Source of the DNA: an uncultured Acidobacteriota bacterium
Lineage (GTDB): Bacteria; Acidobacteriota; Polarisedimenticolia; J045
Assembly (NCBI GenBank): GCA_964420365.1
Contig: CAYQTA010000011.1
Span: 13,031-77,030, forward strand
Length of the DNA stretch: 64,000 nt
Reading direction: 5' to 3'
Made by a program: the position numbers and the translations under genes. A model generated the notes under the pieces. It had not been told where the DNA came from. It worked only from the letters and a program-made list of their open reading frames with translations, and ran no database searches. Of the stretch, positions 1 to 64,000 are shown piece after piece (within the stretch, counting starts at the first letter, position 1; each line of letters starts with the position of its first letter).

Positions 1-908
1 TGCCCGGGAGCCTCCCGGTCCCGGCGGAGACCGCCGGGCCCGTCCTCGCCCGGGCCCTGGCGCCCCTGGCGCCGGAGGCCCGGGAACGGATCACCCGGGA
101 GGCCCTCGCCTTCGCCGGCCGCTACGCGGTCGCCTCGGGCCGGCCGCTCGGCGACCCCGCGACCCACGCGGACGGGCTCGCCACTGCCCTCGCCCACCTG
201 GAGCTGGGTCTCGAGGAGCTCTCCGGGGGAGATCCGGGGCTCGCGGCGCGGGCCCTCGCGGGGCTCCCCGTCCGGGAGCTCGTGCTCGCCGGCGCCGGGG
301 CGGTCCAGGAACGCGCCCTCCGGGCGCGTCGACTCCTGGCGGGCTGGCTCGCCCGGGTCCACCTGGGACGCGAACGCCTCGACGAGCCCCTCGAGGAGGT
401 GATCGTCGGCCTCGCGGGACCACGGCCCCTCTTCACCTCCCACGGAGAGGAACGCCCCTTCCGCTCCCTCGCCGACCTCCGCCTCGTCGACGGCGTCCTC
501 GACACCGTCGAGGCCCTGGGGCGGTTCCTCGAGGACGTGCTCGGCGCCGAGGACGGGAAGGAGCTCCCGGAGCTCGATCCGCTTCCCGCGGGCCGCCGCA
601 ACGCCCGCGAGGTGGAGTGGTCCGCGGTAGCCCTGACGACGATCGCGCGGGCCGCCCTGGGAGCCACCGATCCCCGGCCACGCCCCCTGGCCCGGGGGGA
701 GGCGCAGGAGGCCCTGGACCGGTTGCTGACCCCGGAACCTCCCCGGGAAACGACGGGCCGGTTCGTCCAGTACGCGAACCTGCTGGCCCTGGGTCCCGCC
801 GAGCCGTTCCTCGCCGGGCGCCTCGTCGACGACGCCGGCGAACTCCCCCGGGAGGCGAGGCCCGATCCCCGTTTCGTCCGCGCCCTCCTCCTCGTTCCCG
901 ATCGCTGA
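1..908 (+). CDS. DUF6178-like hypothetical protein, 5' partial
   Basis: The frame of ORF 282..908 stays open back to the window start (…LAHLELGLEELSGGDPGLAARALAGLPVRELV…LDEPLEEVIVGLAGPRPLF…RPFRSLADL). These motifs resemble the DUF6178 C-terminal region as I recall it. Confidence 0.6.
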   Translation, partial: PGSLPVPAETAGPVLARALAPLAPEARERITREALAFAGRYAVASGRPLGDPATHADGLATALAHLELGLEELSGGDPGLAARALAGLPVRELVLAGAGAVQERALRARRLLAGWLARVHLGRERLDEPLEEVIVGLAGPRPLFTSHGEERPFRSLADLRLVDGVLDTVEALGRFLEDVLGAEDGKELPELDPLPAGRRNAREVEWSAVALTTIARAALGATDPRPRPLARGEAQEALDRLLTPEPPRETTGRFVQYANLLALGPAEPFLAGRLVDDAGELPREARPDPRFVRALLLVPDR

Positions 909-939
909 ACCGGGCACGAGCCGCCCGCCGCGGGTCCCC

Positions 940-2439
940 TCAGGGCCGGGTCACCTCGTAGTAGCGGATCGCACCGGACGGGGCACCGTCCGTCCAGGTC
1001 GTTTCCTCGCCCCCGGCGGGGACCGTGTCCAGCACCGGCAGGTCGGTCGGATCCTCGCCGCCGTGTACCCCGTAGGACGCGTCCGGCTCGCTTCCCCAGC
1101 GGAGCAGGACGTCGTCTCCCGCCTTCTCCAGCCTGATCGTGATCCGCCCGTGGTCCAGCCAGCGATTGGTGACCGCGTTGACGAACGACCGGTATCCCTG
1201 GCTGTCCGGGTTGCGCTGGAGACCGACGAAGACGTCGGTCGCGTGGTAGTGCTGCTGGCTCGACGGGTGGGAGTCTCCCCCTTCCTTGCGGGACTCGCCG
1301 ATCTCCCGCTCCGGGTTCTCGGGCCGGTTGTCCCAGGCGTCCGCCGGCGTCAGCGGCCGGTCGTCCCCGAGGCCCGGCTCGACGTACCGGTGTGGAGCCT
1401 CCCAGTCCATGAAGTCGTCCGGGAAGTCCCACCCGTCGGGGAACCAGCCGTACGCCGCATCGAGCACGGGATCGTCCCCGGTGTAGGCCAGCGTGTCGTA
1501 GTAGTCGAAGCAGACGACGTTGATCCGCCCGTCACGGTCCCGGTAGTCCTGGAACTCGTCCCTTCCGGTGGGATCGTACTCGTGGAGCCAGTCCTCGCGG
1601 AACCAGCGGGCCAGCTCCCGGCTCGCCGCCCGCTGCTCCGCCGTCAACGACACCTGCGGCGGTGCCTGGACGGCGATGAACAGCACCTCGGGCCGCTCGT
1701 GGAAGATCGCCAGCATCCCCCGGTAGGCCACCTTGACCTGGGCAAGCGACGACGTCGCCCCGCCGGTCCCCGAGGGCCATGCCCCTCCACTGTGAGGCAC
1801 GCCGTCGGTGGCGGGCCAGTACTCGTCGGTGTAGTCCTCCCCGACGCCCCTCACCGAGTCGAGGTAGTCCCAGTTGGTGAACCGGTGGCCGCTGTCGGAC
1901 CACGGCGTTCCCCCGGTGACGTGGCCGTCGGCATCGTAGCTCGTGTCGAACGACCACACCTGGGAACCGGGGTAGCACGGCTTGAACATGATGATCTCGA
2001 TCCGTTGGGGGGGAGAGATCGTGTCTCCCTGCTGCCGGCGGTAGTCGTAGCAGGTCAGCATGAAGCCGTCCGCCGGGATGCGGTTCTCCGCCGTCTCCGG
2101 CGCGTGGAAGACGTAGTTCTCGCCATCGTCTCCCTCGATCCCCATCTCGGTGCGGAAGCGCTTGTACCAGTGAACGTAGTAGGTGTAGTCGTTCTGCCCA
2201 CCGTACCCGTAGTCGCTGACCATGTAGCTGCGGTGCATCGTGCCGTCCTCGTCCCACTCGACCTGGCGCAACGCCTCCCGGAGGCCGTTGTCGAGCCAGG
2301 CGGCCCCCGTCGAGTGGTGCCAGAAGTGCAGCTGGCTTGTCCGGCGCGGCGGTTCGAAGTTCCAGTCCTCGGCGGCAAGAACGACGGTACAACACGTCAG
2401 GGCGAGCGCGGCGACGAGCCACCACCCGGCTCTCGGCAT
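940..2439 (-). CDS. Secreted SGNH-like hydrolase with a C-terminal FN3-like module
   Basis: Start moved to ATG 2439 (GGAGG upstream). Signal peptide MPRAGWWLVAALALTCCTVVLAA; motifs HHSTG, IIMFKPCYPGS, FIAVQAPP, GDSHP; C-terminal W…Y.V..G…TT.TD…YYEV module. Confidence 0.65.
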   Translation of the reverse strand: MPRAGWWLVAALALTCCTVVLAAEDWNFEPPRRTSQLHFWHHSTGAAWLDNGLREALRQVEWDEDGTMHRSYMVSDYGYGGQNDYTYYVHWYKRFRTEMGIEGDDGENYVFHAPETAENRIPADGFMLTCYDYRRQQGDTISPPQRIEIIMFKPCYPGSQVWSFDTSYDADGHVTGGTPWSDSGHRFTNWDYLDSVRGVGEDYTDEYWPATDGVPHSGGAWPSGTGGATSSLAQVKVAYRGMLAIFHERPEVLFIAVQAPPQVSLTAEQRAASRELARWFREDWLHEYDPTGRDEFQDYRDRDGRINVVCFDYYDTLAYTGDDPVLDAAYGWFPDGWDFPDDFMDWEAPHRYVEPGLGDDRPLTPADAWDNRPENPEREIGESRKEGGDSHPSSQQHYHATDVFVGLQRNPDSQGYRSFVNAVTNRWLDHGRITIRLEKAGDDVLLRWGSEPDASYGVHGGEDPTDLPVLDTVPAGGEETTWTDGAPSGAIRYYEVTRP

Positions 2440-2613
2440 GGCATCCTCCGGCAGGGATCGCGGCGACCGACGGGCCACCACCACGGGATCCCGGGCGGCA
2501 GTGTAAGCGCCCGGCCCGGCCCACGGCGGCCCCCTCGTGTCACGTTTTCGTGTCGACGCGACGAGCGACCCCGCCGGGTCGCCATGCAAGCTGTTGTATT
2601 TTCTGTGGTTGAA

Positions 2614-2688
2614 TGGAGGCGCCGGTCGGATTCGAACCGACGAATGAGGGTTTTGCAGACCCTTGCCTTACCACTTGGCTACGGCGCC
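2614..2688 (-). tRNA. tRNA-Cys (GCA)
   Basis: The reverse strand reads GGCGCCGTAGCCAAGTGGTAAGGCAAGGGTCTGCAAAACCCTCATTCGTCGGTTCGAATCCGACCGGCGCCTCCA: paired acceptor stem, GCA anticodon, TTCGAAT T-loop and encoded CCA. Confidence 0.97.
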
Positions 2689-2789
2689 TTCCCTTGGCCG
2701 GGAGACCCCGGCGGAGGCAAGGATACGGTCCTCGCGAGGGGGAGGCAAGGGTGGCGAACCGCCGCCGGCGGGCGGCCATCGTCCATCGG

Positions 2790-4295
2790 TCACGGAGTCC
2801 CGCGGGAAGGGTGGAGCATCGGCGGACCGGGAGGCAGCAGGACGTCGGGCAGGAAGTCCTCGAGGTGCGGGAAGTCGTGGAGACGACGGTCGTAGGCCGC
2901 CTCGAGGAACGCGTCCACCCACCAGAAGATGTCGTAGCGGCGAATGTTGTCCCGCAGGCGACGCATCCGCGCCCGACGCTCCGCCCGGTCCATCGTGATG
3001 CCCCGGTAGAGGGTCTCCGCCACCCCCTCGATGTCGTGGGGGTTGACCAGGAGCGCCCCCCGGTGGAGCTGGGCGGCCGCGCCGGCGAACTCGGAGAGGA
3101 CGAGCAGCCCCTCCCCGTCGACCTGGCACGCGCAGTACTCCTTGGCGACCAGGTTCATCCCGTCCTTGAGCGGCGTCACGAACGCGATGTCCGCCGCCCG
3201 GTACCAGGCGACGAGTTCCTCCCGTGGCAGGCTCCGGTAGTGGTAGTGGATGGGAACCCAGCCCCAGGCCGTGAACCGGCCGTTGATCTCGCCGACCAGT
3301 CGCTCGATCTCCGCCTTGAGCTGCTGGTATTCCTCCACGCCCTCCCGGCTCGGGACGACGACCTGGACCAGGCTGATCCGCCCGCGAAGATCCGGGTGAC
3401 GCTCGAGCAGCGTGCGGAACGCCTCCAGCCGCTCGGGGATTCCCTTCGTGTAGTCCAGGCGGTCGACGCCGAGGACGATCTTCCGCTCGCCGAACGTCTC
3501 CCGGAGGGCCCGGACCCGCCGCTCGACCCCCGGGGTCCGCGCGAGGCGCGCGAACTCCCGGAAGTCGATGCTGATCGGGAACGCACCGACGCGGATCGTC
3601 CGCCCCCCGCCCACCAGCTCGATCACCGGGCCCCTGCCCTGGGGCCGCAGGTCCCGGACGAGGTGCTGGAGGCACTGGAGGAAGTTGCGCCGGTCGCGGG
3701 GGGTCTGGAAGCCGATCAGGTCGTATTCCAGGAGCGCACGCAGGATCTCGGCCCGCCACGGCAACCGGAGAAACACGTCGACCGGGGGGAACGGCACGTG
3801 GAGGAAGAAGCCGATCCTCCGGTCCACGCCGAGGGAGCGCAGGGCCTGTCCCACGTGGACCAGGTGGTAGTCGTGGACCCAGACGTACTCCCGGCGGCTC
3901 CAGCGGACGATCTCGCGGGCGAACCGCCGATTGACGTCGAGGTACCGGTACCAGTAGCGGGGCAGGAAGCGGCAGCGGGTCTGGAAGTCGTGGAACAGGG
4001 GCCAGAGGACCTCGTTGGAGAAGCCGTGGTAGAAATCGCGGACGTCCGCCTCGTCGAGGGGCACCGGGCGGAGGCGGTATCCCGCCGCCCGGGCCGCCCC
4101 CGCGAACAGCGGTTCCAGCTCGTCGTGGGGGATCCCGGCCGTCCCGCTCCAGCCGATCCACGTGCCCCCCCGGTCGCGCAGCACGGGCGCCAGGGCGGTG
4201 ACCAGCCCCCCGGAGCCGGGCCGGATCTCCCGGCGGCCATCCCCGTGCTCGTGGAGACGAACGGGAAGGCGGTTCGAGACGACGACGAGTCCCAT
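2790..4295 (-). CDS. otsA: Trehalose-6-phosphate synthase (GT20)
   Basis: Motifs [42 protein letters not shown] and [10 protein letters not shown]. Start set at MGLVVVSNR. Confidence 0.93.
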
Positions 4296-4339
4296 CGCTC
4301 TCCCCTCGGCCCCCTTTGTGGCACCGCCCCCCTCCCCCG

Positions 4340-5077
4340 TCAAGCGAGGCCCTCGCGCCACGCGTCGAGGAATGCCAGCAGGTCCCCGGGGGGCACGAGG
4401 TGCCAGCGGGCCGCCGACCGTCGCGGCCGCGGTGCGACCAGCACGGCGAGCCCTCCGGGCGGCACCGCCCGGAAAGCGTCCTCGTCCGTCCGGTCGTCCC
4501 CGAGGTAGGCGACCAGGTCCGCTTCCCGGGCGAGGCGGCGGACCGCCCGGTCCTTCCGGGCGGCCGTGGCCCGCAGCTCGAGCCCGCCGGCGAAGGGCAG
4601 CAGGTCGAGACCATCCCCCGCCAGCGGCCCGAGCACGGACCGGGCCTCCTGCTCGCGGGACACCGGGTCGCCCCGCCAGTGAACGGCGACCCCGGCCGGC
4701 TTCACCTCCACGCGCGCGGCAGGAAACCGTGCCCGCGCGCGGCGGGCAGCCTCGGCGAGACGCCGGGCAACTCCCGGTGGCAGCGGCTCGTCACCGAGAC
4801 CGTGGTTGCCGACGATCTCCGGGAGGGGGGTGATCCCGAGGAGGGGCGGGAGGTCGGACGGATTCCGGCCGGTGACGATCGTGACCCTCCCCCCCGCCGC
4901 CAGGATCGCCGCCAGCCGCTCCCGCACCCCTGGCCAGGGAACGGCCCGGTCCCGCTCGACCCGGAACGGGGCGAGCGTGCCGTCGTAGTCGAGGAGCAGG
5001 AGCGGACGGCGGGCCCCGGCGACCAGCTCCCGGACGCGGCCGGGCTCGAGGGGCCGGGGCAGGTGCTCCCCGGTCAC
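4340..5077 (-). CDS. otsB: Trehalose-6-phosphate phosphatase (HAD family)
   Basis: Motifs LLLDYDGTLAPF, IVTGR, VEVKPAGVAVHWR and YLGDDRTDEDAF; adjacent to otsA. Confidence 0.9.
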   Translation of the reverse strand: MTGEHLPRPLEPGRVRELVAGARRPLLLLDYDGTLAPFRVERDRAVPWPGVRERLAAILAAGGRVTIVTGRNPSDLPPLLGITPLPEIVGNHGLGDEPLPPGVARRLAEAARRARARFPAARVEVKPAGVAVHWRGDPVSREQEARSVLGPLAGDGLDLLPFAGGLELRATAARKDRAVRRLAREADLVAYLGDDRTDEDAFRAVPPGGLAVLVAPRPRRSAARWHLVPPGDLLAFLDAWREGLA

Positions 5078-6321
5078 GCCGCGGGCCCCACCTCGAGCCG
5101 GTCCCCGGTGCCCCGCATCAGGGAAAGCATCAGGGCCAGGTGGTCCCGCACGTGGCGGGTGATCAGGAAGTTCTCCCGGACGATCCGCCGCGCCCGCTCC
5201 CCCATCTCGCGGCGCTTGTCATCCCGGTAGAGCAGGTAGCGGATCCGCAGGGCCGCTCCCTCGGGCGTCGTCACCCGGAACCCGGTGAAGTGGTCGATCA
5301 CCTGGAGCCGGATCCCGCCGGTGTCACCGCCGATGACGGGCTTCCCCTTCCACATCGCCTCGGTCACGGTCAGGCCGAAGCCTTCCCGGAGCGACTTCTG
5401 CAGGACGACGTGGGCGGCCCGCTGCAGCGCGTTGATCGTCCGGTGGGCGTTCGAGGGAAGCACCAGCACGTGCACGTCGTCGTCCCACTCCGCCGCCTTG
5501 CGCACCTCCTCGAGGACCGCCTCCCCCTCCGGGTCGTCCGCGGCGGACCCGCCCGCCAGCACGAGCTGGTGGGGCACGAACTTCCGCGCGATGCGGGACG
5601 CCTCGATGACCCCGAGCGGATCCTTGAAACGGTCGAAGCGGCTGACCTGGAGGATCATCGGCTTGCCCGGGTCGAGCCCGAACCGCTCGAACACCTGGGC
5701 GACCTCCTCCTCCGGCAGGTCCATGTTCTTCTCCGAGAGCGGGTCGATGCTCGGCGGGATCAGCACCTGCTCGTGGGGCAGCGGCTGGGCGAACTCCGGC
5801 AGGTGGAAGATGCTCGCGTCGTAGCGCGACACGATCGGCCGGAGGAACTTCCAGACCGGGCGGTACGGGTGACTGACGTCGATGTGACAGCGCCAGATCC
5901 ACTTCCCGCGCCGCCCGGGAAGGTGCTCGATCAGTGCCGCCGGCTGCGGGTCGTGGATGAAGACGATCTCGGCGTCCTCGAGCAGCTCCCCCAGCAACCC
6001 GGCATTCCGCTCGTTGACCTGCCGGTACTCCTCGAGAAGGGAGTCCGGAACGTGAACGTGCGCTCCCTGGAGCGCGTTGTGAAAGTTCTTCGTGCAGCGG
6101 AAGAACTCGTCGGTTCCCTCGATCACCTCCCACCGGGCGTCGATCCCGAGCGCCTGCATCAGGGGGATCAGCTTGTGCAGGATCTCGGCGACCCCGCCCC
6201 CCTCGCGCGTCGAGTTCACGTGGACGACGCGAACGCCCTCGAGGGGGTGGGCGAGCTGTCGCAGGTGCTCGACCGCGTCCCGGCCGGCAACCTCGGCATA
6301 CCGCTCCAGCAGGTCGCTCAT
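5074..6321 (-). CDS. treT: TreT-type trehalose glycosyltransferring synthase (GT4)
   Basis: Motifs VNSTREGGGVAEIL, HDPQP, WRCHID, QVSRFDRFKDPLG and QKSLREGFGLTVTEAMWK. ATG 6321 overlaps the upstream stop (ATGA). Confidence 0.85.
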   Translation of the reverse strand: MSDLLERYAEVAGRDAVEHLRQLAHPLEGVRVVHVNSTREGGGVAEILHKLIPLMQALGIDARWEVIEGTDEFFRCTKNFHNALQGAHVHVPDSLLEEYRQVNERNAGLLGELLEDAEIVFIHDPQPAALIEHLPGRRGKWIWRCHIDVSHPYRPVWKFLRPIVSRYDASIFHLPEFAQPLPHEQVLIPPSIDPLSEKNMDLPEEEVAQVFERFGLDPGKPMILQVSRFDRFKDPLGVIEASRIARKFVPHQLVLAGGSAADDPEGEAVLEEVRKAAEWDDDVHVLVLPSNAHRTINALQRAAHVVLQKSLREGFGLTVTEAMWKGKPVIGGDTGGIRLQVIDHFTGFRVTTPEGAALRIRYLLYRDDKRREMGERARRIVRENFLITRHVRDHLALMLSLMRGTGDRLEVGPAA

Positions 6322-6974
6322 GCCCTCACCTCCTCGAGCTCCTCGCGGAACATCTGCGCCAGTTGGCGCCGGATCTCCTGCAGGGACGAGAAGTACGGGT
6401 CGATCGCCCCGATCCGCTCCCGCAGCCCGCGGTACCGCTCTCCGAGGGGCTCGAGCCAGGTGCAGAAGTCGTCGCTGCACTGCTCGGTCCGCCGCCGGGC
6501 GTCGATGAAGTGGTAGTAGATCGCCCCCTCGGACAGGGACGGCAGGATCCGTCCGAGCTCCTCCGGGGTCTCCACCCGTACGCCCGCGTCGAACACGACG
6601 ATCCGGGAACGGAGGAAGTGGAACCGCTGGTCGGCGCGCGACCAGGGCACGTACTCGCTCTGGTCCAGGCGATCCTCGACGATGTCGAGCAGCTCCTCGC
6701 GCAGTTCCTCGAGGTCCTGGAAGTCGACGGGGTTGACGACGGCCAGCCGCTCCGCCAGCGCCTTGTCGTGCAGCCCGTGCCAGGCCCAGGCAGCGAAGTC
6801 GTTGTTGTACTCCGGCTCGTCGAACCAGGGCTGCAGCAGGCGGCCCCAGAAATGGTGGTAGATCGAGTCGACCGGGACCCGCTGGAGCCCGTCGCGGAAC
6901 TCCCGCAGGTTCTGGGCCCAGGTCCCGGTCGCGATCGTCACCAGCGCGCAGTCCCGGACGGTGAAGGGAGCCAT
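6318..6974 (-). CDS. DUF5752-family (TreT-associated) protein
   Basis: Two internal repeats (SIYHHF…NNDFAAW; AIYYHF…SDDFCTW) typical of the protein encoded beside treT. GGAGG upstream of ATG 6974. Confidence 0.75.
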   Translation of the reverse strand: MAPFTVRDCALVTIATGTWAQNLREFRDGLQRVPVDSIYHHFWGRLLQPWFDEPEYNNDFAAWAWHGLHDKALAERLAVVNPVDFQDLEELREELLDIVEDRLDQSEYVPWSRADQRFHFLRSRIVVFDAGVRVETPEELGRILPSLSEGAIYYHFIDARRRTEQCSDDFCTWLEPLGERYRGLRERIGAIDPYFSSLQEIRRQLAQMFREELEEVRA

Positions 6975-7083
6975 CTCGCACCTCCGCCTCACCGTTCAAT
7001 CTATCCCGCCACGGTTCGCGGCGGCAAGGTGGAACGCGTGCCTCGGGAAACGTCGCCGGCGCCGGAGCGGGGCGGCGCGGGAA

Positions 7084-8640
7084 TCAGCCCGGGACGCGCC
7101 AGACGGTGTCCAGGACGGTGCCGTCGACCCACTTGATGACGGCGACCGGCTCGTCGGTCAGCTCGGGCCGGGCGGGCTTGCCGCCGACGATCCGCTCCAC
7201 CTCCGCCTGGATCTCCTCGATCGGCCGGACCGGGAGGTCGGTTCCCCTCACCGCATCGAGCAGGTCCTGCCGGAGCGGGTTGATCGCGATCCCCCGCTCC
7301 GTGACGACCACGTCGACCAGCTCGGAGGGACCGGTGATCGTCGTCACCTCGTCGACGATCACCGGGATCCGGTCCCGGAACGAGGGAACGGCGAGGATCG
7401 TGCACCGGGAGAAGAGGCAGTTCTGCCAGCCGCCGATCCCGTGAAGGAGCCGGCCGTCCGAGTGGGTGACCACGTTGGCCCGGAACCGGACGTCCACCTC
7501 GGTCGCCCCGAGCACCACCGCGTCGACCATCGACGCGAAGTTTCCCTTGCCGTGGTAGTTGTACGAGGTGAACGGCGTGGTCGGGACGTGCCGCGGGTCG
7601 CTGGCGATCGAGCGGACGGCGTCCAGGTCGAAGGTCTGCCCGTCGAGGATGTAGTCGGTCAGCCCCTCCTGGAGCATCTCCACCAGGACCTTGGTCGATC
7701 CCCCCCGGACGAACCGCGCCTTGACGCCCGCCTCCCGCATCATCTCGCGCAGGAACGCGACGAAGGCGAGAGAGATGCCGCCGGCCCCGGCCTGGAACGA
7801 GAAGCCGTCCCTCATGATGCCCGCCTCGCGGATGAAGCGGGCCACCAGCTCCGCGATCCGCAACCGGTCGGGACTGCGCGTGATGCGGGTCGTGCCGGAA
7901 ACGATCTTCTCCGGGTCCCCGATCGAGTCGACCTCGACAACGTAGTCGACGTCGTTCCCGTGGATCTGCCAGGGGATGCACGGAAACGGCACCAGGTTGT
8001 CGGTGACCACGATCACGTGGTCGGCATAGATCGAGTCGGCGACGGCGAACCCGAGGGAACCGCAGGCCGAGGGCCCGTGGGCCCCGTTGGCGTTCCCGAA
8101 CGGGTCGGCGCAGGGCGCGGCGATCACCGCGATGTCGACGTGGACCTCGCCGTCCTGGATCGCCTGCCAGCGCCCGCCGTGGGAGCGGAGGACCCCGAGT
8201 CCCCGCATCTTCCCCCGCGAGCAGTAGTCTCCCAGGGGCCCGTTCATCGAGCCCTCGATGTGGTGGACGACTCCCTGCTCCATCAGGTCGATCACCGGCG
8301 CGTGGCAGGGGAAGGAGGCGCTGGGAAACCACATCAGGTCCTTCGCGCCGAGCCGGGCGGCCGCCTCGAGGGCGGCGAGGGCGACGCGGTCCCCGTTGCG
8401 CAGGTGGTGGTGGGTCGAGATCGTCATCCCGTCCCGGAGACCGCAGGCCTCGAGGGCCGCCTCGAGGGACGGCACCCGCTTGTCCCCGTCCGCCGGGTAG
8501 TCGGCGCAGGTCCGGATCGGGGGCGCGGCCTTCCTGCCTTCCGGCCGGTACTTCCCCACCCCCCGGTACGGCACCTGGGCCCTGCCGTTCACCTCCGTGG
8601 GAACCAGCCGGCCCGCCGCGTTCTTCACCATCCCGCTCAT
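7084..8640 (-). CDS. citF: Citrate lyase alpha subunit-like CoA/ACP transferase
   Basis: Motifs GLRDGMTISTHHHLRNGD, GVLRSHGGR, ACGSLGFA, FSFQAGAGG and LGATEVDVRFRANV. ATG 8640 overlaps the upstream stop. Confidence 0.88.
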   Translation of the reverse strand: MSGMVKNAAGRLVPTEVNGRAQVPYRGVGKYRPEGRKAAPPIRTCADYPADGDKRVPSLEAALEACGLRDGMTISTHHHLRNGDRVALAALEAAARLGAKDLMWFPSASFPCHAPVIDLMEQGVVHHIEGSMNGPLGDYCSRGKMRGLGVLRSHGGRWQAIQDGEVHVDIAVIAAPCADPFGNANGAHGPSACGSLGFAVADSIYADHVIVVTDNLVPFPCIPWQIHGNDVDYVVEVDSIGDPEKIVSGTTRITRSPDRLRIAELVARFIREAGIMRDGFSFQAGAGGISLAFVAFLREMMREAGVKARFVRGGSTKVLVEMLQEGLTDYILDGQTFDLDAVRSIASDPRHVPTTPFTSYNYHGKGNFASMVDAVVLGATEVDVRFRANVVTHSDGRLLHGIGGWQNCLFSRCTILAVPSFRDRIPVIVDEVTTITGPSELVDVVVTERGIAINPLRQDLLDAVRGTDLPVRPIEEIQAEVERIVGGKPARPELTDEPVAVIKWVDGTVLDTVWRVPG

Positions 8641-9824
8641 GCGTCGTCTCCCAGGAGGCCCATCGCCCGGGCCCGCTCCACGAGCTTGAGTGCCCGCTCG
8701 ACGACGGGCGGATCGATCATCTTGCTGCCGAGGCTGACGACGCCGAGCCCCCTCGCCTGCGCGTCTTCGAAGGCCGCGACGATCTTCCGGGCCCTCTCGA
8801 TCTCGGCGGCGGAGGGGGCGAACGCCTCGTGGATCACCGGGACCTGCCGCGGATGGACCGCCCCCATTCCCTCGAAGCCGATCGCCCGGGCCCGCTCGCC
8901 CCACGCCCGGAGGCCGTCCATGTCGGCGACGTTCCCGTAGACCGAGTCGATCGCCTGGATGCCCGCCGCCTTGGCGGCATTGACGAGGCGCAGCCGGGCC
9001 CAGAGGCTCTCCTCGCCCCCCGGCGTCTTCACGACCCCGAGGTCGGCCGTGTAGTCCTCGAGCCCGATCGTCAGCGCACAGACCCGCTCCGAGGCGGTCG
9101 CGATCTCGAACGCCCGCTCGATCCCGAGGGCCGACTCGAGGATCGGCATCAGCCAGACGTCCCGGTCGGGCAGGATCCGCCGGATCGCGGCGTCCACCTC
9201 GCGGACCTGCTCGGCGGACTCGACCTTCGGGACCAGCACCAGGTCCGGCCGTTCCGGGATCACCTCCCGCAGGTCCTCGAGTCCCAGCGGGAGCTGGTTG
9301 ATCCGCACCATCCGCTCGGCCCCGCCGAAGTCGATCGCCCGCAGGGCGTTGCGCACCAGGAGCCGGGCCGCGTCCTTCTCCGCCGGGTGCACGGAGTCCT
9401 CGAGGTCGAGGATCAGGCCGTCCGCCCCGTGGAGCCCGGCGTTCGGGAAGTACTTCGGCTCGTTGCCCGGGAGGTAGAGCCGGGACCGGCGCAGCCGGTC
9501 CCGGGGCGACGGGGGGGGCAGGGGGAGCCCCCCGGGGAGGTGCCGCTTCCCCTCGCCGAGGCCCGCCCGGCGCACCGCCGCCTCGATCCGGGCCGCGATG
9601 ACGAACGGCAGGGCTCCCCGGTCGTCGATCTCGAGCCGACCGGCGGTGACCCCCAGGTCCGCGAGAACCCGCCGCGCCTGCTCCTCGATCGCCGTGCCGT
9701 ACCAGGTGGCGACCTTCGACCGCAGCTCGATGCGGAGACCGTCCCCGCCCGGCTCGAAGCGGACGAACAGGTCCGAGCGAACCCCATCGCCCCGGCGGCC
9801 GGCCTCTCCCGCGCGCTCGCCCAT
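8637..9824 (-). CDS. CitD (ACP-like)-CitE (citryl-CoA lyase family) fusion
   Basis: The N-terminal ~90 aa are CitD-like (RSDLFV…IELRSKV…YG.AI…IDDRGALPFVIAARIEAAV). The CitE domain follows: RRSRLYLPGN, ILDLEDSV, RMVRIN, ILESALG, GLEDYTADLG, HPRQ. Confidence 0.85.
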   Translation of the reverse strand: MGERAGEAGRRGDGVRSDLFVRFEPGGDGLRIELRSKVATWYGTAIEEQARRVLADLGVTAGRLEIDDRGALPFVIAARIEAAVRRAGLGEGKRHLPGGLPLPPPSPRDRLRRSRLYLPGNEPKYFPNAGLHGADGLILDLEDSVHPAEKDAARLLVRNALRAIDFGGAERMVRINQLPLGLEDLREVIPERPDLVLVPKVESAEQVREVDAAIRRILPDRDVWLMPILESALGIERAFEIATASERVCALTIGLEDYTADLGVVKTPGGEESLWARLRLVNAAKAAGIQAIDSVYGNVADMDGLRAWGERARAIGFEGMGAVHPRQVPVIHEAFAPSAAEIERARKIVAAFEDAQARGLGVVSLGSKMIDPPVVERALKLVERARAMGLLGDDA

Positions 9825-9835
9825 GGTTTCCTCGC

Positions 9836-11020
9836 TCACAGGTTGGCGATGATCGCGTCCGTCATCTGCGTCGTCGTGGCCGCTCCCCGGGAGATCGCGT
9901 CCGGGCCACCCGGGATCTTCATCATGTCGTAGGTGCGGACCTTCCCCTCCGCGATCACGGCCGCGATCGCCTCGCGCACCCGCCTCGCCTTCTCCTCCTC
10001 GCCCACGTGGTCGAGCAGCATCGCGGCGGAGAGGATCATCGCGATCGGGTTGACGATCGGGGGGTCGAGCTCGGCGTACTTCGGCGCGGACCCGTGGGTC
10101 GGCTCGAACACCGCGACCTCGTCCCCGATGTTCCCCGAGCAGGCGAACCCGAGCCCGCCGACCAGCCCGGCAAAGGCGTCGGAAACGATGTCGCCGAACA
10201 GGTTGCCGGCGACGATCACGCCGTAGTCCTCCGGGTTCTTCGTCAGCCACATCATCTGGGCGTCGATGTTCGTCGACCAGAGCTCGATCTCCGGGAAGTC
10301 CTTCCGCACCTCGCGCGCGACCTCCTCCATCATGCCGGAGGTCTCGCGCAGCACGTTCGGCTTCTCGCAGACCGTCACCGACCGGTACCCGTGCTTCTTC
10401 GCGTACTGGAAGGCCGCGGTGAGGATCCGGCGGCAGGCACGCCGGGTGAAGATCCGAACGGAAAGGGCCAGGTCCTCGCCGGGAACGTCCTTGAAGCGCT
10501 CGAACTTGGGATGCGTCTCGAGCGCCTTGCGGACCACCTCCGGCGGATCGGTCCACTCGACGCCCGCGTAGAGCCCCTCGGTGTTCTGCCGGAAGATCAC
10601 GGCGTCCACCGGCGGCTCCTCGAACCCGCCGTCGGGGGTCCGCCGGATGAAGTTCAGCGGGTTCCCCCTGAACGACCGGCAGGGCCGGATGCAGACGTCG
10701 AGGTTGAACCGCTGCCGCATCCCGACGATCGGGGAGAAGTAGACGTATCCCCTGTCGCGCAGGGAGGGATCGAGTTCCTTCGCCGCCTCGGCCTTGGGCT
10801 TGCTCGTGATCGCCCCGAAGAGTCCCAGCTTGTGCTCGGCGAGCAGCTCGACGGTCCGCTCCGGGAGGGGATTCCCCTCCTTCACCCAGAACTCCCAGCC
10901 GATGTCCGCGTGCACGTACTCGGCATCGAAGCCGACCGCGTCGAGGACGCGGATCGCCTCCGGCAGCACGGTCTTGCCGATCCCGTCGCCGGGCATCGCC
11001 ACCACGGTGTACTTCGCCAT
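9836..11020 (-). CDS. Isocitrate/isopropylmalate/homoisocitrate dehydrogenase family protein
   Basis: Motifs PGDGIG, GAITS, SPIVGMR, NTEGLY, KPNVL, NLFGDIVSD and FEPTHGSAPKYA. Confidence 0.9.
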   Translation of the reverse strand: MAKYTVVAMPGDGIGKTVLPEAIRVLDAVGFDAEYVHADIGWEFWVKEGNPLPERTVELLAEHKLGLFGAITSKPKAEAAKELDPSLRDRGYVYFSPIVGMRQRFNLDVCIRPCRSFRGNPLNFIRRTPDGGFEEPPVDAVIFRQNTEGLYAGVEWTDPPEVVRKALETHPKFERFKDVPGEDLALSVRIFTRRACRRILTAAFQYAKKHGYRSVTVCEKPNVLRETSGMMEEVAREVRKDFPEIELWSTNIDAQMMWLTKNPEDYGVIVAGNLFGDIVSDAFAGLVGGLGFACSGNIGDEVAVFEPTHGSAPKYAELDPPIVNPIAMILSAAMLLDHVGEEEKARRVREAIAAVIAEGKVRTYDMMKIPGGPDAISRGAATTTQMTDAIIANL

Positions 11021-11024
11021 CGTC

Positions 11025-12983
11025 TCACCCCTCCTGGTTCCCGCCCGCGGCGAGCTTCTGTTTCACGAGGTTCTCCACCCCGCCCGCGACGACCAGCGCC
11101 TGGGGCACCTCCGACAGGGCGGGGAACGGCCACTCCTTCCCGTCCCAGCGGATGACGCCCGCGGCGAAGTCGACCTCGATCTCCTCGCCGGGGACGATCG
11201 TCCGCTCGCCGGCCGCGACCCGGTCCGCGAACCGCTCCCGGAGGGCGGCGACCAGGTCGGGCTGGACGATGCAGGCGAAGCCGTTGTTGAACGCGTTCCT
11301 CAGGTACGTCTGGGAGAAACCGGCCGCGATCACCAGCGCGATCCCCTTCGCCTGCAGCGCGGTGACCGCCTGCTCGCGGCTCGACCCGGTGCCGAAGTTG
11401 AACCCGCCGACGAGGACGTCTCCCTCGCGGGTCTTCGCCGCGAACTCCGGGTCGTAGTTCTCCATCACGACCCGGGCCATCTCCTCCCGGGTCATGTCCT
11501 CGCGGTAGGTGTAGTCCTTTCCGTAGATGCCGTCGGTGTTGAGGTTGTCCTGCGGCAGGAAGACCAGCCGCCCGCGGACCCGCTCCGGGAACCCCGGGAG
11601 GATCTCCACCCTCGCCGGCTCCCGGGCCGGTTCCTCGAACTGCTCGATCCGCCGGGCCGGTTCCCGCGCGTCCCACTCGCCGGGGCCGGTGATCTTCCCG
11701 GCCAGCGCCGAGGCAGCGACGACGGCAGGACTCGCCAGGTAGCAGCGGGCGTCCCGGGACCCCATCCGGCCCTTGAAGTTCCGGTTGGTCGCCGAGATGC
11801 CGACCTCCCCCGCCTCGAGGAGCCCCACCCCGAGCCCGATGCAGGGGCCGCAGGCGGGGGGCAGCATCACGGCGCCCGCCTCCTTGAGAATGCGCCAGGT
11901 CCCACGGCGCTCCGCCTCCGCCTGGATCTCCCGGCTGGCCGCGGCGACGTACAACCGTGCCCTCGCCCTCTTCCCGGCCAGGACCCGCGCCGCCGCCTCC
12001 AGGTCCTCGAGGCGGGAGTTCACGCACGAAAGGATGTAGGCCCGGTCGACGGGAATCTCCTGCCGGGCGACTTCAGGCAGCGGCGCCCCGGCCTGGACGG
12101 TGTCCGGGCCGGCCACGTGGGGCACGACCTCCCCGAGGTCGAGGACGATCCGGGCCGCGTAGCGGGCATCCGGGTCGGGCGCCGGGGGATCCTCTTCCCA
12201 CCGGTCGATGTCGTCCGCGGAGAACGGCCGCCGCCCGGTCGCCTCGAGCACGGCGAGCCGCTCCCGGAACCAGGCGATCGTCCGCCCGTCCACCGGGAAC
12301 CAGCCGGTGAGAGCACCCCACTCGGTCGTCATGTTGGCGATCGTCATCCGGGCATCGATCGAGAGCTCGGCGACCCCCGGCCCCGCGAACTCGACGGCGG
12401 CGTTCAGCGCCTCCCCCTCCCGGTACAGCCGGCAGAGGGCGAGGATCACGTCCTTGCCGGTGACGCCCTCCCGGAGCTTCCCCTCGAGGACGACCTGGAC
12501 GGTCCGCGGCACCTGCCACCAGGTCTCCCCGGAGGCCCAGATCGCGGCCGCGTCGGTCCGCACGACCGGCGTGCCGAGGGCACCGACCGCCCCGTACATG
12601 TTCGAGTGGCTGTCCGACGCGACGACCAGGGCGCCGGGAGTGACGTACCCCTGCTCCAGCATCACCTGGTGGCCGATGCCGGTGCCCGCCGGCCAGAAGT
12701 CGATCCCCTGTTCCCGGGCGAACGCCTCGATCGATGCGTACTTGGCCAGGTTCTTCGCCGACACGTTCTGGATGTCGTGATCGAGGGCGAAGACCGGCTG
12801 CCGGGGATCGTGGACCCGGGGGATGCCGAGTCCCCGGAACTTCTTCATCACCGCGGCCGTGTTGTCGTGGGTCATCACGTGCTTCGGGCGCACGGTGACG
12901 AAGTCGCCGGCGCGCACCTCCCGGTCCCGCGGACCGGAGGTCATGTGCGCCTGGGCGATCTTCTCGGCAATCGTCTGGCCCAT
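11025..12983 (-). CDS. Single-chain homoaconitase-like hydratase (fungal Lys4/LysF type; large and swivel domains fused)
   Basis: Motifs HVMTHDN, LDHDIQN, GIGHQVM, ASDSHSNMYG, RTDAAAIWASGETWWQVP; Fe-S cysteines in SCVNSR and ACGPCIG; C-terminal DNLNTDGIY…MENYDPEF…NFGTGSSREQA. Confidence 0.85.
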   Translation of the reverse strand: MGQTIAEKIAQAHMTSGPRDREVRAGDFVTVRPKHVMTHDNTAAVMKKFRGLGIPRVHDPRQPVFALDHDIQNVSAKNLAKYASIEAFAREQGIDFWPAGTGIGHQVMLEQGYVTPGALVVASDSHSNMYGAVGALGTPVVRTDAAAIWASGETWWQVPRTVQVVLEGKLREGVTGKDVILALCRLYREGEALNAAVEFAGPGVAELSIDARMTIANMTTEWGALTGWFPVDGRTIAWFRERLAVLEATGRRPFSADDIDRWEEDPPAPDPDARYAARIVLDLGEVVPHVAGPDTVQAGAPLPEVARQEIPVDRAYILSCVNSRLEDLEAAARVLAGKRARARLYVAAASREIQAEAERRGTWRILKEAGAVMLPPACGPCIGLGVGLLEAGEVGISATNRNFKGRMGSRDARCYLASPAVVAASALAGKITGPGEWDAREPARRIEQFEEPAREPARVEILPGFPERVRGRLVFLPQDNLNTDGIYGKDYTYREDMTREEMARVVMENYDPEFAAKTREGDVLVGGFNFGTGSSREQAVTALQAKGIALVIAAGFSQTYLRNAFNNGFACIVQPDLVAALRERFADRVAAGERTIVPGEEIEVDFAAGVIRWDGKEWPFPALSEVPQALVVAGGVENLVKQKLAAGGNQEG

Positions 12984-12997
12984 CACGGCCTCCCGGC

Positions 12998-14371
12998 TCA
13001 GGCGTCCTTCGCGCAGAGCGCCATCAGCTCGGTGATCGAGCCGAGGTTCTCCAGGTTCCAGACGGCCTCCTTCAGCCTCGCGCGCCGCTCCTCCGAGAGC
13101 ACCGGGGCCGCGAGGGCGTCGAACTTCGCCTCGATCTCCTCGTCCGAGAGCGGGTTGCGCGGGTCGCCCTTGGGATAGTCGAGCTGCTTCTCGTAGCGCT
13201 GCCCGTCGACCGTCTCGATGGTGACGTGGACCCGCTGCAGCTCGGGAAAGACCTTCTCGATCTCCGGGTCGGCGAGGACTTCCACCTTGTGGAGCTGTTC
13301 CCGGATCACCGGGTCCATGATGCGCTCCGGCGTGAAGGCCGCAGGGGTCACGTTCCGGTCGACCAGGGCCGCGGCGATCACGTACGGCAGCGAGTGGTCC
13401 GCCGTTTCCTTGCTCCGCGGGTCGTACTTGCTCGGGTCGGCAAGGATGTCGGCGGCACGGGCGAGAGAGCGGATGATCACCTTCTTCACTCGCTCCGGTG
13501 CCAGGTCGTGCTCCCGCACCAGGTCGAGGACGGCGGAGATCGGCGTATGGGTCAGCGCCTCGGTCGGAAACGCCTTCATCCCGCAGCGGGTGATCCGCCA
13601 CGACTCTCCCAGCCCCTCGACCAGGATGTCCAGCTTCCACTCCGGCCCGAGGCAGTGGACCAGCCCCTCCTTGCCGTCGATCACGTGCTCCGGCCCCGTG
13701 TAGCCCTTCTCCGCCAGGAGGGCCGCCAGCACGCCGGACTGGGTGGCCAGCGGGTCGACGGTGTTCTTCATCATCGTCAGCTTGCCGGCGGTCACCGCGC
13801 CCAGGGTGGCGTGGCGGCTGCCGGAGATACCGATCGCGTGCTGGATCTTCTCCCAGTCCAGGTGAAGCATCCGCCCCGCGACGATCGGCGCGGCGAACGC
13901 GGTCAGCGTCGCGTGGTGCCAGCCCCGTTCCCGGATCCCCGGGAACGCGATCTCGCACAGCCGCATCTCGAACTCGTGTCCGAGCACGATCCCGACGATC
14001 AGCTCCTTTCCGTCTCCCCCGGCCCGCTCGCCGCACGCCATCGCCGCCGGGATGATGTCCGAGGGATGGGACGGGTCCTGCTGCCAGTAGATGTCGTTGT
14101 AGTCCATCACCCGGACCATCAGGGCGTTCGCCAGCGAGGCCGAGACCGGGTCGAGCCGCTTCCCGGTCCCGATCACCGTGGCCGGCCCCTCCCCGGCGCA
14201 CTCCTCGAGGACGCCGAGGGCGATCTCGACGTCGTGCTTGGTGTACCCCCCGAGGGCACACCCGAGGGAATCGAGGAGGAAGCGCTTCGCCTCCCGGACG
14301 GCCTCCGGGGACAGGTCGTCGAACCTGAGGTCGGCGGCCCAGCGGGCCATCTTCTCGGTGATCGTGCTCAT
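12998..14371 (-). CDS. MmgE/PrpD-family dehydratase
   Basis: Motifs LLDSLGCALG, RVMDYNDIY…HPSD, RGWHHAT, KAFPTEALTH, ETADHSLPY and PKGDPRNPLSDEEIEAKF. ATGA overlap with the upstream gene. Confidence 0.9.
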   Translation of the reverse strand: MSTITEKMARWAADLRFDDLSPEAVREAKRFLLDSLGCALGGYTKHDVEIALGVLEECAGEGPATVIGTGKRLDPVSASLANALMVRVMDYNDIYWQQDPSHPSDIIPAAMACGERAGGDGKELIVGIVLGHEFEMRLCEIAFPGIRERGWHHATLTAFAAPIVAGRMLHLDWEKIQHAIGISGSRHATLGAVTAGKLTMMKNTVDPLATQSGVLAALLAEKGYTGPEHVIDGKEGLVHCLGPEWKLDILVEGLGESWRITRCGMKAFPTEALTHTPISAVLDLVREHDLAPERVKKVIIRSLARAADILADPSKYDPRSKETADHSLPYVIAAALVDRNVTPAAFTPERIMDPVIREQLHKVEVLADPEIEKVFPELQRVHVTIETVDGQRYEKQLDYPKGDPRNPLSDEEIEAKFDALAAPVLSEERRARLKEAVWNLENLGSITELMALCAKDA

Positions 14372-14910
14372 CGCAGGCTCTCCTTGAAGGGCAGGAAGCT
14401 CATGAAGTCCGCGTGGTGGACGATCGTCGCCTCGACGCTGCGCTTCACCATGTTTCCCTCGCCGGCGTGCGCGGCGATGACGTGGCACACCGCGTCGGGC
14501 ACGCCGCACTCCATGGCGAGGGCCACGCCGGTGAACGGGTGCCGCAGGTACTTCCCGCGCATGCTCTGCCGGGCCTCGCCCTCCACGATCTCGTACTCGA
14601 GGAGCTTGCCGACGTCGGCGAGGATCGCCCCCGCGATCACGACGTCCATGTCGATCGGCAGCGACTTCCCCATGAACTCCCGCATCGCCTCGGCGGACCT
14701 CCGGGCGATGTGGACCACGCAGCGCTTGTGTTCCATGAAGGTGACCGGGCAGTCCGGCACGAGCAGCGTGAACGGGATCCGCTCGAGGTCCTCCGGGGCC
14801 AGCGGACTTCTCTCGAGGGCAAGCTCCCATGTTCGCTCGACTTTTGCCCGCAGGTCGGAGTCGGAGATCCACTCCAGCTCGGGCCACAGGCGGCGGACGG
14901 CGTCGCTCAT
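14368..14910 (-). CDS. HD-superfamily (HDIG-like) protein with HD replaced by AD
   Basis: Motifs MEH(61)KRCV, GAILA(98)D(99)VGKLLEY, RHPFTG, IAAHAGEG and IVHHAD. First gene of the operon. Confidence 0.75.
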   Translation of the reverse strand: MSDAVRRLWPELEWISDSDLRAKVERTWELALERSPLAPEDLERIPFTLLVPDCPVTFMEHKRCVVHIARRSAEAMREFMGKSLPIDMDVVIAGAILADVGKLLEYEIVEGEARQSMRGKYLRHPFTGVALAMECGVPDAVCHVIAAHAGEGNMVKRSVEATIVHHADFMSFLPFKESLR

Positions 14911-14976
14911 CGCGGGTTCTCCTTCCGGTTGTGGCCGGTAAGATTACCCGGCCCGCATCCCGGAGGCCAAGGCTCG

Positions 14977-15594
14977 ATGACCCGGATCCCCCCCCACCAC
15001 CCGAGGAACTTCCTCTTCGACCTGTCCGCGCCCGCCTGGGACGTCCTGATGGGCCGCTGGGCGCTGCGCGACGTCCTCCGGCGGCTGGGCCCCGGGCGCG
15101 GCAGGCGGGTCCTCGACCTCGGCGGGGCGACCGGACGCCTGTCCGTGCACCTGGCCCGCCTGGGGATGCGCCCGGTTGTGCTCGATCCGTCCCTCCCGAT
15201 GGTTCGCCGGGCCCGGAGACGGGGCCTCGCCGCCGTGGCCGGCTCGGCCCATGCCCTGCCCTTCCGGGACGGCGCGTTCGACGCGGTGATCGTCCTCGAC
15301 GCCCTGCACCACGTGTCCGACATCCCCCGGAGCCTCGGGGAGGCCGCCCGCGTCCTCGAGCCCGGGGGCCGGCTGCTGCTCCACGAGCCGGATCCCGAGA
15401 CGGCCATGGGACGGCTGACGGCGGTGCTGGAACGCCTCGCGGGGATGGGCAGCCTGCTCCTGCCGGCGGCGACCCTCGAGGCCCTCCTCCGGGAGGCGGG
15501 CCTCGAGGTGGTCCTCGTCGAGCGAAGGCGCTTCCATCTCGAGATCGAGGCCGGGAAACCGGGCCCCGGACCTCCCCGGCCGCCTAGAGGGTGA
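14977..15594 (+). CDS. Class I SAM-dependent methyltransferase
   Basis: Motifs VLDLGGATG, AHALPFRDGAFDAV and VLEPGGRLLL. GGAGG upstream of ATG 14977. Confidence 0.8.
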   Translation: MTRIPPHHPRNFLFDLSAPAWDVLMGRWALRDVLRRLGPGRGRRVLDLGGATGRLSVHLARLGMRPVVLDPSLPMVRRARRRGLAAVAGSAHALPFRDGAFDAVIVLDALHHVSDIPRSLGEAARVLEPGGRLLLHEPDPETAMGRLTAVLERLAGMGSLLLPAATLEALLREAGLEVVLVERRRFHLEIEAGKPGPGPPRPPRG

Positions 15595-15955
15595 ACGCCC
15601 CCCGGACGTGGTGGACGCGGAGCCTCCCCTCGCCGACGCGCACCGCAACGACGTCGAAACGGCAGGGCCGGTCCGCCCCGCCGTGGCGGCGAAGCCAGGC
15701 GACCGCCGCCCGGGCGATCCGGGCCTGCTTGCGGGGTCCCACCGACGCCTCGGGCGACCAGGGGCTGCCCTCGCGCCGGGAACGGACCTCCACGAAGACG
15801 AGGGTCTCCCCCTCGCGGGCGACGATGTCGATCTCGCCCCCCCTGGTGCGGAAGTTCCGGGCCAGGACGATGAATCCGCGCCGCGCGAGCCACGCCGCGA
15901 CCCGCTCCTCGACGGCCCGCCCCCGGCGAACCCGGTCGTCTCCCGGGCGCGTCAC
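15584..15955 (-). CDS. yraN: YraN (UPF0102) family protein
   Basis: Motifs GRAVEERVAAWL…ARNFRTRGGEIDIVAREGETLVFVEVRSR…CRFDVVAV. The GTG start overlaps the cysS stop. Confidence 0.88.
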   Translation of the reverse strand: MTRPGDDRVRRGRAVEERVAAWLARRGFIVLARNFRTRGGEIDIVAREGETLVFVEVRSRREGSPWSPEASVGPRKQARIARAAVAWLRRHGGADRPCRFDVVAVRVGEGRLRVHHVRGAFTL

Positions 15956-17349
15956 CGCCGCTTGAGCCGCGCCCCCCGGGGGGTGTCCTCGACGACCCAG
16001 CCGCGCGCCAGGATCTCGTCCCGCAGGCGGTCCGCCTCGGCCCAGTTCCGTTCCTTCCGGGCGCGGGTCCGGGCCTCGAGCAGTTCGAGCACCTCGGGGG
16101 GCGCCTCCTCGCGCCGTTCCTCGAAGGGGAACAGGGCGCCGACCACCCGGTCGGCCTCCCGCAGGAAGCCGAGCACGACTTCCGCGTCCTCCCGGGAGAC
16201 CTCGCCCCGGTCGAGGCCGGCGTTGACCTCGCGGACCAGCTTGAAGATCTCCCCCATCGCCCCGGAGATGTTCAGGTCGTCGTCCAGGGCCTCGCCGAAC
16301 GCCTCCCGCGCGGCACGCACCCGGTCGTTCCAACGGGCCTCGCCCGCCGACCCCGTCGCCTCCCGCTCGAGCCGCTCGACCAGGTCGTCCACGCGCGAGA
16401 GCTCGGCCCGGGCCTGGTCGAGGGCCTCGAACGAGAAGTTCAGCGGTCGACGATAGTGGGTGCCGAGCAGGACGTAGCGGATGTAGCGCGGATCGTGGCC
16501 CCGCTCCAGCAGGTCGCGCAGGGTGTAGAAGTTGCCGAGGGACTTCGACATCTTCTCCCCGTCGACCACCAGGTGGGCGCAGTGGAGCCAGTAGCGGACG
16601 AACTGCTTCCCCGTCGCTCCCTCCGACTGGGCGATCTCGTTCTCGTGGTGGGGGAACTTGTTGTCGACCCCACCGGTGTGAATGTCGAACGTTTCCCCGA
16701 GGTACTTCATCGACATCGCCGAGCACTCGATGTGCCAGCCCGGCCGCCCCGGCCCCCAGGGCGAGTCCCAGCTCGGTTCGCCCTCCCGGTGCGCCTTCCA
16801 GAGGACGAAATCCGCCGGGTCGTCCTTCGTGTACTCGTCCGCATCCACCCGGGCACCGACGAGAAGCTTGTCCCGGTCGAGCCCCGCGAGCTTGCCGTAG
16901 CCGGGGAAGCTGGCGATCCGGAAGTAGACGGATCCACCCGAGACGTAGGTGTGACCACGCTCCTCCAGGCGCCGGATCAGGTCGATCATCTCCGCGACGT
17001 GCTCGGTGGCCCGCGGGTAGTGGTGCGCCGGCTCGATGTGCAGGGCGCGGACGTCCTCGAAGAACGCCTCCGTGTAACGGGCCGTGTACTCGCGGATGTC
17101 GACCCCGGCCTCGTTGGCCTTCCGGATGATCTTGTCCTCCACGTCCGTGATGTTCATCACGTGAAGGACCTCGTAGCCCCGCCACTCGAGGTGCCGCCGG
17201 AGCAGGTCTTCCCAGGTGTACGCCCGGAAGTTCCCGATGTGGGCGAAGTCGTGCACCGTCGGGCCGCAGGTATAGAGCCCGACCTTACCTGCGACGAGCG
17301 GGTGGAACTCGTCCACCCGCTTCGTCATCGAGTTGTAGTAGCGGATCAT
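15952..17349 (-). CDS. cysS: Cysteine--tRNA ligase
   Basis: Motifs YTCGPTV, HIGNFR, GRPGWHIECSAMS, DIHTGG…FPHHENEIAQS and KMSKSLGN. Confidence 0.97.
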   Translation of the reverse strand: MIRYYNSMTKRVDEFHPLVAGKVGLYTCGPTVHDFAHIGNFRAYTWEDLLRRHLEWRGYEVLHVMNITDVEDKIIRKANEAGVDIREYTARYTEAFFEDVRALHIEPAHHYPRATEHVAEMIDLIRRLEERGHTYVSGGSVYFRIASFPGYGKLAGLDRDKLLVGARVDADEYTKDDPADFVLWKAHREGEPSWDSPWGPGRPGWHIECSAMSMKYLGETFDIHTGGVDNKFPHHENEIAQSEGATGKQFVRYWLHCAHLVVDGEKMSKSLGNFYTLRDLLERGHDPRYIRYVLLGTHYRRPLNFSFEALDQARAELSRVDDLVERLEREATGSAGEARWNDRVRAAREAFGEALDDDLNISGAMGEIFKLVREVNAGLDRGEVSREDAEVVLGFLREADRVVGALFPFEERREEAPPEVLELLEARTRARKERNWAEADRLRDEILARGWVVEDTPRGARLKRR

Positions 17350-17359
17350 GGCCCCGCCG

Positions 17360-20300
17360 TCAGAACTTCAGCTTGAAGGCGAGCTGGAACTGGCGCCCCC
17401 AGCGCCGCCCGGCGACGAGCCGCTCGTAGTACTTCTCGACGCCGCCCTCGTAGTACTTCGTCAACTGGACCCGGTCGATGAAGAGCGTGTCGTCGTTCAG
17501 GAGGTTGAACACGTCGACCTGGACCGTCGCCAGCATGTCCTTGATGTGGAACTCCTTCTGGAAGTTGACGTTGAGCGTCCAGAAGGAAGCGTTCCGGTTG
17601 TCGTTTCGCTGGTGCGAGGGGTAGACCGTCCGCGGCGTGAAGTACGAGAGCGGGATGCCACCGGTGGAGGGCGTTCCGCCCATGAAATACGGGTAATCGA
17701 GCACGTTTCGCTGCTCGACCTTCGAATAGGGCAGCCCGGTCTCGTACCGGAACGAACCGCCGATGCGGAAGCCGCCCCACTTCGGGATGAAGACGCGGCC
17801 GTTGATCCGGACGATGTGGCGCTGGTCGAAGGCGAGCGGACCCTGCTCGTCGTCCGCGTTGGTCGGGTCGTCGCCAAGGCCCTGGTTGAAGTCCTCGGCC
17901 TGGCCCCAGGCCTTCGACCAGGTGTACGACGCCTGCAGCTCCCAGTTCTGGTAGAACCTCCGGGTCACCTCGAGGATCCAGGCCTGGTAGGTCGAGTGGT
18001 TGAAGTTCCCGATGAGGTACACGTTGTTGAACATCGGCGAGATCGGCTGCAGGTCCGCGATCCCGTCCGGCGTGTACTTCAACTGGAGCCTGTGCCACGG
18101 ATCGTTCGGATCCATGTACCAGACCTGCGTTCCGGTGCAGTCGGCATAGGGCCCGATCTTGCGGCATCCACGGCCGACCCGGTTCCAGTAGGCCAGGTCC
18201 TCGGGCGTCAGGTCGTCCCAGTACACCGGCCGGTGGTTGATGTCGGTGTCCTGGAGCTGGTCCCGGTACTGCCGGTGAATGTACCGGATCTTGAAGGACG
18301 TCTCGGGCGCGATCTCGCGCTCGTACCCGACGGTCCACTCGTCGTTGAACTGGGAACGCAGGTTGCGCGCCACCTGGGTGATCGAGAAGGACGAGCTGTA
18401 CTGGGTGTCGAGGTAGACGGTGTCCGGCGTGAGCTGCCGCCGGTAGGCGCGGCTGATGTGCCGGTCCGGCCCCGTCTCGGCGACCAGCGGCGCGAGGAAC
18501 GTCTCCCCGTAGAACCGGCCCCAGCTCCCCCAGACCTTGCTCTTTCCATCCGCCCCCGGGTCCCACGAGATGCTGAGTCGCGGGGCGAGGTTGTTGTTGA
18601 CGATCGAGAACTCCTCGGGAGCGCGGAAGTGCAGGTCACCGTACCGGGAACTGGTCCGCAGCATGCTGCAGATCCGGTAGTTCAGGGCGAATCCGCAGCT
18701 CCCGTTGACACCGGGCGCGTACGGATCGTCCATCGGGTGGGCCGTGAACCGCCAGTAGTTCTGGAGCGTGCAGCGCCGGACGAGCCAGGAGGGAATGTAG
18801 CCGTCCGGGTCGTAGCCGTACTGCCGGTAGCAGGCGCGGACCCCGTCCTCGAAGGCCCCCTGCTCCGTCTTCGGGCTGAACGGGTGGTAGCCGTCCAGGT
18901 CGAACTCCTCGCGGGAGAACCGCAGCCCGACGCTGATCGAGAGGTTCGGCCGCGGCTCGTAGGTGTCATTGATGTAGACCGCGTAGTAGTTCCCCAGGGC
19001 CTCGTGCTCCTGGCCGCGGGGAATGAACCCGTTGATGTTGTAGTAATCGCTCACGTTGTTGGCACTGCCGCCCATGCCCAGCGCACCCGCGTGCTGGACC
19101 TCGTAGTGCTCGACGAACGGGCGGATGTTCTCCCGGTTCCAGTAGCGGACCCGCATCAGCGAGAAACCCGCCTTCACCCGGTGGCTCCCACCGAGCCAGT
19201 CGCTGATGAACTGCTCGGCATCGAGCAGGTAGGACCACCGCTGGCGCTGGTCCTTGTAGGTCTGCCAGAAGGTCCCGCTCCGCTGGGAACCGAGGTTCCG
19301 GTCCATGCAGTACTGCCGGGTCCAGTCGAGACCCGTGATGTACGGATGGTTGGTCGGTTCGTGCTGGGTATCGTCGCGGATGATCGTCGACGCCGGCATG
19401 CAGGCGTTCCGGGCGTTCGGGTCGTAGGGCCGGTACTTCACCTCCATGTCGGAGTAGGCGACGGTGGCCTCGAAGAAGAACGACGAGCTGAACGGGGCCG
19501 TCCAGACGAGCTGGTACGTGGGCCCGCCGCTCTCGTACGTGAAGCCGCTCTCCTTCGGCGTGATCGAGTTGACGCCGGCCGGCTTCACGATCAGCGGGTC
19601 GGCCCGGTACTGGAACTGGAGCTTGTTCTTCGGCGTCACCTGCCACGTGATCTTGTCCGCGCTGCGGACCAGCCGGCGGGTCTGGGTGAAGTTGTTGCCG
19701 CCGATGACCAGGATCGGCACCTGGATCCCCCGGTACTCGTGGCTGATGAAGTACCACAGGTGATCCTTGATGATCGGGCCGCCGAGGGAGAGGGACGGCT
19801 GGAACACCTTGAAGTCCAGCGGATCGGTGTTCCCCGCGGCATCGTTCTCGAACGAGCTGTCGCGCAGGAAGATGTTGAACGTTCCCTCGAACTCGTTGCC
19901 GCCGGACTTCGTCACGACCTTGGCGAACGCGCCCACCGCGCCGCCGTAGGAGGCATCCGCCCCGGAGTCGACGACCTGGATCTCCTCGATCGAGTCGGGG
20001 TTGATCTCCTGCATGAACTGGCCGGTCAGCGGGTCGACGTTGCTGACGTTGTCGACCATCACCTTGAAGTCCCGGTCACGGGACCCGTGCACGTTGGGGT
20101 TCCCGTCGCCGTCGGCGTCGTTCACGCCGGGCGCCAGGGTGAAGATGTTCTCCACGTCCCGCCCCATGATCGGCAGGTCGGACACGAACTCGTCGGAGAA
20201 CTCGGTGGAGGTCGCCGACTTCTCCAGGTCGACGACCTTCCTCTTGGCCTTCACCTCCACGACCTCGGTGATCTGCTCCGTGAGGGCGAGGACCACGTTC

Positions 20301-20635
20301 TGGGTCTGGCCCGCGATCACCCGGACACCGGTCTGCCGCGCGGCCGCGTAGCCGGGCATCTGGGCGACGACGATGTACGCCGAGCCGACCGGGACGACCG
20401 GGAAGATGGCCTGCCCGTTCGCATCCGTCATCTTCGCCGTCTGGGGAAACTGGTGGTTCGCGTCCGCCAGCACGACCGTCGCCCCCGGGAGAGGGGACTT
20501 CTGCCCGTCCTTGGTGACCTCGTAGACGATGACGCGGATCCCGCCGGTGGCACCGGCCAGGACGCGGGTGACGCCCGTCCCCAGCACGAGCGACAGGCAC
20601 AGCACGACAAGACCGAGCGAGCGAAGCCTCATCAT
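17360..20635 (-). CDS. TonB-dependent receptor, Oar-like, with an N-terminal carboxypeptidase-regulatory-like domain
   Basis: Signal peptide MMRLRSLGLVVLCL; PLPGATV…TDANGQA; plug region LAPGV…VDNVSNVDP…EEIQVVDSGADASYG…VVTKSGGNEFEG; C-terminal RQFQLAFKLKF. Confidence 0.88.
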   Translation of the reverse strand: MMRLRSLGLVVLCLSLVLGTGVTRVLAGATGGIRVIVYEVTKDGQKSPLPGATVVLADANHQFPQTAKMTDANGQAIFPVVPVGSAYIVVAQMPGYAAARQTGVRVIAGQTQNVVLALTEQITEVVEVKAKRKVVDLEKSATSTEFSDEFVSDLPIMGRDVENIFTLAPGVNDADGDGNPNVHGSRDRDFKVMVDNVSNVDPLTGQFMQEINPDSIEEIQVVDSGADASYGGAVGAFAKVVTKSGGNEFEGTFNIFLRDSSFENDAAGNTDPLDFKVFQPSLSLGGPIIKDHLWYFISHEYRGIQVPILVIGGNNFTQTRRLVRSADKITWQVTPKNKLQFQYRADPLIVKPAGVNSITPKESGFTYESGGPTYQLVWTAPFSSSFFFEATVAYSDMEVKYRPYDPNARNACMPASTIIRDDTQHEPTNHPYITGLDWTRQYCMDRNLGSQRSGTFWQTYKDQRQRWSYLLDAEQFISDWLGGSHRVKAGFSLMRVRYWNRENIRPFVEHYEVQHAGALGMGGSANNVSDYYNINGFIPRGQEHEALGNYYAVYINDTYEPRPNLSISVGLRFSREEFDLDGYHPFSPKTEQGAFEDGVRACYRQYGYDPDGYIPSWLVRRCTLQNYWRFTAHPMDDPYAPGVNGSCGFALNYRICSMLRTSSRYGDLHFRAPEEFSIVNNNLAPRLSISWDPGADGKSKVWGSWGRFYGETFLAPLVAETGPDRHISRAYRRQLTPDTVYLDTQYSSSFSITQVARNLRSQFNDEWTVGYEREIAPETSFKIRYIHRQYRDQLQDTDINHRPVYWDDLTPEDLAYWNRVGRGCRKIGPYADCTGTQVWYMDPNDPWHRLQLKYTPDGIADLQPISPMFNNVYLIGNFNHSTYQAWILEVTRRFYQNWELQASYTWSKAWGQAEDFNQGLGDDPTNADDEQGPLAFDQRHIVRINGRVFIPKWGGFRIGGSFRYETGLPYSKVEQRNVLDYPYFMGGTPSTGGIPLSYFTPRTVYPSHQRNDNRNASFWTLNVNFQKEFHIKDMLATVQVDVFNLLNDDTLFIDRVQLTKYYEGGVEKYYERLVAGRRWGRQFQLAFKLKF

Positions 20636-20880
20636 GACCTCCCCCAGGAGGACGGCGGGTCGTCCCTGCTCCGCCCCCCGGGCGCTTTTCCTTCCGTCTC
20701 CCGGCCCCGGCTGGGCCGGCATCCCGGCTCCTCTTCCCGACGCAGAAAACACGCCCCAGCCCGGAGGTAAGCCTCCTCCCCGGGCACGGCGAGCCGAACC
20801 ATATACCCCCGCGGTCCCCGCCGGGTCAAGTCGAACCGGCTTTCCGCGGAGTCCGCCCCGCGGCCGGGTGCCGGGACCGC

Positions 20881-22281
20881 CTAGCGGATCCCCAGGCGCT
20901 TCATGCGCTCGTTGAGCGTGGTCGGGCGCATTCCGAGGCGCTCGGCCGCCCGTCGCTGGACCCCGCCGCATTCCCCGAGGGCCCAGCGGATCAGCCGCCG
21001 CTCGTACTCCTCCACCGCCTCGTGGAAGCTCATTCCCGGGGGAAGAGGCGCCTCGTCCCGGGACGCCGGCACCCCGCCCTCCCGGATCTCTTCCGGGAGC
21101 TCGGCGGGCCCGATCACGCTCCCCGGCGCCAGGAGCACGGCGCGTTCGATCACGTTCCGCAGCTGGCGCACGTTTCCCGGCCAGTCGAACCGGACGAGGA
21201 GCCGCATCGCCTCCGGCGAGATGCCGAGTCCCACGCGGCCGTGTTCGTCGGAGCACTCGGCCAGGAAGTGCTCCGCGAGCAGCGGGATGTCCTCCCGGCG
21301 CTCCCGGAGGGCGGGCAGGTGAACCCGGATCACGTTGAGGCGGTAGTACAGGTCCTCGCGGAAGCGCCCCTCGCGGACCAGGTCCTCGAGGCGCTCGTTG
21401 GTGGCGGCCAGGATCCGCACGTCGACGCGAACGGGGCGCACGGAGCCGAGGGGCAGGAACTCCTTCTCCTGGAGCGCCCGCAGCAGCTTCGCCTGGACCG
21501 GCAACGGGATCGTCGACACCTCGTCGAAGAACAGCGTCCCGCCGTCCGCGGCCTCGAAGAGCCCCCGCCGCGCCCGGTCGGCGCCGGTGAAGGCCCCCTT
21601 CTCGTGGCCGAAGAGCTGCGCCTCGAGCAGGTCCGGGGGCAGGTTCGACCCGTTCACCGTGATGAACGGCCCTCCCGCCCGGGGCCCCCGGGTATGGATC
21701 GCCTCGGCGGTCAGCTCCTTGCCGGTGCCGCTCTCCCCCGTGATCAGGACGTTGGTTCTCGCCTGGGCAACCTGCTCGATCAGGCGGTACACCTCCTGCA
21801 TCGGGCGCGCCCTGCCGACCAGCCGCCCGAACCGGTGCCGCTCGGCCAGGGCCCGGCGGAGCCCCGCGTTTTCCAGCCGGAGCCGCCGCTGGGTCAGGGC
21901 GTTCTCGACCAGCAGGATCACCTCGTCGTTCTGGAACGGCTTCACGAGGTAGTGGAACGCGCCCGCCTTCATCGCCTCGACCGCCGTCTCGACCGAGCCG
22001 TGGGCGGTCATCATGATCACCTCGCGGGAAGCGTCCGCCGCCCGGATCCTGCGCAGGAGCTCGAGACCGTCCACCCCCGGGAGCATCAGGTCGAGGAGGA
22101 CGACGTCGACCGGCCTCCGGGCCAGGAGCCTCTCGGCCTCCCCCGCGTCCCGGGCGACCAGGACCTCGTACCCTCCCCGGCGCGTGAGCAGCGTGCCGAG
22201 GACGTCGAGGATCACTTCCTCGTCGTCCACCACCAGGATCGTCGCGCGGGCCGCCGGGCCCGGTGCGTTCGCGGTCGCCAT
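20881..22281 (-). CDS. Sigma-54-dependent response regulator (NtrC family)
   Basis: Receiver domain (LVVDDE, LLDLMLP); AAA+ domain with GESGTGKE, GAFTGA, LFFDEV, FREDLYYRL, WPGNVRQL; C-terminal HTH. Confidence 0.93.
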   Translation of the reverse strand: MATANAPGPAARATILVVDDEEVILDVLGTLLTRRGGYEVLVARDAGEAERLLARRPVDVVLLDLMLPGVDGLELLRRIRAADASREVIMMTAHGSVETAVEAMKAGAFHYLVKPFQNDEVILLVENALTQRRLRLENAGLRRALAERHRFGRLVGRARPMQEVYRLIEQVAQARTNVLITGESGTGKELTAEAIHTRGPRAGGPFITVNGSNLPPDLLEAQLFGHEKGAFTGADRARRGLFEAADGGTLFFDEVSTIPLPVQAKLLRALQEKEFLPLGSVRPVRVDVRILAATNERLEDLVREGRFREDLYYRLNVIRVHLPALRERREDIPLLAEHFLAECSDEHGRVGLGISPEAMRLLVRFDWPGNVRQLRNVIERAVLLAPGSVIGPAELPEEIREGGVPASRDEAPLPPGMSFHEAVEEYERRLIRWALGECGGVQRRAAERLGMRPTTLNERMKRLGIR

Positions 22282-22290
22282 CCGGTCACC

Positions 22291-25098
22291 TCACCCCGTC
22301 CGTGCCCGCCGGCCGGCGACGGCCTCCCGGGCCGCGGGCAGGAGGACCCGCATCCGGGTACCCCGCCCCTCGCCGCTGTCCACCAGGATCTCGCCGCCGT
22401 GCTCGGCAACGATGCTGTAGCTGATGGAGAGGCCGAGGCCCGTCCCTTCCCCCGGTTTCTTCGTCGTGAAGAACGGGTCGAACACCCGGTCCCGGATGGA
22501 TTCGGGAATTCCCGGCCCGTCGTCCTCGACGACCAGGTGGACGCGATCGTCCTCGTCCCCGGAGACGACGACGCGCACGTGACCGCCCCGGCCGACGGCG
22601 TCGAGAGCGTTGAGGAGCAGGTTCATCACGACCTGCTGGAGGCGGGACCTGTCGCCGACGACCACGAGACCCCTCCCCTCCCCGACGACCTCGAGGGAAG
22701 CCCCGGAACGCCGCACGTGGACGGCGAGCAGGCTCGCCGTCTCCTCGGCCAGCTCCAGCAGGTCCACCGGCCCCCGGCCCTGCGCCCGGGCACCCGCCGG
22801 CCGGGAGAGGGTGAGAAGCCCCCGGGCGATGCGCGAGGCGCGGTCCGCCTGGCGCACGATCTTCTCGAGCAACGGCCGGCGGGGATCGTCCTCGCGGGTC
22901 TCCTCGAGCAGGATCTGGGCGTAGGACGAGATCCCCGTCAGCGGCGTGTTGACCTCGTGGGCCACGCCGGCCGCCAGGAGGCCGACCGAGGCCAGCCGAT
23001 CCTGCTGGATCAGGCGTTCCTCGAGGAGAACCTGCTCGGTGACGTCGTCGAGGACCAGCAGGATCCCGTCGTCCCCCGGGGGTCCCTGCAGCGGACTGAC
23101 GACGAGGTTGACCCGGCGTTCGCCACGCCCCGGGGTCGGCACGCGCACCCGGTAGGCCCGGCCCCGGTCTCCCTCGGCCAGGAGCTCCCCGATCGCCCCG
23201 AGGAGGCCCAGGGGAAAGACCTTCCGCCAGTCCCGGCCCAGGACCTCCGCCCGCGCCACGCCGAGGAGGCGCTCGAGGGCGGCGTTCCAGTGGCGGATCC
23301 GGCCTTCCCGATCGATGACGGCCATGCCCATCGGGCTCGACTCGATCAGGGCCTCGGTGCGGGCGGAAAGGCGACGGACCAGCTCGACCTGGGACCGGAG
23401 CTCCTGCAGGTGCAGCGCTCCCGCCACCGCCGAGGCGGCATGGCTCGCCACCGTGCGGAGCAGCTCCAGGTCGTCCGAATCGAGGAGGCTTCCGGCCTTT
23501 CGCGGGCCCGCCGCCAGGACGGCGATCAGGCGCCCCTCGATCCGCAGCGGGACCAGGACCTGCACCCCTTCCCGGTGAAGTCCCGGCACCAGCCGCGGCG
23601 CGCCCGGGATCATGGCGAGGGTCACCGATCGACCCGCCGCGAGCTGCTCGAGGAGATCACCGCCGAGGCGGGCCCGCACCGGCCGGCCGGTCTCCGGGTC
23701 CAGCAGTCGCTCGCCCTCGCCCCGGAGCAGGAGACGGACGACGCCCGCGTCCAGGGCTTCCTTCACCCGGTGCTCCAGGACCCGGGCGATCCGTGGCAGC
23801 TCCTGCTCGGCGGAGAGATCCCGCCCGAGGCGGGCGAGCGCCCGGCGGAAGCTGTACCGGCGCCGGTAGTAGAGCCGCCGGACCAGGTCCCGCGTCCCGG
23901 CCCGGATCGCCGGGGCGAGGGCGGCGGTCCCGAGCACCGCGAAGACGACGGGGAGCAGGCCGGACGGCCGCACGAAGAAGGGAACGACCCAGCGGGCCAC
24001 CGACAGGAGCCCGAGGAACAGGAGCAGGGAGAAACCGAGGGCGGCCACCAGCTCGAGGCCCCGGCGCAGGAAGAACGCCAGGTCCATCAGGCGGTACTCC
24101 AGGACCGCCCCGGTGAACGTGAGCGGGACCAGGCCCAGGGCGGGTACCGCGAGGAAGCTCCACGGCAGCTCCCGGCCCGCGACGATCGCCGGCACGGCCG
24201 CCACGACCAGCCACGGGAGGAAGCCGAGGGTCGTCCCGGCCAGGATCCACCGGTACCGGACCTTCTCCGTCGGGTTGCCACCGCGACGGAACGCGCGCAC
24301 CGCGAGGATCACGAGGCCCGCCAGGAACCCGCAGGCGATCCAGCCGATCTCGAGGCGGGACTGGAGCAGGTCGATCACCGAGACCGGCTCCCGGGCACGC
24401 AGGGCGCCGCCGAGCCCCACCAGGTGCACCTCGGCCAGGAGGAAGGCGACGGGGGGCGCCCACGCGACGGGGAGCCAGCGGCGGGCCCGCGGGCGGCCAC
24501 CCAGCAGGAGGACCAGGTGGATCCAGAGGGCGGGGAACGCGAGACGAGCGACCCGGTCCGCCCAGAACAGGATCCAGTCGATCCCGTCCCCCCGGGAGGA
24601 CCAGGACACGCCGAGAAGGAGGGCCCCCGCGAGGCAGAACATCGCGTGGACGACGAAGCTGCCGCGGCGCCGGGGCCGGGCGAGAACGGCCGCCGCCGCG
24701 GCGAGGAACAGGAGGGCGACCAGGCCGTCGAGGATCCGTTCCGGGTGCCAGCGAACCACCGCCAGCGTTCGCAGGCGCACGTGGTGCGGTGTCCCTTCGC
24801 GAACGAGGGTCAGCCCGAGGGGGGCCCCGGGGCGAACCCGCGCGACCAGGTCCCGGGCAACCCACGCGCGGCGTACCGGCCGCCCGGAGATCGACACGAC
24901 CGCGTCCCCCGGCCGAACGTCCTGTCCGGCCGCCGGTCCGTCCGGGTGAACCTCGGTGACCACCACCCGGCCCCGCTCCTCGCCGAAGGCGAGGCCACAC
25001 CACGGGACGATCTCCCGCCACGTGCGTGCCCACGACACGCCGACCAGGACGACCGCCGCGGCGAGCAGGAGAAGCGGCAGGAGATCACGAGGACGCAT
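22291..25098 (-). CDS. Sensor histidine kinase: PDZ, multi-TM, GAF, PAS, HisKA, HATPase
   Basis: PDZ ([27 protein letters not shown]); about 7-8 hydrophobic segments; GAF/PAS ([17 protein letters not shown]); H-box [11 protein letters not shown]; [30 protein letters not shown]. Confidence 0.88.
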
Positions 25099-25108
25099 CC
25101 GCAGGCCC

Positions 25109-26992
25109 TCAGAACGCGACCCGCAGGCCGCCGGCCACCCGCGATCGGTGGAGCAGGGCGACCCGGGCCGGGGAGTTCCCGCTGCCGTTCACGTTCTCGA
25201 CCCGCGCCCGGCCGTACCCGAGCAGCAGGTCGCACGCGAAGCCCCGCCCGGAGAGCAGGCCGAGCCGCTGGACCACCTGCACCTCGCGCCGGATCCAGCG
25301 CTCGCCTCCCCCGAGCAGGACCCCGTCCCCGGACCGGTCGAGCAGCTCCTGCCACGTGACCCCGATCCTCGTGCTGCCCTCGAACAGGGCGAGGCCGCCG
25401 GCCAGGGCGACGAGCCGCCCGCGGGCCCGCGGGACCAGCGGGACGAGGGGCGCGTCCCCCGGGAGCAGCGGGAGCGCTCCCCCGGAGAGACGCCCGGTCG
25501 TTCCCTCGAGGTGGAGCGCCACGCCCGCGGGTCCGAGCCGGGTCGTGACCCCCCCGGACCACGTATCGAGCCGGGCCTCCCGCGAGAGAAGCAGGAACGG
25601 CACCCGGCCGGCGAGGCCCGCGGGCAGCGGCCCGGCTCCGCGGTACCGCCGGAAGGACCAGGACCAGGACGAAAGGTCCCGGCCGACACCGACGAGCCAG
25701 GTCGGGGCCGATCCGATCGAACCTCCCGCGGCGATTCCCCCGGCCGCCTCGAGGGACCACCCGTCGCCCGGCCGCCACTCCACCCGGCTTCGGCCGGTCC
25801 ACCGCGTGCCCCGGCCATCGACCGTCAGGCCGTCGAAGGCCACGGACAGGCGCACCGCGCCGGGCAGGGCCCACCCCTTCTCCATGCCCAGCTCCAGCGA
25901 CGTCCCCCCGAGAACCTCGAGCGGCAGGAACTCCCCGGCAACCAGGCCGGCCGAGTACCACTCCTCTCCCCCGGGTCGGCGCAGGCCCGCACGGCGCGCA
26001 TTCCTGAGAACCGCACGGCCTCGGAAGGCCCCGCCGGTCTCGCCACCCCGCCGGAGCTCGAACCCGATGGAGGAGAGGGACGCCGAGCGGCGGGCTCCTT
26101 CCTGGGACTGGCGGAGTGCTCTCCACCCGGCGAGCACCTCCCAGCTTCCCAGCGAACTCTCGCCGCCGAGCCGCCCGAGAACCGCACGCCCGCGCACGTC
26201 CGCCCAGGCTCCGGGACCCGCCGTCTCCCGGCGTCGCGATTCCCGGCGCCAGGTGCTCGCCCGGAACTCCAGGGATGACCGACCGGGTCCCCAGGGACCC
26301 CGCCCGGTCGCGACGAGGCGGTCGGTCCGCTCCAGGAGACCGTCCCGTCCCCGCGCACCCCGGTGGGAGACCGACCCCGCCACCCGCCCGCCGGACGACG
26401 TGGAAGCCGCACCGCGGAGCGCGAGGTCGACGCCCCCGCCCTCGCCCCCGGCGCCGGCGTCGAGGGAGGCCGGCGCCAGGTCGACGGCGAACCGGGGCCG
26501 CGGCGGTACCCCGGCGGGATCGTCCCCGGGACCAAGCTCCTCGAGGACGTCCCGGCCCGGGAGGCGCAACGCCCAGGAACGGTCCGGCACGTCGTTGCCC
26601 GGGGCCCGGGCGGTCGCCGCCGGATGGAGGACCAGCTCGAGGGTTCGCCGGAGCAGGGTGTCGACCCGGTCGACGAACACCGCGTAGCCGCCCTTGATCG
26701 CGACCAGGCGATAGACGCCCGGTCGGATCCCGCGGACGGCGAAACGCCCCCCGTCATCGGTCCGAACCGCGGCGACGGGAGGAGCGACCCGTCCTGCCGG
26801 GGCCAGCCTGATCTCGACGCCGGGCAGGACCCGGCCCAGCGGATCGAGGACGATCCCGGACAGCACCACCGGGTCCCCACCTGCGCCGGCCCGCGCGGGC
26901 ATCCCGGTCCCCGGGAACGCGACGACCAGCACGAACAGCAGGGTGCGCAGCCACGCCCACGCCTGGCCCGGGTGTCCAGGGAACCTCGCCAT
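25109..26992 (-). CDS. Putative outer-membrane beta-barrel protein with an N-terminal carboxypeptidase-regulatory-like domain
   Basis: GGAGG upstream of ATG 26992; signal peptide; LSGIVLDPLGRVLPGVEIRL…TDDGGRF…PGVYRLVAIKGGY; alternating beta-strand pattern; ends VAGGLRVAF. Confidence 0.6.
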   Translation of the reverse strand: MARFPGHPGQAWAWLRTLLFVLVVAFPGTGMPARAGAGGDPVVLSGIVLDPLGRVLPGVEIRLAPAGRVAPPVAAVRTDDGGRFAVRGIRPGVYRLVAIKGGYAVFVDRVDTLLRRTLELVLHPAATARAPGNDVPDRSWALRLPGRDVLEELGPGDDPAGVPPRPRFAVDLAPASLDAGAGGEGGGVDLALRGAASTSSGGRVAGSVSHRGARGRDGLLERTDRLVATGRGPWGPGRSSLEFRASTWRRESRRRETAGPGAWADVRGRAVLGRLGGESSLGSWEVLAGWRALRQSQEGARRSASLSSIGFELRRGGETGGAFRGRAVLRNARRAGLRRPGGEEWYSAGLVAGEFLPLEVLGGTSLELGMEKGWALPGAVRLSVAFDGLTVDGRGTRWTGRSRVEWRPGDGWSLEAAGGIAAGGSIGSAPTWLVGVGRDLSSWSWSFRRYRGAGPLPAGLAGRVPFLLLSREARLDTWSGGVTTRLGPAGVALHLEGTTGRLSGGALPLLPGDAPLVPLVPRARGRLVALAGGLALFEGSTRIGVTWQELLDRSGDGVLLGGGERWIRREVQVVQRLGLLSGRGFACDLLLGYGRARVENVNGSGNSPARVALLHRSRVAGGLRVAF

Positions 26993-27069
26993 CCACGCCT
27001 CCGGGGTCATTATTCCATGAATGCCGGGCCGGGGGGCGGCGCAGCCCGAGGCCCTATATTGGGAATGGC

Positions 27070-27849
27070 ATGGTGCGCACGGGGCAGGAAGCCGTCCTCG
27101 AGGTCCGGGGCCTGAGCCGCAGGTTCGGGGCGGTCCTCGCCCTGGACGCGATCGATCTCCTCGTCCCCCGTGGGGCCTTCTTCGCCCTGGTCGGTCCCAA
27201 CGGGGCCGGCAAGACCACGACGGTACGCATTCTCTCCGGGCTGCTCGGGCGGCACGGGGGAGAGGTCCGCCTGCTGGGAGTCGATCCCTCGCGCGATCCC
27301 GTCCGGGTCCGGGAGCTGGTCGGCGTGGTCCCGGACTTCCTTCCCCTGTGGGAGCCGCTGACCGCGCGGGAGAACCTCCTCGAGATCGCCGGGCTGCGGG
27401 GCCTGCCGGAGCGGGAGACGCACCGCCGGATCGATGACCTCGCGGGAGCGCTCGGCCTCGGGGACGTCCTCGACCAGCCCGTTCTCCAGCTCTCCCACGG
27501 GACCCGCAAGAAGGTGTCCCTGGCCGCGGCGATGCTCCACGCACCCCCGCTGCTCTTCCTGGACGAACCCTTCGAGGGCATCGACCCCGTGGCGGCCCGC
27601 ACCATCCGTCACATCCTTGCCAGCCTGCGGGAACGCGGGGTCACGGTGCTGCTCACCTCCCACGTGTTGCCCCTCGTGGAAACCCTCGCCACCCACCTGG
27701 CGATCCTCGATCACGGCCGGATCGCGGCGGCAGGCCCGATCGAGGAGGTCCTCGCGGGGAGGAGCCTCGAGGAGGCGTTCGTCGCCGCCGTGGGGGAACC
27801 GACGCCGGCACCGGACCTCTCCTGGTACCGGCCCGGGACCGATCGATGA
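27070..27849 (+). CDS. ABC transporter ATP-binding protein
   Basis: Walker A GPNGAGKTT, signature LSHGTRKK, Walker B LLFLDEPF, and SH switch. Confidence 0.92.
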   Translation: MVRTGQEAVLEVRGLSRRFGAVLALDAIDLLVPRGAFFALVGPNGAGKTTTVRILSGLLGRHGGEVRLLGVDPSRDPVRVRELVGVVPDFLPLWEPLTARENLLEIAGLRGLPERETHRRIDDLAGALGLGDVLDQPVLQLSHGTRKKVSLAAAMLHAPPLLFLDEPFEGIDPVAARTIRHILASLRERGVTVLLTSHVLPLVETLATHLAILDHGRIAAAGPIEEVLAGRSLEEAFVAAVGEPTPAPDLSWYRPGTDR

Positions 27850-29366
27850 CCCGGTCGGCTCGCCTCCTGCTGCTCGGGACCCGCCTCGCGGCGGCCCGTT
27901 GGCGTCTCGCCTGGCGGCGTCGCCACGGGCCGGCGGGGATCCTCCTGGGCGGAGCCGGCGCGCTGCTCGCCTGGATCCTTCTCGTTGCCGGGGCCCTCGC
28001 GTTCACCGCCGTCGGCACCACGCTCGTGGCCGTGCTGGCACGCCGTGGCGACGGCGACCTGGCGATCGCCGTGGCCGGAACGGTCGCCGACGCCGCGGCG
28101 ATCCTCTCCGTCCTCGCGGTGGCGGCGGCCGAGGAAACCCACCGGGGGATTCCACCCCGGCCGCTGCTGCTCCTGCCGGTGCGCGCGGGGGACCGCCTGC
28201 TGGCCGAGACGATCTCGCTGCTCCTGGCCGAGCCGCTGGCGGCGGTCGCCTGGCCCGCCGCCCTCGTCCTGGTTCTCGGTGCCGGGCAGGTCGCGCCGAG
28301 GGCGGCCCTGCTGCTCGCGCTCCCGGCGGCCGGGCTGCTCATCTTCCTGGCCAGCCTCGGGCTGGCCGTGCGACGGATCCTCCTCGCGGGTGGACGCCAC
28401 CGGCCGGTGACCGCGGTGCTCGCCACGGGGATCGTGTTCGCCGCCCCGGCGGCGTGGCTCCTCGGCGGCTGGCGCGAGGCTGCCAACCTCCTCCGCCTCG
28501 AGGGAGGCCCCTGGACGCCCGGGTGGTGGATCCGCCACGCGTGCCGGGAGGCCCTCGCCGGGCGCGGTACGGCGCTCCTGCCGGGGGGCATCCTGCTCCT
28601 CGTCTCGTTCGGCCTGCTGGTCCTGGCGGCCCGGGCCGACGAGCGCCCCGGGCCCGCGCCGCCGCACGCCCGGGGGCGTCCCCCGCGGGCGCTTCCCCTT
28701 GCCGCCGCCTGGTGGGCGGCCCGGCCGGTCGTGGCCCAGTGGACCGGCAACGGCGCGGCGGCGCTCCTCGTGCTCCTCGCCGCCCACGTGCTGGCCCGGC
28801 AGGGATTTCCCTGGCCGACGCTCCCGCGAGCGGCGGGGGCGCTGGCCGGGTTGATCCTGGCCTCGGCGCCCGCCCCGCTCCTCGCGAACCTCCTGGGCGC
28901 GGGGGGACGCGGTCCCCTCGGGCTGTTGCTGGCCGGCGCCCGGCCGGGTCGGCTCCTCGCCCGCCTCGCGGCCGCGGCGGCCTGCCCGGCGATCATCCTC
29001 GTCCCGGTGGCGGCGGCCGTCGCGGCCTGGCTTCTCCCGGGGACCGGGGCCGGTCTCGTCCTGGCCGCGGTGGCGGTGGGCGCCCTCGGGCTGGGAGCGG
29101 GAGCCGGGTTCCTTCTCTCGGTCGCCTGGCCGGTGCGGCTGGACCCGGACCTGCCGGGCGTGTCCCTGTGGCCCGCGGGCCCCGGAAGGTGGATCATGGT
29201 CGCGGTCCAGGGGCTCGCCCTCGCCCCGTTCCTTCGCGGGCCGGCCACGGCGGGCTCCCTCCTCTCCGTGGCCGGCGGGTGCATCGCCGTCCTCGCCGGC
29301 TGGCACCTCGCCCGGAGGATGCTGCGCGGGCGGGTCCTCGAGGTGACCGAGAGCCTGCTGACGTGA
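27846..29366 (+). CDS. Polytopic membrane protein, putative ABC exporter permease
   Basis: Many hydrophobic helices; translationally coupled (ATGA) to the ABC ATPase. Confidence 0.65.
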   Translation: MTRSARLLLLGTRLAAARWRLAWRRRHGPAGILLGGAGALLAWILLVAGALAFTAVGTTLVAVLARRGDGDLAIAVAGTVADAAAILSVLAVAAAEETHRGIPPRPLLLLPVRAGDRLLAETISLLLAEPLAAVAWPAALVLVLGAGQVAPRAALLLALPAAGLLIFLASLGLAVRRILLAGGRHRPVTAVLATGIVFAAPAAWLLGGWREAANLLRLEGGPWTPGWWIRHACREALAGRGTALLPGGILLLVSFGLLVLAARADERPGPAPPHARGRPPRALPLAAAWWAARPVVAQWTGNGAAALLVLLAAHVLARQGFPWPTLPRAAGALAGLILASAPAPLLANLLGAGGRGPLGLLLAGARPGRLLARLAAAAACPAIILVPVAAAVAAWLLPGTGAGLVLAAVAVGALGLGAGAGFLLSVAWPVRLDPDLPGVSLWPAGPGRWIMVAVQGLALAPFLRGPATAGSLLSVAGGCIAVLAGWHLARRMLRGRVLEVTESLLT

Positions 29367-30265
29367 ACCCGCGCATCCTGTTGCCCCTGCTCGCCGCGGC
29401 GGTCCTCGTCCCCGCCGGAACGCCGCCCGCGCGGGCGGCCGACCCGCCGGGCCGCCCCGGCTGGACGGTCGTCCAGGAAACGCGGGTCCGGGTGACGGGC
29501 CGGCTCCTCCTGCGCGCAGGAACCTCTCCCCCCGTCGACGCCCCCCTCGACTGGTCCCTCGAGCCGGGACACCCGGCCCCCCTGGCCCTGGCCCTGGGGG
29601 AACATCGGCCGGTCCGGGTCGGCCTGGTCGTCACCGCCGAACCGATCGAGGCGACCGGGCGGATCCGGCTCCGGATCGAGGCGGACGTGCAGCCCACGGG
29701 GGCGCCTCCGACCAGCAGCAGCCGCACCCTGGAGCTGGACCCGGGCCGGGCGGGCCTGGTCGAGCTCTGGACGGACGCCCGGGGCGAGCGCCGCCTCGTC
29801 GCGGTGCTTGCCGCCACGACGGAAGAAGTCCCCCGCCTCGAGCGGATCACCCCCGCGACCCGGCCGGTGGACCTGCTGGTCGAGATCCTGGCCGGGGAGG
29901 GTAACCGGAGACGAACCGTGGAACGGCTGCGGCTCGCCGCCCTGGTCGGTTCTCCCGCCCGCTACAGCCTGGCGTCGGTCCCGGGCGCCGCGGACGACGG
30001 CGCCGACCCGGCGCTCCGGGTGGAACTGGAACTGCTGCCGGCGGCCCTCCGGGACGGCGAGCTGGAACTGCACGCCCGGGTGACCGTCCACCGCGGCCCG
30101 GGAAACGGGGCGGAGCGCCCCGGCACCGGGGACCGGCGGGCCCGCGTGCTGGCCTCGGAGGCCTCCACCTCGGGCCGCGTGGCCCCCGGTGGATCCCTCG
30201 AGCTGCCCCTCCCCCGGGGGGCCGGGACGGAGCCGGTGACGTTCCGGGTGACCGCGTTCTTCTGA
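29363..30265 (+). CDS. Secreted hypothetical protein
   Basis: The GTG start overlaps the permease stop. Signal peptide VNPRILLPLLAAAVLVPAGTPPARAA; beta-rich; ends VTFRVTAFF. Confidence 0.6.
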   Translation: MNPRILLPLLAAAVLVPAGTPPARAADPPGRPGWTVVQETRVRVTGRLLLRAGTSPPVDAPLDWSLEPGHPAPLALALGEHRPVRVGLVVTAEPIEATGRIRLRIEADVQPTGAPPTSSSRTLELDPGRAGLVELWTDARGERRLVAVLAATTEEVPRLERITPATRPVDLLVEILAGEGNRRRTVERLRLAALVGSPARYSLASVPGAADDGADPALRVELELLPAALRDGELELHARVTVHRGPGNGAERPGTGDRRARVLASEASTSGRVAPGGSLELPLPRGAGTEPVTFRVTAFF

Positions 30266-30309
30266 GTCCCGCGGTGCCCCGGCACGGGGGCTGGGCTACC
30301 ATCGGTTCC

Positions 30310-32136
30310 ATGGAACCGGCCCGGATCGACGCGGACGAGCTGCGGCGCACGGCGAACGCGGCCCGGATCACGCTGACCGACGAGGAAGTCGAGCGGTTCC
30401 ACGCCGAGCTCTCCGGCATCCTGGACGAGTTCCAGCTCCTCGAGACGATCCCGGCCGGCAGGGAGACGTTCCCGGAGGCCCGGCCCGGCCCGCTTCGCCC
30501 GGACGAGCCGGCGCCCGGGAACCCGGGCCCGCTCCTCCGGCGTGCCCCGCGGGTCCGCCGCGGGTACGTGGTCGCACCGGCCCCCGGGGAGACCGGGGGC
30601 GCCGTCGCCGCCGGGGCCCTCCCCGCCCCCGGCGGGGCAACGGGGACGCCCGGGTGGGGCGGGGCAGGCCCCTTCCTCGAGCGCGAAGCCGCGGAGATCG
30701 CCCGGGCCGTTCGGGAAGGGGAAGTTCGCGCCCGGGACGTGCTCGAGGAGACCCTCGCCCACCTCGAGGCCGGCGTCGCCCTCCGGGCCCTGCTGCCCCC
30801 CGCCCCTCCCGCGCTCCGGGCCGCGCGGCGGCGGGCCGACGAGATCGATCGGCGGGTGCGCGCGGGCCGGGACCCGGGTCCCCTGGCCGGCATCCCGGTA
30901 GCCGTGAAGGACAATCTCTGCACGGCTCGCCATCCGACCACGTGTGCCTCCCGGATCCTCGCCGGGTTCGTGGCGCCCGTCCCCGCGACGGTCGTCGAGC
31001 GGCTCGAGGCGGCGGGGGCGATCGTCGTCGCGCGGGCGAACATGGACGAGTTCGCCATGGGCTCCACCGGGGAGACGTCCGTCTACGGCGCCCCGTGCAA
31101 TCCCCACGACCCGGGCCGGGTGGCGGGCGGCTCGTCCGGCGGCTCCGCCGCCGCCGTCGCCGCCGGGATCGTTCCCGTGGCGATCGGCACGGAGACCGGG
31201 GGGTCGATCCGCCAGCCGGCTGCCCTCTGCGGTATCCTCGGGCTCCGACCACCCTGGGGGAGGGTCTCCCGGTGGGGCCTCGTGGCCCTCGCCTCCTCCC
31301 TGGACCAGGCCGGTCCCCTCGCCCGGTCGCTGCGCGACCTCGCCCTCGTCTACCGGGTGATCGCCGGCCCGGATCCCCGGGATGCCACCTCGCTCCGCGA
31401 GTCGCTCCCGGAACTCGACCCGGACCCCCGCCGGCCCCTCCGCGGCCTGCGGGTCGGGCTCCTCGCCGGCCCGCTGGAGCACCCGGACCTCGAGCCGGGG
31501 ATCCGGGACGCGGTCGCGAGGGCCGCGGACGAACTCGCCGCCCGGGGCGCCCGGGTCGAGGCCGTCCGCTTCGGCCATGCCCACCTGGCGATCCCGGCCT
31601 ACCACCTGCAGGTGGCCGCCGAGGCGGCCTCGAACCTGGCCCGGTACGACGGGGTGCGGTTCGGATGCTCCCTCCCGGGCGGCACGTTCCAGGAGGCGAT
31701 CGCGCGCACGAGGGGTGCGGGGTTCGGCCCCGAGGTGAAGCGACGGATCCTGCTCGGGACCTGGGCCCTCCGCGCCGGCTGGCACCGGCGGTGGCTCGAC
31801 CGGGCCCGGGCCGTCCGGGCCCGACTGGCGGCCGAGGCCGACGCCCTCTTCCACCGCGTGGACCTCCTGCTGGGACCCGCGACCCCCACGCGAGCGTTCC
31901 CGTTCCGCTCGAAGCTCGACCCGCTCGCGGTCTGGGCGTGCGACGCCTTCCTCCTGCCGGCCAACCTGGCGGACCTTCCCGCCCTCGTCCTTCCCGCCCC
32001 CGCCCCGCCGGGAGGACTGCCGGCCGCGGTCCAGCTCGTCGCCCCGCGACGCCGCGAGGACCTGCTGTTCCGGGCCGGCGCGCACCTCGAGGCCGCCGGG
32101 TACCGCCCGCTCCTCCCGCCGGCGGGAATCACCTGA
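30310..32136 (+). CDS. GatC-GatA fusion (Asp/Glu-tRNA amidotransferase subunits C and A)
   Basis: GatC-like N-terminus ([33 protein letters not shown]…LRPDE…AP…GYVVAP), then a Gly/Ala/Pro linker, then the amidase signature ([24 protein letters not shown]) and the GatA motif [14 protein letters not shown]. Confidence 0.75.
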
Positions 32137-32140
32137 GACG

Positions 32141-33955
32141 ATGCGCAGGTTCCTCGCCGTCCTCGCCGTGACGCTCGCCTGCCTCGGTATCCCGGGACGG
32201 GGCGACGCCCCCTGGTCGGCGTCCGTCGAGATCGACGAGGGCGTCCGGGTGTCCCTGCGGGCCGGGCGGGAGATCGTCCTCGAGGTGCTTCCCGAGAAGG
32301 GCGAGGGCTGGCGCTCCCTCGCCCGGCGGGTCTGCGGGGACGAGTCCCGCTTCCCCGCCCTGGCCGCGGCGAACCGGGGCCTGGTGCCGATCGAGGGCCG
32401 GCCGGTGGAGGTCCCCTGGGAGCTGCTCCGGGAGGAATACCGCTACCTTGCCCTGCGGGCCCTGTTCCCCGCGGACCGGTGGTCGTCCCGCCGGAAGGCC
32501 TGGGAACACGTCCCGGCGAGGGCCCGCGTGCTGACCTACGGCGAGGGCCTGTGGCAGGTCGCGCTCTGGTTCACGGGAAGGGGAGAGAACTGGGAGCGGA
32601 TCGCCGAGTTCAACGGCATCCCCGGCCCGGACCTCCCGGGAGACCGGCCGGTGTTCGTGCCCGGAGACCTCCTCGTGCCCCTCTTCCGCGTCCCGGAGAC
32701 CGGGGCCAACGGGGTCCTCCGCTACGGCCGGGACGCAAAGGGAGACTACGCCGAGTACGTGCTGCGCCGCGGGGAGGCGCTCTGGTCCGCCGTCGTCCTG
32801 CGGTTCACCGACTACGTCGACAAGGACGACGTCGAGGAGGCCGCCCGGGAAATCGCGGCGCGGAACGGGATCCGGGACGTCCGGAAGATTCCCGCCGGGG
32901 CACGGATCCGGATCCCCCTCGACATGCTCGCCCTTCCCTACCTGCCGGAGAACCACCCCCGCCGCGTGCTCGCCCGGCTGATGGGCACCGGCGCGGAGGA
33001 AGCGGCCGCGAAGCCCCCGGCGCCACCGGGGAAGGAGAAGCGACCGGCCCCACCGGAACCGCGACGCCTCGCGGGAGTCCACGTGATCCTCGACCCGGGC
33101 CACGGTGGCGAGGACATCGGCGCGCGGGCGCGGCGGCCCGAGGTCTGGGAAAGCGACTACGTCTACGACGTCGCCTGCCGCGCCCGGCGGCTTCTCGAGC
33201 GGGACGGGGCGACCGTCCACATGCTGGTGCGGGACACCGAGTACGGCTGCCGGGTCTTCGACCGGGAACGCCTTCCGATGAATCGCCGGGAGGTGATCCT
33301 GACCCATCCCCCCCACCGCAACCGGGGAGGACGAAGCACCCGGATCGGCGTCAACCTCCGCTGGTACCTCGCCAACGACATCTTCGCCCGGTTGACCCGG
33401 AAGGGGGCGAAGGACCGCGTTCCCCCCGAGCGGGTCGTCTTCCTGAGCCTCCACGCCGACTCGCTCCACCGGAAGCTCCGCGGGGGCATGGTGTACGTTC
33501 CGGGAGCCCGCTGGCGGAAGGCGCGCCACGCGGTCCGGGGGGCGGCCTACCGCCGGTACCGGGAGTACCGGGCGCGCCCGCGCGTGACCGTGCGGAGAAC
33601 CGACCGGCGACGGGACGAGATCCTCTCCCGGAAGCTCGCCCGGAGCCTCCTCGCCGCGTACCGGGAGGAGAAGCTGCCCGTTCACGCGAACCGGCCCATC
33701 CGGGACCACGTGGTCCGGGGCACGCGCCGCCGGAAACGCTCCTGGGTCCCCGCCGTCCTCCGGGGCAACCTGGTGCCGGCCAAGGTCCTCCTCGAGACGG
33801 TCAACCTGGGCAATCCCTCGGATGCCCGGCTCCTCGCCGACCCGAAGGGACGCGAACGGATCGCCCGGGCGATCGCCCGCGGGATCCGGACCTACTTCGA
33901 CGACCCGCCCCGCCGGTCCGGGCGGGCGACGTCCTCCCGGAGAACGAAGCGATGA
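32141..33955 (+). CDS. N-acetylmuramoyl-L-alanine amidase (Amidase_3) with LysM-like domains
   Basis: Signal peptide; LysM-like YVLRRGEALWS…IAARNGIRDVRKIPAGARIRIP; zinc ligands DPGHGG, WESD, SLHAD; catalytic LLETVNL. Confidence 0.8.
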   Translation: MRRFLAVLAVTLACLGIPGRGDAPWSASVEIDEGVRVSLRAGREIVLEVLPEKGEGWRSLARRVCGDESRFPALAAANRGLVPIEGRPVEVPWELLREEYRYLALRALFPADRWSSRRKAWEHVPARARVLTYGEGLWQVALWFTGRGENWERIAEFNGIPGPDLPGDRPVFVPGDLLVPLFRVPETGANGVLRYGRDAKGDYAEYVLRRGEALWSAVVLRFTDYVDKDDVEEAAREIAARNGIRDVRKIPAGARIRIPLDMLALPYLPENHPRRVLARLMGTGAEEAAAKPPAPPGKEKRPAPPEPRRLAGVHVILDPGHGGEDIGARARRPEVWESDYVYDVACRARRLLERDGATVHMLVRDTEYGCRVFDRERLPMNRREVILTHPPHRNRGGRSTRIGVNLRWYLANDIFARLTRKGAKDRVPPERVVFLSLHADSLHRKLRGGMVYVPGARWRKARHAVRGAAYRRYREYRARPRVTVRRTDRRRDEILSRKLARSLLAAYREEKLPVHANRPIRDHVVRGTRRRKRSWVPAVLRGNLVPAKVLLETVNLGNPSDARLLADPKGRERIARAIARGIRTYFDDPPRRSGRATSSRRTKR

Positions 33956-36900
33956 GACGCTTCCTGCCGCTCCTCGTCCTCGGCTTCCTGCTCCCCCGGC
34001 CCGGCCTCGCCGCCGACCAGCCGGCCCCCTGCTTCTCCGCCTGGTGGCGCCGGGAGGTCGCGGAGATCGCCCGGGAGCCCGGGAGTCCCCGGTCCTTTCT
34101 CCGGGTGACGCGCCTCGCCCGGCTCGCCGTGACGGCCGCCGACCCGGGCGAGCTCCTTTCCGCCCTGGACGGGATCCGGCCCGGGATCTCCCCGCTGCTG
34201 GCGGCGGAGATCGACCGGGTACTCCTCGACGCCGACCTGGAGCGGGGGGACCTGGAGTCGGCGGCGCGCCGGCGGGCAAGGCTCGGGATCGTGGAGCGGT
34301 GGCTCCTGGCGGGCCCCGGGACCCGGGGGAGGCACCCCCCCCGCCCCCGGCCCCGGGGGCTCCCACCGACGGTGCCCCGTGGCGGGTGGTGCCGGCCGAC
34401 CCCCGCGGCAACGTCCCGCTTCACCTGCTGCTCTTCCCCGCCCGGGAACGCCGGGCCAGCCTGGTCACGTACCTCCACGCGGAGCGGAGAACCCGGGTGG
34501 CCCTCCACCTCGGCGCGGACGACGGCGCCGAGATCCACCTGGACGGCCGGCCCCTCCTGGCCACCGGCCCGGAACGGGACTTCGCCCCGGACCAGGAAGC
34601 GCTCCTGCTCGACCTCTCGCCCGGGTGGCACCGTCTCCGGATCGAGGCGATCCAGCAGGAGGGTCCCTGGATCGTCGCCGCGCGTCTCGCGGCGCCGGAC
34701 GGGGGGCCCGTTCCCGCGGGGGTTCGGTGGGATGTCCCCCGCCGGGCACCGCGTCTCGCCACGCCGTCCCGGCGGCGCCGGCCGAGACGCCGGGCCGCGA
34801 GGGCCGCCACCCTGGGCGATCTCTTCCCCCCGGACGACGGCTCCGCGATCGCCCTCGCGGCCCGGGCGACCTGGCTCTCGCTGCGACGACTCCCGTCCCG
34901 CGGGGTCGACGAGGCGACGACGCTGGTACGACGGGCCGCGGGCCTCGCCCCGAACGATCCGGACGTGCTCTGGGCCTGCTGGGAGGTGGAGGATGACCCC
35001 TCCCGGGGCCGGGAAGCCCTCGAGAAGATGCTGGAGTCGGTGCCCGGCCACCCGGCGGCGCTGCGCACGCTCGCACGTTACGACCTGGCGTACGGGAGGG
35101 AGGACGATGCGCTCGCTCTCGCCGCCCGGGGCCTCGCCGCGTGTGACGGTCACGACCCGTTCCTCGCCGCCTGGGAGGCACTGGCCCGGGACGAGCACGG
35201 CTTTCCCGGGGGCGCCCTGGCCACCCTGCGCCGGGTCGCCCGGGAAGCCCCCCGCCAGCCGATCGCGCTGGAGCGGATCGGTGCGCTGGCCCGGCGCGTC
35301 GGGCTCCCCGCGGTCGCCCGGAACGCCTGGGAACGGTACCTGGCCCTCCGCGGCCGGGACGACGAGGTCCGGGTCCAGTTGCTCCACCTGCTGGAGGATG
35401 CCGCGGACGTGCCCGCGGCGCTGCGCGTGCTGGAGCGGGCCCGGGAACTCCGTCCCCTCGACGTGACCTGGACGACCCGGGCCGCGGACCTGCTCCTCGG
35501 GCTCGGGCGCATCGACGAGGCCCGCCGGCTCGTCGCCCGCCACCTGGCCCTGGCTCCCGGCAACCCGGACCTCCTGCGCCTCGCCGGGGAGGCCGCGCTG
35601 GCCGCCGGGGACACGACGGCCGCGGTCGCCGCCTTCCGGGAGCTGGTCGATCGGGGACTCGACACGGGCCACTACGCGGAACGGATCGCGGCGCTCACGG
35701 GGCGGGAAGACACGTTCGGCGAGGCGTACGCGGTCGACCCGGCCGAGGCGTCCCGCATCGAGGCCGAGCACCCGCTCTCCGGGGACCCGGAGGCCGTCGT
35801 CGTCTCCCAGGTCACGGCCTGGCGCCTGCAGCCGAACGGCCTGGCGACGCGGTTCCACCAGGTGCTGATCCGGGTCCGCCACCCGGAACAGGCGGACTGG
35901 CTCCGGGCCTACCGGGTCGTCTCCTGGTCCCCCGCCCTGCGCTCCGTCCGCCTGCTCGAGGCGCGGATCGTGCGGGCCGACGGAAGCGTCCTGCCCGCGG
36001 AACGCCGCGAGTCGTCCCTCCTCCGGGACCCGGAGCTGCGGATGTGGTACGACACGCGCCAGCTCCAGGCGCTCTTCCCCCGCCTCGAGGCGGGGGACCT
36101 GCTCGAGATCCGGTACCGGGTCACCGACCGCGGGCCGGTGAACCCCCTCGCCGAGGGGTACTTCGGCGACATCGTCGTCCTCGGCCGGAGCATCCCGGTG
36201 CTGCGGACGCTCCTCGTGATCGATGCTCCCGGGGACCTGCCGATCCACCGGGACCTGCTGCACCTGCCGGAGCCCGCCCGGGAGGAGGAGCTGCCCGCCG
36301 ACCCGGGGCGCAGGGTCCGGGCAATCCGCCTGGGCCCCCTTCCCGCCCTCCGCGACGTTCCCTGGGCCCCGCCGCGGGAGGAGAGAGCCCCCCTCGCCGT
36401 GCTCGGCACCGTGGACACCTGGGACCACCTGGGGGCCCTGTACGCTCGCCTGCTCGAGGACGCGTCCCACCCCGACGCGGACATCCGCGCCGAGGTGCAG
36501 GAGCTGCTCGCCGACCATCCGTCCCGGCGGGAGACGGTCCGCCGGATCTACGAGTGGGTCCTCGAGAACACCCGGTACGTCGCCCTGGAGCTCGGGATCC
36601 ACGCGGTCAAGCCGTACGACGTCAAGGCGGTCTTCCGCCGGCGTCACGGGGACTGCAAGGACAAGGCGGCCCTGATGGTGGCGATGCTCCGCCTCGCCGG
36701 GATCGACGCCCACGTGGCCCTCCTGCGAAGCCGGGACCGCGGGGGATTCGACTCCCGGGTGCCGACGTTCGCGGCGTTCGACCACGCGATCGTCCGGGTG
36801 GAGGACCCGGACCTCTGGCTCGACGGAACCGTTCTCCACTACGGGCTCGGGGAGCTGCCGGGAGGCGACCGGGGCGCCCTCGCGCTGGTCGTCGACGAGA

Positions 36901-37583
36901 ACCCGCCCGGCGGCCGGCTCGTCAGGACCCCGGACCCCCGGCCGGACGACTCGGTGGCACGCTGGGTCGAGGAGCTGCTCCCCGAGCGGGACGGGGCGGC
37001 GGAGATCCGGGTGAGCCTGGCCGCGCGCGGGGAGGCCGCCGCCCGGGAGCGCAGCTTCTTCCGCCTGGCGGACCGCCCCCGGGCGGTCCTCGCGAGCCGC
37101 CTGCGCCGGCGCTGGCCCGAGGTCACGCTCCTCGACGCCCGGATCGGCCCGATGGATCTCGACACCCCCGAGGTCTCCTGGTGGGCGTCCCTGCGGGACG
37201 AGAGCCTCGGCCGCCGGGAAGGGGACGGGACGGTCAGCTTTCCGCTCGCGCTCCACGTGCCCCGGCCCGGCGTCCAGCCCCCGTCCCCGGGCCGGGAGCT
37301 CCCGGTCCGCCTGCCGGTCCCCTGGCACGTGACCACCGAGGCCCGCTGGAAGTTGCCGCCCGGGGTCCGGCTGGCCGACCTCCCGCGCCCGGTCCGGGTC
37401 TCCTCCCCGTGGCTCGAGCTGGACCTCGCGGTCCGGGAGGGCCGGGGGCGAGTCCAGGTCCGGATCGACCTGGTCTTCCGCGGCGGCGACGTGGCCCCGG
37501 CCGACCTGCCCCGGTTCTCGGAGGTCCTGCGCCGGGTCCGGGAAGCACTGGACCAGCGCATCGTGACGAGGTGGCTGCCATGA
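33952..37583 (+). CDS. TPR/DUF3857/transglutaminase-like protein with a one-base frameshift near 34315-34380
   Basis: The N-terminus (MRRFLPLLVLG…WLLAGP) is in the frame of ATG 33952. The rest (…GAPWRVVP…GADDGAEIHLDG, TPR helices, GDCKDKA, FDHAI, WLDGT) is in the frame of ORF 33822..37583. Confidence 0.72.
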
Positions 37584-40500
37584 AGAAGAACAAGTGGACG
37601 GTCGCGTCTCCCCTCGTCGCCACGCTCGCCCTCCTGGCCGTCCTCCCCGCGGCACCTCCCTGCGCGGCCGCCGCGGGACCCGACCAGGGATGGGCCGCCA
37701 TTGCCGCCGGCCGGGACGAGGAAGCACGCGCCTTCTTCCGCGATCGCCTGGCCGGGAACCCGGCGGACGTGCGGGCCGCGATCGGCCTCGCCACCCTGCT
37801 CGAGGGCGGGGGCGATCCGGCCGGGGCCGCGTCCGTCCTGGCCGCGGCCCTCGAGGCGGGCGCGCGGGGGCCCCTGGCCTCCGGGGCCGCCGTCCACCTG
37901 CTGGCGATCTCTGCTCTCCTTCCCGACGGGGGAGCCTCCCTCGTCCCGCTCGTGCGTCGCCTCGCCACGGGCGAGGACGAGCGGTTTCCCCCGGAGCTGC
38001 GGGACGTCGCGACGGCGGTCCTCGCGGACATCCTTTCCCGGGCGGGCCGTGGCGAGGAGGGGCTCTCCGCCCTCGTGGACCCGGGTCACCGGGTCACCAG
38101 GTGGACGCTCGTCGGCCCGTACGGGCGGTTCGCTCCCCTGGCCCTCGCCCGCCGCTTCCCACCCGAGGACGGGCGCCTCGACGGGACACCGGGTGCCGGG
38201 AACTCCCCGTGGCCCCCGTTCCGTCTCGAGGCGTCCTTCCCGGACGGGAGGGTCCTCGTCCCCCCGGCGTTCCGCCAGGCCGGCGTCGTCTACGCCGCGT
38301 GCGAGGTGCAGGTCACGGAGCCCCGGGTCCTGCGGGTGGTCGCCGGCTCTTCCGGGTCGTTCCGGCTGTTCCTCGACGGCCGCGAGCTCCTCGCCGCCGA
38401 CCGGCGGCGGGAGCGTCCACCCCGGTCCCTCGCGGCCCGGGTCGAGCTGGCAGCGGGCCGGCACCGCTTCCTCGCCAAGCTGGACAACTCGCTGCGACTC
38501 GCGGACCTCGTCCTGGCCCTCCATCCCCTGGACGGCGGGGCGCCCCTCGTGGCCGTCCCGGCCGGACCGGCGCCGCTTCCTCCCGCGCGCTTCCGGGCCC
38601 GTCCCCTTTCCTGTCCCCTGGACACCACCGCCCCGGAGGGCACCCCGGACGACCCGGCGGCGGTCCTGGCTGCCGCGTGGTGGACCCGGGCCCGGGGCCT
38701 CGACCGCGTCACCGGCACCCTGCTGGAGGCGGCCCGGAAGGCCTGGCCGGAGGCCCCGGTCTTCGCATGGCTCCTCGGGGACTTTCTCCGCACCGGTGAT
38801 ACCGGGCTGGCTCCCGAGAAGGACCTGGCCCGGGCCCGCTCCCTCCTCGAGGAAGCGTCACGGAAGGACCCGGCTCTCCTGCGGGCGGACGTACTGCTCG
38901 CCGGGATGGACGAGCACGCCGGCCGCACCGACGAGGCGCTCCGGCGGGCCCGGAAGATCCTGGAAACCCGCCCGGACCAGGTGGAGGCGCTGCTGCTGGT
39001 CCAGCGGGTCGCGGCCACGCGCGGCTGGCGGACGGAGGCCGAGGAGACCCTCGAGCGCGTGCTCGCGCTGGCACCGGGCCGGGAGGGCATCCTCGACGCG
39101 CGGATCGGCTTCGACCGCCGCTTCCGGCGCCTCGACGACCTCCGGGAAGCCCTTGCCGAGCTGCATCGCCGGGACCCGGTCGACGACGACTGGCCCGACT
39201 TCCTCGCGGCCCGGGGGCGACACGAGGAGGCGATCGCCGCGTGGCGGGAGATGGTCCGCCGGCGCCCGGCCTATCTCTATGCCCGGCTCGCCCTCGCCCG
39301 GGCCCTCCTCGATGCCGACCGCGCGGAGGAGGCCCTCGAGGTCCTCCGGCAGGCACGCGAGACGTTCCCCCGGGAAGGGGGGATCCCGCAGAGGATGGCG
39401 GCCGTCCTGTCTCTCCTCGGCCGGGAGGACGAGGTCGCCGAGCTGCTCCGGCAGACGCTCGAGCTGAACCCGGCCCGCGTCGGACTGTGGCGCGTGCTCG
39501 CCAGGCGGGGCCGGAAGGATCCGTTCGTCGCCTGGCTCGTCGATCCCGGGGAGGTCCTCCGGGACGTGCCGGCGCCGGAGCCCGGGACCGATGCCTCGCT
39601 GCTCGCGGACATCGCCGTCGTGCGGGTCCACCCGGACGGTAGCCAGACGGAGTACTACCAGGGGATCCACAAGGTCTGGACGCGGAAGGGCGTCGAGCAG
39701 GAGGGGGAGCTCACGGTGATGCCGGGAGCGATGCTGGAGACCCTCCAGGTGTGGAAGCCGGACGGACGGATCGTCGACGTCGATCCGCGCGCGGGTCCCC
39801 CGTTCAACCTGCCCGGCCTCGCGCCGGGAGACGCGATCGTCTACACGTGGCGGCGGTGGATCCCGCCCTGGAGCCCGGTGCCCGGGGCGCTGGACAACCG
39901 GTCGGTGTTCCTCTTCCAGGGGCCGGACCGCAGCTTCCAGCTCTCCCGGTACGTGGTGATGCACGACCCGGACCTCCCGGTCCGCGCGTGCGGCAACGAG
40001 GAAGGACTCGAGACCACCGATGAGCTCAGGGACGGGCTGCGGGTTCGCTCCTGGACCGCCCGGTCGATGGAACGGCTCCGGCCGGAGCCCCACGTGCCCG
40101 ACCCGGTGGAGGTCGTCCCCCACGTGCGCCTCGGCCTGGGCCTCTCCTTCGCCGATCTCGGGGACATGATCCGCTCGGCGCTCGTCGGCATGCTCCGCCC
40201 CGACGATCCCCTGCCCGGAATGGTGGCCGAGATCCGGCGCCGGGCGGCGGCGGAAGGCCGGAACCCCGGGCCGACCCGCCTGGCCCGGGCGATGCATCGG
40301 CTGCTGTGCGAGACGATGGACCCCGGGAGCGCCGCCTTCCGGCCGGGCGTGCCGGCGAGCGCCGCCGCTTCCGCCGGGGAGGGGAACCGGGCCGTCGTCG
40401 CCCTGGCCCTCGCCCGCATGCTCGGCCTCGAGGCACGCCTGGTCCTCGCCCGGCCCTCCTGGATGAAGGGTCGCAACCTCGAGTGCCCGAGCCCGACCCT

Positions 40501-41359
40501 GTTCACCTATCCCGTCGTCGAACTCCTGCTCCCCGGGGGCCCGGTGTTCCTCGACTACAACGGCACGAACCACCCCTTCGATCGGCTCCCCGTCCAGCTC
40601 TCCGGGGGCGACGCCCTCGAGGTTCCCCTCGACCTGGATCACCCGGTGCGCCTGGTCGACCTGCCGGACCGCCCCCCGGGGTTCCTTGCCGAGCGGACGG
40701 CAGACCTCGTCCTCGCGGGCGACGGCCGGGTGGAGGGAACCCTGGTCCTCGTGCTCCGCGAGGGGTACGCCGACACGCTGCGCTCCCTTCTCGCCGAGGT
40801 CTCCACCGACGACATGCCCCGGGTGTTCCGCGGGCTCGCCGCGGACTCGTTCCCCGGCGCCGAGGTCGTGTCCTCGCGGGTCGAGGGGGCGGACAGGAAG
40901 GAAGAGGGACCGGTGACGATCACCCTCGGGATCCGGGGCGGTACCTTCGCGCGCCGGATCGCGACCGGGTTCGCCCTTCCCCTCGTGCTCCACCGGGCGA
41001 ACCTGCTCGGCGAGTACGGGACGCTGCCGACCCGGCGCCAGCCGCTGCTCCTCGACGCCGGGATCTTCCGCCGGGACGTCCTGCGGATCCGCCTGCCCGG
41101 GGGGCTCGCGCCACGGGACCTCCCGGAACCGGCGTCGATCTCGTCACCCTTCGGCTCTCTGCACCTCGCCGCCCGGCTCACGGACGGCGTCCTCGAGCTC
41201 CGTCGCGAGCTGCTCGTGCCGTACCGTCGCGTCGAACCGGGGGACGAGTACCAGGCGTTCCGGAACTTCGCCCGCGCGGTCGACGAGGCGGAGGAGATGG
41301 AGGTCCGGGTCGAGGTGGCCAGCCCGTCCCTCGCCGTTCCCGGGAGAGGCGGCCGATGA
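37580..41359 (+). CDS. TPR/DUF3857/transglutaminase-like protein lacking the catalytic Cys
   Basis: ATGA-coupled start MKKNKW, signal peptide, TPR helices, VRVHPDGSQTEY (DUF3857-like). GEGNRAVV lies where the paralog has GDCKDKA. Confidence 0.72.
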   Translation: MKKNKWTVASPLVATLALLAVLPAAPPCAAAAGPDQGWAAIAAGRDEEARAFFRDRLAGNPADVRAAIGLATLLEGGGDPAGAASVLAAALEAGARGPLASGAAVHLLAISALLPDGGASLVPLVRRLATGEDERFPPELRDVATAVLADILSRAGRGEEGLSALVDPGHRVTRWTLVGPYGRFAPLALARRFPPEDGRLDGTPGAGNSPWPPFRLEASFPDGRVLVPPAFRQAGVVYAACEVQVTEPRVLRVVAGSSGSFRLFLDGRELLAADRRRERPPRSLAARVELAAGRHRFLAKLDNSLRLADLVLALHPLDGGAPLVAVPAGPAPLPPARFRARPLSCPLDTTAPEGTPDDPAAVLAAAWWTRARGLDRVTGTLLEAARKAWPEAPVFAWLLGDFLRTGDTGLAPEKDLARARSLLEEASRKDPALLRADVLLAGMDEHAGRTDEALRRARKILETRPDQVEALLLVQRVAATRGWRTEAEETLERVLALAPGREGILDARIGFDRRFRRLDDLREALAELHRRDPVDDDWPDFLAARGRHEEAIAAWREMVRRRPAYLYARLALARALLDADRAEEALEVLRQARETFPREGGIPQRMAAVLSLLGREDEVAELLRQTLELNPARVGLWRVLARRGRKDPFVAWLVDPGEVLRDVPAPEPGTDASLLADIAVVRVHPDGSQTEYYQGIHKVWTRKGVEQEGELTVMPGAMLETLQVWKPDGRIVDVDPRAGPPFNLPGLAPGDAIVYTWRRWIPPWSPVPGALDNRSVFLFQGPDRSFQLSRYVVMHDPDLPVRACGNEEGLETTDELRDGLRVRSWTARSMERLRPEPHVPDPVEVVPHVRLGLGLSFADLGDMIRSALVGMLRPDDPLPGMVAEIRRRAAAEGRNPGPTRLARAMHRLLCETMDPGSAAFRPGVPASAAASAGEGNRAVVALALARMLGLEARLVLARPSWMKGRNLECPSPTLFTYPVVELLLPGGPVFLDYNGTNHPFDRLPVQLSGGDALEVPLDLDHPVRLVDLPDRPPGFLAERTADLVLAGDGRVEGTLVLVLREGYADTLRSLLAEVSTDDMPRVFRGLAADSFPGAEVVSSRVEGADRKEEGPVTITLGIRGGTFARRIATGFALPLVLHRANLLGEYGTLPTRRQPLLLDAGIFRRDVLRIRLPGGLAPRDLPEPASISSPFGSLHLAARLTDGVLELRRELLVPYRRVEPGDEYQAFRNFARAVDEAEEMEVRVEVASPSLAVPGRGGR

Positions 41360-42447
41360 GCGCCCCGATGCACCGCCTGGAGACGCCGTTCCTCGCCCGG
41401 TTGCTGGCCGGCACCGTTCGGTGGGCCCGTCGCCTCTTCTGGACCGTGCTGGTCGTCGGAACGGCGGTCCTCGTCCTCGAGGCGATCCACCTCCACCAGC
41501 TCCTCGCCGGCCTCCACCCCTGGCTGGCATGGGCGGTCACCGGCATGCTGCTCGCCCTCGTCGCCGGCTTCATCGGCTGGATCGCCTGGCGCTGGTGGAA
41601 GCTCCCGCGGGTGATCGAACCGCCCGAGCTTCCACCCCCCGCGGACTGGGCCCCCCGGCACCGCCGCCGGTACCTCGGGTTCGTCCGCCGCTGGCTCGCC
41701 CGGCAGGAGGCGAACCCGGCCCTCGAGGAAACGGCGCGCGGGAAGGTCCCGGCCGTCCTCGAGCGGATCGAGGCGATCGCGGCGGGGGAACACGACGACG
41801 AGGCGCTCGTCCGGGTGGTCGAGGCCGAGATCGACCGGCTGCTCGAGCCCCTGGACAGGAAGGCCCGGGCGGAAGTGTGGCAGGCGGCTTCCCAGGTGGC
41901 GCTGCTGACCGCCGTCAACCCGTCCGCCCTGGTCGATGCCCTGGTCACCCTGGTCCGCAACCTGGAACTGATGGCCCGCGTCGCAACGCTCTACTACGGC
42001 CGGCCGGGTCCGCTCGGGACGTTCCGGGTCGTGCGGGACGTCCTCGCCTCCGCGGTCACTGCCGGCCTCGTCGACCGGATCGCCGATTCCGCCGGGAGCG
42101 CGCTGGCCGAGGTCGCGGGCAACTGGACGGCGCGCCTCGCCGGCCCCGTCGGCCAGGGGCTGGTCAACGGGCTCCTGACCGTGCGCCTGGGGGACGTGGC
42201 GGTGCTCCGGTGCCGCTCGCTCCGCAGCCGGCGGGTCGGCATCCGGCCCTGGACGCCGACCATGTGGCGGGAGGCCGCGCGGCGCCTCGCCGGGCTCGTG
42301 GGCGAGGAACTCGCGCCGGGCACCGCCCGGGCATTCCGCCGGGCCTCCGGCGTCCTCGGCGCCGGGGGACGCGGCATGCTGCGCGGTCTCGCCCGGCTGT
42401 TCCTCGGCCTCCGCGACGCCCTCGCCTCCGACGAGCCCGGCTCCTAG
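41356..42447 (+). CDS. YcjF/DUF697-family membrane protein
   Basis: Two N-terminal TM helices, then AVNPSALVDALVTLVRNLELMARVATLYYGRPG and ARLAGPVGQGLVNGLLTVRLG. Confidence 0.75.
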   Translation: MSAPMHRLETPFLARLLAGTVRWARRLFWTVLVVGTAVLVLEAIHLHQLLAGLHPWLAWAVTGMLLALVAGFIGWIAWRWWKLPRVIEPPELPPPADWAPRHRRRYLGFVRRWLARQEANPALEETARGKVPAVLERIEAIAAGEHDDEALVRVVEAEIDRLLEPLDRKARAEVWQAASQVALLTAVNPSALVDALVTLVRNLELMARVATLYYGRPGPLGTFRVVRDVLASAVTAGLVDRIADSAGSALAEVAGNWTARLAGPVGQGLVNGLLTVRLGDVAVLRCRSLRSRRVGIRPWTPTMWREAARRLAGLVGEELAPGTARAFRRASGVLGAGGRGMLRGLARLFLGLRDALASDEPGS

Positions 42448-42458
42448 CGGCGCACGGC

Positions 42459-44900
42459 TCACTGCACGGGCAACAGGTCGAAGCAGAGGGCCGCCCCGGT
42501 CCCGTCGACCGCCCGGATCCAGATGTCCCCGGGGTTCCGCCCGTAGCCGTACGAGACGAACGTGTCGCCGGACGCCGGCCTCTGGAGCTGGAGGATCACG
42601 CGGTTCCCCTCGACGCTCAGCGACGTGATCTGCACGTACCCGTTGCGGTCGGTCACGCGGTAGAGGTTCGCGTGGCCGCCGGTGATCTCCTTGTCGTAGG
42701 TCAGCGCGATGCGGGACGTGCCGGGCCCGTCGAACGCGATCGACTGGAGCCGGGGCTCCTGCGGCGCGTCGATCCCGTAGCAGGCCGGGAGCACCGCCCT
42801 GGCGAGGCGCAGCCCCGCCTCCCGGTATCCCTCCGTGTTCAGGTGGATCGTGTCGTTTCGCGGCAGGTCGACGAGCGCGGCGATCGCGGAGAGGTCGTCC
42901 CTCTCGGCCTGCCGGCGCTGCGCCTCCTGGATGTCGGTCCACGCGTCCAGGTCCGCGTACATGTAGGTCGCCAGCTGGCAGTTGCCGAAGCAGAGGTCGG
43001 GGTTGCCGAGGTCCTCGCGCCAGTGGGCCACCAGCGCCTCGAGGTCGGCGAGGTACTGCTCGGTCGTCCGGCCGACGTCCGACTCCCCCTGGTACCAGAT
43101 CACGCCGCGGACCGGGTACGCGTACCCCTGGACGAGCACGCGCCAGATGGACGAGCCGTAGAGGGTGCCCCGGTTGTCGTGGTCGTCCTCCCGCCGCTGC
43201 CACTGGGAGTAGAGGTTCGTCCCGCCGAGGGGCGCGGGGATGATCGCGACCGGAACACCGACCGCGGCGGAGATCTCCTTGGCGAACCGGAGCATCAGCG
43301 TGTGCTGCGGGAACTCCTCGCTGACGCGGTCGACCTGGTCCGTCCCGTCGTCCATCGGCTCGCGGGCCCGCTTCCAGCGGTAGTCGTTGCCGAAGAGGTG
43401 GACCTCGTCGACGGGTGGCTCCATCGGCTCGAGGCCTCCCGAGTAGCCCGACATGTTCGACTGCCCGGCCGCCAGCCAGGCATCCCCGACCGCGATGTCG
43501 TGGACCGTGTCCTCGCCGAGGATCTCCCCCTCCCCGTCGACGAGCCGAGCCTCGAGGTCGTAGTTCCCGCCGGCGGGCACCCCCTCGAGGGTGACCTCGT
43601 CCTCCGCCCCCGGGGGGGAGGCCGGGAGGTCCCACCGGTGGTCCGCCCAGTCGAACCCGGGCACGACGGTCCCGGTCGCGCTCTCGACGAGGCGCACCTC
43701 GAGGTGGACCTCCCCCTCGCTCCGCCACGCGAACGGCACGGGCACCGGGGCCGTGTCGTCCGGCCCCCGCTGGAACAGCTTCCAGTCGTCGAGCGCCTCC
43801 CAGGAGCGGCGCAGGCGGAACGACTCCCCCGGCAGGGCGACGTTCCCGGTGGCGAGGAGGATCCCCCGCCTGCCGGACGTGTCGCCGCCGTAGTTGCCGG
43901 TGACGATCCCCCGGCCACGCAGCAGGTGGTCGTCCGCGATCTCCGCCACCGCCCAGTCCTCGTCCCAGCCCCCGTCGAGCCACCGGTCGACGTGCAGGAC
44001 GGATGCCGTCCCTTCCCCCTTCCGCAGCCGGAACCGGAGGCGCGTCGTCCCGGGATCCCCCGGGGCCGCGAGACCGGTCACCTCCCGGCCCCGCCGCTGG
44101 CGGACGGTGAGCGCCCCGTCCTCGGCCACGTAGACCTGGATACCGCCCCCGGCGTTCTCCGCCCACGTTCCCTCGGACCACAGCTCGAGGAGGACGGTAT
44201 CCCCGTTGGCCGGCGCCAGGTCGACGACCACGTCCTCGTCCCGGAATGCCTCCCCGGCGATCCACCGGTCGAACCGGTCGTGGATCCCGGTCGCCCCGCC
44301 ATCGTAGGAGATGCACCGGTCGCCGCCGCAGTCCCGGACGAGGAACCCCTCGTCCAGGCCCCCGAGCTGCGTCATGTCGGCCGGCCGCTCCCCGGGGGTG
44401 TCCTCCTCGAACGTGTACGTCTCCGGGTCGCAGGGGTCCCCCTGGCCGTCCCCGTCCTGGTCCTCCTGGCCGGGGTTGTCGACCCCCGGGCAGTTGTCCC
44501 GGTCGTCCCGGACCCCGTCCCCGTCGTCGTCGGCACAGCGGACGGCCGGCACGCGCTCCGTACCGTCGGTGCCCGCGCCGAGGGAGCCCTCGCCGTCGGC
44601 GTTCCACGCGGCAACGACGTAGGTAAAGAGCCCGCCCACGGCAGGCGTTTCCGGGTCCTCCGCCGTGGTCTCGGGGGTTCGGAAGACGAGGCACGCGAGG
44701 TCCGTCCCGTCGGGCCGGGTGCCCCGGTAGACGTCGTACCGCTCCGCGCCGGTGACCGGTTCCCACGCGAGGGTCGTCTTTCCCTCGAAGCGGAGGCTCG
44801 GCCCGACCCCGGGGGGCGGGGCCGGGAACGCGGCCGGGACGGCGAAGAGAGCGAACAGCACCGGCAGGACGGCGGCGGCGGCGGAACGGCGCGTACCCAT
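42459..44900 (-). CDS. Secreted sialate O-acetylesterase-like (SASA/SGNH) protein with an FN3-like module and thrombospondin type 3 repeats
   Basis: Signal peptide; DDDGDGVRDDRDNCP…DQDGDGQGDPCD; AAGQSNM, GVIWYQGESD and DTIHLN (SGNH Ser and DxxH). Confidence 0.8.
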   Translation of the reverse strand: MGTRRSAAAAVLPVLFALFAVPAAFPAPPPGVGPSLRFEGKTTLAWEPVTGAERYDVYRGTRPDGTDLACLVFRTPETTAEDPETPAVGGLFTYVVAAWNADGEGSLGAGTDGTERVPAVRCADDDGDGVRDDRDNCPGVDNPGQEDQDGDGQGDPCDPETYTFEEDTPGERPADMTQLGGLDEGFLVRDCGGDRCISYDGGATGIHDRFDRWIAGEAFRDEDVVVDLAPANGDTVLLELWSEGTWAENAGGGIQVYVAEDGALTVRQRRGREVTGLAAPGDPGTTRLRFRLRKGEGTASVLHVDRWLDGGWDEDWAVAEIADDHLLRGRGIVTGNYGGDTSGRRGILLATGNVALPGESFRLRRSWEALDDWKLFQRGPDDTAPVPVPFAWRSEGEVHLEVRLVESATGTVVPGFDWADHRWDLPASPPGAEDEVTLEGVPAGGNYDLEARLVDGEGEILGEDTVHDIAVGDAWLAAGQSNMSGYSGGLEPMEPPVDEVHLFGNDYRWKRAREPMDDGTDQVDRVSEEFPQHTLMLRFAKEISAAVGVPVAIIPAPLGGTNLYSQWQRREDDHDNRGTLYGSSIWRVLVQGYAYPVRGVIWYQGESDVGRTTEQYLADLEALVAHWREDLGNPDLCFGNCQLATYMYADLDAWTDIQEAQRRQAERDDLSAIAALVDLPRNDTIHLNTEGYREAGLRLARAVLPACYGIDAPQEPRLQSIAFDGPGTSRIALTYDKEITGGHANLYRVTDRNGYVQITSLSVEGNRVILQLQRPASGDTFVSYGYGRNPGDIWIRAVDGTGAALCFDLLPVQ

Positions 44901-44951
44901 GGACGTGACCTCCCTCGGGGGGAAGGTACGCCGATCCGGGCCCCCTGTCGC

Positions 44952-45797
44952 TCAGGAACGCCTCCGGTCCACGCCCCGCTCCCCCGGGTCGACCAGGGGC
45001 CGCGGGAGGGACCAACCGCCATCGGCCAGGAGGATCGTCCCGGTGAGCCACGCGGCGGCGGGGCTCGCCAGGAAGCAGGCCAGCTCGGCGACCTCCTCGA
45101 CGGTCCCGAACCGGCCCAGGGGAATCTGCGCAAGCACGGCCCGTTCGAGCTCCGCGGTGGGCCAGAGGCGGTCCGCCGCCCCCCGGCTCTGGAACGGCCC
45201 GGGAGAGATCGCGTTGACCCGGATGCCGTAGCCGGCCCACTCGGCGGCCAGCGTCCGCGTCAGGGTCTCCACGCCGGCCTTGGCGCAGGCGGAGTGGATC
45301 ACGCCCGGCTTGCCGTCCCGGGCGTAGGGAGCGGACACGTTGACGATCGCCCCGCCCCCCTGGTCCCGCATCACGCGTCCCGCCTCGCGGCTGAAGCGGA
45401 ACACGCCGGCCAGGGCGATGTCGAGGACCGTGTCGAAGGCCCGCGGCGCGAGGGCGAGAGACGGACGGATGAAGTTCCCCGCCGCGTTGTTGACGAGCAC
45501 GTCCAGCCCGCCCCACCGCTCGACGACCTCCCGGACGCTCCGCCGCACGGCGTGGGCGTCCCGCACGTCGCAGGCGAGGGACAGGACCTCGAACCCCTCC
45601 CGCTCTCCGCGGCCCAGGAGCTCCCGGTGGTGCTCCACGTCCCGGCTGGCGCAGGCCACCTTCGCTCCCAGGCGGCCGAGCCGGGTCGAGATCGCGAGCC
45701 CGAGCCCGGTGCCGCCCCCGGTGACCAGCGCGACCTTCCCCTCGAAGAGACCGTCCGGCAGGAAGGGAGCTCCCTCGGGCGCGACGTACCGGTCCAC
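44952..45797 (-). CDS. SDR oxidoreductase, 2,4-dienoyl-CoA reductase-like
   Basis: Motifs TGGGTGLG, NNAAGNF, HSACAKAG and IRVNAISPGPF. GTG start at 45797. Confidence 0.85.
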   Translation of the reverse strand: MDRYVAPEGAPFLPDGLFEGKVALVTGGGTGLGLAISTRLGRLGAKVACASRDVEHHRELLGRGEREGFEVLSLACDVRDAHAVRRSVREVVERWGGLDVLVNNAAGNFIRPSLALAPRAFDTVLDIALAGVFRFSREAGRVMRDQGGGAIVNVSAPYARDGKPGVIHSACAKAGVETLTRTLAAEWAGYGIRVNAISPGPFQSRGAADRLWPTAELERAVLAQIPLGRFGTVEEVAELACFLASPAAAWLTGTILLADGGWSLPRPLVDPGERGVDRRRS

Positions 45798-45799
45798 GG

Positions 45800-46192
45800 T
45801 CAGCCCTCCAGGCGCGGCCAGGTGCGCTCGAGGATCGCCGTGTCCAGGTAGTCGTGGATCTCGGCGACCAGGCCGTCGCGCAGCACGAAGACCGTCGCGC
45901 CCCGGTTGGCGTAGTCCTTTCCCGTCCGGGTCACCCCCCGGTTGGTCCACTCGACGACGACCCGGTCGCCGGACGCGCCGACCCACCGGAACTCGAAGTG
46001 CAGGCCGCCGCGGAACAGCCGCTGGTTCTGCCGCAGGAAAACCATCACCCGGCGGCGACCCGCGAACCGGCCGCCGAACCTCTCCCCCGGGAACTCGAGG
46101 ACCACGTCCTCCGCGAGCAGGCCCGCGAGGCGATCCCACTCGCCCTGCTCCAGCAGGTCGAAGAACGCACGGACGTCACCCTCGGTCACCAT
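45800..46192 (-). CDS. SnoaL/NTF2-like protein
   Basis: VRAFFDLLEQGEWDRLAGLLAEDVVLEFP…GDRVVVEW…YANRGATVFVLRDGLVAEIHDYLD. Confidence 0.82.
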   Translation of the reverse strand: MVTEGDVRAFFDLLEQGEWDRLAGLLAEDVVLEFPGERFGGRFAGRRRVMVFLRQNQRLFRGGLHFEFRWVGASGDRVVVEWTNRGVTRTGKDYANRGATVFVLRDGLVAEIHDYLDTAILERTWPRLEG

Positions 46193-46276
46193 GGGCGGAG
46201 GATACCAGCCGGGACGGCAACCCCGGAAGGACCCCGGGGACGGGCCGGCCCCGGGAACACGGGTCGGGCGCGGCGA

Positions 46277-46302
46277 CGGGGCCGCCCCCGTGGGCGGCCC
46301 CG
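46277..46302. terminator. GC-rich hairpin downstream of the 46326-47656 genes; possible terminator
   Basis: CGGGGCCGCCC-ccgt-GGGCGGCCCCG, an 11-bp perfect stem. No clear U-tract. Confidence 0.3.
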
Positions 46303-46325
46303 ATCGTTCGCACCTTCCCGGCCGG

Positions 46326-46733
46326 TCAGGCCCCGACCGGCTTCTTGTCCGGGTCGATCGCCCTGGTGATCCAGTCGGCGGCCACCTGCTCCCAGTTCTT
46401 CACCGAGGAACCGTCGATGTAGCGCTCCCACTGGTAGATGCCGGACGTCCTGGCGATCCGCTGGAACTGCATCTTCGTCATCGCGCTGTCGACGACGACC
46501 GCCGAGCGGACCATTCCCTTCTGCTTGTACAGCTTCTGGCCCTCCTGCATGAGGGCCTGCGCATCGGCGGCCAGGGGCTTGAGGGTCCGCATGTCGACCA
46601 GGACGCCGAACTTCGAGGGCGCGGCGGCGAGGGCCTTCCGGGACTCCTCGACCCACTTCTGCATCTCCGCGGCCTGGATGAACCCCGAGAACGTCAGCTT
46701 GTACCCGTACGGCTTCTTCTCGATCCTGTACAT
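46326..46733 (-). CDS. Conserved-looking hypothetical protein, STAS/SpoIIAA-like
   Basis: MYRIEK…LTFSGFIQAAEM…GVLVDMRTLKPL…RSAVVVDS; codon usage looks coding; GGAG upstream of the ATG. Confidence 0.65.
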   Translation of the reverse strand: MYRIEKKPYGYKLTFSGFIQAAEMQKWVEESRKALAAAPSKFGVLVDMRTLKPLAADAQALMQEGQKLYKQKGMVRSAVVVDSAMTKMQFQRIARTSGIYQWERYIDGSSVKNWEQVAADWITRAIDPDKKPVGA

Positions 46734-46753
46734 CTCGTCTCCTTCGCCCGCTG

Positions 46754-47656
46754 TCAGAACGAGTAGTAGAGCTTGAAGAGCACCGAGCTGCCCTCGAACC
46801 AGTTCCGGGCGCCGAACTCGAAGGCGCTGGTCAGCGACATCTTGAGACGCCCGGCGTTGTAGAAGACGCCGGGACCCGCCGCCCAGTAGCGCGACTTCTG
46901 GTCCGCGAGATCCCTGCCGTCCATCTCGTCGTCGGTCACCTGGTAGTAGAGGTACCCGTTCAGGCCGACCGTCCACTTCTGGTTGAACGAGTAGCCGACC
47001 GCGTAGTCCACGTGAAACTCCTGGCCCGGCTTCAGGTCGTGATCGCGGCCGGTCGCCCAGTACGCGTACTCGTCGTTCGTGCCGTTGATGTCGTACATGA
47101 ACTTCGCCGAGACGTTCCACTTCCCGCCGGGGAACCACGTGACCGCGAACACGGGCTCGATGGTCCAGAAGTTCTTTCCCGGGTTCACCGGGTCCTCGTG
47201 GTCGTAGCTGCCGACGGGCAGGTAGATGTCCGCGAGACTGATCGCGCAGTGGACCTTCTGCCCGTGCCAGGTGACCAGGAACGGCGACCAGATCACGTCC
47301 GCCATCCCGCTCTTCGAGAACGACCGGGACCCGGGGCGCAGGTTCTGGTTCATCCAGATCAGGAAGAGGTGCTGACCGTAGTTCCCGCCCCACACCTTCC
47401 TGTCCGAGATCCAGACGAAGCGAACCACCTCGCCGAAGACGTTGACCTGCATGCCGTCGACCGTGTTCCCGTCGTCGTCCCTGTAGGTATCGGCGGCGTA
47501 GTAGAGCGTGTAGTTGACGACATGGAATCCCGGCGGCGGAGCGATCCCCGAGAAGTAGTTCTCGACACCGTCCGGGTAGTGGTGCCCCCCGCCGGCTACG
47601 GCCAGCGAGACCGCGGCGAGGAGAGCGACCAGGGGCAACAGCGTGGCCTTCTTCAC
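46754..47656 (-). CDS. SphA/Phenol_MetA_deg-family outer-membrane channel
   Basis: GTG start, signal peptide, HYPDGVE…PPPG…NYTLYY, DVIWSP, PVGSYD…NPGKNFWTIEP, PGQEFHVDY, AAGPG; ends LYYSF. Confidence 0.78.
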   Translation of the reverse strand: MKKATLLPLVALLAAVSLAVAGGGHHYPDGVENYFSGIAPPPGFHVVNYTLYYAADTYRDDDGNTVDGMQVNVFGEVVRFVWISDRKVWGGNYGQHLFLIWMNQNLRPGSRSFSKSGMADVIWSPFLVTWHGQKVHCAISLADIYLPVGSYDHEDPVNPGKNFWTIEPVFAVTWFPGGKWNVSAKFMYDINGTNDEYAYWATGRDHDLKPGQEFHVDYAVGYSFNQKWTVGLNGYLYYQVTDDEMDGRDLADQKSRYWAAGPGVFYNAGRLKMSLTSAFEFGARNWFEGSSVLFKLYYSF

Positions 47657-47733
47657 CGGTTTCCCTCCCGGGTCCGGACCGGTTCTCCTCCGCGCCGTCC
47701 CCCGGGGCGACGCATCCGGACCCACGGGGTTCC

Positions 47734-47761
47734 AATCTGGGCCCGGCGGGAAATGTGTCAA
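47734..47761 (-). promoter_or_regulatory. Putative sigma-70 promoter for the SphA/STAS pair
   Basis: TTGACA (47761-47756), 16-nt spacer, CAGATT (47739-47734), in an AT-richer intergenic stretch. Confidence 0.4.
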
Positions 47762-47841
47762 GCAGATGACGAAGCCATTACATCGAGTCCGCAGGCATCC
47801 GGACGTGTTCGGCCCGGGTCGACGCCCCGGGCCGGCCTCCG

Positions 47842-50655
<2,814 letters not shown>

Positions 50656-50760
50656 GCCTCGCTCCAGGAGGCCGCTCCGCGCGGCCGAATCTCTCATTCT
50701 AGGGTGCCTTTTCCCCCGCGCCATGATCCCGGGTAGACTCCGGGCCCGGAGGATCCGCCC

Positions 50761-51408
50761 GTGCACCCGTGCCGCCTTGCCACGACCGTCCTCGCCGTCT
50801 CGCTCCTCGGCCTCGCCGGGTGTGCCACGGGACCGCCCCCGTGGCGCCCGTTTCACCTCGCGCCCCCCGGCGATCGGGTCCCCGTCCGGGAGGTCCTCCC
50901 CGGCGTCGAGATCGAGCTCGAGCCGCTGGATGCCGCCGCGCGTCGTGCCTGGCTGCGGGACCGGCTCGGGATCTCCGAGGATCCCCTCGCCCGCCTCCCC
51001 CACGGGGAGCGGCTGGTGACGTTCCGGGCCCTCTTCCGGGCGACCGGCGAGCTTCCGGTCCACGTGGAGACGGGGGCGATCCACCTCTGGCCCGACCGGG
51101 GCAACTGGCCGGTGGCCCCCCTCGACTACACCCGCGCCTGGGAAGTGCTCCGCCCGGACCGGGAGACCGGCCCGGCCCGGCAGACGGTGGACCGGTTCAT
51201 GCGGGGTCTCTTCGACGGCCCGGTGGACCTGCGGGCCCCCGGGGAGGGCCGGGAGGGCCTCCTGGTCTTCCCGGAACCACCGCGGGAGGCCCGCGTGCTG
51301 GTGCTCGAGATCCCGTTCGTCCAGGTCGGGGCGCGGACCCACCGGGTCCGGGTCCCGTTCCGGAAGGTCTTCCCCGCGGGGAAGGCTGGAGGAGGAACCA
51401 GGCAGTGA
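50761..51408 (+). CDS. Hypothetical lipoprotein
   Basis: Lipobox LLGLAGC; stop overlaps the folD start. Confidence 0.6.
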
Positions 51409-52349
51409 GCGCACGCATCCTCGACGGCAAGGCCCTCTCCCGCCGCCTGCAGGCCGACCTGGCCGCGCGCGTCGCCGACTTCGCCCGGCGCGCCGGCCGG
51501 CCACCCGGTCTCGCGGTCGTCCTCGTCGGCGACGACCCGGCAAGCGCCGTCTACGTGCGGAACAAGGAGAAGTCGGCCCGGGCGATCGGCATGGCCTCCA
51601 CGGTCGAGCGCCTGCCGGCGGAGGCCACGAGGGAGCGGGTTCTCGCGACGGTCCACCGCCTGGCCGGGAACCCGGAGATCGACGGCATGCTGGTCCAGCT
51701 CCCCCTGCCCGGCCACCTGGACGAGCGGGAGATCCTGGAGGCGATCCCGCCGGGCAAGGACGTGGACGGGTTCCACCCGGTCAACGCGGGCAAGCTGCTC
51801 CTCGGCGAGGACGATGGCATCGTCGCCTGCACTCCCCGCGGAATCCTCGCGCTGGTCGACGAGGCGGGGCTCGATCTCGCGGGGAAGCGGGCCGTGGTGG
51901 TCGGCCGTTCGAACATCGTCGGCAAGCCGGTGGCGCTGCTGCTGCTCCGGCGGCACGCGACGGTGACGGTCTGCCATTCCCGGACGCGGGACCTCGCCGC
52001 GGTGTGCCGCGAGGCCGACCTGCTGGTCGCCTCCGTCGGCCGGCCGGGCCTGGTGCGGGGCGACTTCGTCAAGGAGGGAGCGGTCGTGATCGACGTCGGG
52101 ATCAACCGGGTCACGGACCCGGCCCTGGCCGAGGACCTGCTCGGCGGCCAGGAGAAGCGGCTCGCCCGGTTCCGGCAGAAGGGGCACGCCCTGGTGGGCG
52201 ATGTCCACTTCGCCGAGGCGGCGGCCCGCGCGGCGGCGATCACCCCCGTACCCGGGGGGGTCGGCCCGCTCACGGTCACGATGCTGCTCGACAACACGCT
52301 CCTCGCCGCCGAGCGGGCGCTCGCCGCGGGAGGACCGGCCGCCCGATGA
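51405..52349 (+). CDS. folD: Methylenetetrahydrofolate dehydrogenase/cyclohydrolase
   Basis: Motifs [42 protein letters not shown] and [12 protein letters not shown]. Confidence 0.96.
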
Positions 52350-53026
52350 CCGGTCGCCTGCGCCCCCGCTCCCTGCCCCGCCCGGTCCTCGTCGCGGGAC
52401 TGACCGGCGGCATCGCCACCGGGAAGAGCACGGTGGCGGGGATGTTCCGGGAGCTGGGCGCGGCGGTGGTGGACGCGGACGGGATCGTCCACGACCTCCT
52501 CGGGCCGGGGGGAGCCGCGGTCCCGCCGATCGTCGCCACCTGGGGCCGGGGAGTGCTCCTGCCGGAAGGCGGCATCGACCGGGCCCGCCTGGCCGAGATC
52601 GTGTTCGGGGACGACGGGGAGCGGCGACGGCTCGAGGAAATCGTCCACCCCATGGTGGTCGAGGAGAGCCGGCGCCGGATCACCGGGCTGGCCATGACGG
52701 GGGGGGTCGACGTGATCCTCTACGACGCCGCTCTCCTGGTGGAAACCGGCCGCCACGACCAGTTCGATCGGCTGGTCGTCGTCGTGGCCGACCCGGAGGT
52801 CCAGCTCCGGCGCCTGATGGACCGGGACCGGATCGACGCGGACGCGGCGGGGGCGAGGATCCGCGCCCAGCTCCCCCAGGACCGGAAGGCGGCCGTCGCC
52901 GACTACGTCATCGACAACTCCGGTCCCTGGCACGAGACCCGGAAACGGGTGGCCGAGGTCTACCGGGATCTCCGGGAGGACGCCCGGCTCCTCCGGGAGG
53001 GAAAGCCCCTGCCGCTCCGCGCCTGA
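52346..53026 (+). CDS. coaE: Dephospho-CoA kinase
   Basis: Motifs GLTGGIATGKS, IDRARLAEIVF, LEEIVHP, DAALLVE and RIRAQLP. Confidence 0.94.
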   Translation: MTGRLRPRSLPRPVLVAGLTGGIATGKSTVAGMFRELGAAVVDADGIVHDLLGPGGAAVPPIVATWGRGVLLPEGGIDRARLAEIVFGDDGERRRLEEIVHPMVVEESRRRITGLAMTGGVDVILYDAALLVETGRHDQFDRLVVVVADPEVQLRRLMDRDRIDADAAGARIRAQLPQDRKAAVADYVIDNSGPWHETRKRVAEVYRDLREDARLLREGKPLPLRA

Positions 53027-53045
53027 CCCCGGCGCGTCGCGTTGT

Positions 53046-53054
53046 TGCTAGAAT
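53046..53054 (+). promoter_or_regulatory. Putative extended -10 promoter for tldD-pmbA
   Basis: TGcTAGAAT, 56 nt upstream of ATG 53111, in an otherwise GC-rich gap. Confidence 0.4.
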
Positions 53055-53110
53055 CGCCGGTCCGGCCGCAGGCCGGGAACCGGGCCGGCCCGGCCCGGGG
53101 GGAGACCGAG

Positions 53111-54514
53111 ATGATTCCACTCGAACCCGATCTCGTGCGCGAGGTCCTCGATCGCGCCTTGGCCCGGGGAGGAGAGTTCGCGGAGCTGTTCTTCGAGCAG
53201 CGGGACGGCACGAGCCTGGTCCGGGAGGAAGGACGCATCGTCCGCACCTCTTCCGGGCGGGACCGGGGTGTCGGCCTCCGGGTGATCCGGGGCGACTCGA
53301 CCTGGTTCGCCAACGGGAACGCGACGGACACGGAGAGTCTCCTGGTCCTGGCGGACCGGCTCGCCGAGGGGGTCGGCGGCAGCCGGCAGGTGCGGGTCAC
53401 CCCCTTCCGCGAGGAGGTCCTCGAACCGCTGGTCCCGGTGCGGACGTGGCCGGATACCGTGCCGGTCTCCGAGCTGGCCGGCCGCCTGGCGCTCGCCGAC
53501 CGGGTGGCCCGGGAACACGATCCCCGCGTGGTCCAGGTGACCGCCGTGGTCCGGACGACGCGCAGGGTGATCCTCGTCGCGAACTCCGAGGGACGATTCG
53601 TCGTCGAGCCCACTCCCTACGTGACCTTCAACTGCCAGGTCGTCGCCCGGGAGGGCGACGAGATCCGGTCGGGATACCAGGCGGACTCGGCGACCCGGGG
53701 ATGGGAGTTCCTCGAGGAGGGCGTCGTCCGGCGCGTCGCCTCCGAGGCGGCGCGGATCGCCTGCCTCCAGCTTGGGGCCGCCCCCACGCCCTCCGGCACG
53801 ATGCCCGTGGTGCTCTCCAGCCGGGCCGGCGGGACGATGATCCACGAGGCCTGCGGGCACGGGCTCGAGGCGGACTTCTACCTGAAGAACGTCTCGATCT
53901 ACTCGGGCAAGCTCGGCAAGCGGGTCGCCTCCGAGAAGGTGACCGTCATCGACGACGGGACGCTCCCGGGTCGGCGGGGCAGCAACCGGGTGGACGACGA
54001 GGGCGAACCGACCCGCCGGGTCGTCCTGATCGACCGGGGCACGCTCGTCGGGCTGCTCCAGTCCCGCGAGACGGCGCGGAAGCTCGGGATGGAACCGACC
54101 GGGAACGGCCGGCGCGAGTCGTTCCGCCACCTGCCGATCCCCCGGATGCGGAACACGTTCATCGCGCCCGGGGAAGACGAGCCGGAGGCGATCGTCGCCT
54201 CGGTGAAGGACGGCCTCTACGTCGCCGACATGGGCGGGGGGGAGGTCGACATCGTTTCCGGGAACTTCGTCTTCCACTGTCTCGAGGCCTACCGGATCCG
54301 CGACGGGAAGATCGCGGAACCGGTGCGGGACGCGATGCTGACCGGCAACGGGCCGGCGGTCCTCGAGAGCATCGACATGGTGGGCAAGGACCTGGGCTGG
54401 GCGGTCGGTACCTGCGGAAAGGACGGGCAGGGGGTCCCGGTCGGAGACGCCCAGCCGACGATCCGGATCCCTTCCCTCGTCGTCGGGGGCACGGGCGGAG
54501 GAGACGAGCGATGA
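53111..54514 (+). CDS. tldD: TldD metalloprotease
   Basis: Motifs IHEACGHGLEAD (HExxxH), TGNGRRES…PIPRMRNT and GTCGKDGQGVPV. Confidence 0.92.
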   Translation: MIPLEPDLVREVLDRALARGGEFAELFFEQRDGTSLVREEGRIVRTSSGRDRGVGLRVIRGDSTWFANGNATDTESLLVLADRLAEGVGGSRQVRVTPFREEVLEPLVPVRTWPDTVPVSELAGRLALADRVAREHDPRVVQVTAVVRTTRRVILVANSEGRFVVEPTPYVTFNCQVVAREGDEIRSGYQADSATRGWEFLEEGVVRRVASEAARIACLQLGAAPTPSGTMPVVLSSRAGGTMIHEACGHGLEADFYLKNVSIYSGKLGKRVASEKVTVIDDGTLPGRRGSNRVDDEGEPTRRVVLIDRGTLVGLLQSRETARKLGMEPTGNGRRESFRHLPIPRMRNTFIAPGEDEPEAIVASVKDGLYVADMGGGEVDIVSGNFVFHCLEAYRIRDGKIAEPVRDAMLTGNGPAVLESIDMVGKDLGWAVGTCGKDGQGVPVGDAQPTIRIPSLVVGGTGGGDER

Positions 54515-55875
54515 GCGACTTCGGCGGGGCGGCGGGATGCCGGATCGCCCAGCGGGCATTCGACCTGGCCGCGCGGCTCGGGATCGAGGAGGTCGAGGTG
54601 GCGCTGGTCGAGACCGTCTCCACGAAGGTCTCCGTGGCGGACGGTCGCCTCGAGTCCGTCGAGGAACGCCAGGAGGCCGGGATCGGTCTCCGGGTCTTTC
54701 ACCGGCGACGGACCGGCTTCGCCTTCACCGCCGACCCGGGGGACGAGGCTCTCGCGCGCGCTCTCGAGATCGCCCGCGACCTGGCGGAACTGGGGGAAGC
54801 GGAGGAAGCCAACCGGGCCCCGGACCCCGCGCCCCTGCCGGAGGCCCTTCCCCCGAACGAGGACCCCGCGCTGGCAGCCTTCCCGGTGGCGAGGAAGATC
54901 GCCCTCGCCCGGGAGGTGGAGCTCGCCGCCCGGGCCGCCTATCCCGAGGTCGACAGGATCCGGCGGGCCTCCTACCAGGACGCGCGGGGCACGCAGCGAA
55001 TCGTCAGCACCCGTGGCGTGGACGCGGCCGAGGGCTGGACCCGGGCCTGGCTCTCCATCGAGGCGGCGGCCCGCCGGGGCAACGACCAGCGGATCGGCTG
55101 GTGGAGCGACTGGGCGCTGGGGCCCGGCCCTCTCGACCCCGAACGGGTCGGCCGAACCGGGGCGGCCCGGGCGGTGGAACTCCTCGGGGCTCGCCCCGGC
55201 CCGACCGGCCGGCTCCCGGTCGTCCTGCCCCCGGAGGAAACGGCGGCCCTGCTCTCCGCCCTCGGGGACGCCTTCTCCGGGCTCAAGGCGCTTCGCCACC
55301 GAACGGTCCTCGAGGGCCGGGAGGGGCAGCGCATCGGCTCTTCCCGGGTGACCCTGGTCGACGACGGGACGCTGCCCGGGACGTGGGGAACCGGCGCGAT
55401 CGACGGCGAGGGCCTGCCGACACGGCGTAACGTCCTGGTCGAGGAGGGGATCTTCCGCGGCTTCCTCCACGACAGCTACACCGCTCGTCGCTTCGGGCTC
55501 GAGCCGACGGGAAACAGCCTGCGCGGGGGCTACGCGGCCCCGCCGACGATCGGGGCCCATGCCCTGCACCTGCTCCCGACCGGGCCCGGCCGCATGGAGC
55601 TGCTCGCCCGTGCCGAGGGGGGGATCCTGGTCAGCGAGCTGATGGGACTCCACACGGTCAACACGGTGACCGGCGACTTCAGCCTCGGCGCGGCGGGACG
55701 CCGGATCGGCCCGGGGGGGGAGCCGGCGGAGCCACTCGACCGGATGGCGATCTCCGGCTCGATCCTCGACCTGTTCTCGGCGGTGGAGGCGGTCGCGGAC
55801 GACCTCCAGTTCTTCATCGGCGGGGCCGGCGGCGCCACCGTGCTCCTCGGCGAGATGGCGATCAGCGGGTCCTGA
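54511..55875 (+). CDS. pmbA: PmbA/TldE partner subunit
   Basis: TldD/PmbA-family sequence lacking HExxxH; TGDFSLGA…AISGSILDLF; ATGA-coupled to tldD. Confidence 0.88.
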   Translation: MSDFGGAAGCRIAQRAFDLAARLGIEEVEVALVETVSTKVSVADGRLESVEERQEAGIGLRVFHRRRTGFAFTADPGDEALARALEIARDLAELGEAEEANRAPDPAPLPEALPPNEDPALAAFPVARKIALAREVELAARAAYPEVDRIRRASYQDARGTQRIVSTRGVDAAEGWTRAWLSIEAAARRGNDQRIGWWSDWALGPGPLDPERVGRTGAARAVELLGARPGPTGRLPVVLPPEETAALLSALGDAFSGLKALRHRTVLEGREGQRIGSSRVTLVDDGTLPGTWGTGAIDGEGLPTRRNVLVEEGIFRGFLHDSYTARRFGLEPTGNSLRGGYAAPPTIGAHALHLLPTGPGRMELLARAEGGILVSELMGLHTVNTVTGDFSLGAAGRRIGPGGEPAEPLDRMAISGSILDLFSAVEAVADDLQFFIGGAGGATVLLGEMAISGS

Positions 55876-55911
55876 GACCGGGCCTGTGGCGACCGCCCCC
55901 CCGGGCAGGGC

Positions 55912-56064
55912 ATGATCCTCGCCATGAACCAGGCGATGTCCACCGGCGAGGTGGTCCTGCTCGCCCTGCTGCTCGGGCTGCCCCTGCTCGTCGTGATCGT
56001 CGGCGGGCTGGCGGCGATTCGCTGGATCCGCGCGCAGCGGGACGACGGAACGCCTCGCCGCTGA
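55912..56064 (+). CDS. Small (at most 50 aa) single-pass membrane protein, not in the ORF track
   Basis: MILAMNQAMSTGEVVLLALLLGLPLLVVIVGGLAAIRWIRAQRDDGTPRR*. It fills the pmbA-S9 gap, has C/G-ending codons, and has one TM helix followed by basic residues. Confidence 0.6.
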   Translation: MILAMNQAMSTGEVVLLALLLGLPLLVVIVGGLAAIRWIRAQRDDGTPRR

Positions 56065-56086
56065 ACCGCTCCCGGAGGAGACCCGC

Positions 56087-58294
56087 ATGTCCCGATGTTC
56101 GCGGTGGTTCCCCGCCGCGGTCGCCACGCTCGTGGCGATCGGCCTGGCCCTCGCCGCCCCCCTCGACCTCGAGCGCCTCTACCGAGATCCCCGCCCCTTC
56201 GGGATTCCCCCCCGCCTGGTCCGCTGGGCCCCCGGCGGCCCGGCGCGCCTGGCGTTTCTCTGGAACGACCGGGGCGTCAAGGCCCGGGACCTGTGGACGT
56301 GGGCACCCGGTGACGCGAAGCCCCGCCTCGTGGTCGACCACCGCCGGCTCGAGGCGGGCCCGGTGCGGAATGACGCGGTCGAGGAGCTGAAGGAGACGGC
56401 CCGGCTCGACGACGAGGGGATCGACTCGTATGCCTGGTCGCCGGACGGCTCCCGGCTGCTCCTCTCCTACGGGGGCGACCTCTTCGTCGTCGACCCCGGG
56501 GGAGAGGATCTCCGCCGCCTGACGCGCACGGCCGCGCCGGAGATCGACCCGCAGTGGTTTCCCGACGGTCGTCGCGTGGGCTTCGTCCGGGACAACGACC
56601 TGTGGGTGCTCGGGGTCGACGACGGTTCCCTCGTCCAGCTCACGTCGGACGGCACGGAGACGCTCCTGAATGGCCGCCCGGACTACATCGCCCTGGAAGA
56701 GGTCGGTTTCCGCTCGGCCTGGACCCCGTCCCCCGGGGGCAAGCTCGTCGCGTTCGTCCAGTACGACACGTCTCCCGTCGCGGTCCTCTCGATTCCCGAC
56801 GTGCTCGGGGACCGGGTCCGCTGCCGACACCAGCGCCGCCCCCCCGCGGGCACGGCGAACTCGCGGATCCGCGTCGGCATCGTCTCGGCCGAGGGGGGCG
56901 ACGTCACCTGGGCCGACCTGTCGGCCTTCGACGATTTCTACGTGACCCACCTCCTGTGGCGGGCTCCCGGGAAGCTGGTGGTCGGGGTCGAGCCGCGGGA
57001 CCTGCACGCGCTCCACCTCCTCGAGGTGCACCCGGACGGGTCCACCCGGGAGATCCACGTGGAGCGGGACGACGCGTGGGTGAACCTGTCCCGGTCCTTC
57101 CTCGAGGTCACGCCGGACGGCCGCCTTCTCCTCGGCAGCGAGCGGACGGGTGCCGCCCACGCCTGGCTGCTCGACCCGGTCGGGGGGGGGATGCTCCAGC
57201 TCACCCGGGGCAACCGGGAGGTGACGGCCCTCCAGGGGGTCGTGGATGGGCAGGTCGTCTTCCTCGGCCACCTGGATTCCCCCCACGAGCAGCATCTCTA
57301 CCGGCTCGCCCTCCACGGGGGCGAGCCCGAGCGCCTCACCCCGCAAGCCGGCTGGCACCGGGCCCGGCTCAGCCCCGACGGGAAGTGGGTCGCGACCGTC
57401 CGTTCCGACTGGACGCTCCCGTGGGACCTCTGGGTGGGCCCGCCGGGACGGAGCGAACGGGGCTGGCTGCGCCTCACCCGTTCCCCGCCCCCGGACTTCG
57501 ACCCGGCGGAGCTGATCGTTCCCCGGATCGTGCACGTCCGGGGGAAGGACGGCGCGGCAGTGCCCGCCCTGCTCTGGGAGCCGCCCGGGAGACCTTCCCG
57601 GGCAGGTCGCGCCGCGATCGTCCACGTTCACGGGGGCGGGTACTCCCAGGCGGTCCGGCGAGCCTTCCTGTGGTCGACCCCGCTCCACACCCTGATGGCC
57701 CGCGAGGGCTGGGTCGTCCTCTCGGTGGACTACCGGGGTTCCGAGGGTTACGGGCGGGCCTGGCGGACCGCCGTCCACCTGGACCTCGGGGGACCGGACC
57801 TGGACGACACGGTCGCCGCGGCCGACTGGCTGGCGAGCAACGTCCCGGGCGTCGACCGGCGGCGGATCGGCCTGTGGGGCTGGTCCTACGGCGGGTTCCT
57901 GGCGGCCCTCGCGGCCGGGAAGGCGCCCGGAGCCTTCGCCGCCCACGTCGCCGTCGCCCCGGTGACCGAGTGGGAACACTACGACACCCACTACACGGAG
58001 GAGCGGCTCGGCCTGCCCGCGGAGCACCCGGACGCCTACCGCCGGGCGAACCCGGTCACCTGGGCGGAGCACGTACGGGCCCCCCTCCTGCTGGTCCACG
58101 GGCTCCGGGACGACAACGTGCACTCCCAGGACACGTTCCGGATGGCCGACGCCCTGGTGCGAGCGGGTCGACCCTTCGACATGATGATCTACCCGGCCGG
58201 CAAGCACGGGATCCGGCGCGACGCCAGCCGGGTCCATCTCTTCCGGAAGATGTTCGCCTTCTTCCGTGAGCACCTGGGAGGCTCGAACCGATGA
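56087..58294 (+). CDS. S9 family peptidase (dipeptidyl peptidase IV-like)
   Basis: Signal peptide; DPP-IV propeller (WSPDG, LTSDG, WTPSPGG); catalytic GWSYGG, DDNVH and GKHG. Confidence 0.9.
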   Translation: MSRCSRWFPAAVATLVAIGLALAAPLDLERLYRDPRPFGIPPRLVRWAPGGPARLAFLWNDRGVKARDLWTWAPGDAKPRLVVDHRRLEAGPVRNDAVEELKETARLDDEGIDSYAWSPDGSRLLLSYGGDLFVVDPGGEDLRRLTRTAAPEIDPQWFPDGRRVGFVRDNDLWVLGVDDGSLVQLTSDGTETLLNGRPDYIALEEVGFRSAWTPSPGGKLVAFVQYDTSPVAVLSIPDVLGDRVRCRHQRRPPAGTANSRIRVGIVSAEGGDVTWADLSAFDDFYVTHLLWRAPGKLVVGVEPRDLHALHLLEVHPDGSTREIHVERDDAWVNLSRSFLEVTPDGRLLLGSERTGAAHAWLLDPVGGGMLQLTRGNREVTALQGVVDGQVVFLGHLDSPHEQHLYRLALHGGEPERLTPQAGWHRARLSPDGKWVATVRSDWTLPWDLWVGPPGRSERGWLRLTRSPPPDFDPAELIVPRIVHVRGKDGAAVPALLWEPPGRPSRAGRAAIVHVHGGGYSQAVRRAFLWSTPLHTLMAREGWVVLSVDYRGSEGYGRAWRTAVHLDLGGPDLDDTVAAADWLASNVPGVDRRRIGLWGWSYGGFLAALAAGKAPGAFAAHVAVAPVTEWEHYDTHYTEERLGLPAEHPDAYRRANPVTWAEHVRAPLLLVHGLRDDNVHSQDTFRMADALVRAGRPFDMMIYPAGKHGIRRDASRVHLFRKMFAFFREHLGGSNR

Positions 58295-59136
58295 CTGCCC
58301 ACCGTCTCCTCGTCGCGCTGTCCGTCGCCGCCGTTCTCACCGCCACCGGCTGCGGAGGGGCCGGGAAGCCGGACCGCCCGGCGCTCCCGGAGGCTCCCTC
58401 GGTCTTCGAGCCCGTGCCCGAGGCACCCGTTCCGGCCGACGACGGAAAGCCGGGCGTCTACGAGCGCCTCCCGGGGATCGATCCGCCGGTCCGCGACTTC
58501 CTGGTCGAACCGGGGGACGGGAGCCAGGTCCCGGGCATCGTCCTCGCCCACTCGTGGTGGGGTCTCGATCCGGGCACGCGCGACCTGGCCCGGGACCTGG
58601 CGGCCGGGGGGTTCCTGGTCGTCGTCCCGGACCTGTACGAGCAGGTCGTGGCAACCTCCCGCACGTCGGCGACCGAGCTGCTGGCCGGCGTCGACGCCGA
58701 CCGGGCCCGGACGCTGCTGGCCGCCGGCCTCGACCGACTCGCCGGGCATCCCCGGTTCGACGGGCGCGCCTTCCTGCTGGGAGTCGAGCAGGGCGGCGAT
58801 TTCGCCGTTCCACTCGCCGCGGCCCGGGCCGCCGAGAGCGCCGAGCCGCCGCTGCGCGGGCTCGTCCTCGACAGCACGAACCTGTCCCGCCACCTCGAGG
58901 TGCTTCCCCGGGTCGGGTGCCCGGTCCTGTGGCTCGTCGGCGCCGGAAGCGCCGCGTTCGACACGAACCTGGAGCGGGAGTGGAAGGAGGCGGCCCGCCG
59001 GGGCGGCGTCGATCTGACCGTCTCGCTGGTCCCGGCGGCCGGGACGGGGCTGCTCGATCCCCGGTCCCTCGGTTACCGCGAGAAGGCGTACCACGAGGCC
59101 ATCGAGAGGATCCTCGGCTGGATGAAGCGGCGCTGA
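58291..59136 (+). CDS. Dienelactone-hydrolase-like lipoprotein, probably non-catalytic
   Basis: Lipobox LTATGC; GIVLAHSWWGLD…ARDLAAGGFLVVVPDLY. Nucleophile motif reads GVEQGG; catalytic-His motif reads AGTGL. Confidence 0.7.
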   Translation: MTAHRLLVALSVAAVLTATGCGGAGKPDRPALPEAPSVFEPVPEAPVPADDGKPGVYERLPGIDPPVRDFLVEPGDGSQVPGIVLAHSWWGLDPGTRDLARDLAAGGFLVVVPDLYEQVVATSRTSATELLAGVDADRARTLLAAGLDRLAGHPRFDGRAFLLGVEQGGDFAVPLAAARAAESAEPPLRGLVLDSTNLSRHLEVLPRVGCPVLWLVGAGSAAFDTNLEREWKEAARRGGVDLTVSLVPAAGTGLLDPRSLGYREKAYHEAIERILGWMKRR

Positions 59137-59148
59137 GGCGTCGGGCGC

Positions 59149-59604
59149 TCAGTGGCTGGGCGCCGGCTCGCCCTCGCGAAGGAACTCCCCCAGTTCCGGG
59201 ACGCGCCGGACGACGTGGTCCGCGAGCGGCGTGCCGCACCGGCGGGCGACGTGCCGGATGAAGGTACGGAGGAACGCCTCGACGGCGTCGTCCGGCAGCC
59301 CGGCATCGATCATCCAGCGAACCAGGGCCTCGCGGCCCCGGACCTGGTGGGCGGCATCCCGGTTCCGGGGACGGGTGGCGAGGGCCCAGCACTCCGGCAC
59401 CCAGGAGAAGAGGGAGACCTCGATCGCCGGAGGGAACCGGTGCCGGATCGCCTCCGCCAGGGCCACCAGCCCGGCCGTGACCCCCTCCGGGGTGAGCCCG
59501 GTGGCTGCCGCCAGTGCCTCGCGCAGCTCGGCGGCCCGGCGCGACTCCCGGCGCGCCTCGGTAGCGGGTTCCTGCCTCGACTGGGTGCTGCGATCGGGTT
59601 CCAT
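59149..59604 (-). CDS. Hypothetical helical protein (paralog A)
   Basis: GGAG upstream of the start; weak similarity to the neighbouring ORF 59644..60060. Confidence 0.55.
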   Translation of the reverse strand: MEPDRSTQSRQEPATEARRESRRAAELREALAAATGLTPEGVTAGLVALAEAIRHRFPPAIEVSLFSWVPECWALATRPRNRDAAHQVRGREALVRWMIDAGLPDDAVEAFLRTFIRHVARRCGTPLADHVVRRVPELGEFLREGEPAPSH

Positions 59605-59643
59605 CGTCTCTCTCCCTCCCGCCCGCGGCCCGGCGGCCGGGGA

Positions 59644-60060
59644 TCAGCTGGCTCGCGCCCGTCCCCGGCCGGGCACCGGGGCCGCGGTCACCGCCGGCAG
59701 GTCCAGGTCGTACCGACCGGCCAGGCGATGGAGCCACTCGTCCGCCCGGTACCAGGCGCGGTTCCCGTAGCGCCGGCGGACGTGGTCGTCGATGACGGCG
59801 AGGGCGGTGAAGATCTCCTCGTCACCCAGGCCGACTCCGCGGAGACGGTCCCAGGTCTCTCGAACCACCGGGTGGCCGGGCGCGAGTGCGTGCCACGCCG
59901 TCAGCGGAAACGCCCACAGTCCCTCGGCGGTGCCGTCGTCCAGCCGGGCCGCGACGACGGCGAGGAAGCGGGAGAGCAGCTCCCGCATGATCGGGGCCGG
60001 CCGTCCGACGAGGCGCGTCAGCTCCTCGACGAGATCCTCCTGGAAGGGCTCGCGAACCAT
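59644..60060 (-). CDS. Hypothetical helical protein (paralog B)
   Basis: GGAGG upstream of ATG 60060; shares GL.D…L…HV.RR.G with paralog A. Confidence 0.55.
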   Translation of the reverse strand: MVREPFQEDLVEELTRLVGRPAPIMRELLSRFLAVVAARLDDGTAEGLWAFPLTAWHALAPGHPVVRETWDRLRGVGLGDEEIFTALAVIDDHVRRRYGNRAWYRADEWLHRLAGRYDLDLPAVTAAPVPGRGRARAS

Positions 60061-60235
60061 GCTCTGCTCCTCCTCGAAGTGGTGGCCGGATCCTCCCGGC
60101 ACCCCCGGGAGTAGCAAGAGGCGTGCTCAACGGTCAACTGGTTGAAGTAACAAGGGTTGCCCGGAAGACGGGCCGGCCGCGGGTCGCCGGGCCGTCCGGC
60201 TCCCGGACAACCTGTCCGGACAGGCGGACAGGCGG

Positions 60236-60796
60236 TCAGTCCCCGAGCAGCTCCCGGGCGGTGAACAGGGAGGCCACGGGCAAGCCGGCGGCCTCGAGGT
60301 TCTCTCTCCCCCCTTCCTCGCGATCGACGATCGCGACGAGGCCCAGGACCTCGAGCCCCTCGCCCCGACACGCCTCGAGGGCGCGGAGGGAACTTCCGCC
60401 CGTGGTGATGACGTCCTCGACGAGCACGACAGGGCTGCCGGCCGCGGGAGCTCCCTCGATGCGCCGTCCCGTGCCGTGGGCCTTCGCTTCCTTTCGCACC
60501 AGGAAGGCGGCCACGGGAGCCGGTCCCTCGAGCCAGGAGACGACGGACGCGGCGGTGGCGATCGGATCGGCGCCCAGGGTCATCCCGCCGACCGCCACCG
60601 GGTTCCAGTTCCTCTCGACGATGGCCCGGAGCACGAGGCGGCCGACCAGGACCGCTCCCTCCGGGTGGAGCGTCGTCCTGCGACAGTCCAGGTAGTAGTT
60701 CGAGGTCCGGCCGGAAGCGAGGACGAACGTTCCGCGCCGAAGCGACAGTTCCCGAAGGAGTTCCGCCAGCCGCTGCCTCCACTCCGCAGGATTCAT
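60236..60796 (-). CDS. pyrE: Orotate phosphoribosyltransferase
   Basis: Motifs FVLASGRTSNYYLD, GGMTLGADP, VRKEAKAHG and LVEDVITTGGS. Confidence 0.95.
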   Translation of the reverse strand: MNPAEWRQRLAELLRELSLRRGTFVLASGRTSNYYLDCRRTTLHPEGAVLVGRLVLRAIVERNWNPVAVGGMTLGADPIATAASVVSWLEGPAPVAAFLVRKEAKAHGTGRRIEGAPAAGSPVVLVEDVITTGGSSLRALEACRGEGLEVLGLVAIVDREEGGRENLEAAGLPVASLFTARELLGD

Positions 60797-60953
60797 CGTG
60801 CCTCCCGTTGCATCCCGTGCCGATCCGGTATATTTGTCGCGCCACGTTGCCCGTCCCCGCGGGGGGGCGGGCTATCCTAGCAACGGGAAGCCCCGCCGGA
60901 CAGGCCGCCCGGCCCGGGTCCGGCCGCTGTGCCACTCAAGGAGGTTCGGTTCC

Positions 60954-61505
60954 ATGCCCCTCGGTCTCCGCTCGTTCCTCGCAGCCGTCCTGTGCCTCGC
61001 CCTCGCGGCCGGCACCCTTCCCCCGGTGCTCGCCGCCCCGGCACCGGCGCGGGACGCCCACCTGGCCGGCGCGGTCTTCGGCGCCGACCTCCGCACTCCC
61101 GCGCCGGGTCTCGAGGTCCGGGCCCTCCCGGCGGGCGAGAAGACCCCGGTGGCGCAGGCGGTGACCGACCGCCGGGGCCGGTTCGACCTCGGCGACCTCC
61201 CGGCGGGCGAGTACCTGCTCGTGCTGGTGCGGCCGAAGGAAGAGACTCCCGTGGCCGCCGCCCGGGTGACGGCCCGGTCCGGCGATGCGACGCCGGTGGT
61301 CCTGGCCCTGCCGGGCGCGGACGCCCCGGGCGAAGCCCCGGCGGCATCGTCGGGCATGGCCGCCTGGATCGCCACGCCGATCGGCGCGACCGTCACCCTG
61401 GTCGCGGCCGCCGTCGTGATCGCGGTCGCCGCGGACAGCCTGTCGGACAACACGGAGACCCGGGAAGACGAACCGCCGGCCAGCGACTCCCTGCCGGCCC
61501 GTTGA
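60954..61505 (+). CDS. Secreted/membrane protein with a carboxypeptidase-regulatory-like domain and a C-terminal TM helix
   Basis: AAGGAGG RBS; signal peptide; AVTDRRGRFDLGDLPAGEY; C-terminal hydrophobic helix followed by an acidic tail. Confidence 0.65.
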   Translation: MPLGLRSFLAAVLCLALAAGTLPPVLAAPAPARDAHLAGAVFGADLRTPAPGLEVRALPAGEKTPVAQAVTDRRGRFDLGDLPAGEYLLVLVRPKEETPVAAARVTARSGDATPVVLALPGADAPGEAPAASSGMAAWIATPIGATVTLVAAAVVIAVAADSLSDNTETREDEPPASDSLPAR

Positions 61506-61528
61506 GCCCGGGGTCCCGGCCCGCCGGC

Positions 61529-61562
61529 CCCCCGTCCGCCCTCCCGGGCGGACGGGGGTTCT
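61529..61562 (+). terminator. Putative intrinsic terminator
   Basis: CCCCCGTCCGCCC-tccc-GGGCGGACGGGGG, a 13-bp perfect stem followed by TTCT, 23 nt after the stop at 61505. Confidence 0.55.
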
Positions 61563-61649
61563 CGTGTTCGCCGCCTCCTCGTCGCGGGAATCTCCCGGGC
61601 CAGCTAGACTTTGCGGGGTCCCGGGCGCGCGGCCGGGCCGGGAGGTGAC

Positions 61650-62942
61650 ATGGTTCGAGGACGGCGAACTCCCTTCATCGTGCTCCTGATCCTGCTGGCC
61701 ACGGGCCCGCTCCTCGTTCCCCCCGCGTTCGGCCAGACCCCGACGCGGGACCGGCCGTTCCCCGAGATGGAAGAGGGCCGCCGGTGGGGGCCGTTCCTCG
61801 TACAGCCCCTGTTCGTCATCGATCACATCGGCTACGACGACAACATCTACCTCGTTCCGGAGCAGTTCCGGGAGCCGGAGAGCGACTTCGTCATCCGCCT
61901 CGGCCCGGACGTGACCGCCCAGACCCGCTTCGGTCACCGGGTGGCCCTGACGATCCACGACAAGCTCTCCGGTGAGGTCTTCGTCCGCCACTCGAACCTC
62001 AACCATGCCGACAACGACCTCAAGACCCAGCTCGACGTCTTCCTCAACCGGTTCCTGCTGACGACGAAGGTCCGCTGGTGGACCTATCGGCAGCGCCCGA
62101 ACTCCGAGATCGACGAGCGCACCCGGCGGGACAGCCGGGACCTGCGGCAGGGGCTGCGCCTGTTCGCCAGCGAGAAGGTAGACCTGTACGGAGAAGTCCG
62201 GGCGAACCGGATCCGGTACAGCGACCCGGACTACCTGTACCGGGTCGACCCCGACGGAGACGGCACCTGGCAGGCGGTCACGATCGGGCAGGCGCTGGAC
62301 CGGGACCAGTCGGAGACCTCCGTCGAGATCGGCTGGCGTCCCCGCGGAACCACCCGGCTCTTCTTCCGGTACCGTTCCCGGGAGGACGACTTCGTCTACG
62401 ACGACCTGGGCCGGGACAGCCGGGAGCGGCGGCGGGAGATCGGCCTCGAGCTGCGGCCGAAGTCGTTCCTGTCGGGCAGGATCTCGTTCGGGAAGGCCCG
62501 GCTGCGGGCGGTGCACCAGACGTTCCCCTACCGCGAGTTCGACGGGAGCGTCAGCCGGGCCCAGGTCTCGTGGAAACCGACCGGGACGACGAAGTTCACC
62601 GGGAAGGTGGAGCGGGACGTCCGGTTCTCCACCTACCAGAACAACCTCTACTACGAGTACCGGCTGCGCAGCCTGCGCATGGACAGCTACCTCGGCTCCG
62701 TCTGGGGCGTCCAGGCCGGCTGGAGCATGCGCAAGCTGGACTGGCCGGAGAAGGGAACGATCACCCTGGTCGGCAAGCGGCGCCACGACGAGATCAAGGA
62801 GACCTTCTTCGGCGTGCTGCTGCGGCTGCCGGGGGGGGTCGACCTGGGGATCCGCTACGGGGTCCGGGACCGCACCTCGAACGAGGTTTGGGCCAGCGAT
62901 CGACAGACCTACATTATGACCACGGGTCGGTACACGTTCTGA
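61650..62942 (+). CDS. Outer-membrane beta-barrel protein of a polysaccharide export locus
   Basis: GGAGG upstream of the start; signal peptide; IGYDDNIY…ESDF; amphipathic strands; ends GRYTF; directly upstream of a wza-like gene. Confidence 0.72.
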   Translation: MVRGRRTPFIVLLILLATGPLLVPPAFGQTPTRDRPFPEMEEGRRWGPFLVQPLFVIDHIGYDDNIYLVPEQFREPESDFVIRLGPDVTAQTRFGHRVALTIHDKLSGEVFVRHSNLNHADNDLKTQLDVFLNRFLLTTKVRWWTYRQRPNSEIDERTRRDSRDLRQGLRLFASEKVDLYGEVRANRIRYSDPDYLYRVDPDGDGTWQAVTIGQALDRDQSETSVEIGWRPRGTTRLFFRYRSREDDFVYDDLGRDSRERRREIGLELRPKSFLSGRISFGKARLRAVHQTFPYREFDGSVSRAQVSWKPTGTTKFTGKVERDVRFSTYQNNLYYEYRLRSLRMDSYLGSVWGVQAGWSMRKLDWPEKGTITLVGKRRHDEIKETFFGVLLRLPGGVDLGIRYGVRDRTSNEVWASDRQTYIMTTGRYTF

Positions 62943-62962
62943 CCCGTGGACGAGGAGTTGCC

Positions 62963-63874
62963 ATGCGCGCCACCAGTATTCTCTTGGCTTTCGCCCTCCT
63001 GGCCGTCACGCCCCTCGTCCAGGCCGGGGATCCGTCCGGCACCACCCCGCCCACCGGGGAGACCGCCTCCCCGACCCGGGTCTTCGCGGTTCCCCGCGAC
63101 GCGAACGTGGCCGACTACGTGATCGGGGCCCACGACCTCCTGGAGATCTCGGTCTTCGAGCTGGACCAGTTGAACCGCACGGTCCGGGTCAACACCGAGG
63201 GCTCGATCACCCTCCCCCTCCTGGGGAAGATCCAGGTCGGGGGTCTCACCCCCGAGCAGGCCGAGGCCCAGATCGCCCGGATGCTCCAGGATCGCCACCT
63301 GGTCAAGAACCCCCAGGTGACGGTCTTCATCAAGGAGTTCGTCTCCCGCCGGGTCAGCGTCCAGGGCGCGGTGAACCGGGGCGGCCTGTACCCGATGCTC
63401 GGCCAGAAGACCCTCCTCGACATGATCGGCGAGGCGGGGGGCCTCTCCGACCGGGCAGGGAAGAAGATCTACATCCTGCGCCCCTACGCACCACCCGGGG
63501 AGGAGCGCATCGAGATCGACGCGGAGAAGCTGGTCTACGAGGCGGACCCGATGCTCAACGTCCCTCTCCAGCCGGGGGACATCATCATGGTCCCCTACCA
63601 GCGGAAGATCCGGATCTACGTCAACGGGGCGGTCCAGCAACCCGGGGTCAAGGAGTTCTTCGCGGACGAGGAGGTCACCCTGCTCCAGGCGGTGACCGCC
63701 GCGGGCGGCACGACCGACCGGGCCAACGAGAGCCGGGTCCAGGTGATTCGCCGACTGCCGGATGGCACGAAGCGGATGTTCAAGGTAAACCTCAAGAGGA
63801 TCAAGCGCGGCAGGGCCGAGGACCTGCTCCTCGAGCCGAACGATGTCGTCTACGTCCCGGAGTCGTTCTTCTGA
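62963..63874 (+). CDS. wza: Polysaccharide export protein (OPX/Wza family)
   Basis: PES motif DYVIGAHDLLEISVF…VRVNTEGSITLPLLG…GLT, SLBB repeats, LLLEPNDVVYVPES. Confidence 0.88.
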   Translation: MRATSILLAFALLAVTPLVQAGDPSGTTPPTGETASPTRVFAVPRDANVADYVIGAHDLLEISVFELDQLNRTVRVNTEGSITLPLLGKIQVGGLTPEQAEAQIARMLQDRHLVKNPQVTVFIKEFVSRRVSVQGAVNRGGLYPMLGQKTLLDMIGEAGGLSDRAGKKIYILRPYAPPGEERIEIDAEKLVYEADPMLNVPLQPGDIIMVPYQRKIRIYVNGAVQQPGVKEFFADEEVTLLQAVTAAGGTTDRANESRVQVIRRLPDGTKRMFKVNLKRIKRGRAEDLLLEPNDVVYVPESFF

Positions 63875-63911
63875 TCCGCACTGGTTCGGAACAGCTCCGG
63901 CGGAGAGCAGC

Positions 63912-64000
63912 ATGGCCGAGAACGAGACCCACCAGGAATTCAATCTCCGCGACTACTGGCAGATCCTCGTCCGCCGCCGGTGGCTGATCTACACGTGCGT
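63912..64000 (+). CDS. Polysaccharide co-polymerase (Wzc/Wzz family), 3' partial
   Basis: MAENETHQEFNLRDYWQILVRRRWLI, the typical co-polymerase N-terminus, downstream of wza. Confidence 0.75.
   Translation, partial: MAENETHQEFNLRDYWQILVRRRWLIYTC

What the first reader, a model, noticed from the sequence alone, without database searches (positions are those of the whole stretch)
11025..14371. Fungal-type homoaconitase paired with PrpD: a possible two-enzyme split aconitase
Seen: a single-chain hydratase whose motifs (MTHDN, LDHDIQN, ASDSHSNMYG, RTDAAAIW…WWQVP, MENYDPEF) match fungal Lys4/LysF as I recall them, rather than two-subunit bacterial LeuCD/LysTU. It is encoded directly after a PrpD. 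Known: fungal Lys4 is reported to handle only the homoaconitate/homoisocitrate half-reaction, and PrpD exists in the methylcitrate cycle because aconitase cannot dehydrate the stereoisomer made by the synthase. Inference: PrpD supplies the missing homocitrate dehydration, possibly on the opposite enantiomer made by citrate-lyase-type chemistry. The locus may also bear on the bacterial origin of fungal Lys4.
Basis: partly seen in the sequence, partly recalled or inferred. Interest (0 to 1): 0.6.

Follow-up and report, generated by a model that had tools for sequence, protein, structure and literature searches.

The report
Lys4-type homoaconitase with PrpD-family partner
A bacterial copy of the fungal lysine-pathway enzyme homoaconitase sits beside a PrpD-family enzyme in a six-gene operon kept in several phyla, which probably runs the start of that pathway backwards to break the lysine product 2-oxoadipate into 2-oxoglutarate and acetate; no enzyme has been tested.

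Summary
Window 11025-12983 (-) encodes a 652-aa single-chain aconitase-family protein. It passes NCBI's fungal homoaconitase model (729 bits, cut-off 530) and groups with named fungal LYS4 in trees. Window 12998-14371 (-) encodes an MmgE/PrpD-family protein, 14 nt upstream.

Both lie in a tight operon: HD-fold protein, PrpD-like, homoaconitase, homoisocitrate-dehydrogenase-like enzyme, CitD-CitE fusion, CitF. The set is colinear in Acidobacteriota and Gemmatimonadota and rearranged in the FCB group. In Verrucomicrobiota and Planctomycetota, citryl-CoA synthetase plus lyase replaces CitDEF.

The genome has no homocitrate synthase family gene, LysW, LysA or 2-oxoglutarate-dehydrogenase E1. It does have lysine 6-transaminase and piperideine-6-carboxylate dehydrogenase. 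I therefore read the operon as catabolic: 2-oxoadipate to homoisocitrate, cis-homoaconitate, homocitrate, then acetate plus 2-oxoglutarate.

The "PrpD" is not a 2-methylcitrate dehydratase orthologue, but it carries that enzyme's motif (R..D[FY]ND...HPSD). Pro-S-type lyases should need (S)-homocitrate, which would make a PrpD-type step necessary. This is inferred, not shown. Two Gemmatimonadaceae genomes lack the gene.

A bacterial origin of fungal Lys4 is favoured by the tree but not significant (AU p 0.22).

Earlier notes of this scan report the same operon in at least 19 other genomes.

The parts
14368..14910 (-). HD-fold protein (180 aa) and first gene of the operon. The His of the HD motif is replaced by Ala (ILADVGK).
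   Evidence: Pfam HD 30.5 bits and NCBIfam HDIG 33 bits. The His is A, I or L in orthologues from all phyla aligned. It lies within 10 kb of the hydratase in 34 of 44 full-flank loci. It overlaps the next gene by 4 nt.
12998..14371 (-). MmgE/PrpD-family protein (457 aa). Proposed (S)-homocitrate / cis-homoaconitate hydro-lyase.
   Evidence: Pfam MmgE_PrpD_N and _C. It scores below all PrpD equivalog cut-offs. Best solved relatives are IDS epimerase (146 bits) and B. subtilis IRG1 (127), against true PrpD at 58-60. It shares the motif R-x-x-D-[FY]-N-D...HPSD with four solved 2-methylcitrate dehydratases, where CAD, IDS epimerase and BsIRG1 have H-x-x-DFDD.
11025..12983 (-). Single-chain Lys4/LysF-type homoaconitase (652 aa). 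Proposed homoisocitrate / cis-homoaconitate hydro-lyase.
   Evidence: TIGR00139 scores 729.2 against a cut-off of 529.9. Atlas structure TM 0.95 to 'Homoaconitase, mitochondrial' of Ascomycota. It sits in the same supported family as named fungal LYS4. It is identical at 86% of 199 columns that are invariant in 14 fungal Lys4.
9836..11020 (-). Isocitrate/isopropylmalate-dehydrogenase family enzyme (394 aa), closest to homoisocitrate dehydrogenases.
   Evidence: Pfam Iso_dh E 3.4e-77. Best NCBIfam hits are AksF-type homoisocitrate dehydrogenases, below cut-off. Best solved relatives are Thermus homoisocitrate dehydrogenase 3asj and 1x0l at about 203 bits.
8637..9824 (-). CitD(ACP-like)-CitE fusion: lyase beta subunit with an N-terminal carrier domain.
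   Evidence: Pfam ACP (MdcD/CitD) plus HpcH_HpaI. citE TIGR01588 scores 260.8 bits, below the cut-off of 443. The same fusion is reported in Ignavibacterium album as IALB_1147 (PMC3362086).
7084..8640 (-). CitF-type CoA-transferase (lyase alpha subunit) and last gene of the operon.
   Evidence: Pfam CitF E 1.6e-133. citF TIGR01584 scores 495.1 against a cut-off of 501.45. It overlaps the CitDE stop by 4 nt.

Best explanation
The two genes are the isomerase pair of a six-gene catabolic module that runs the upper alpha-aminoadipate pathway backwards.

Proposed route:
1. Lysine is converted elsewhere in the genome to 2-aminoadipate by lysine 6-transaminase and piperideine-6-carboxylate dehydrogenase. 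A transamination then gives 2-oxoadipate (inferred).
2. The Iso_dh enzyme reductively carboxylates 2-oxoadipate to homoisocitrate (inferred).
3. The Lys4-type homoaconitase dehydrates homoisocitrate to cis-homoaconitate. This is inferred from orthology with characterised fungal enzymes.
4. The MmgE/PrpD-family protein hydrates cis-homoaconitate to homocitrate. The product is probably the (S) enantiomer, because the lyase is of the pro-S type and an aconitase-family enzyme cannot work on the arm in the pro-S position. This step is inferred by analogy with PrpD in the methylcitrate cycle.
5. CitF and CitE cleave homocitrate to acetate plus 2-oxoglutarate. In other phyla an ATP-dependent citryl-CoA synthetase plus lyase pair would give acetyl-CoA instead.

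Shown here: family memberships, operon structure, conservation, displacement of the lyase by an unrelated type, and gene presence or absence in the genome. Substrates, direction and stereochemistry are all inferred.
For: - The operon is tight: gaps or overlaps of -4, 14, 4, 11 and -4 nt.
- Among 44 hydratase loci with at least 8 kb on both sides, 22 carry all of HD, PrpD-like, Iso_dh, CitDE and CitF, and 29 carry the PrpD-like gene. The order is rearranged but the genes stay together in FCB-group phyla.
- Close PrpD-like orthologues in metagenomes have the hydratase directly downstream in 65 of 67 loci and the HD gene upstream in 70 of 70.
- Verrucomicrobiota and Planctomycetota loci without CitDEF instead have ATP-grasp/citrate-binding and CoA-ligase subunits plus a citryl-CoA lyase (264 bits, cut-off 212) in front of HD-hydratase-Iso_dh. 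A lyase step is thus conserved through replacement by an unrelated enzyme.
- In locus L048, lysine 6-transaminase (590 bits, cut-off 521) and P6C dehydrogenase (779, cut-off 730) directly follow the PrpD-like gene.
- The window's genome has both enzymes, at 654 and 774 bits.
- Not found in the window's genome: HMGL-like synthase, LysW, LysA above cut-off, 2-oxoglutarate/2-oxoadipate dehydrogenase E1.
- The genome has its own citrate synthase, a second aconitase-family gene and a second Iso_dh gene elsewhere.
- I. album, which carries the module, lacks lysine biosynthesis genes and needs yeast extract (PMC3362086).
- Lys4p and LysF act on homoaconitate and homoisocitrate and not on homocitrate (PMC3556520).
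- The PrpD-like protein keeps the family's enolate-binding His and Lys residues and shares the dehydratase-type motif (PMC12290011).
Against: - No enzyme of the module has been assayed, and I found no paper describing it.
- The PrpD-like gene was not found in two Gemmatimonadaceae genomes that keep HD-hydratase-Iso_dh-CitDE-CitF, so it is not indispensable there.
- In a sample of 81 genomes of the window's phylum, 6 of the 7 with the hydratase also have the PrpD-like gene. Three genomes of one family have it without the hydratase, in unrelated surroundings.
- 8 of the 44 full-flank loci have the hydratase with no partner nearby.
- Overall, the PrpD-like protein is closer to an epimerase and to IRG1-like proteins than to PrpD.
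- Reductive carboxylation of 2-oxoadipate has no precedent that I know of.
- Fungal and Thermus aconitases hydrate homoaconitate (PMC3556520), so the housekeeping aconitase could do the step assigned here to the PrpD-like protein.
Confidence: 0.45

Rival explanations
1. The module works on C6 acids. It would be a dedicated 'split aconitase' branch (PrpD-like for citrate/cis-aconitate, hydratase for cis-aconitate/isocitrate). This branch would link 2-oxoglutarate to oxaloacetate plus acetate or acetyl-CoA, for citrate or glutamate fermentation or an unconventional reverse TCA arm.
For: The lyase genes score close to the citrate-lyase models (citF 495 bits, cut-off 501). The I. album genome paper called them ATP-independent citrate lyase and proposed citrate fermentation or a reverse TCA role. 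NCBIfam names one PrpD model 'bifunctional 2-methylcitrate dehydratase/aconitate hydratase'. The Verrucomicrobiota and Planctomycetota version resembles the citryl-CoA synthetase plus lyase pair of the reductive TCA cycle.
Against: The hydratase is orthologous to Lys4, whose activity on citrate, aconitate and isocitrate is about 0.02 U/mg against 0.3-0.5 on the C7 acids. It keeps 86-97% of fungal-invariant residues. The genome already has a citrate synthase, a second aconitase-family gene and a second Iso_dh gene. Citrate is symmetric enough that no PrpD-type step would be needed. Lysine-catabolic genes adjoin the module in L048 and L044.
Confidence: 0.15
2. The operon is the same C7 module, but the PrpD-family protein is not the homocitrate hydro-lyase. 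It would be an epimerase/isomerase (for example on homoisocitrate, or between cis- and trans-homoaconitate) or a side-product salvage enzyme. The homocitrate step would then be done by the housekeeping aconitase or by the hydratase itself.
For: Its nearest solved relatives are an epimerase and IRG1-like proteins. A family member was recently shown to be a methylsuccinate isomerase (PMC12290011). Fungal and Thermus aconitases hydrate homoaconitate. The gene was not found in two Gemmatimonadaceae carriers.
Against: At the active-site strand it has Arg, Asn and HPSD like four solved 2-methylcitrate dehydratases. The epimerase, the decarboxylase and BsIRG1 have His/Asp there, and the isomerase has His88/Glu91 by the paper's residue list. 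The pro-S-type lyases create exactly the stereochemical problem that PrpD solves in the methylcitrate cycle (established stereochemistry; my inference).
Confidence: 0.2
3. The module works on another 2-oxoacid series. One option is 2-oxobutyrate/citraconate/(S)-citramalate, giving pyruvate plus acetate. Another is 2-oxoisocaproate/isopropylmalate or longer 2-oxodicarboxylates.
For: CitDEF-like complexes include citramalate lyase, and CitE relatives cleave (S)-citramalyl-CoA (my knowledge of the family; RipC hit of 177 bits). Specificity in the aconitase and Iso_dh families turns on a few residues. The genome lacks LeuA, LeuCD and LeuB.
Against: The TIGR00139 equivalog is passed and the Lys4 loop TDGIY..K.YTY.DD and MENYDP.F are kept. 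The dehydrogenase is nearest to homoisocitrate dehydrogenases. Lysine-to-aminoadipate genes are adjacent in L048.
Confidence: 0.12
4. Biosynthetic reading: the operon makes 2-oxoadipate from 2-oxoglutarate plus acetate or acetyl-CoA for lysine or another product, with the lyase running as a synthase.
For: All three downstream enzyme types are those of the upper aminoadipate pathway. CitE-type and citrate-synthase-type lyases are reversible in principle.
Against: The genome has no LysW, no LysA above cut-off and no homocitrate synthase family gene. I. album carries the module but cannot make lysine. A CoA-transferase/lyase pair gives no thioester-hydrolysis driving force (my reasoning). Catabolic lysine genes are adjacent in L048.
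Confidence: 0.06

Closest known systems
Fungal homoaconitase Lys4 (S. cerevisiae) / LysF (Aspergillus), EC 4.2.1.36
   Same: Single chain with the large and swivel domains fused. It passes the TIGR00139 equivalog cut-off and shares a supported tree family with named fungal LYS4. It is identical at 86% of fungal-invariant columns, and the loop and MENYDP.F motifs are conserved.
   Different: It is bacterial and has no mitochondrial presequence. Its operon has a lyase instead of a synthase, in a genome where lysine synthesis genes were not found, so it probably runs in the dehydrating (catabolic) direction. The variable loop residue is Arg where fungi have Gln.
2-methylcitrate dehydratase PrpD with aconitase in the methylcitrate cycle
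   Same: The logic is the same. A si/pro-S-type C-C enzyme puts the arm that must be dehydrated where aconitase cannot act. A cofactor-free MmgE/PrpD enzyme does one half-reaction and an Fe-S aconitase-family enzyme does the other. The R..D[FY]ND...HPSD motif is shared.
   Different: It is not an orthologue (101.6 bits against a cut-off of 950). The operon has no prpB or prpC. The proposed substrate is C7 homocitrate, and the proposed direction is hydration.
Citrate lyase CitDEF and the citryl-CoA synthetase/lyase (Ccs/Ccl) or ATP-citrate lyase systems
   Same: The operon partners belong to these families, and either type occurs with the hydratase depending on phylum.
   Different: Scores fall below the citE and citF cut-offs. 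CitD is fused to CitE. CitG was not found in the genome. The proposed substrate is homocitrate rather than citrate.
IDS epimerase, cis-aconitate decarboxylase (IRG1/CAD) and methylsuccinate isomerase (other MmgE/PrpD members)
   Same: The fold is the same, and the His and Lys residues that hold a 1,4-dicarboxylate enolate are conserved. These are the highest-scoring solved relatives.
   Different: Those enzymes have His and Asp (or Glu) where the window protein and the true dehydratases have Arg and Asn.

Membership tests
Fungal-type homoaconitase (Lys4/LysF, NCBIfam TIGR00139) | One polypeptide with the aconitase large domain followed by the swivel (LeuD-like) domain | tested here: met
   Pfam Aconitase at residues 7-429 and Aconitase_C at 458-573 in a 652-aa protein.
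Fungal-type homoaconitase (Lys4/LysF, NCBIfam TIGR00139) | Score above the curated equivalog cut-off | tested here: met
   729.2 bits against 529.9. All LeuC, HacA and aconitase models score below their own cut-offs except the broad PRK00402 subfamily.
Fungal-type homoaconitase (Lys4/LysF, NCBIfam TIGR00139) | Groups with named fungal LYS4 in a tree, apart from other fused aconitase-family proteins | tested here: met
   The family node holds 51 rows with SH-aLRT 98 and includes Candida, Melanopsichium and Meira LYS4. Identity at fungal-invariant columns is 86%, against 48-67% for outgroups.
Fungal-type homoaconitase (Lys4/LysF, NCBIfam TIGR00139) | 4Fe-4S ligand cysteines and the catalytic serine loop | tested here: met
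   SCVN, CGPC and GSSRE are present in the translation. I assigned them from my knowledge of aconitase.
Fungal-type homoaconitase (Lys4/LysF, NCBIfam TIGR00139) | Catalyses only homoaconitate <-> homoisocitrate | not testable with these tools
   Known for Lys4p and LysF (PMC3556520). It needs an assay here.
2-methylcitrate dehydratase PrpD (EC 4.2.1.79) | Score above the PrpD equivalog cut-offs | tested here: not met
   101.6 against 950, 85.5 against 575 and 68.8 against 458. Solved PrpDs score only 49-60 bits.
2-methylcitrate dehydratase PrpD (EC 4.2.1.79) | Active-site strand motif R-W-L-D-[FY]-N-D-T-W...G-H-P-S-D | tested here: inconclusive
   The window has R-V-M-D-Y-N-D-I-Y-W...S-H-P-S-D. 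The R, N and HPSD positions match all four solved PrpDs and differ from CAD, IDS epimerase and BsIRG1. The functional meaning of these positions is my inference.
2-methylcitrate dehydratase PrpD (EC 4.2.1.79) | Encoded with methylcitrate synthase and methylisocitrate lyase | tested here: not met
   The operon holds no prpB- or prpC-type gene. E. coli prpBCD was fetched for comparison.
MmgE/PrpD superfamily | N- and C-terminal MmgE/PrpD domains with the conserved His/Lys carboxylate-binding residues | tested here: met
   Pfam hits. The His of HPSD, the His of GWHH, the Lys of MMKNT and the Lys of CGMKAFP are invariant in orthologues. They match the residue list in PMC12290011.
Alpha-aminoadipate lysine biosynthesis (upper pathway) | Homocitrate synthase (HMGL-like/LeuA family) present | tested here: not met
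   No PF00682 match in a genome that is 98.3% complete.
Alpha-aminoadipate lysine biosynthesis (upper pathway) | Downstream lysine-forming enzymes (LysW system) | tested here: not met
   No LysW. LysA is also not above cut-off. DapB is present, as expected for cell-wall diaminopimelate.
Citrate lyase system CitCDEFXG | CitD, CitE and CitF together with the prosthetic-group genes | tested here: not met
   The CitD-CitE fusion and CitF are present but below cut-offs. CitG was not found in the genome. CitX and CitC were not searched.

The most novel reading that the evidence does not exclude
(S)-homocitrate, the mirror image of the biosynthetic and nitrogenase-cofactor acid, is a natural metabolite. 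It would be made from cis-homoaconitate by a new MmgE/PrpD-family hydro-lyase and cleaved by pro-S-type lyases, in a widespread route of lysine/2-oxoadipate breakdown that needs no 2-oxoacid dehydrogenase. Fungal Lys4 would descend from this bacterial catabolic enzyme.
Probability: 0.3. Interest if true: 0.78.

Novelty: new variant of a known kind. Interest (0 to 1): 0.62.

Why it matters
- **A new route for lysine breakdown.** If right, many soil and sediment bacteria (Acidobacteriota, Gemmatimonadota, Verrucomicrobiota, Planctomycetota, FCB group) dispose of lysine-derived 2-oxoadipate by an undescribed route. It would yield 2-oxoglutarate and acetate or acetyl-CoA without a 2-oxoacid dehydrogenase or glutaryl-CoA.
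- **A concrete test of an old gap.** Which enzyme handles the homocitrate half-reaction that Lys4-type homoaconitases cannot do? The candidate here is a cofactor-free PrpD-family enzyme.
- **An annotation warning.** Current pipelines label these genes 'homoaconitase', 'citrate lyase' and '2-methylcitrate dehydratase'. Metabolic reconstructions could then infer lysine synthesis, citrate fermentation or propionate use wrongly.
- **A view on where Lys4 came from.** The family tree gives a bacterial context for the origin of fungal Lys4.

Tried and rejected
I took neighbourhoods from the search for related loci and the genome search instead.
- The promoter and terminator scan of 6800-15200 found nothing. 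That is uninformative in this 70% GC genome.
- Neighbours of hydratase genes that stand alone (L066, L073, L078, L082) are unrelated genes and gave no lysine-synthesis context.
- Surroundings of the PrpD-like gene in genomes without the hydratase (L176, L180) are signalling and glycine-cleavage genes. The lysine transaminase 4.6 kb away in L180 may be a coincidence.
- The methanogen specificity motif YLRT does not map cleanly onto this family. I dropped it in favour of direct comparison with fungal Lys4.
- A CAD-type decarboxylase role was rejected on chemistry: cis-homoaconitate lacks the beta,gamma-unsaturated carboxylate (my reasoning).
- The AU test did not reject bacterial monophyly, so I do not claim a bacterial origin of Lys4.
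- The careful IQ-TREE run did not finish in time. The trees cited are quick searches with SH-aLRT support only.
- Four literature searches found no description of the pathway. The library lacks most subscription journals.

Full report
**What is there**

The window has about 72% G+C. It is contig C11 of a 3.15-Mb genome that is 98.3% complete. On the minus strand, six genes are packed with gaps or overlaps of -4, 14, 4, 11 and -4 nt:

| Window coordinates | Product |
|---|---|
| 14368-14910 | HD-fold protein |
| 12998-14371 | MmgE/PrpD-family protein |
| 11025-12983 | single-chain aconitase-family hydratase |
| 9836-11020 | Iso_dh-family dehydrogenase |
| 8637-9824 | CitD-CitE fusion |
| 7084-8640 | CitF |

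cysS lies upstream and a TreT-like glycosyltransferase lies downstream. A simple scan found no internal promoter or terminator.

**The hydratase**

The protein passes NCBIfam's fungal homoaconitase equivalog TIGR00139 at 729.2 bits (cut-off 529.9). It fails the LeuC, HacA and aconitase equivalogs. The ESM Atlas model superposes on 'Homoaconitase, mitochondrial' of Ascomycota with TM 0.95.

A profile-free search found more than 8000 relatives, mostly labelled 'homoaconitase' in Acidobacteriota MAGs. A genome scan found at least 597 loci in Acidobacteriota, Gemmatimonadota, Verrucomicrobiota, Planctomycetota, Nitrospirota, Myxococcota and the FCB group.

I obtained named fungal sequences through (Candida, Melanopsichium and Meira LYS4, other Dikarya, Mucoromycota, chytrids and an aphelid). 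In a 64-row tree, the bacterial and fungal proteins form one family (SH-aLRT 98), apart from other fused aconitase-family proteins. The window protein sits in an Acidobacteriota/Gemmatimonadota clade (99). Bacterial members are identical at 86-97% of the 199 columns that are invariant in 14 fungal Lys4. Outgroups reach only 48-67%. The loop TDGIY..K.YTY.DD and the motif MENYDP.F are shared. So the protein does branch with fungal Lys4.

In the best trees the fungi are nested inside the bacterial radiation, next to the FCB group. The clade with FCB and one planctomycete has support 98. However, an AU test does not reject a tree with all bacteria together (lnL difference 11.1, p 0.223). A bacterial origin of Lys4 is therefore suggested, not shown.

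**The 'PrpD'**

The protein has both MmgE/PrpD domains. It scores far below all three PrpD equivalog cut-offs. Among solved structures it is nearest to IDS epimerase (146 bits), B. subtilis 'IRG1' (127) and cis-aconitate decarboxylase (about 107). True 2-methylcitrate dehydratases reach only 49-60 bits.

I aligned it and 17 orthologues from five phyla with E. coli PrpD, taken from the annotated K-12 record. The family's His and Lys residues are kept. A 2025 study assigns these residues to binding the 1,4-dicarboxylate enolate (PMC12290011).

At the strand before the HPS motif, the window family reads R-x-x-D-[FY]-N-D...HPSD. All four solved 2-methylcitrate dehydratases read the same way. The decarboxylase, the epimerase and BsIRG1 read H-x-x-D-F-D-D...HPS[SAG], and the methylsuccinate isomerase has His88/Glu91. 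This points to a hydro-lyase rather than an epimerase or decarboxylase. The functional meaning of these positions is my inference.

**Conservation of the pairing**

- Of 44 hydratase loci with at least 8 kb on both sides, 34 have the HD gene, 29 the PrpD-like gene, 33 the dehydrogenase and 24 CitDE and CitF. Twenty-two have all five and 8 have none.
- The order is colinear in Acidobacteriota and Gemmatimonadota. It is shuffled but still clustered in Ignavibacteria, Fidelibacterota and relatives.
- Starting instead from the PrpD-like protein, 65 of 67 metagenome loci have the hydratase directly downstream and 70 of 70 have HD upstream. All of these are 75-98% identical relatives, so this is one clade.
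- In 81 genomes of the window's own phylum, each at least 90% complete, 7 have the hydratase and 6 of those have the PrpD-like gene. Three genomes of one family have the PrpD-like gene alone, in unrelated surroundings.
- Two Gemmatimonadaceae genomes keep HD-hydratase-dehydrogenase-CitDE-CitF but gave no match to the PrpD-like protein.
- Five other genomes without the gene within 10 kb have MmgE/PrpD genes elsewhere.

The link is strong but not obligatory. HD is the more constant neighbour of the hydratase.

**What the operon does**

Four results point to catabolism of a C7 acid.

1. In Verrucomicrobiota and Planctomycetota loci without CitDEF, HD-hydratase-dehydrogenase is preceded by a succinyl-CoA-synthetase-like pair with a citrate-binding domain and by a citryl-CoA lyase (264 bits, cut-off 212). 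An unrelated enzyme set thus supplies the same cleavage step, so a lyase is integral to the module.
2. In the Chthoniobacterales locus L048, lysine 6-transaminase and piperideine-6-carboxylate dehydrogenase, both above their equivalog cut-offs, directly follow the PrpD-like gene. L044 shows the dehydrogenase at its edge.
3. The window's genome has both of these enzymes (654 and 774 bits). It has no HMGL-like synthase, no LysW, no LysA above cut-off and no 2-oxoglutarate/2-oxoadipate dehydrogenase E1. DapB is present, as expected for cell-wall diaminopimelate. Citrate synthase, a second aconitase-family gene and a second Iso_dh gene exist elsewhere, so the TCA cycle does not need this operon.
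4. Ignavibacterium album carries the hydratase. Its genome paper describes IALB_1146/1147 as CitF and a CitE-CitD fusion, notes missing lysine and branched-chain synthesis genes, and reports a need for yeast extract (PMC3362086).

The dehydrogenase is nearest to Thermus homoisocitrate dehydrogenase.

**Mechanism proposed**

2-Oxoadipate plus CO2 and NAD(P)H gives homoisocitrate. The Lys4-type enzyme gives cis-homoaconitate. The PrpD-family enzyme gives homocitrate. CitF and CitE give acetate plus 2-oxoglutarate.

The role of the PrpD-family enzyme follows from established stereochemistry:

- Citrate lyase and ATP-citrate lyase/citryl-CoA lyase are pro-S (si) type.
- CitE relatives use (S)-citramalyl-CoA, whereas LeuA-family synthases make (R)-citramalate and (R)-homocitrate.
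- With the same geometry, a CitE- or Ccl-type lyase would take (S)-homocitrate, in which the acetate-derived arm sits in the pro-S position.
- Aconitase-family enzymes act on the pro-R arm.
- This is exactly the situation of (2S,3S)-2-methylcitrate, for which PrpD exists.

Fazius et al. showed that Lys4p and LysF do not act on homocitrate (PMC3556520). None of this has been assayed for the bacterial enzymes.

**Weak points**

- The PrpD-like gene is dispensable in some carriers.
- A housekeeping aconitase could hydrate homoaconitate, as in fungi and Thermus.
- The substrate series is inferred from orthology.
- I know of no precedent for reductive carboxylation of 2-oxoadipate.
- CitG is not found, so the carrier domain may be unloaded and the lyase may use free CoA. 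I tested only the CitG absence.

**Novelty**

Four full-text searches found no description of this pathway, of a homocitrate lyase, or of (S)-homocitrate as a metabolite. Public annotation already calls the hydratase 'homoaconitase', so its family identity is not new. The new parts are the pairing, its context and the implied route.

Earlier AI notes of this scan describe the same operon in at least 19 other genomes and reach a similar reading. They are not independent evidence. I found the lyase displacement and the lysine-gene adjacency before reading the second set of notes.

Noticed in passing
window 14368-14910 (-); orthologues in L006-L085: The HD-fold protein that leads the operon lacks the His of the HD motif in every phylum aligned (A, I or L before D-[VCI]-G-K). 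It keeps RHPF[ST]G, H..A.H..EG and HHADF. It is the most constant neighbour of the hydratase, often 14-130 nt upstream, and stays there whichever lyase type is present. Its role is unknown.
   Followed up: partly
L069:6101-9364 (+), L048:5968-9221 (+), and L043-L057: Verrucomicrobiota and Planctomycetota versions of the module replace CitDEF with a citryl-CoA-synthetase-like pair and a citryl-CoA lyase. In L048 these are fused into an ACL-like alpha chain.
   Followed up: yes
L093:2619-3965 (-) and L093:3999-4634 (-) (own genome, contig C60): The genome's lysine 6-transaminase gene lies next to an Lrp/AsnC-type regulator gene, a possible amino-acid-responsive control of lysine breakdown.
   Followed up: no
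own genome: I found no LeuA-family gene and no LeuCD or LeuB. There are only two aconitase-family and two Iso_dh genes in all, and the only IlvC-like match is weak (30.8 bits). The organism looks auxotrophic for branched-chain amino acids as well as lysine.
   Followed up: partly
P0386 (Willaertia magna) and P0342 (Adiantum record): A heterolobosean amoeba protein groups with FCB-group bacterial homoaconitases rather than with fungi. A fern record also carries a homologue. These could be gene transfer or contamination.
   Followed up: no
L176 and L180 (genomes G040 and G023 of the window's phylum): PrpD-like orthologues (55% identity) occur without any Lys4-type hydratase in the genome. They sit next to a hybrid histidine kinase and a GGDEF response regulator. 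Their function there is unexplained.
   Followed up: partly
own genome contigs C107 and C77 (L088, L089): Two saccharopine-dehydrogenase-domain proteins score 69.9 and 54.1 bits on PF03435. They could mark a second lysine route or polyamine synthesis. I did not examine them.
   Followed up: no
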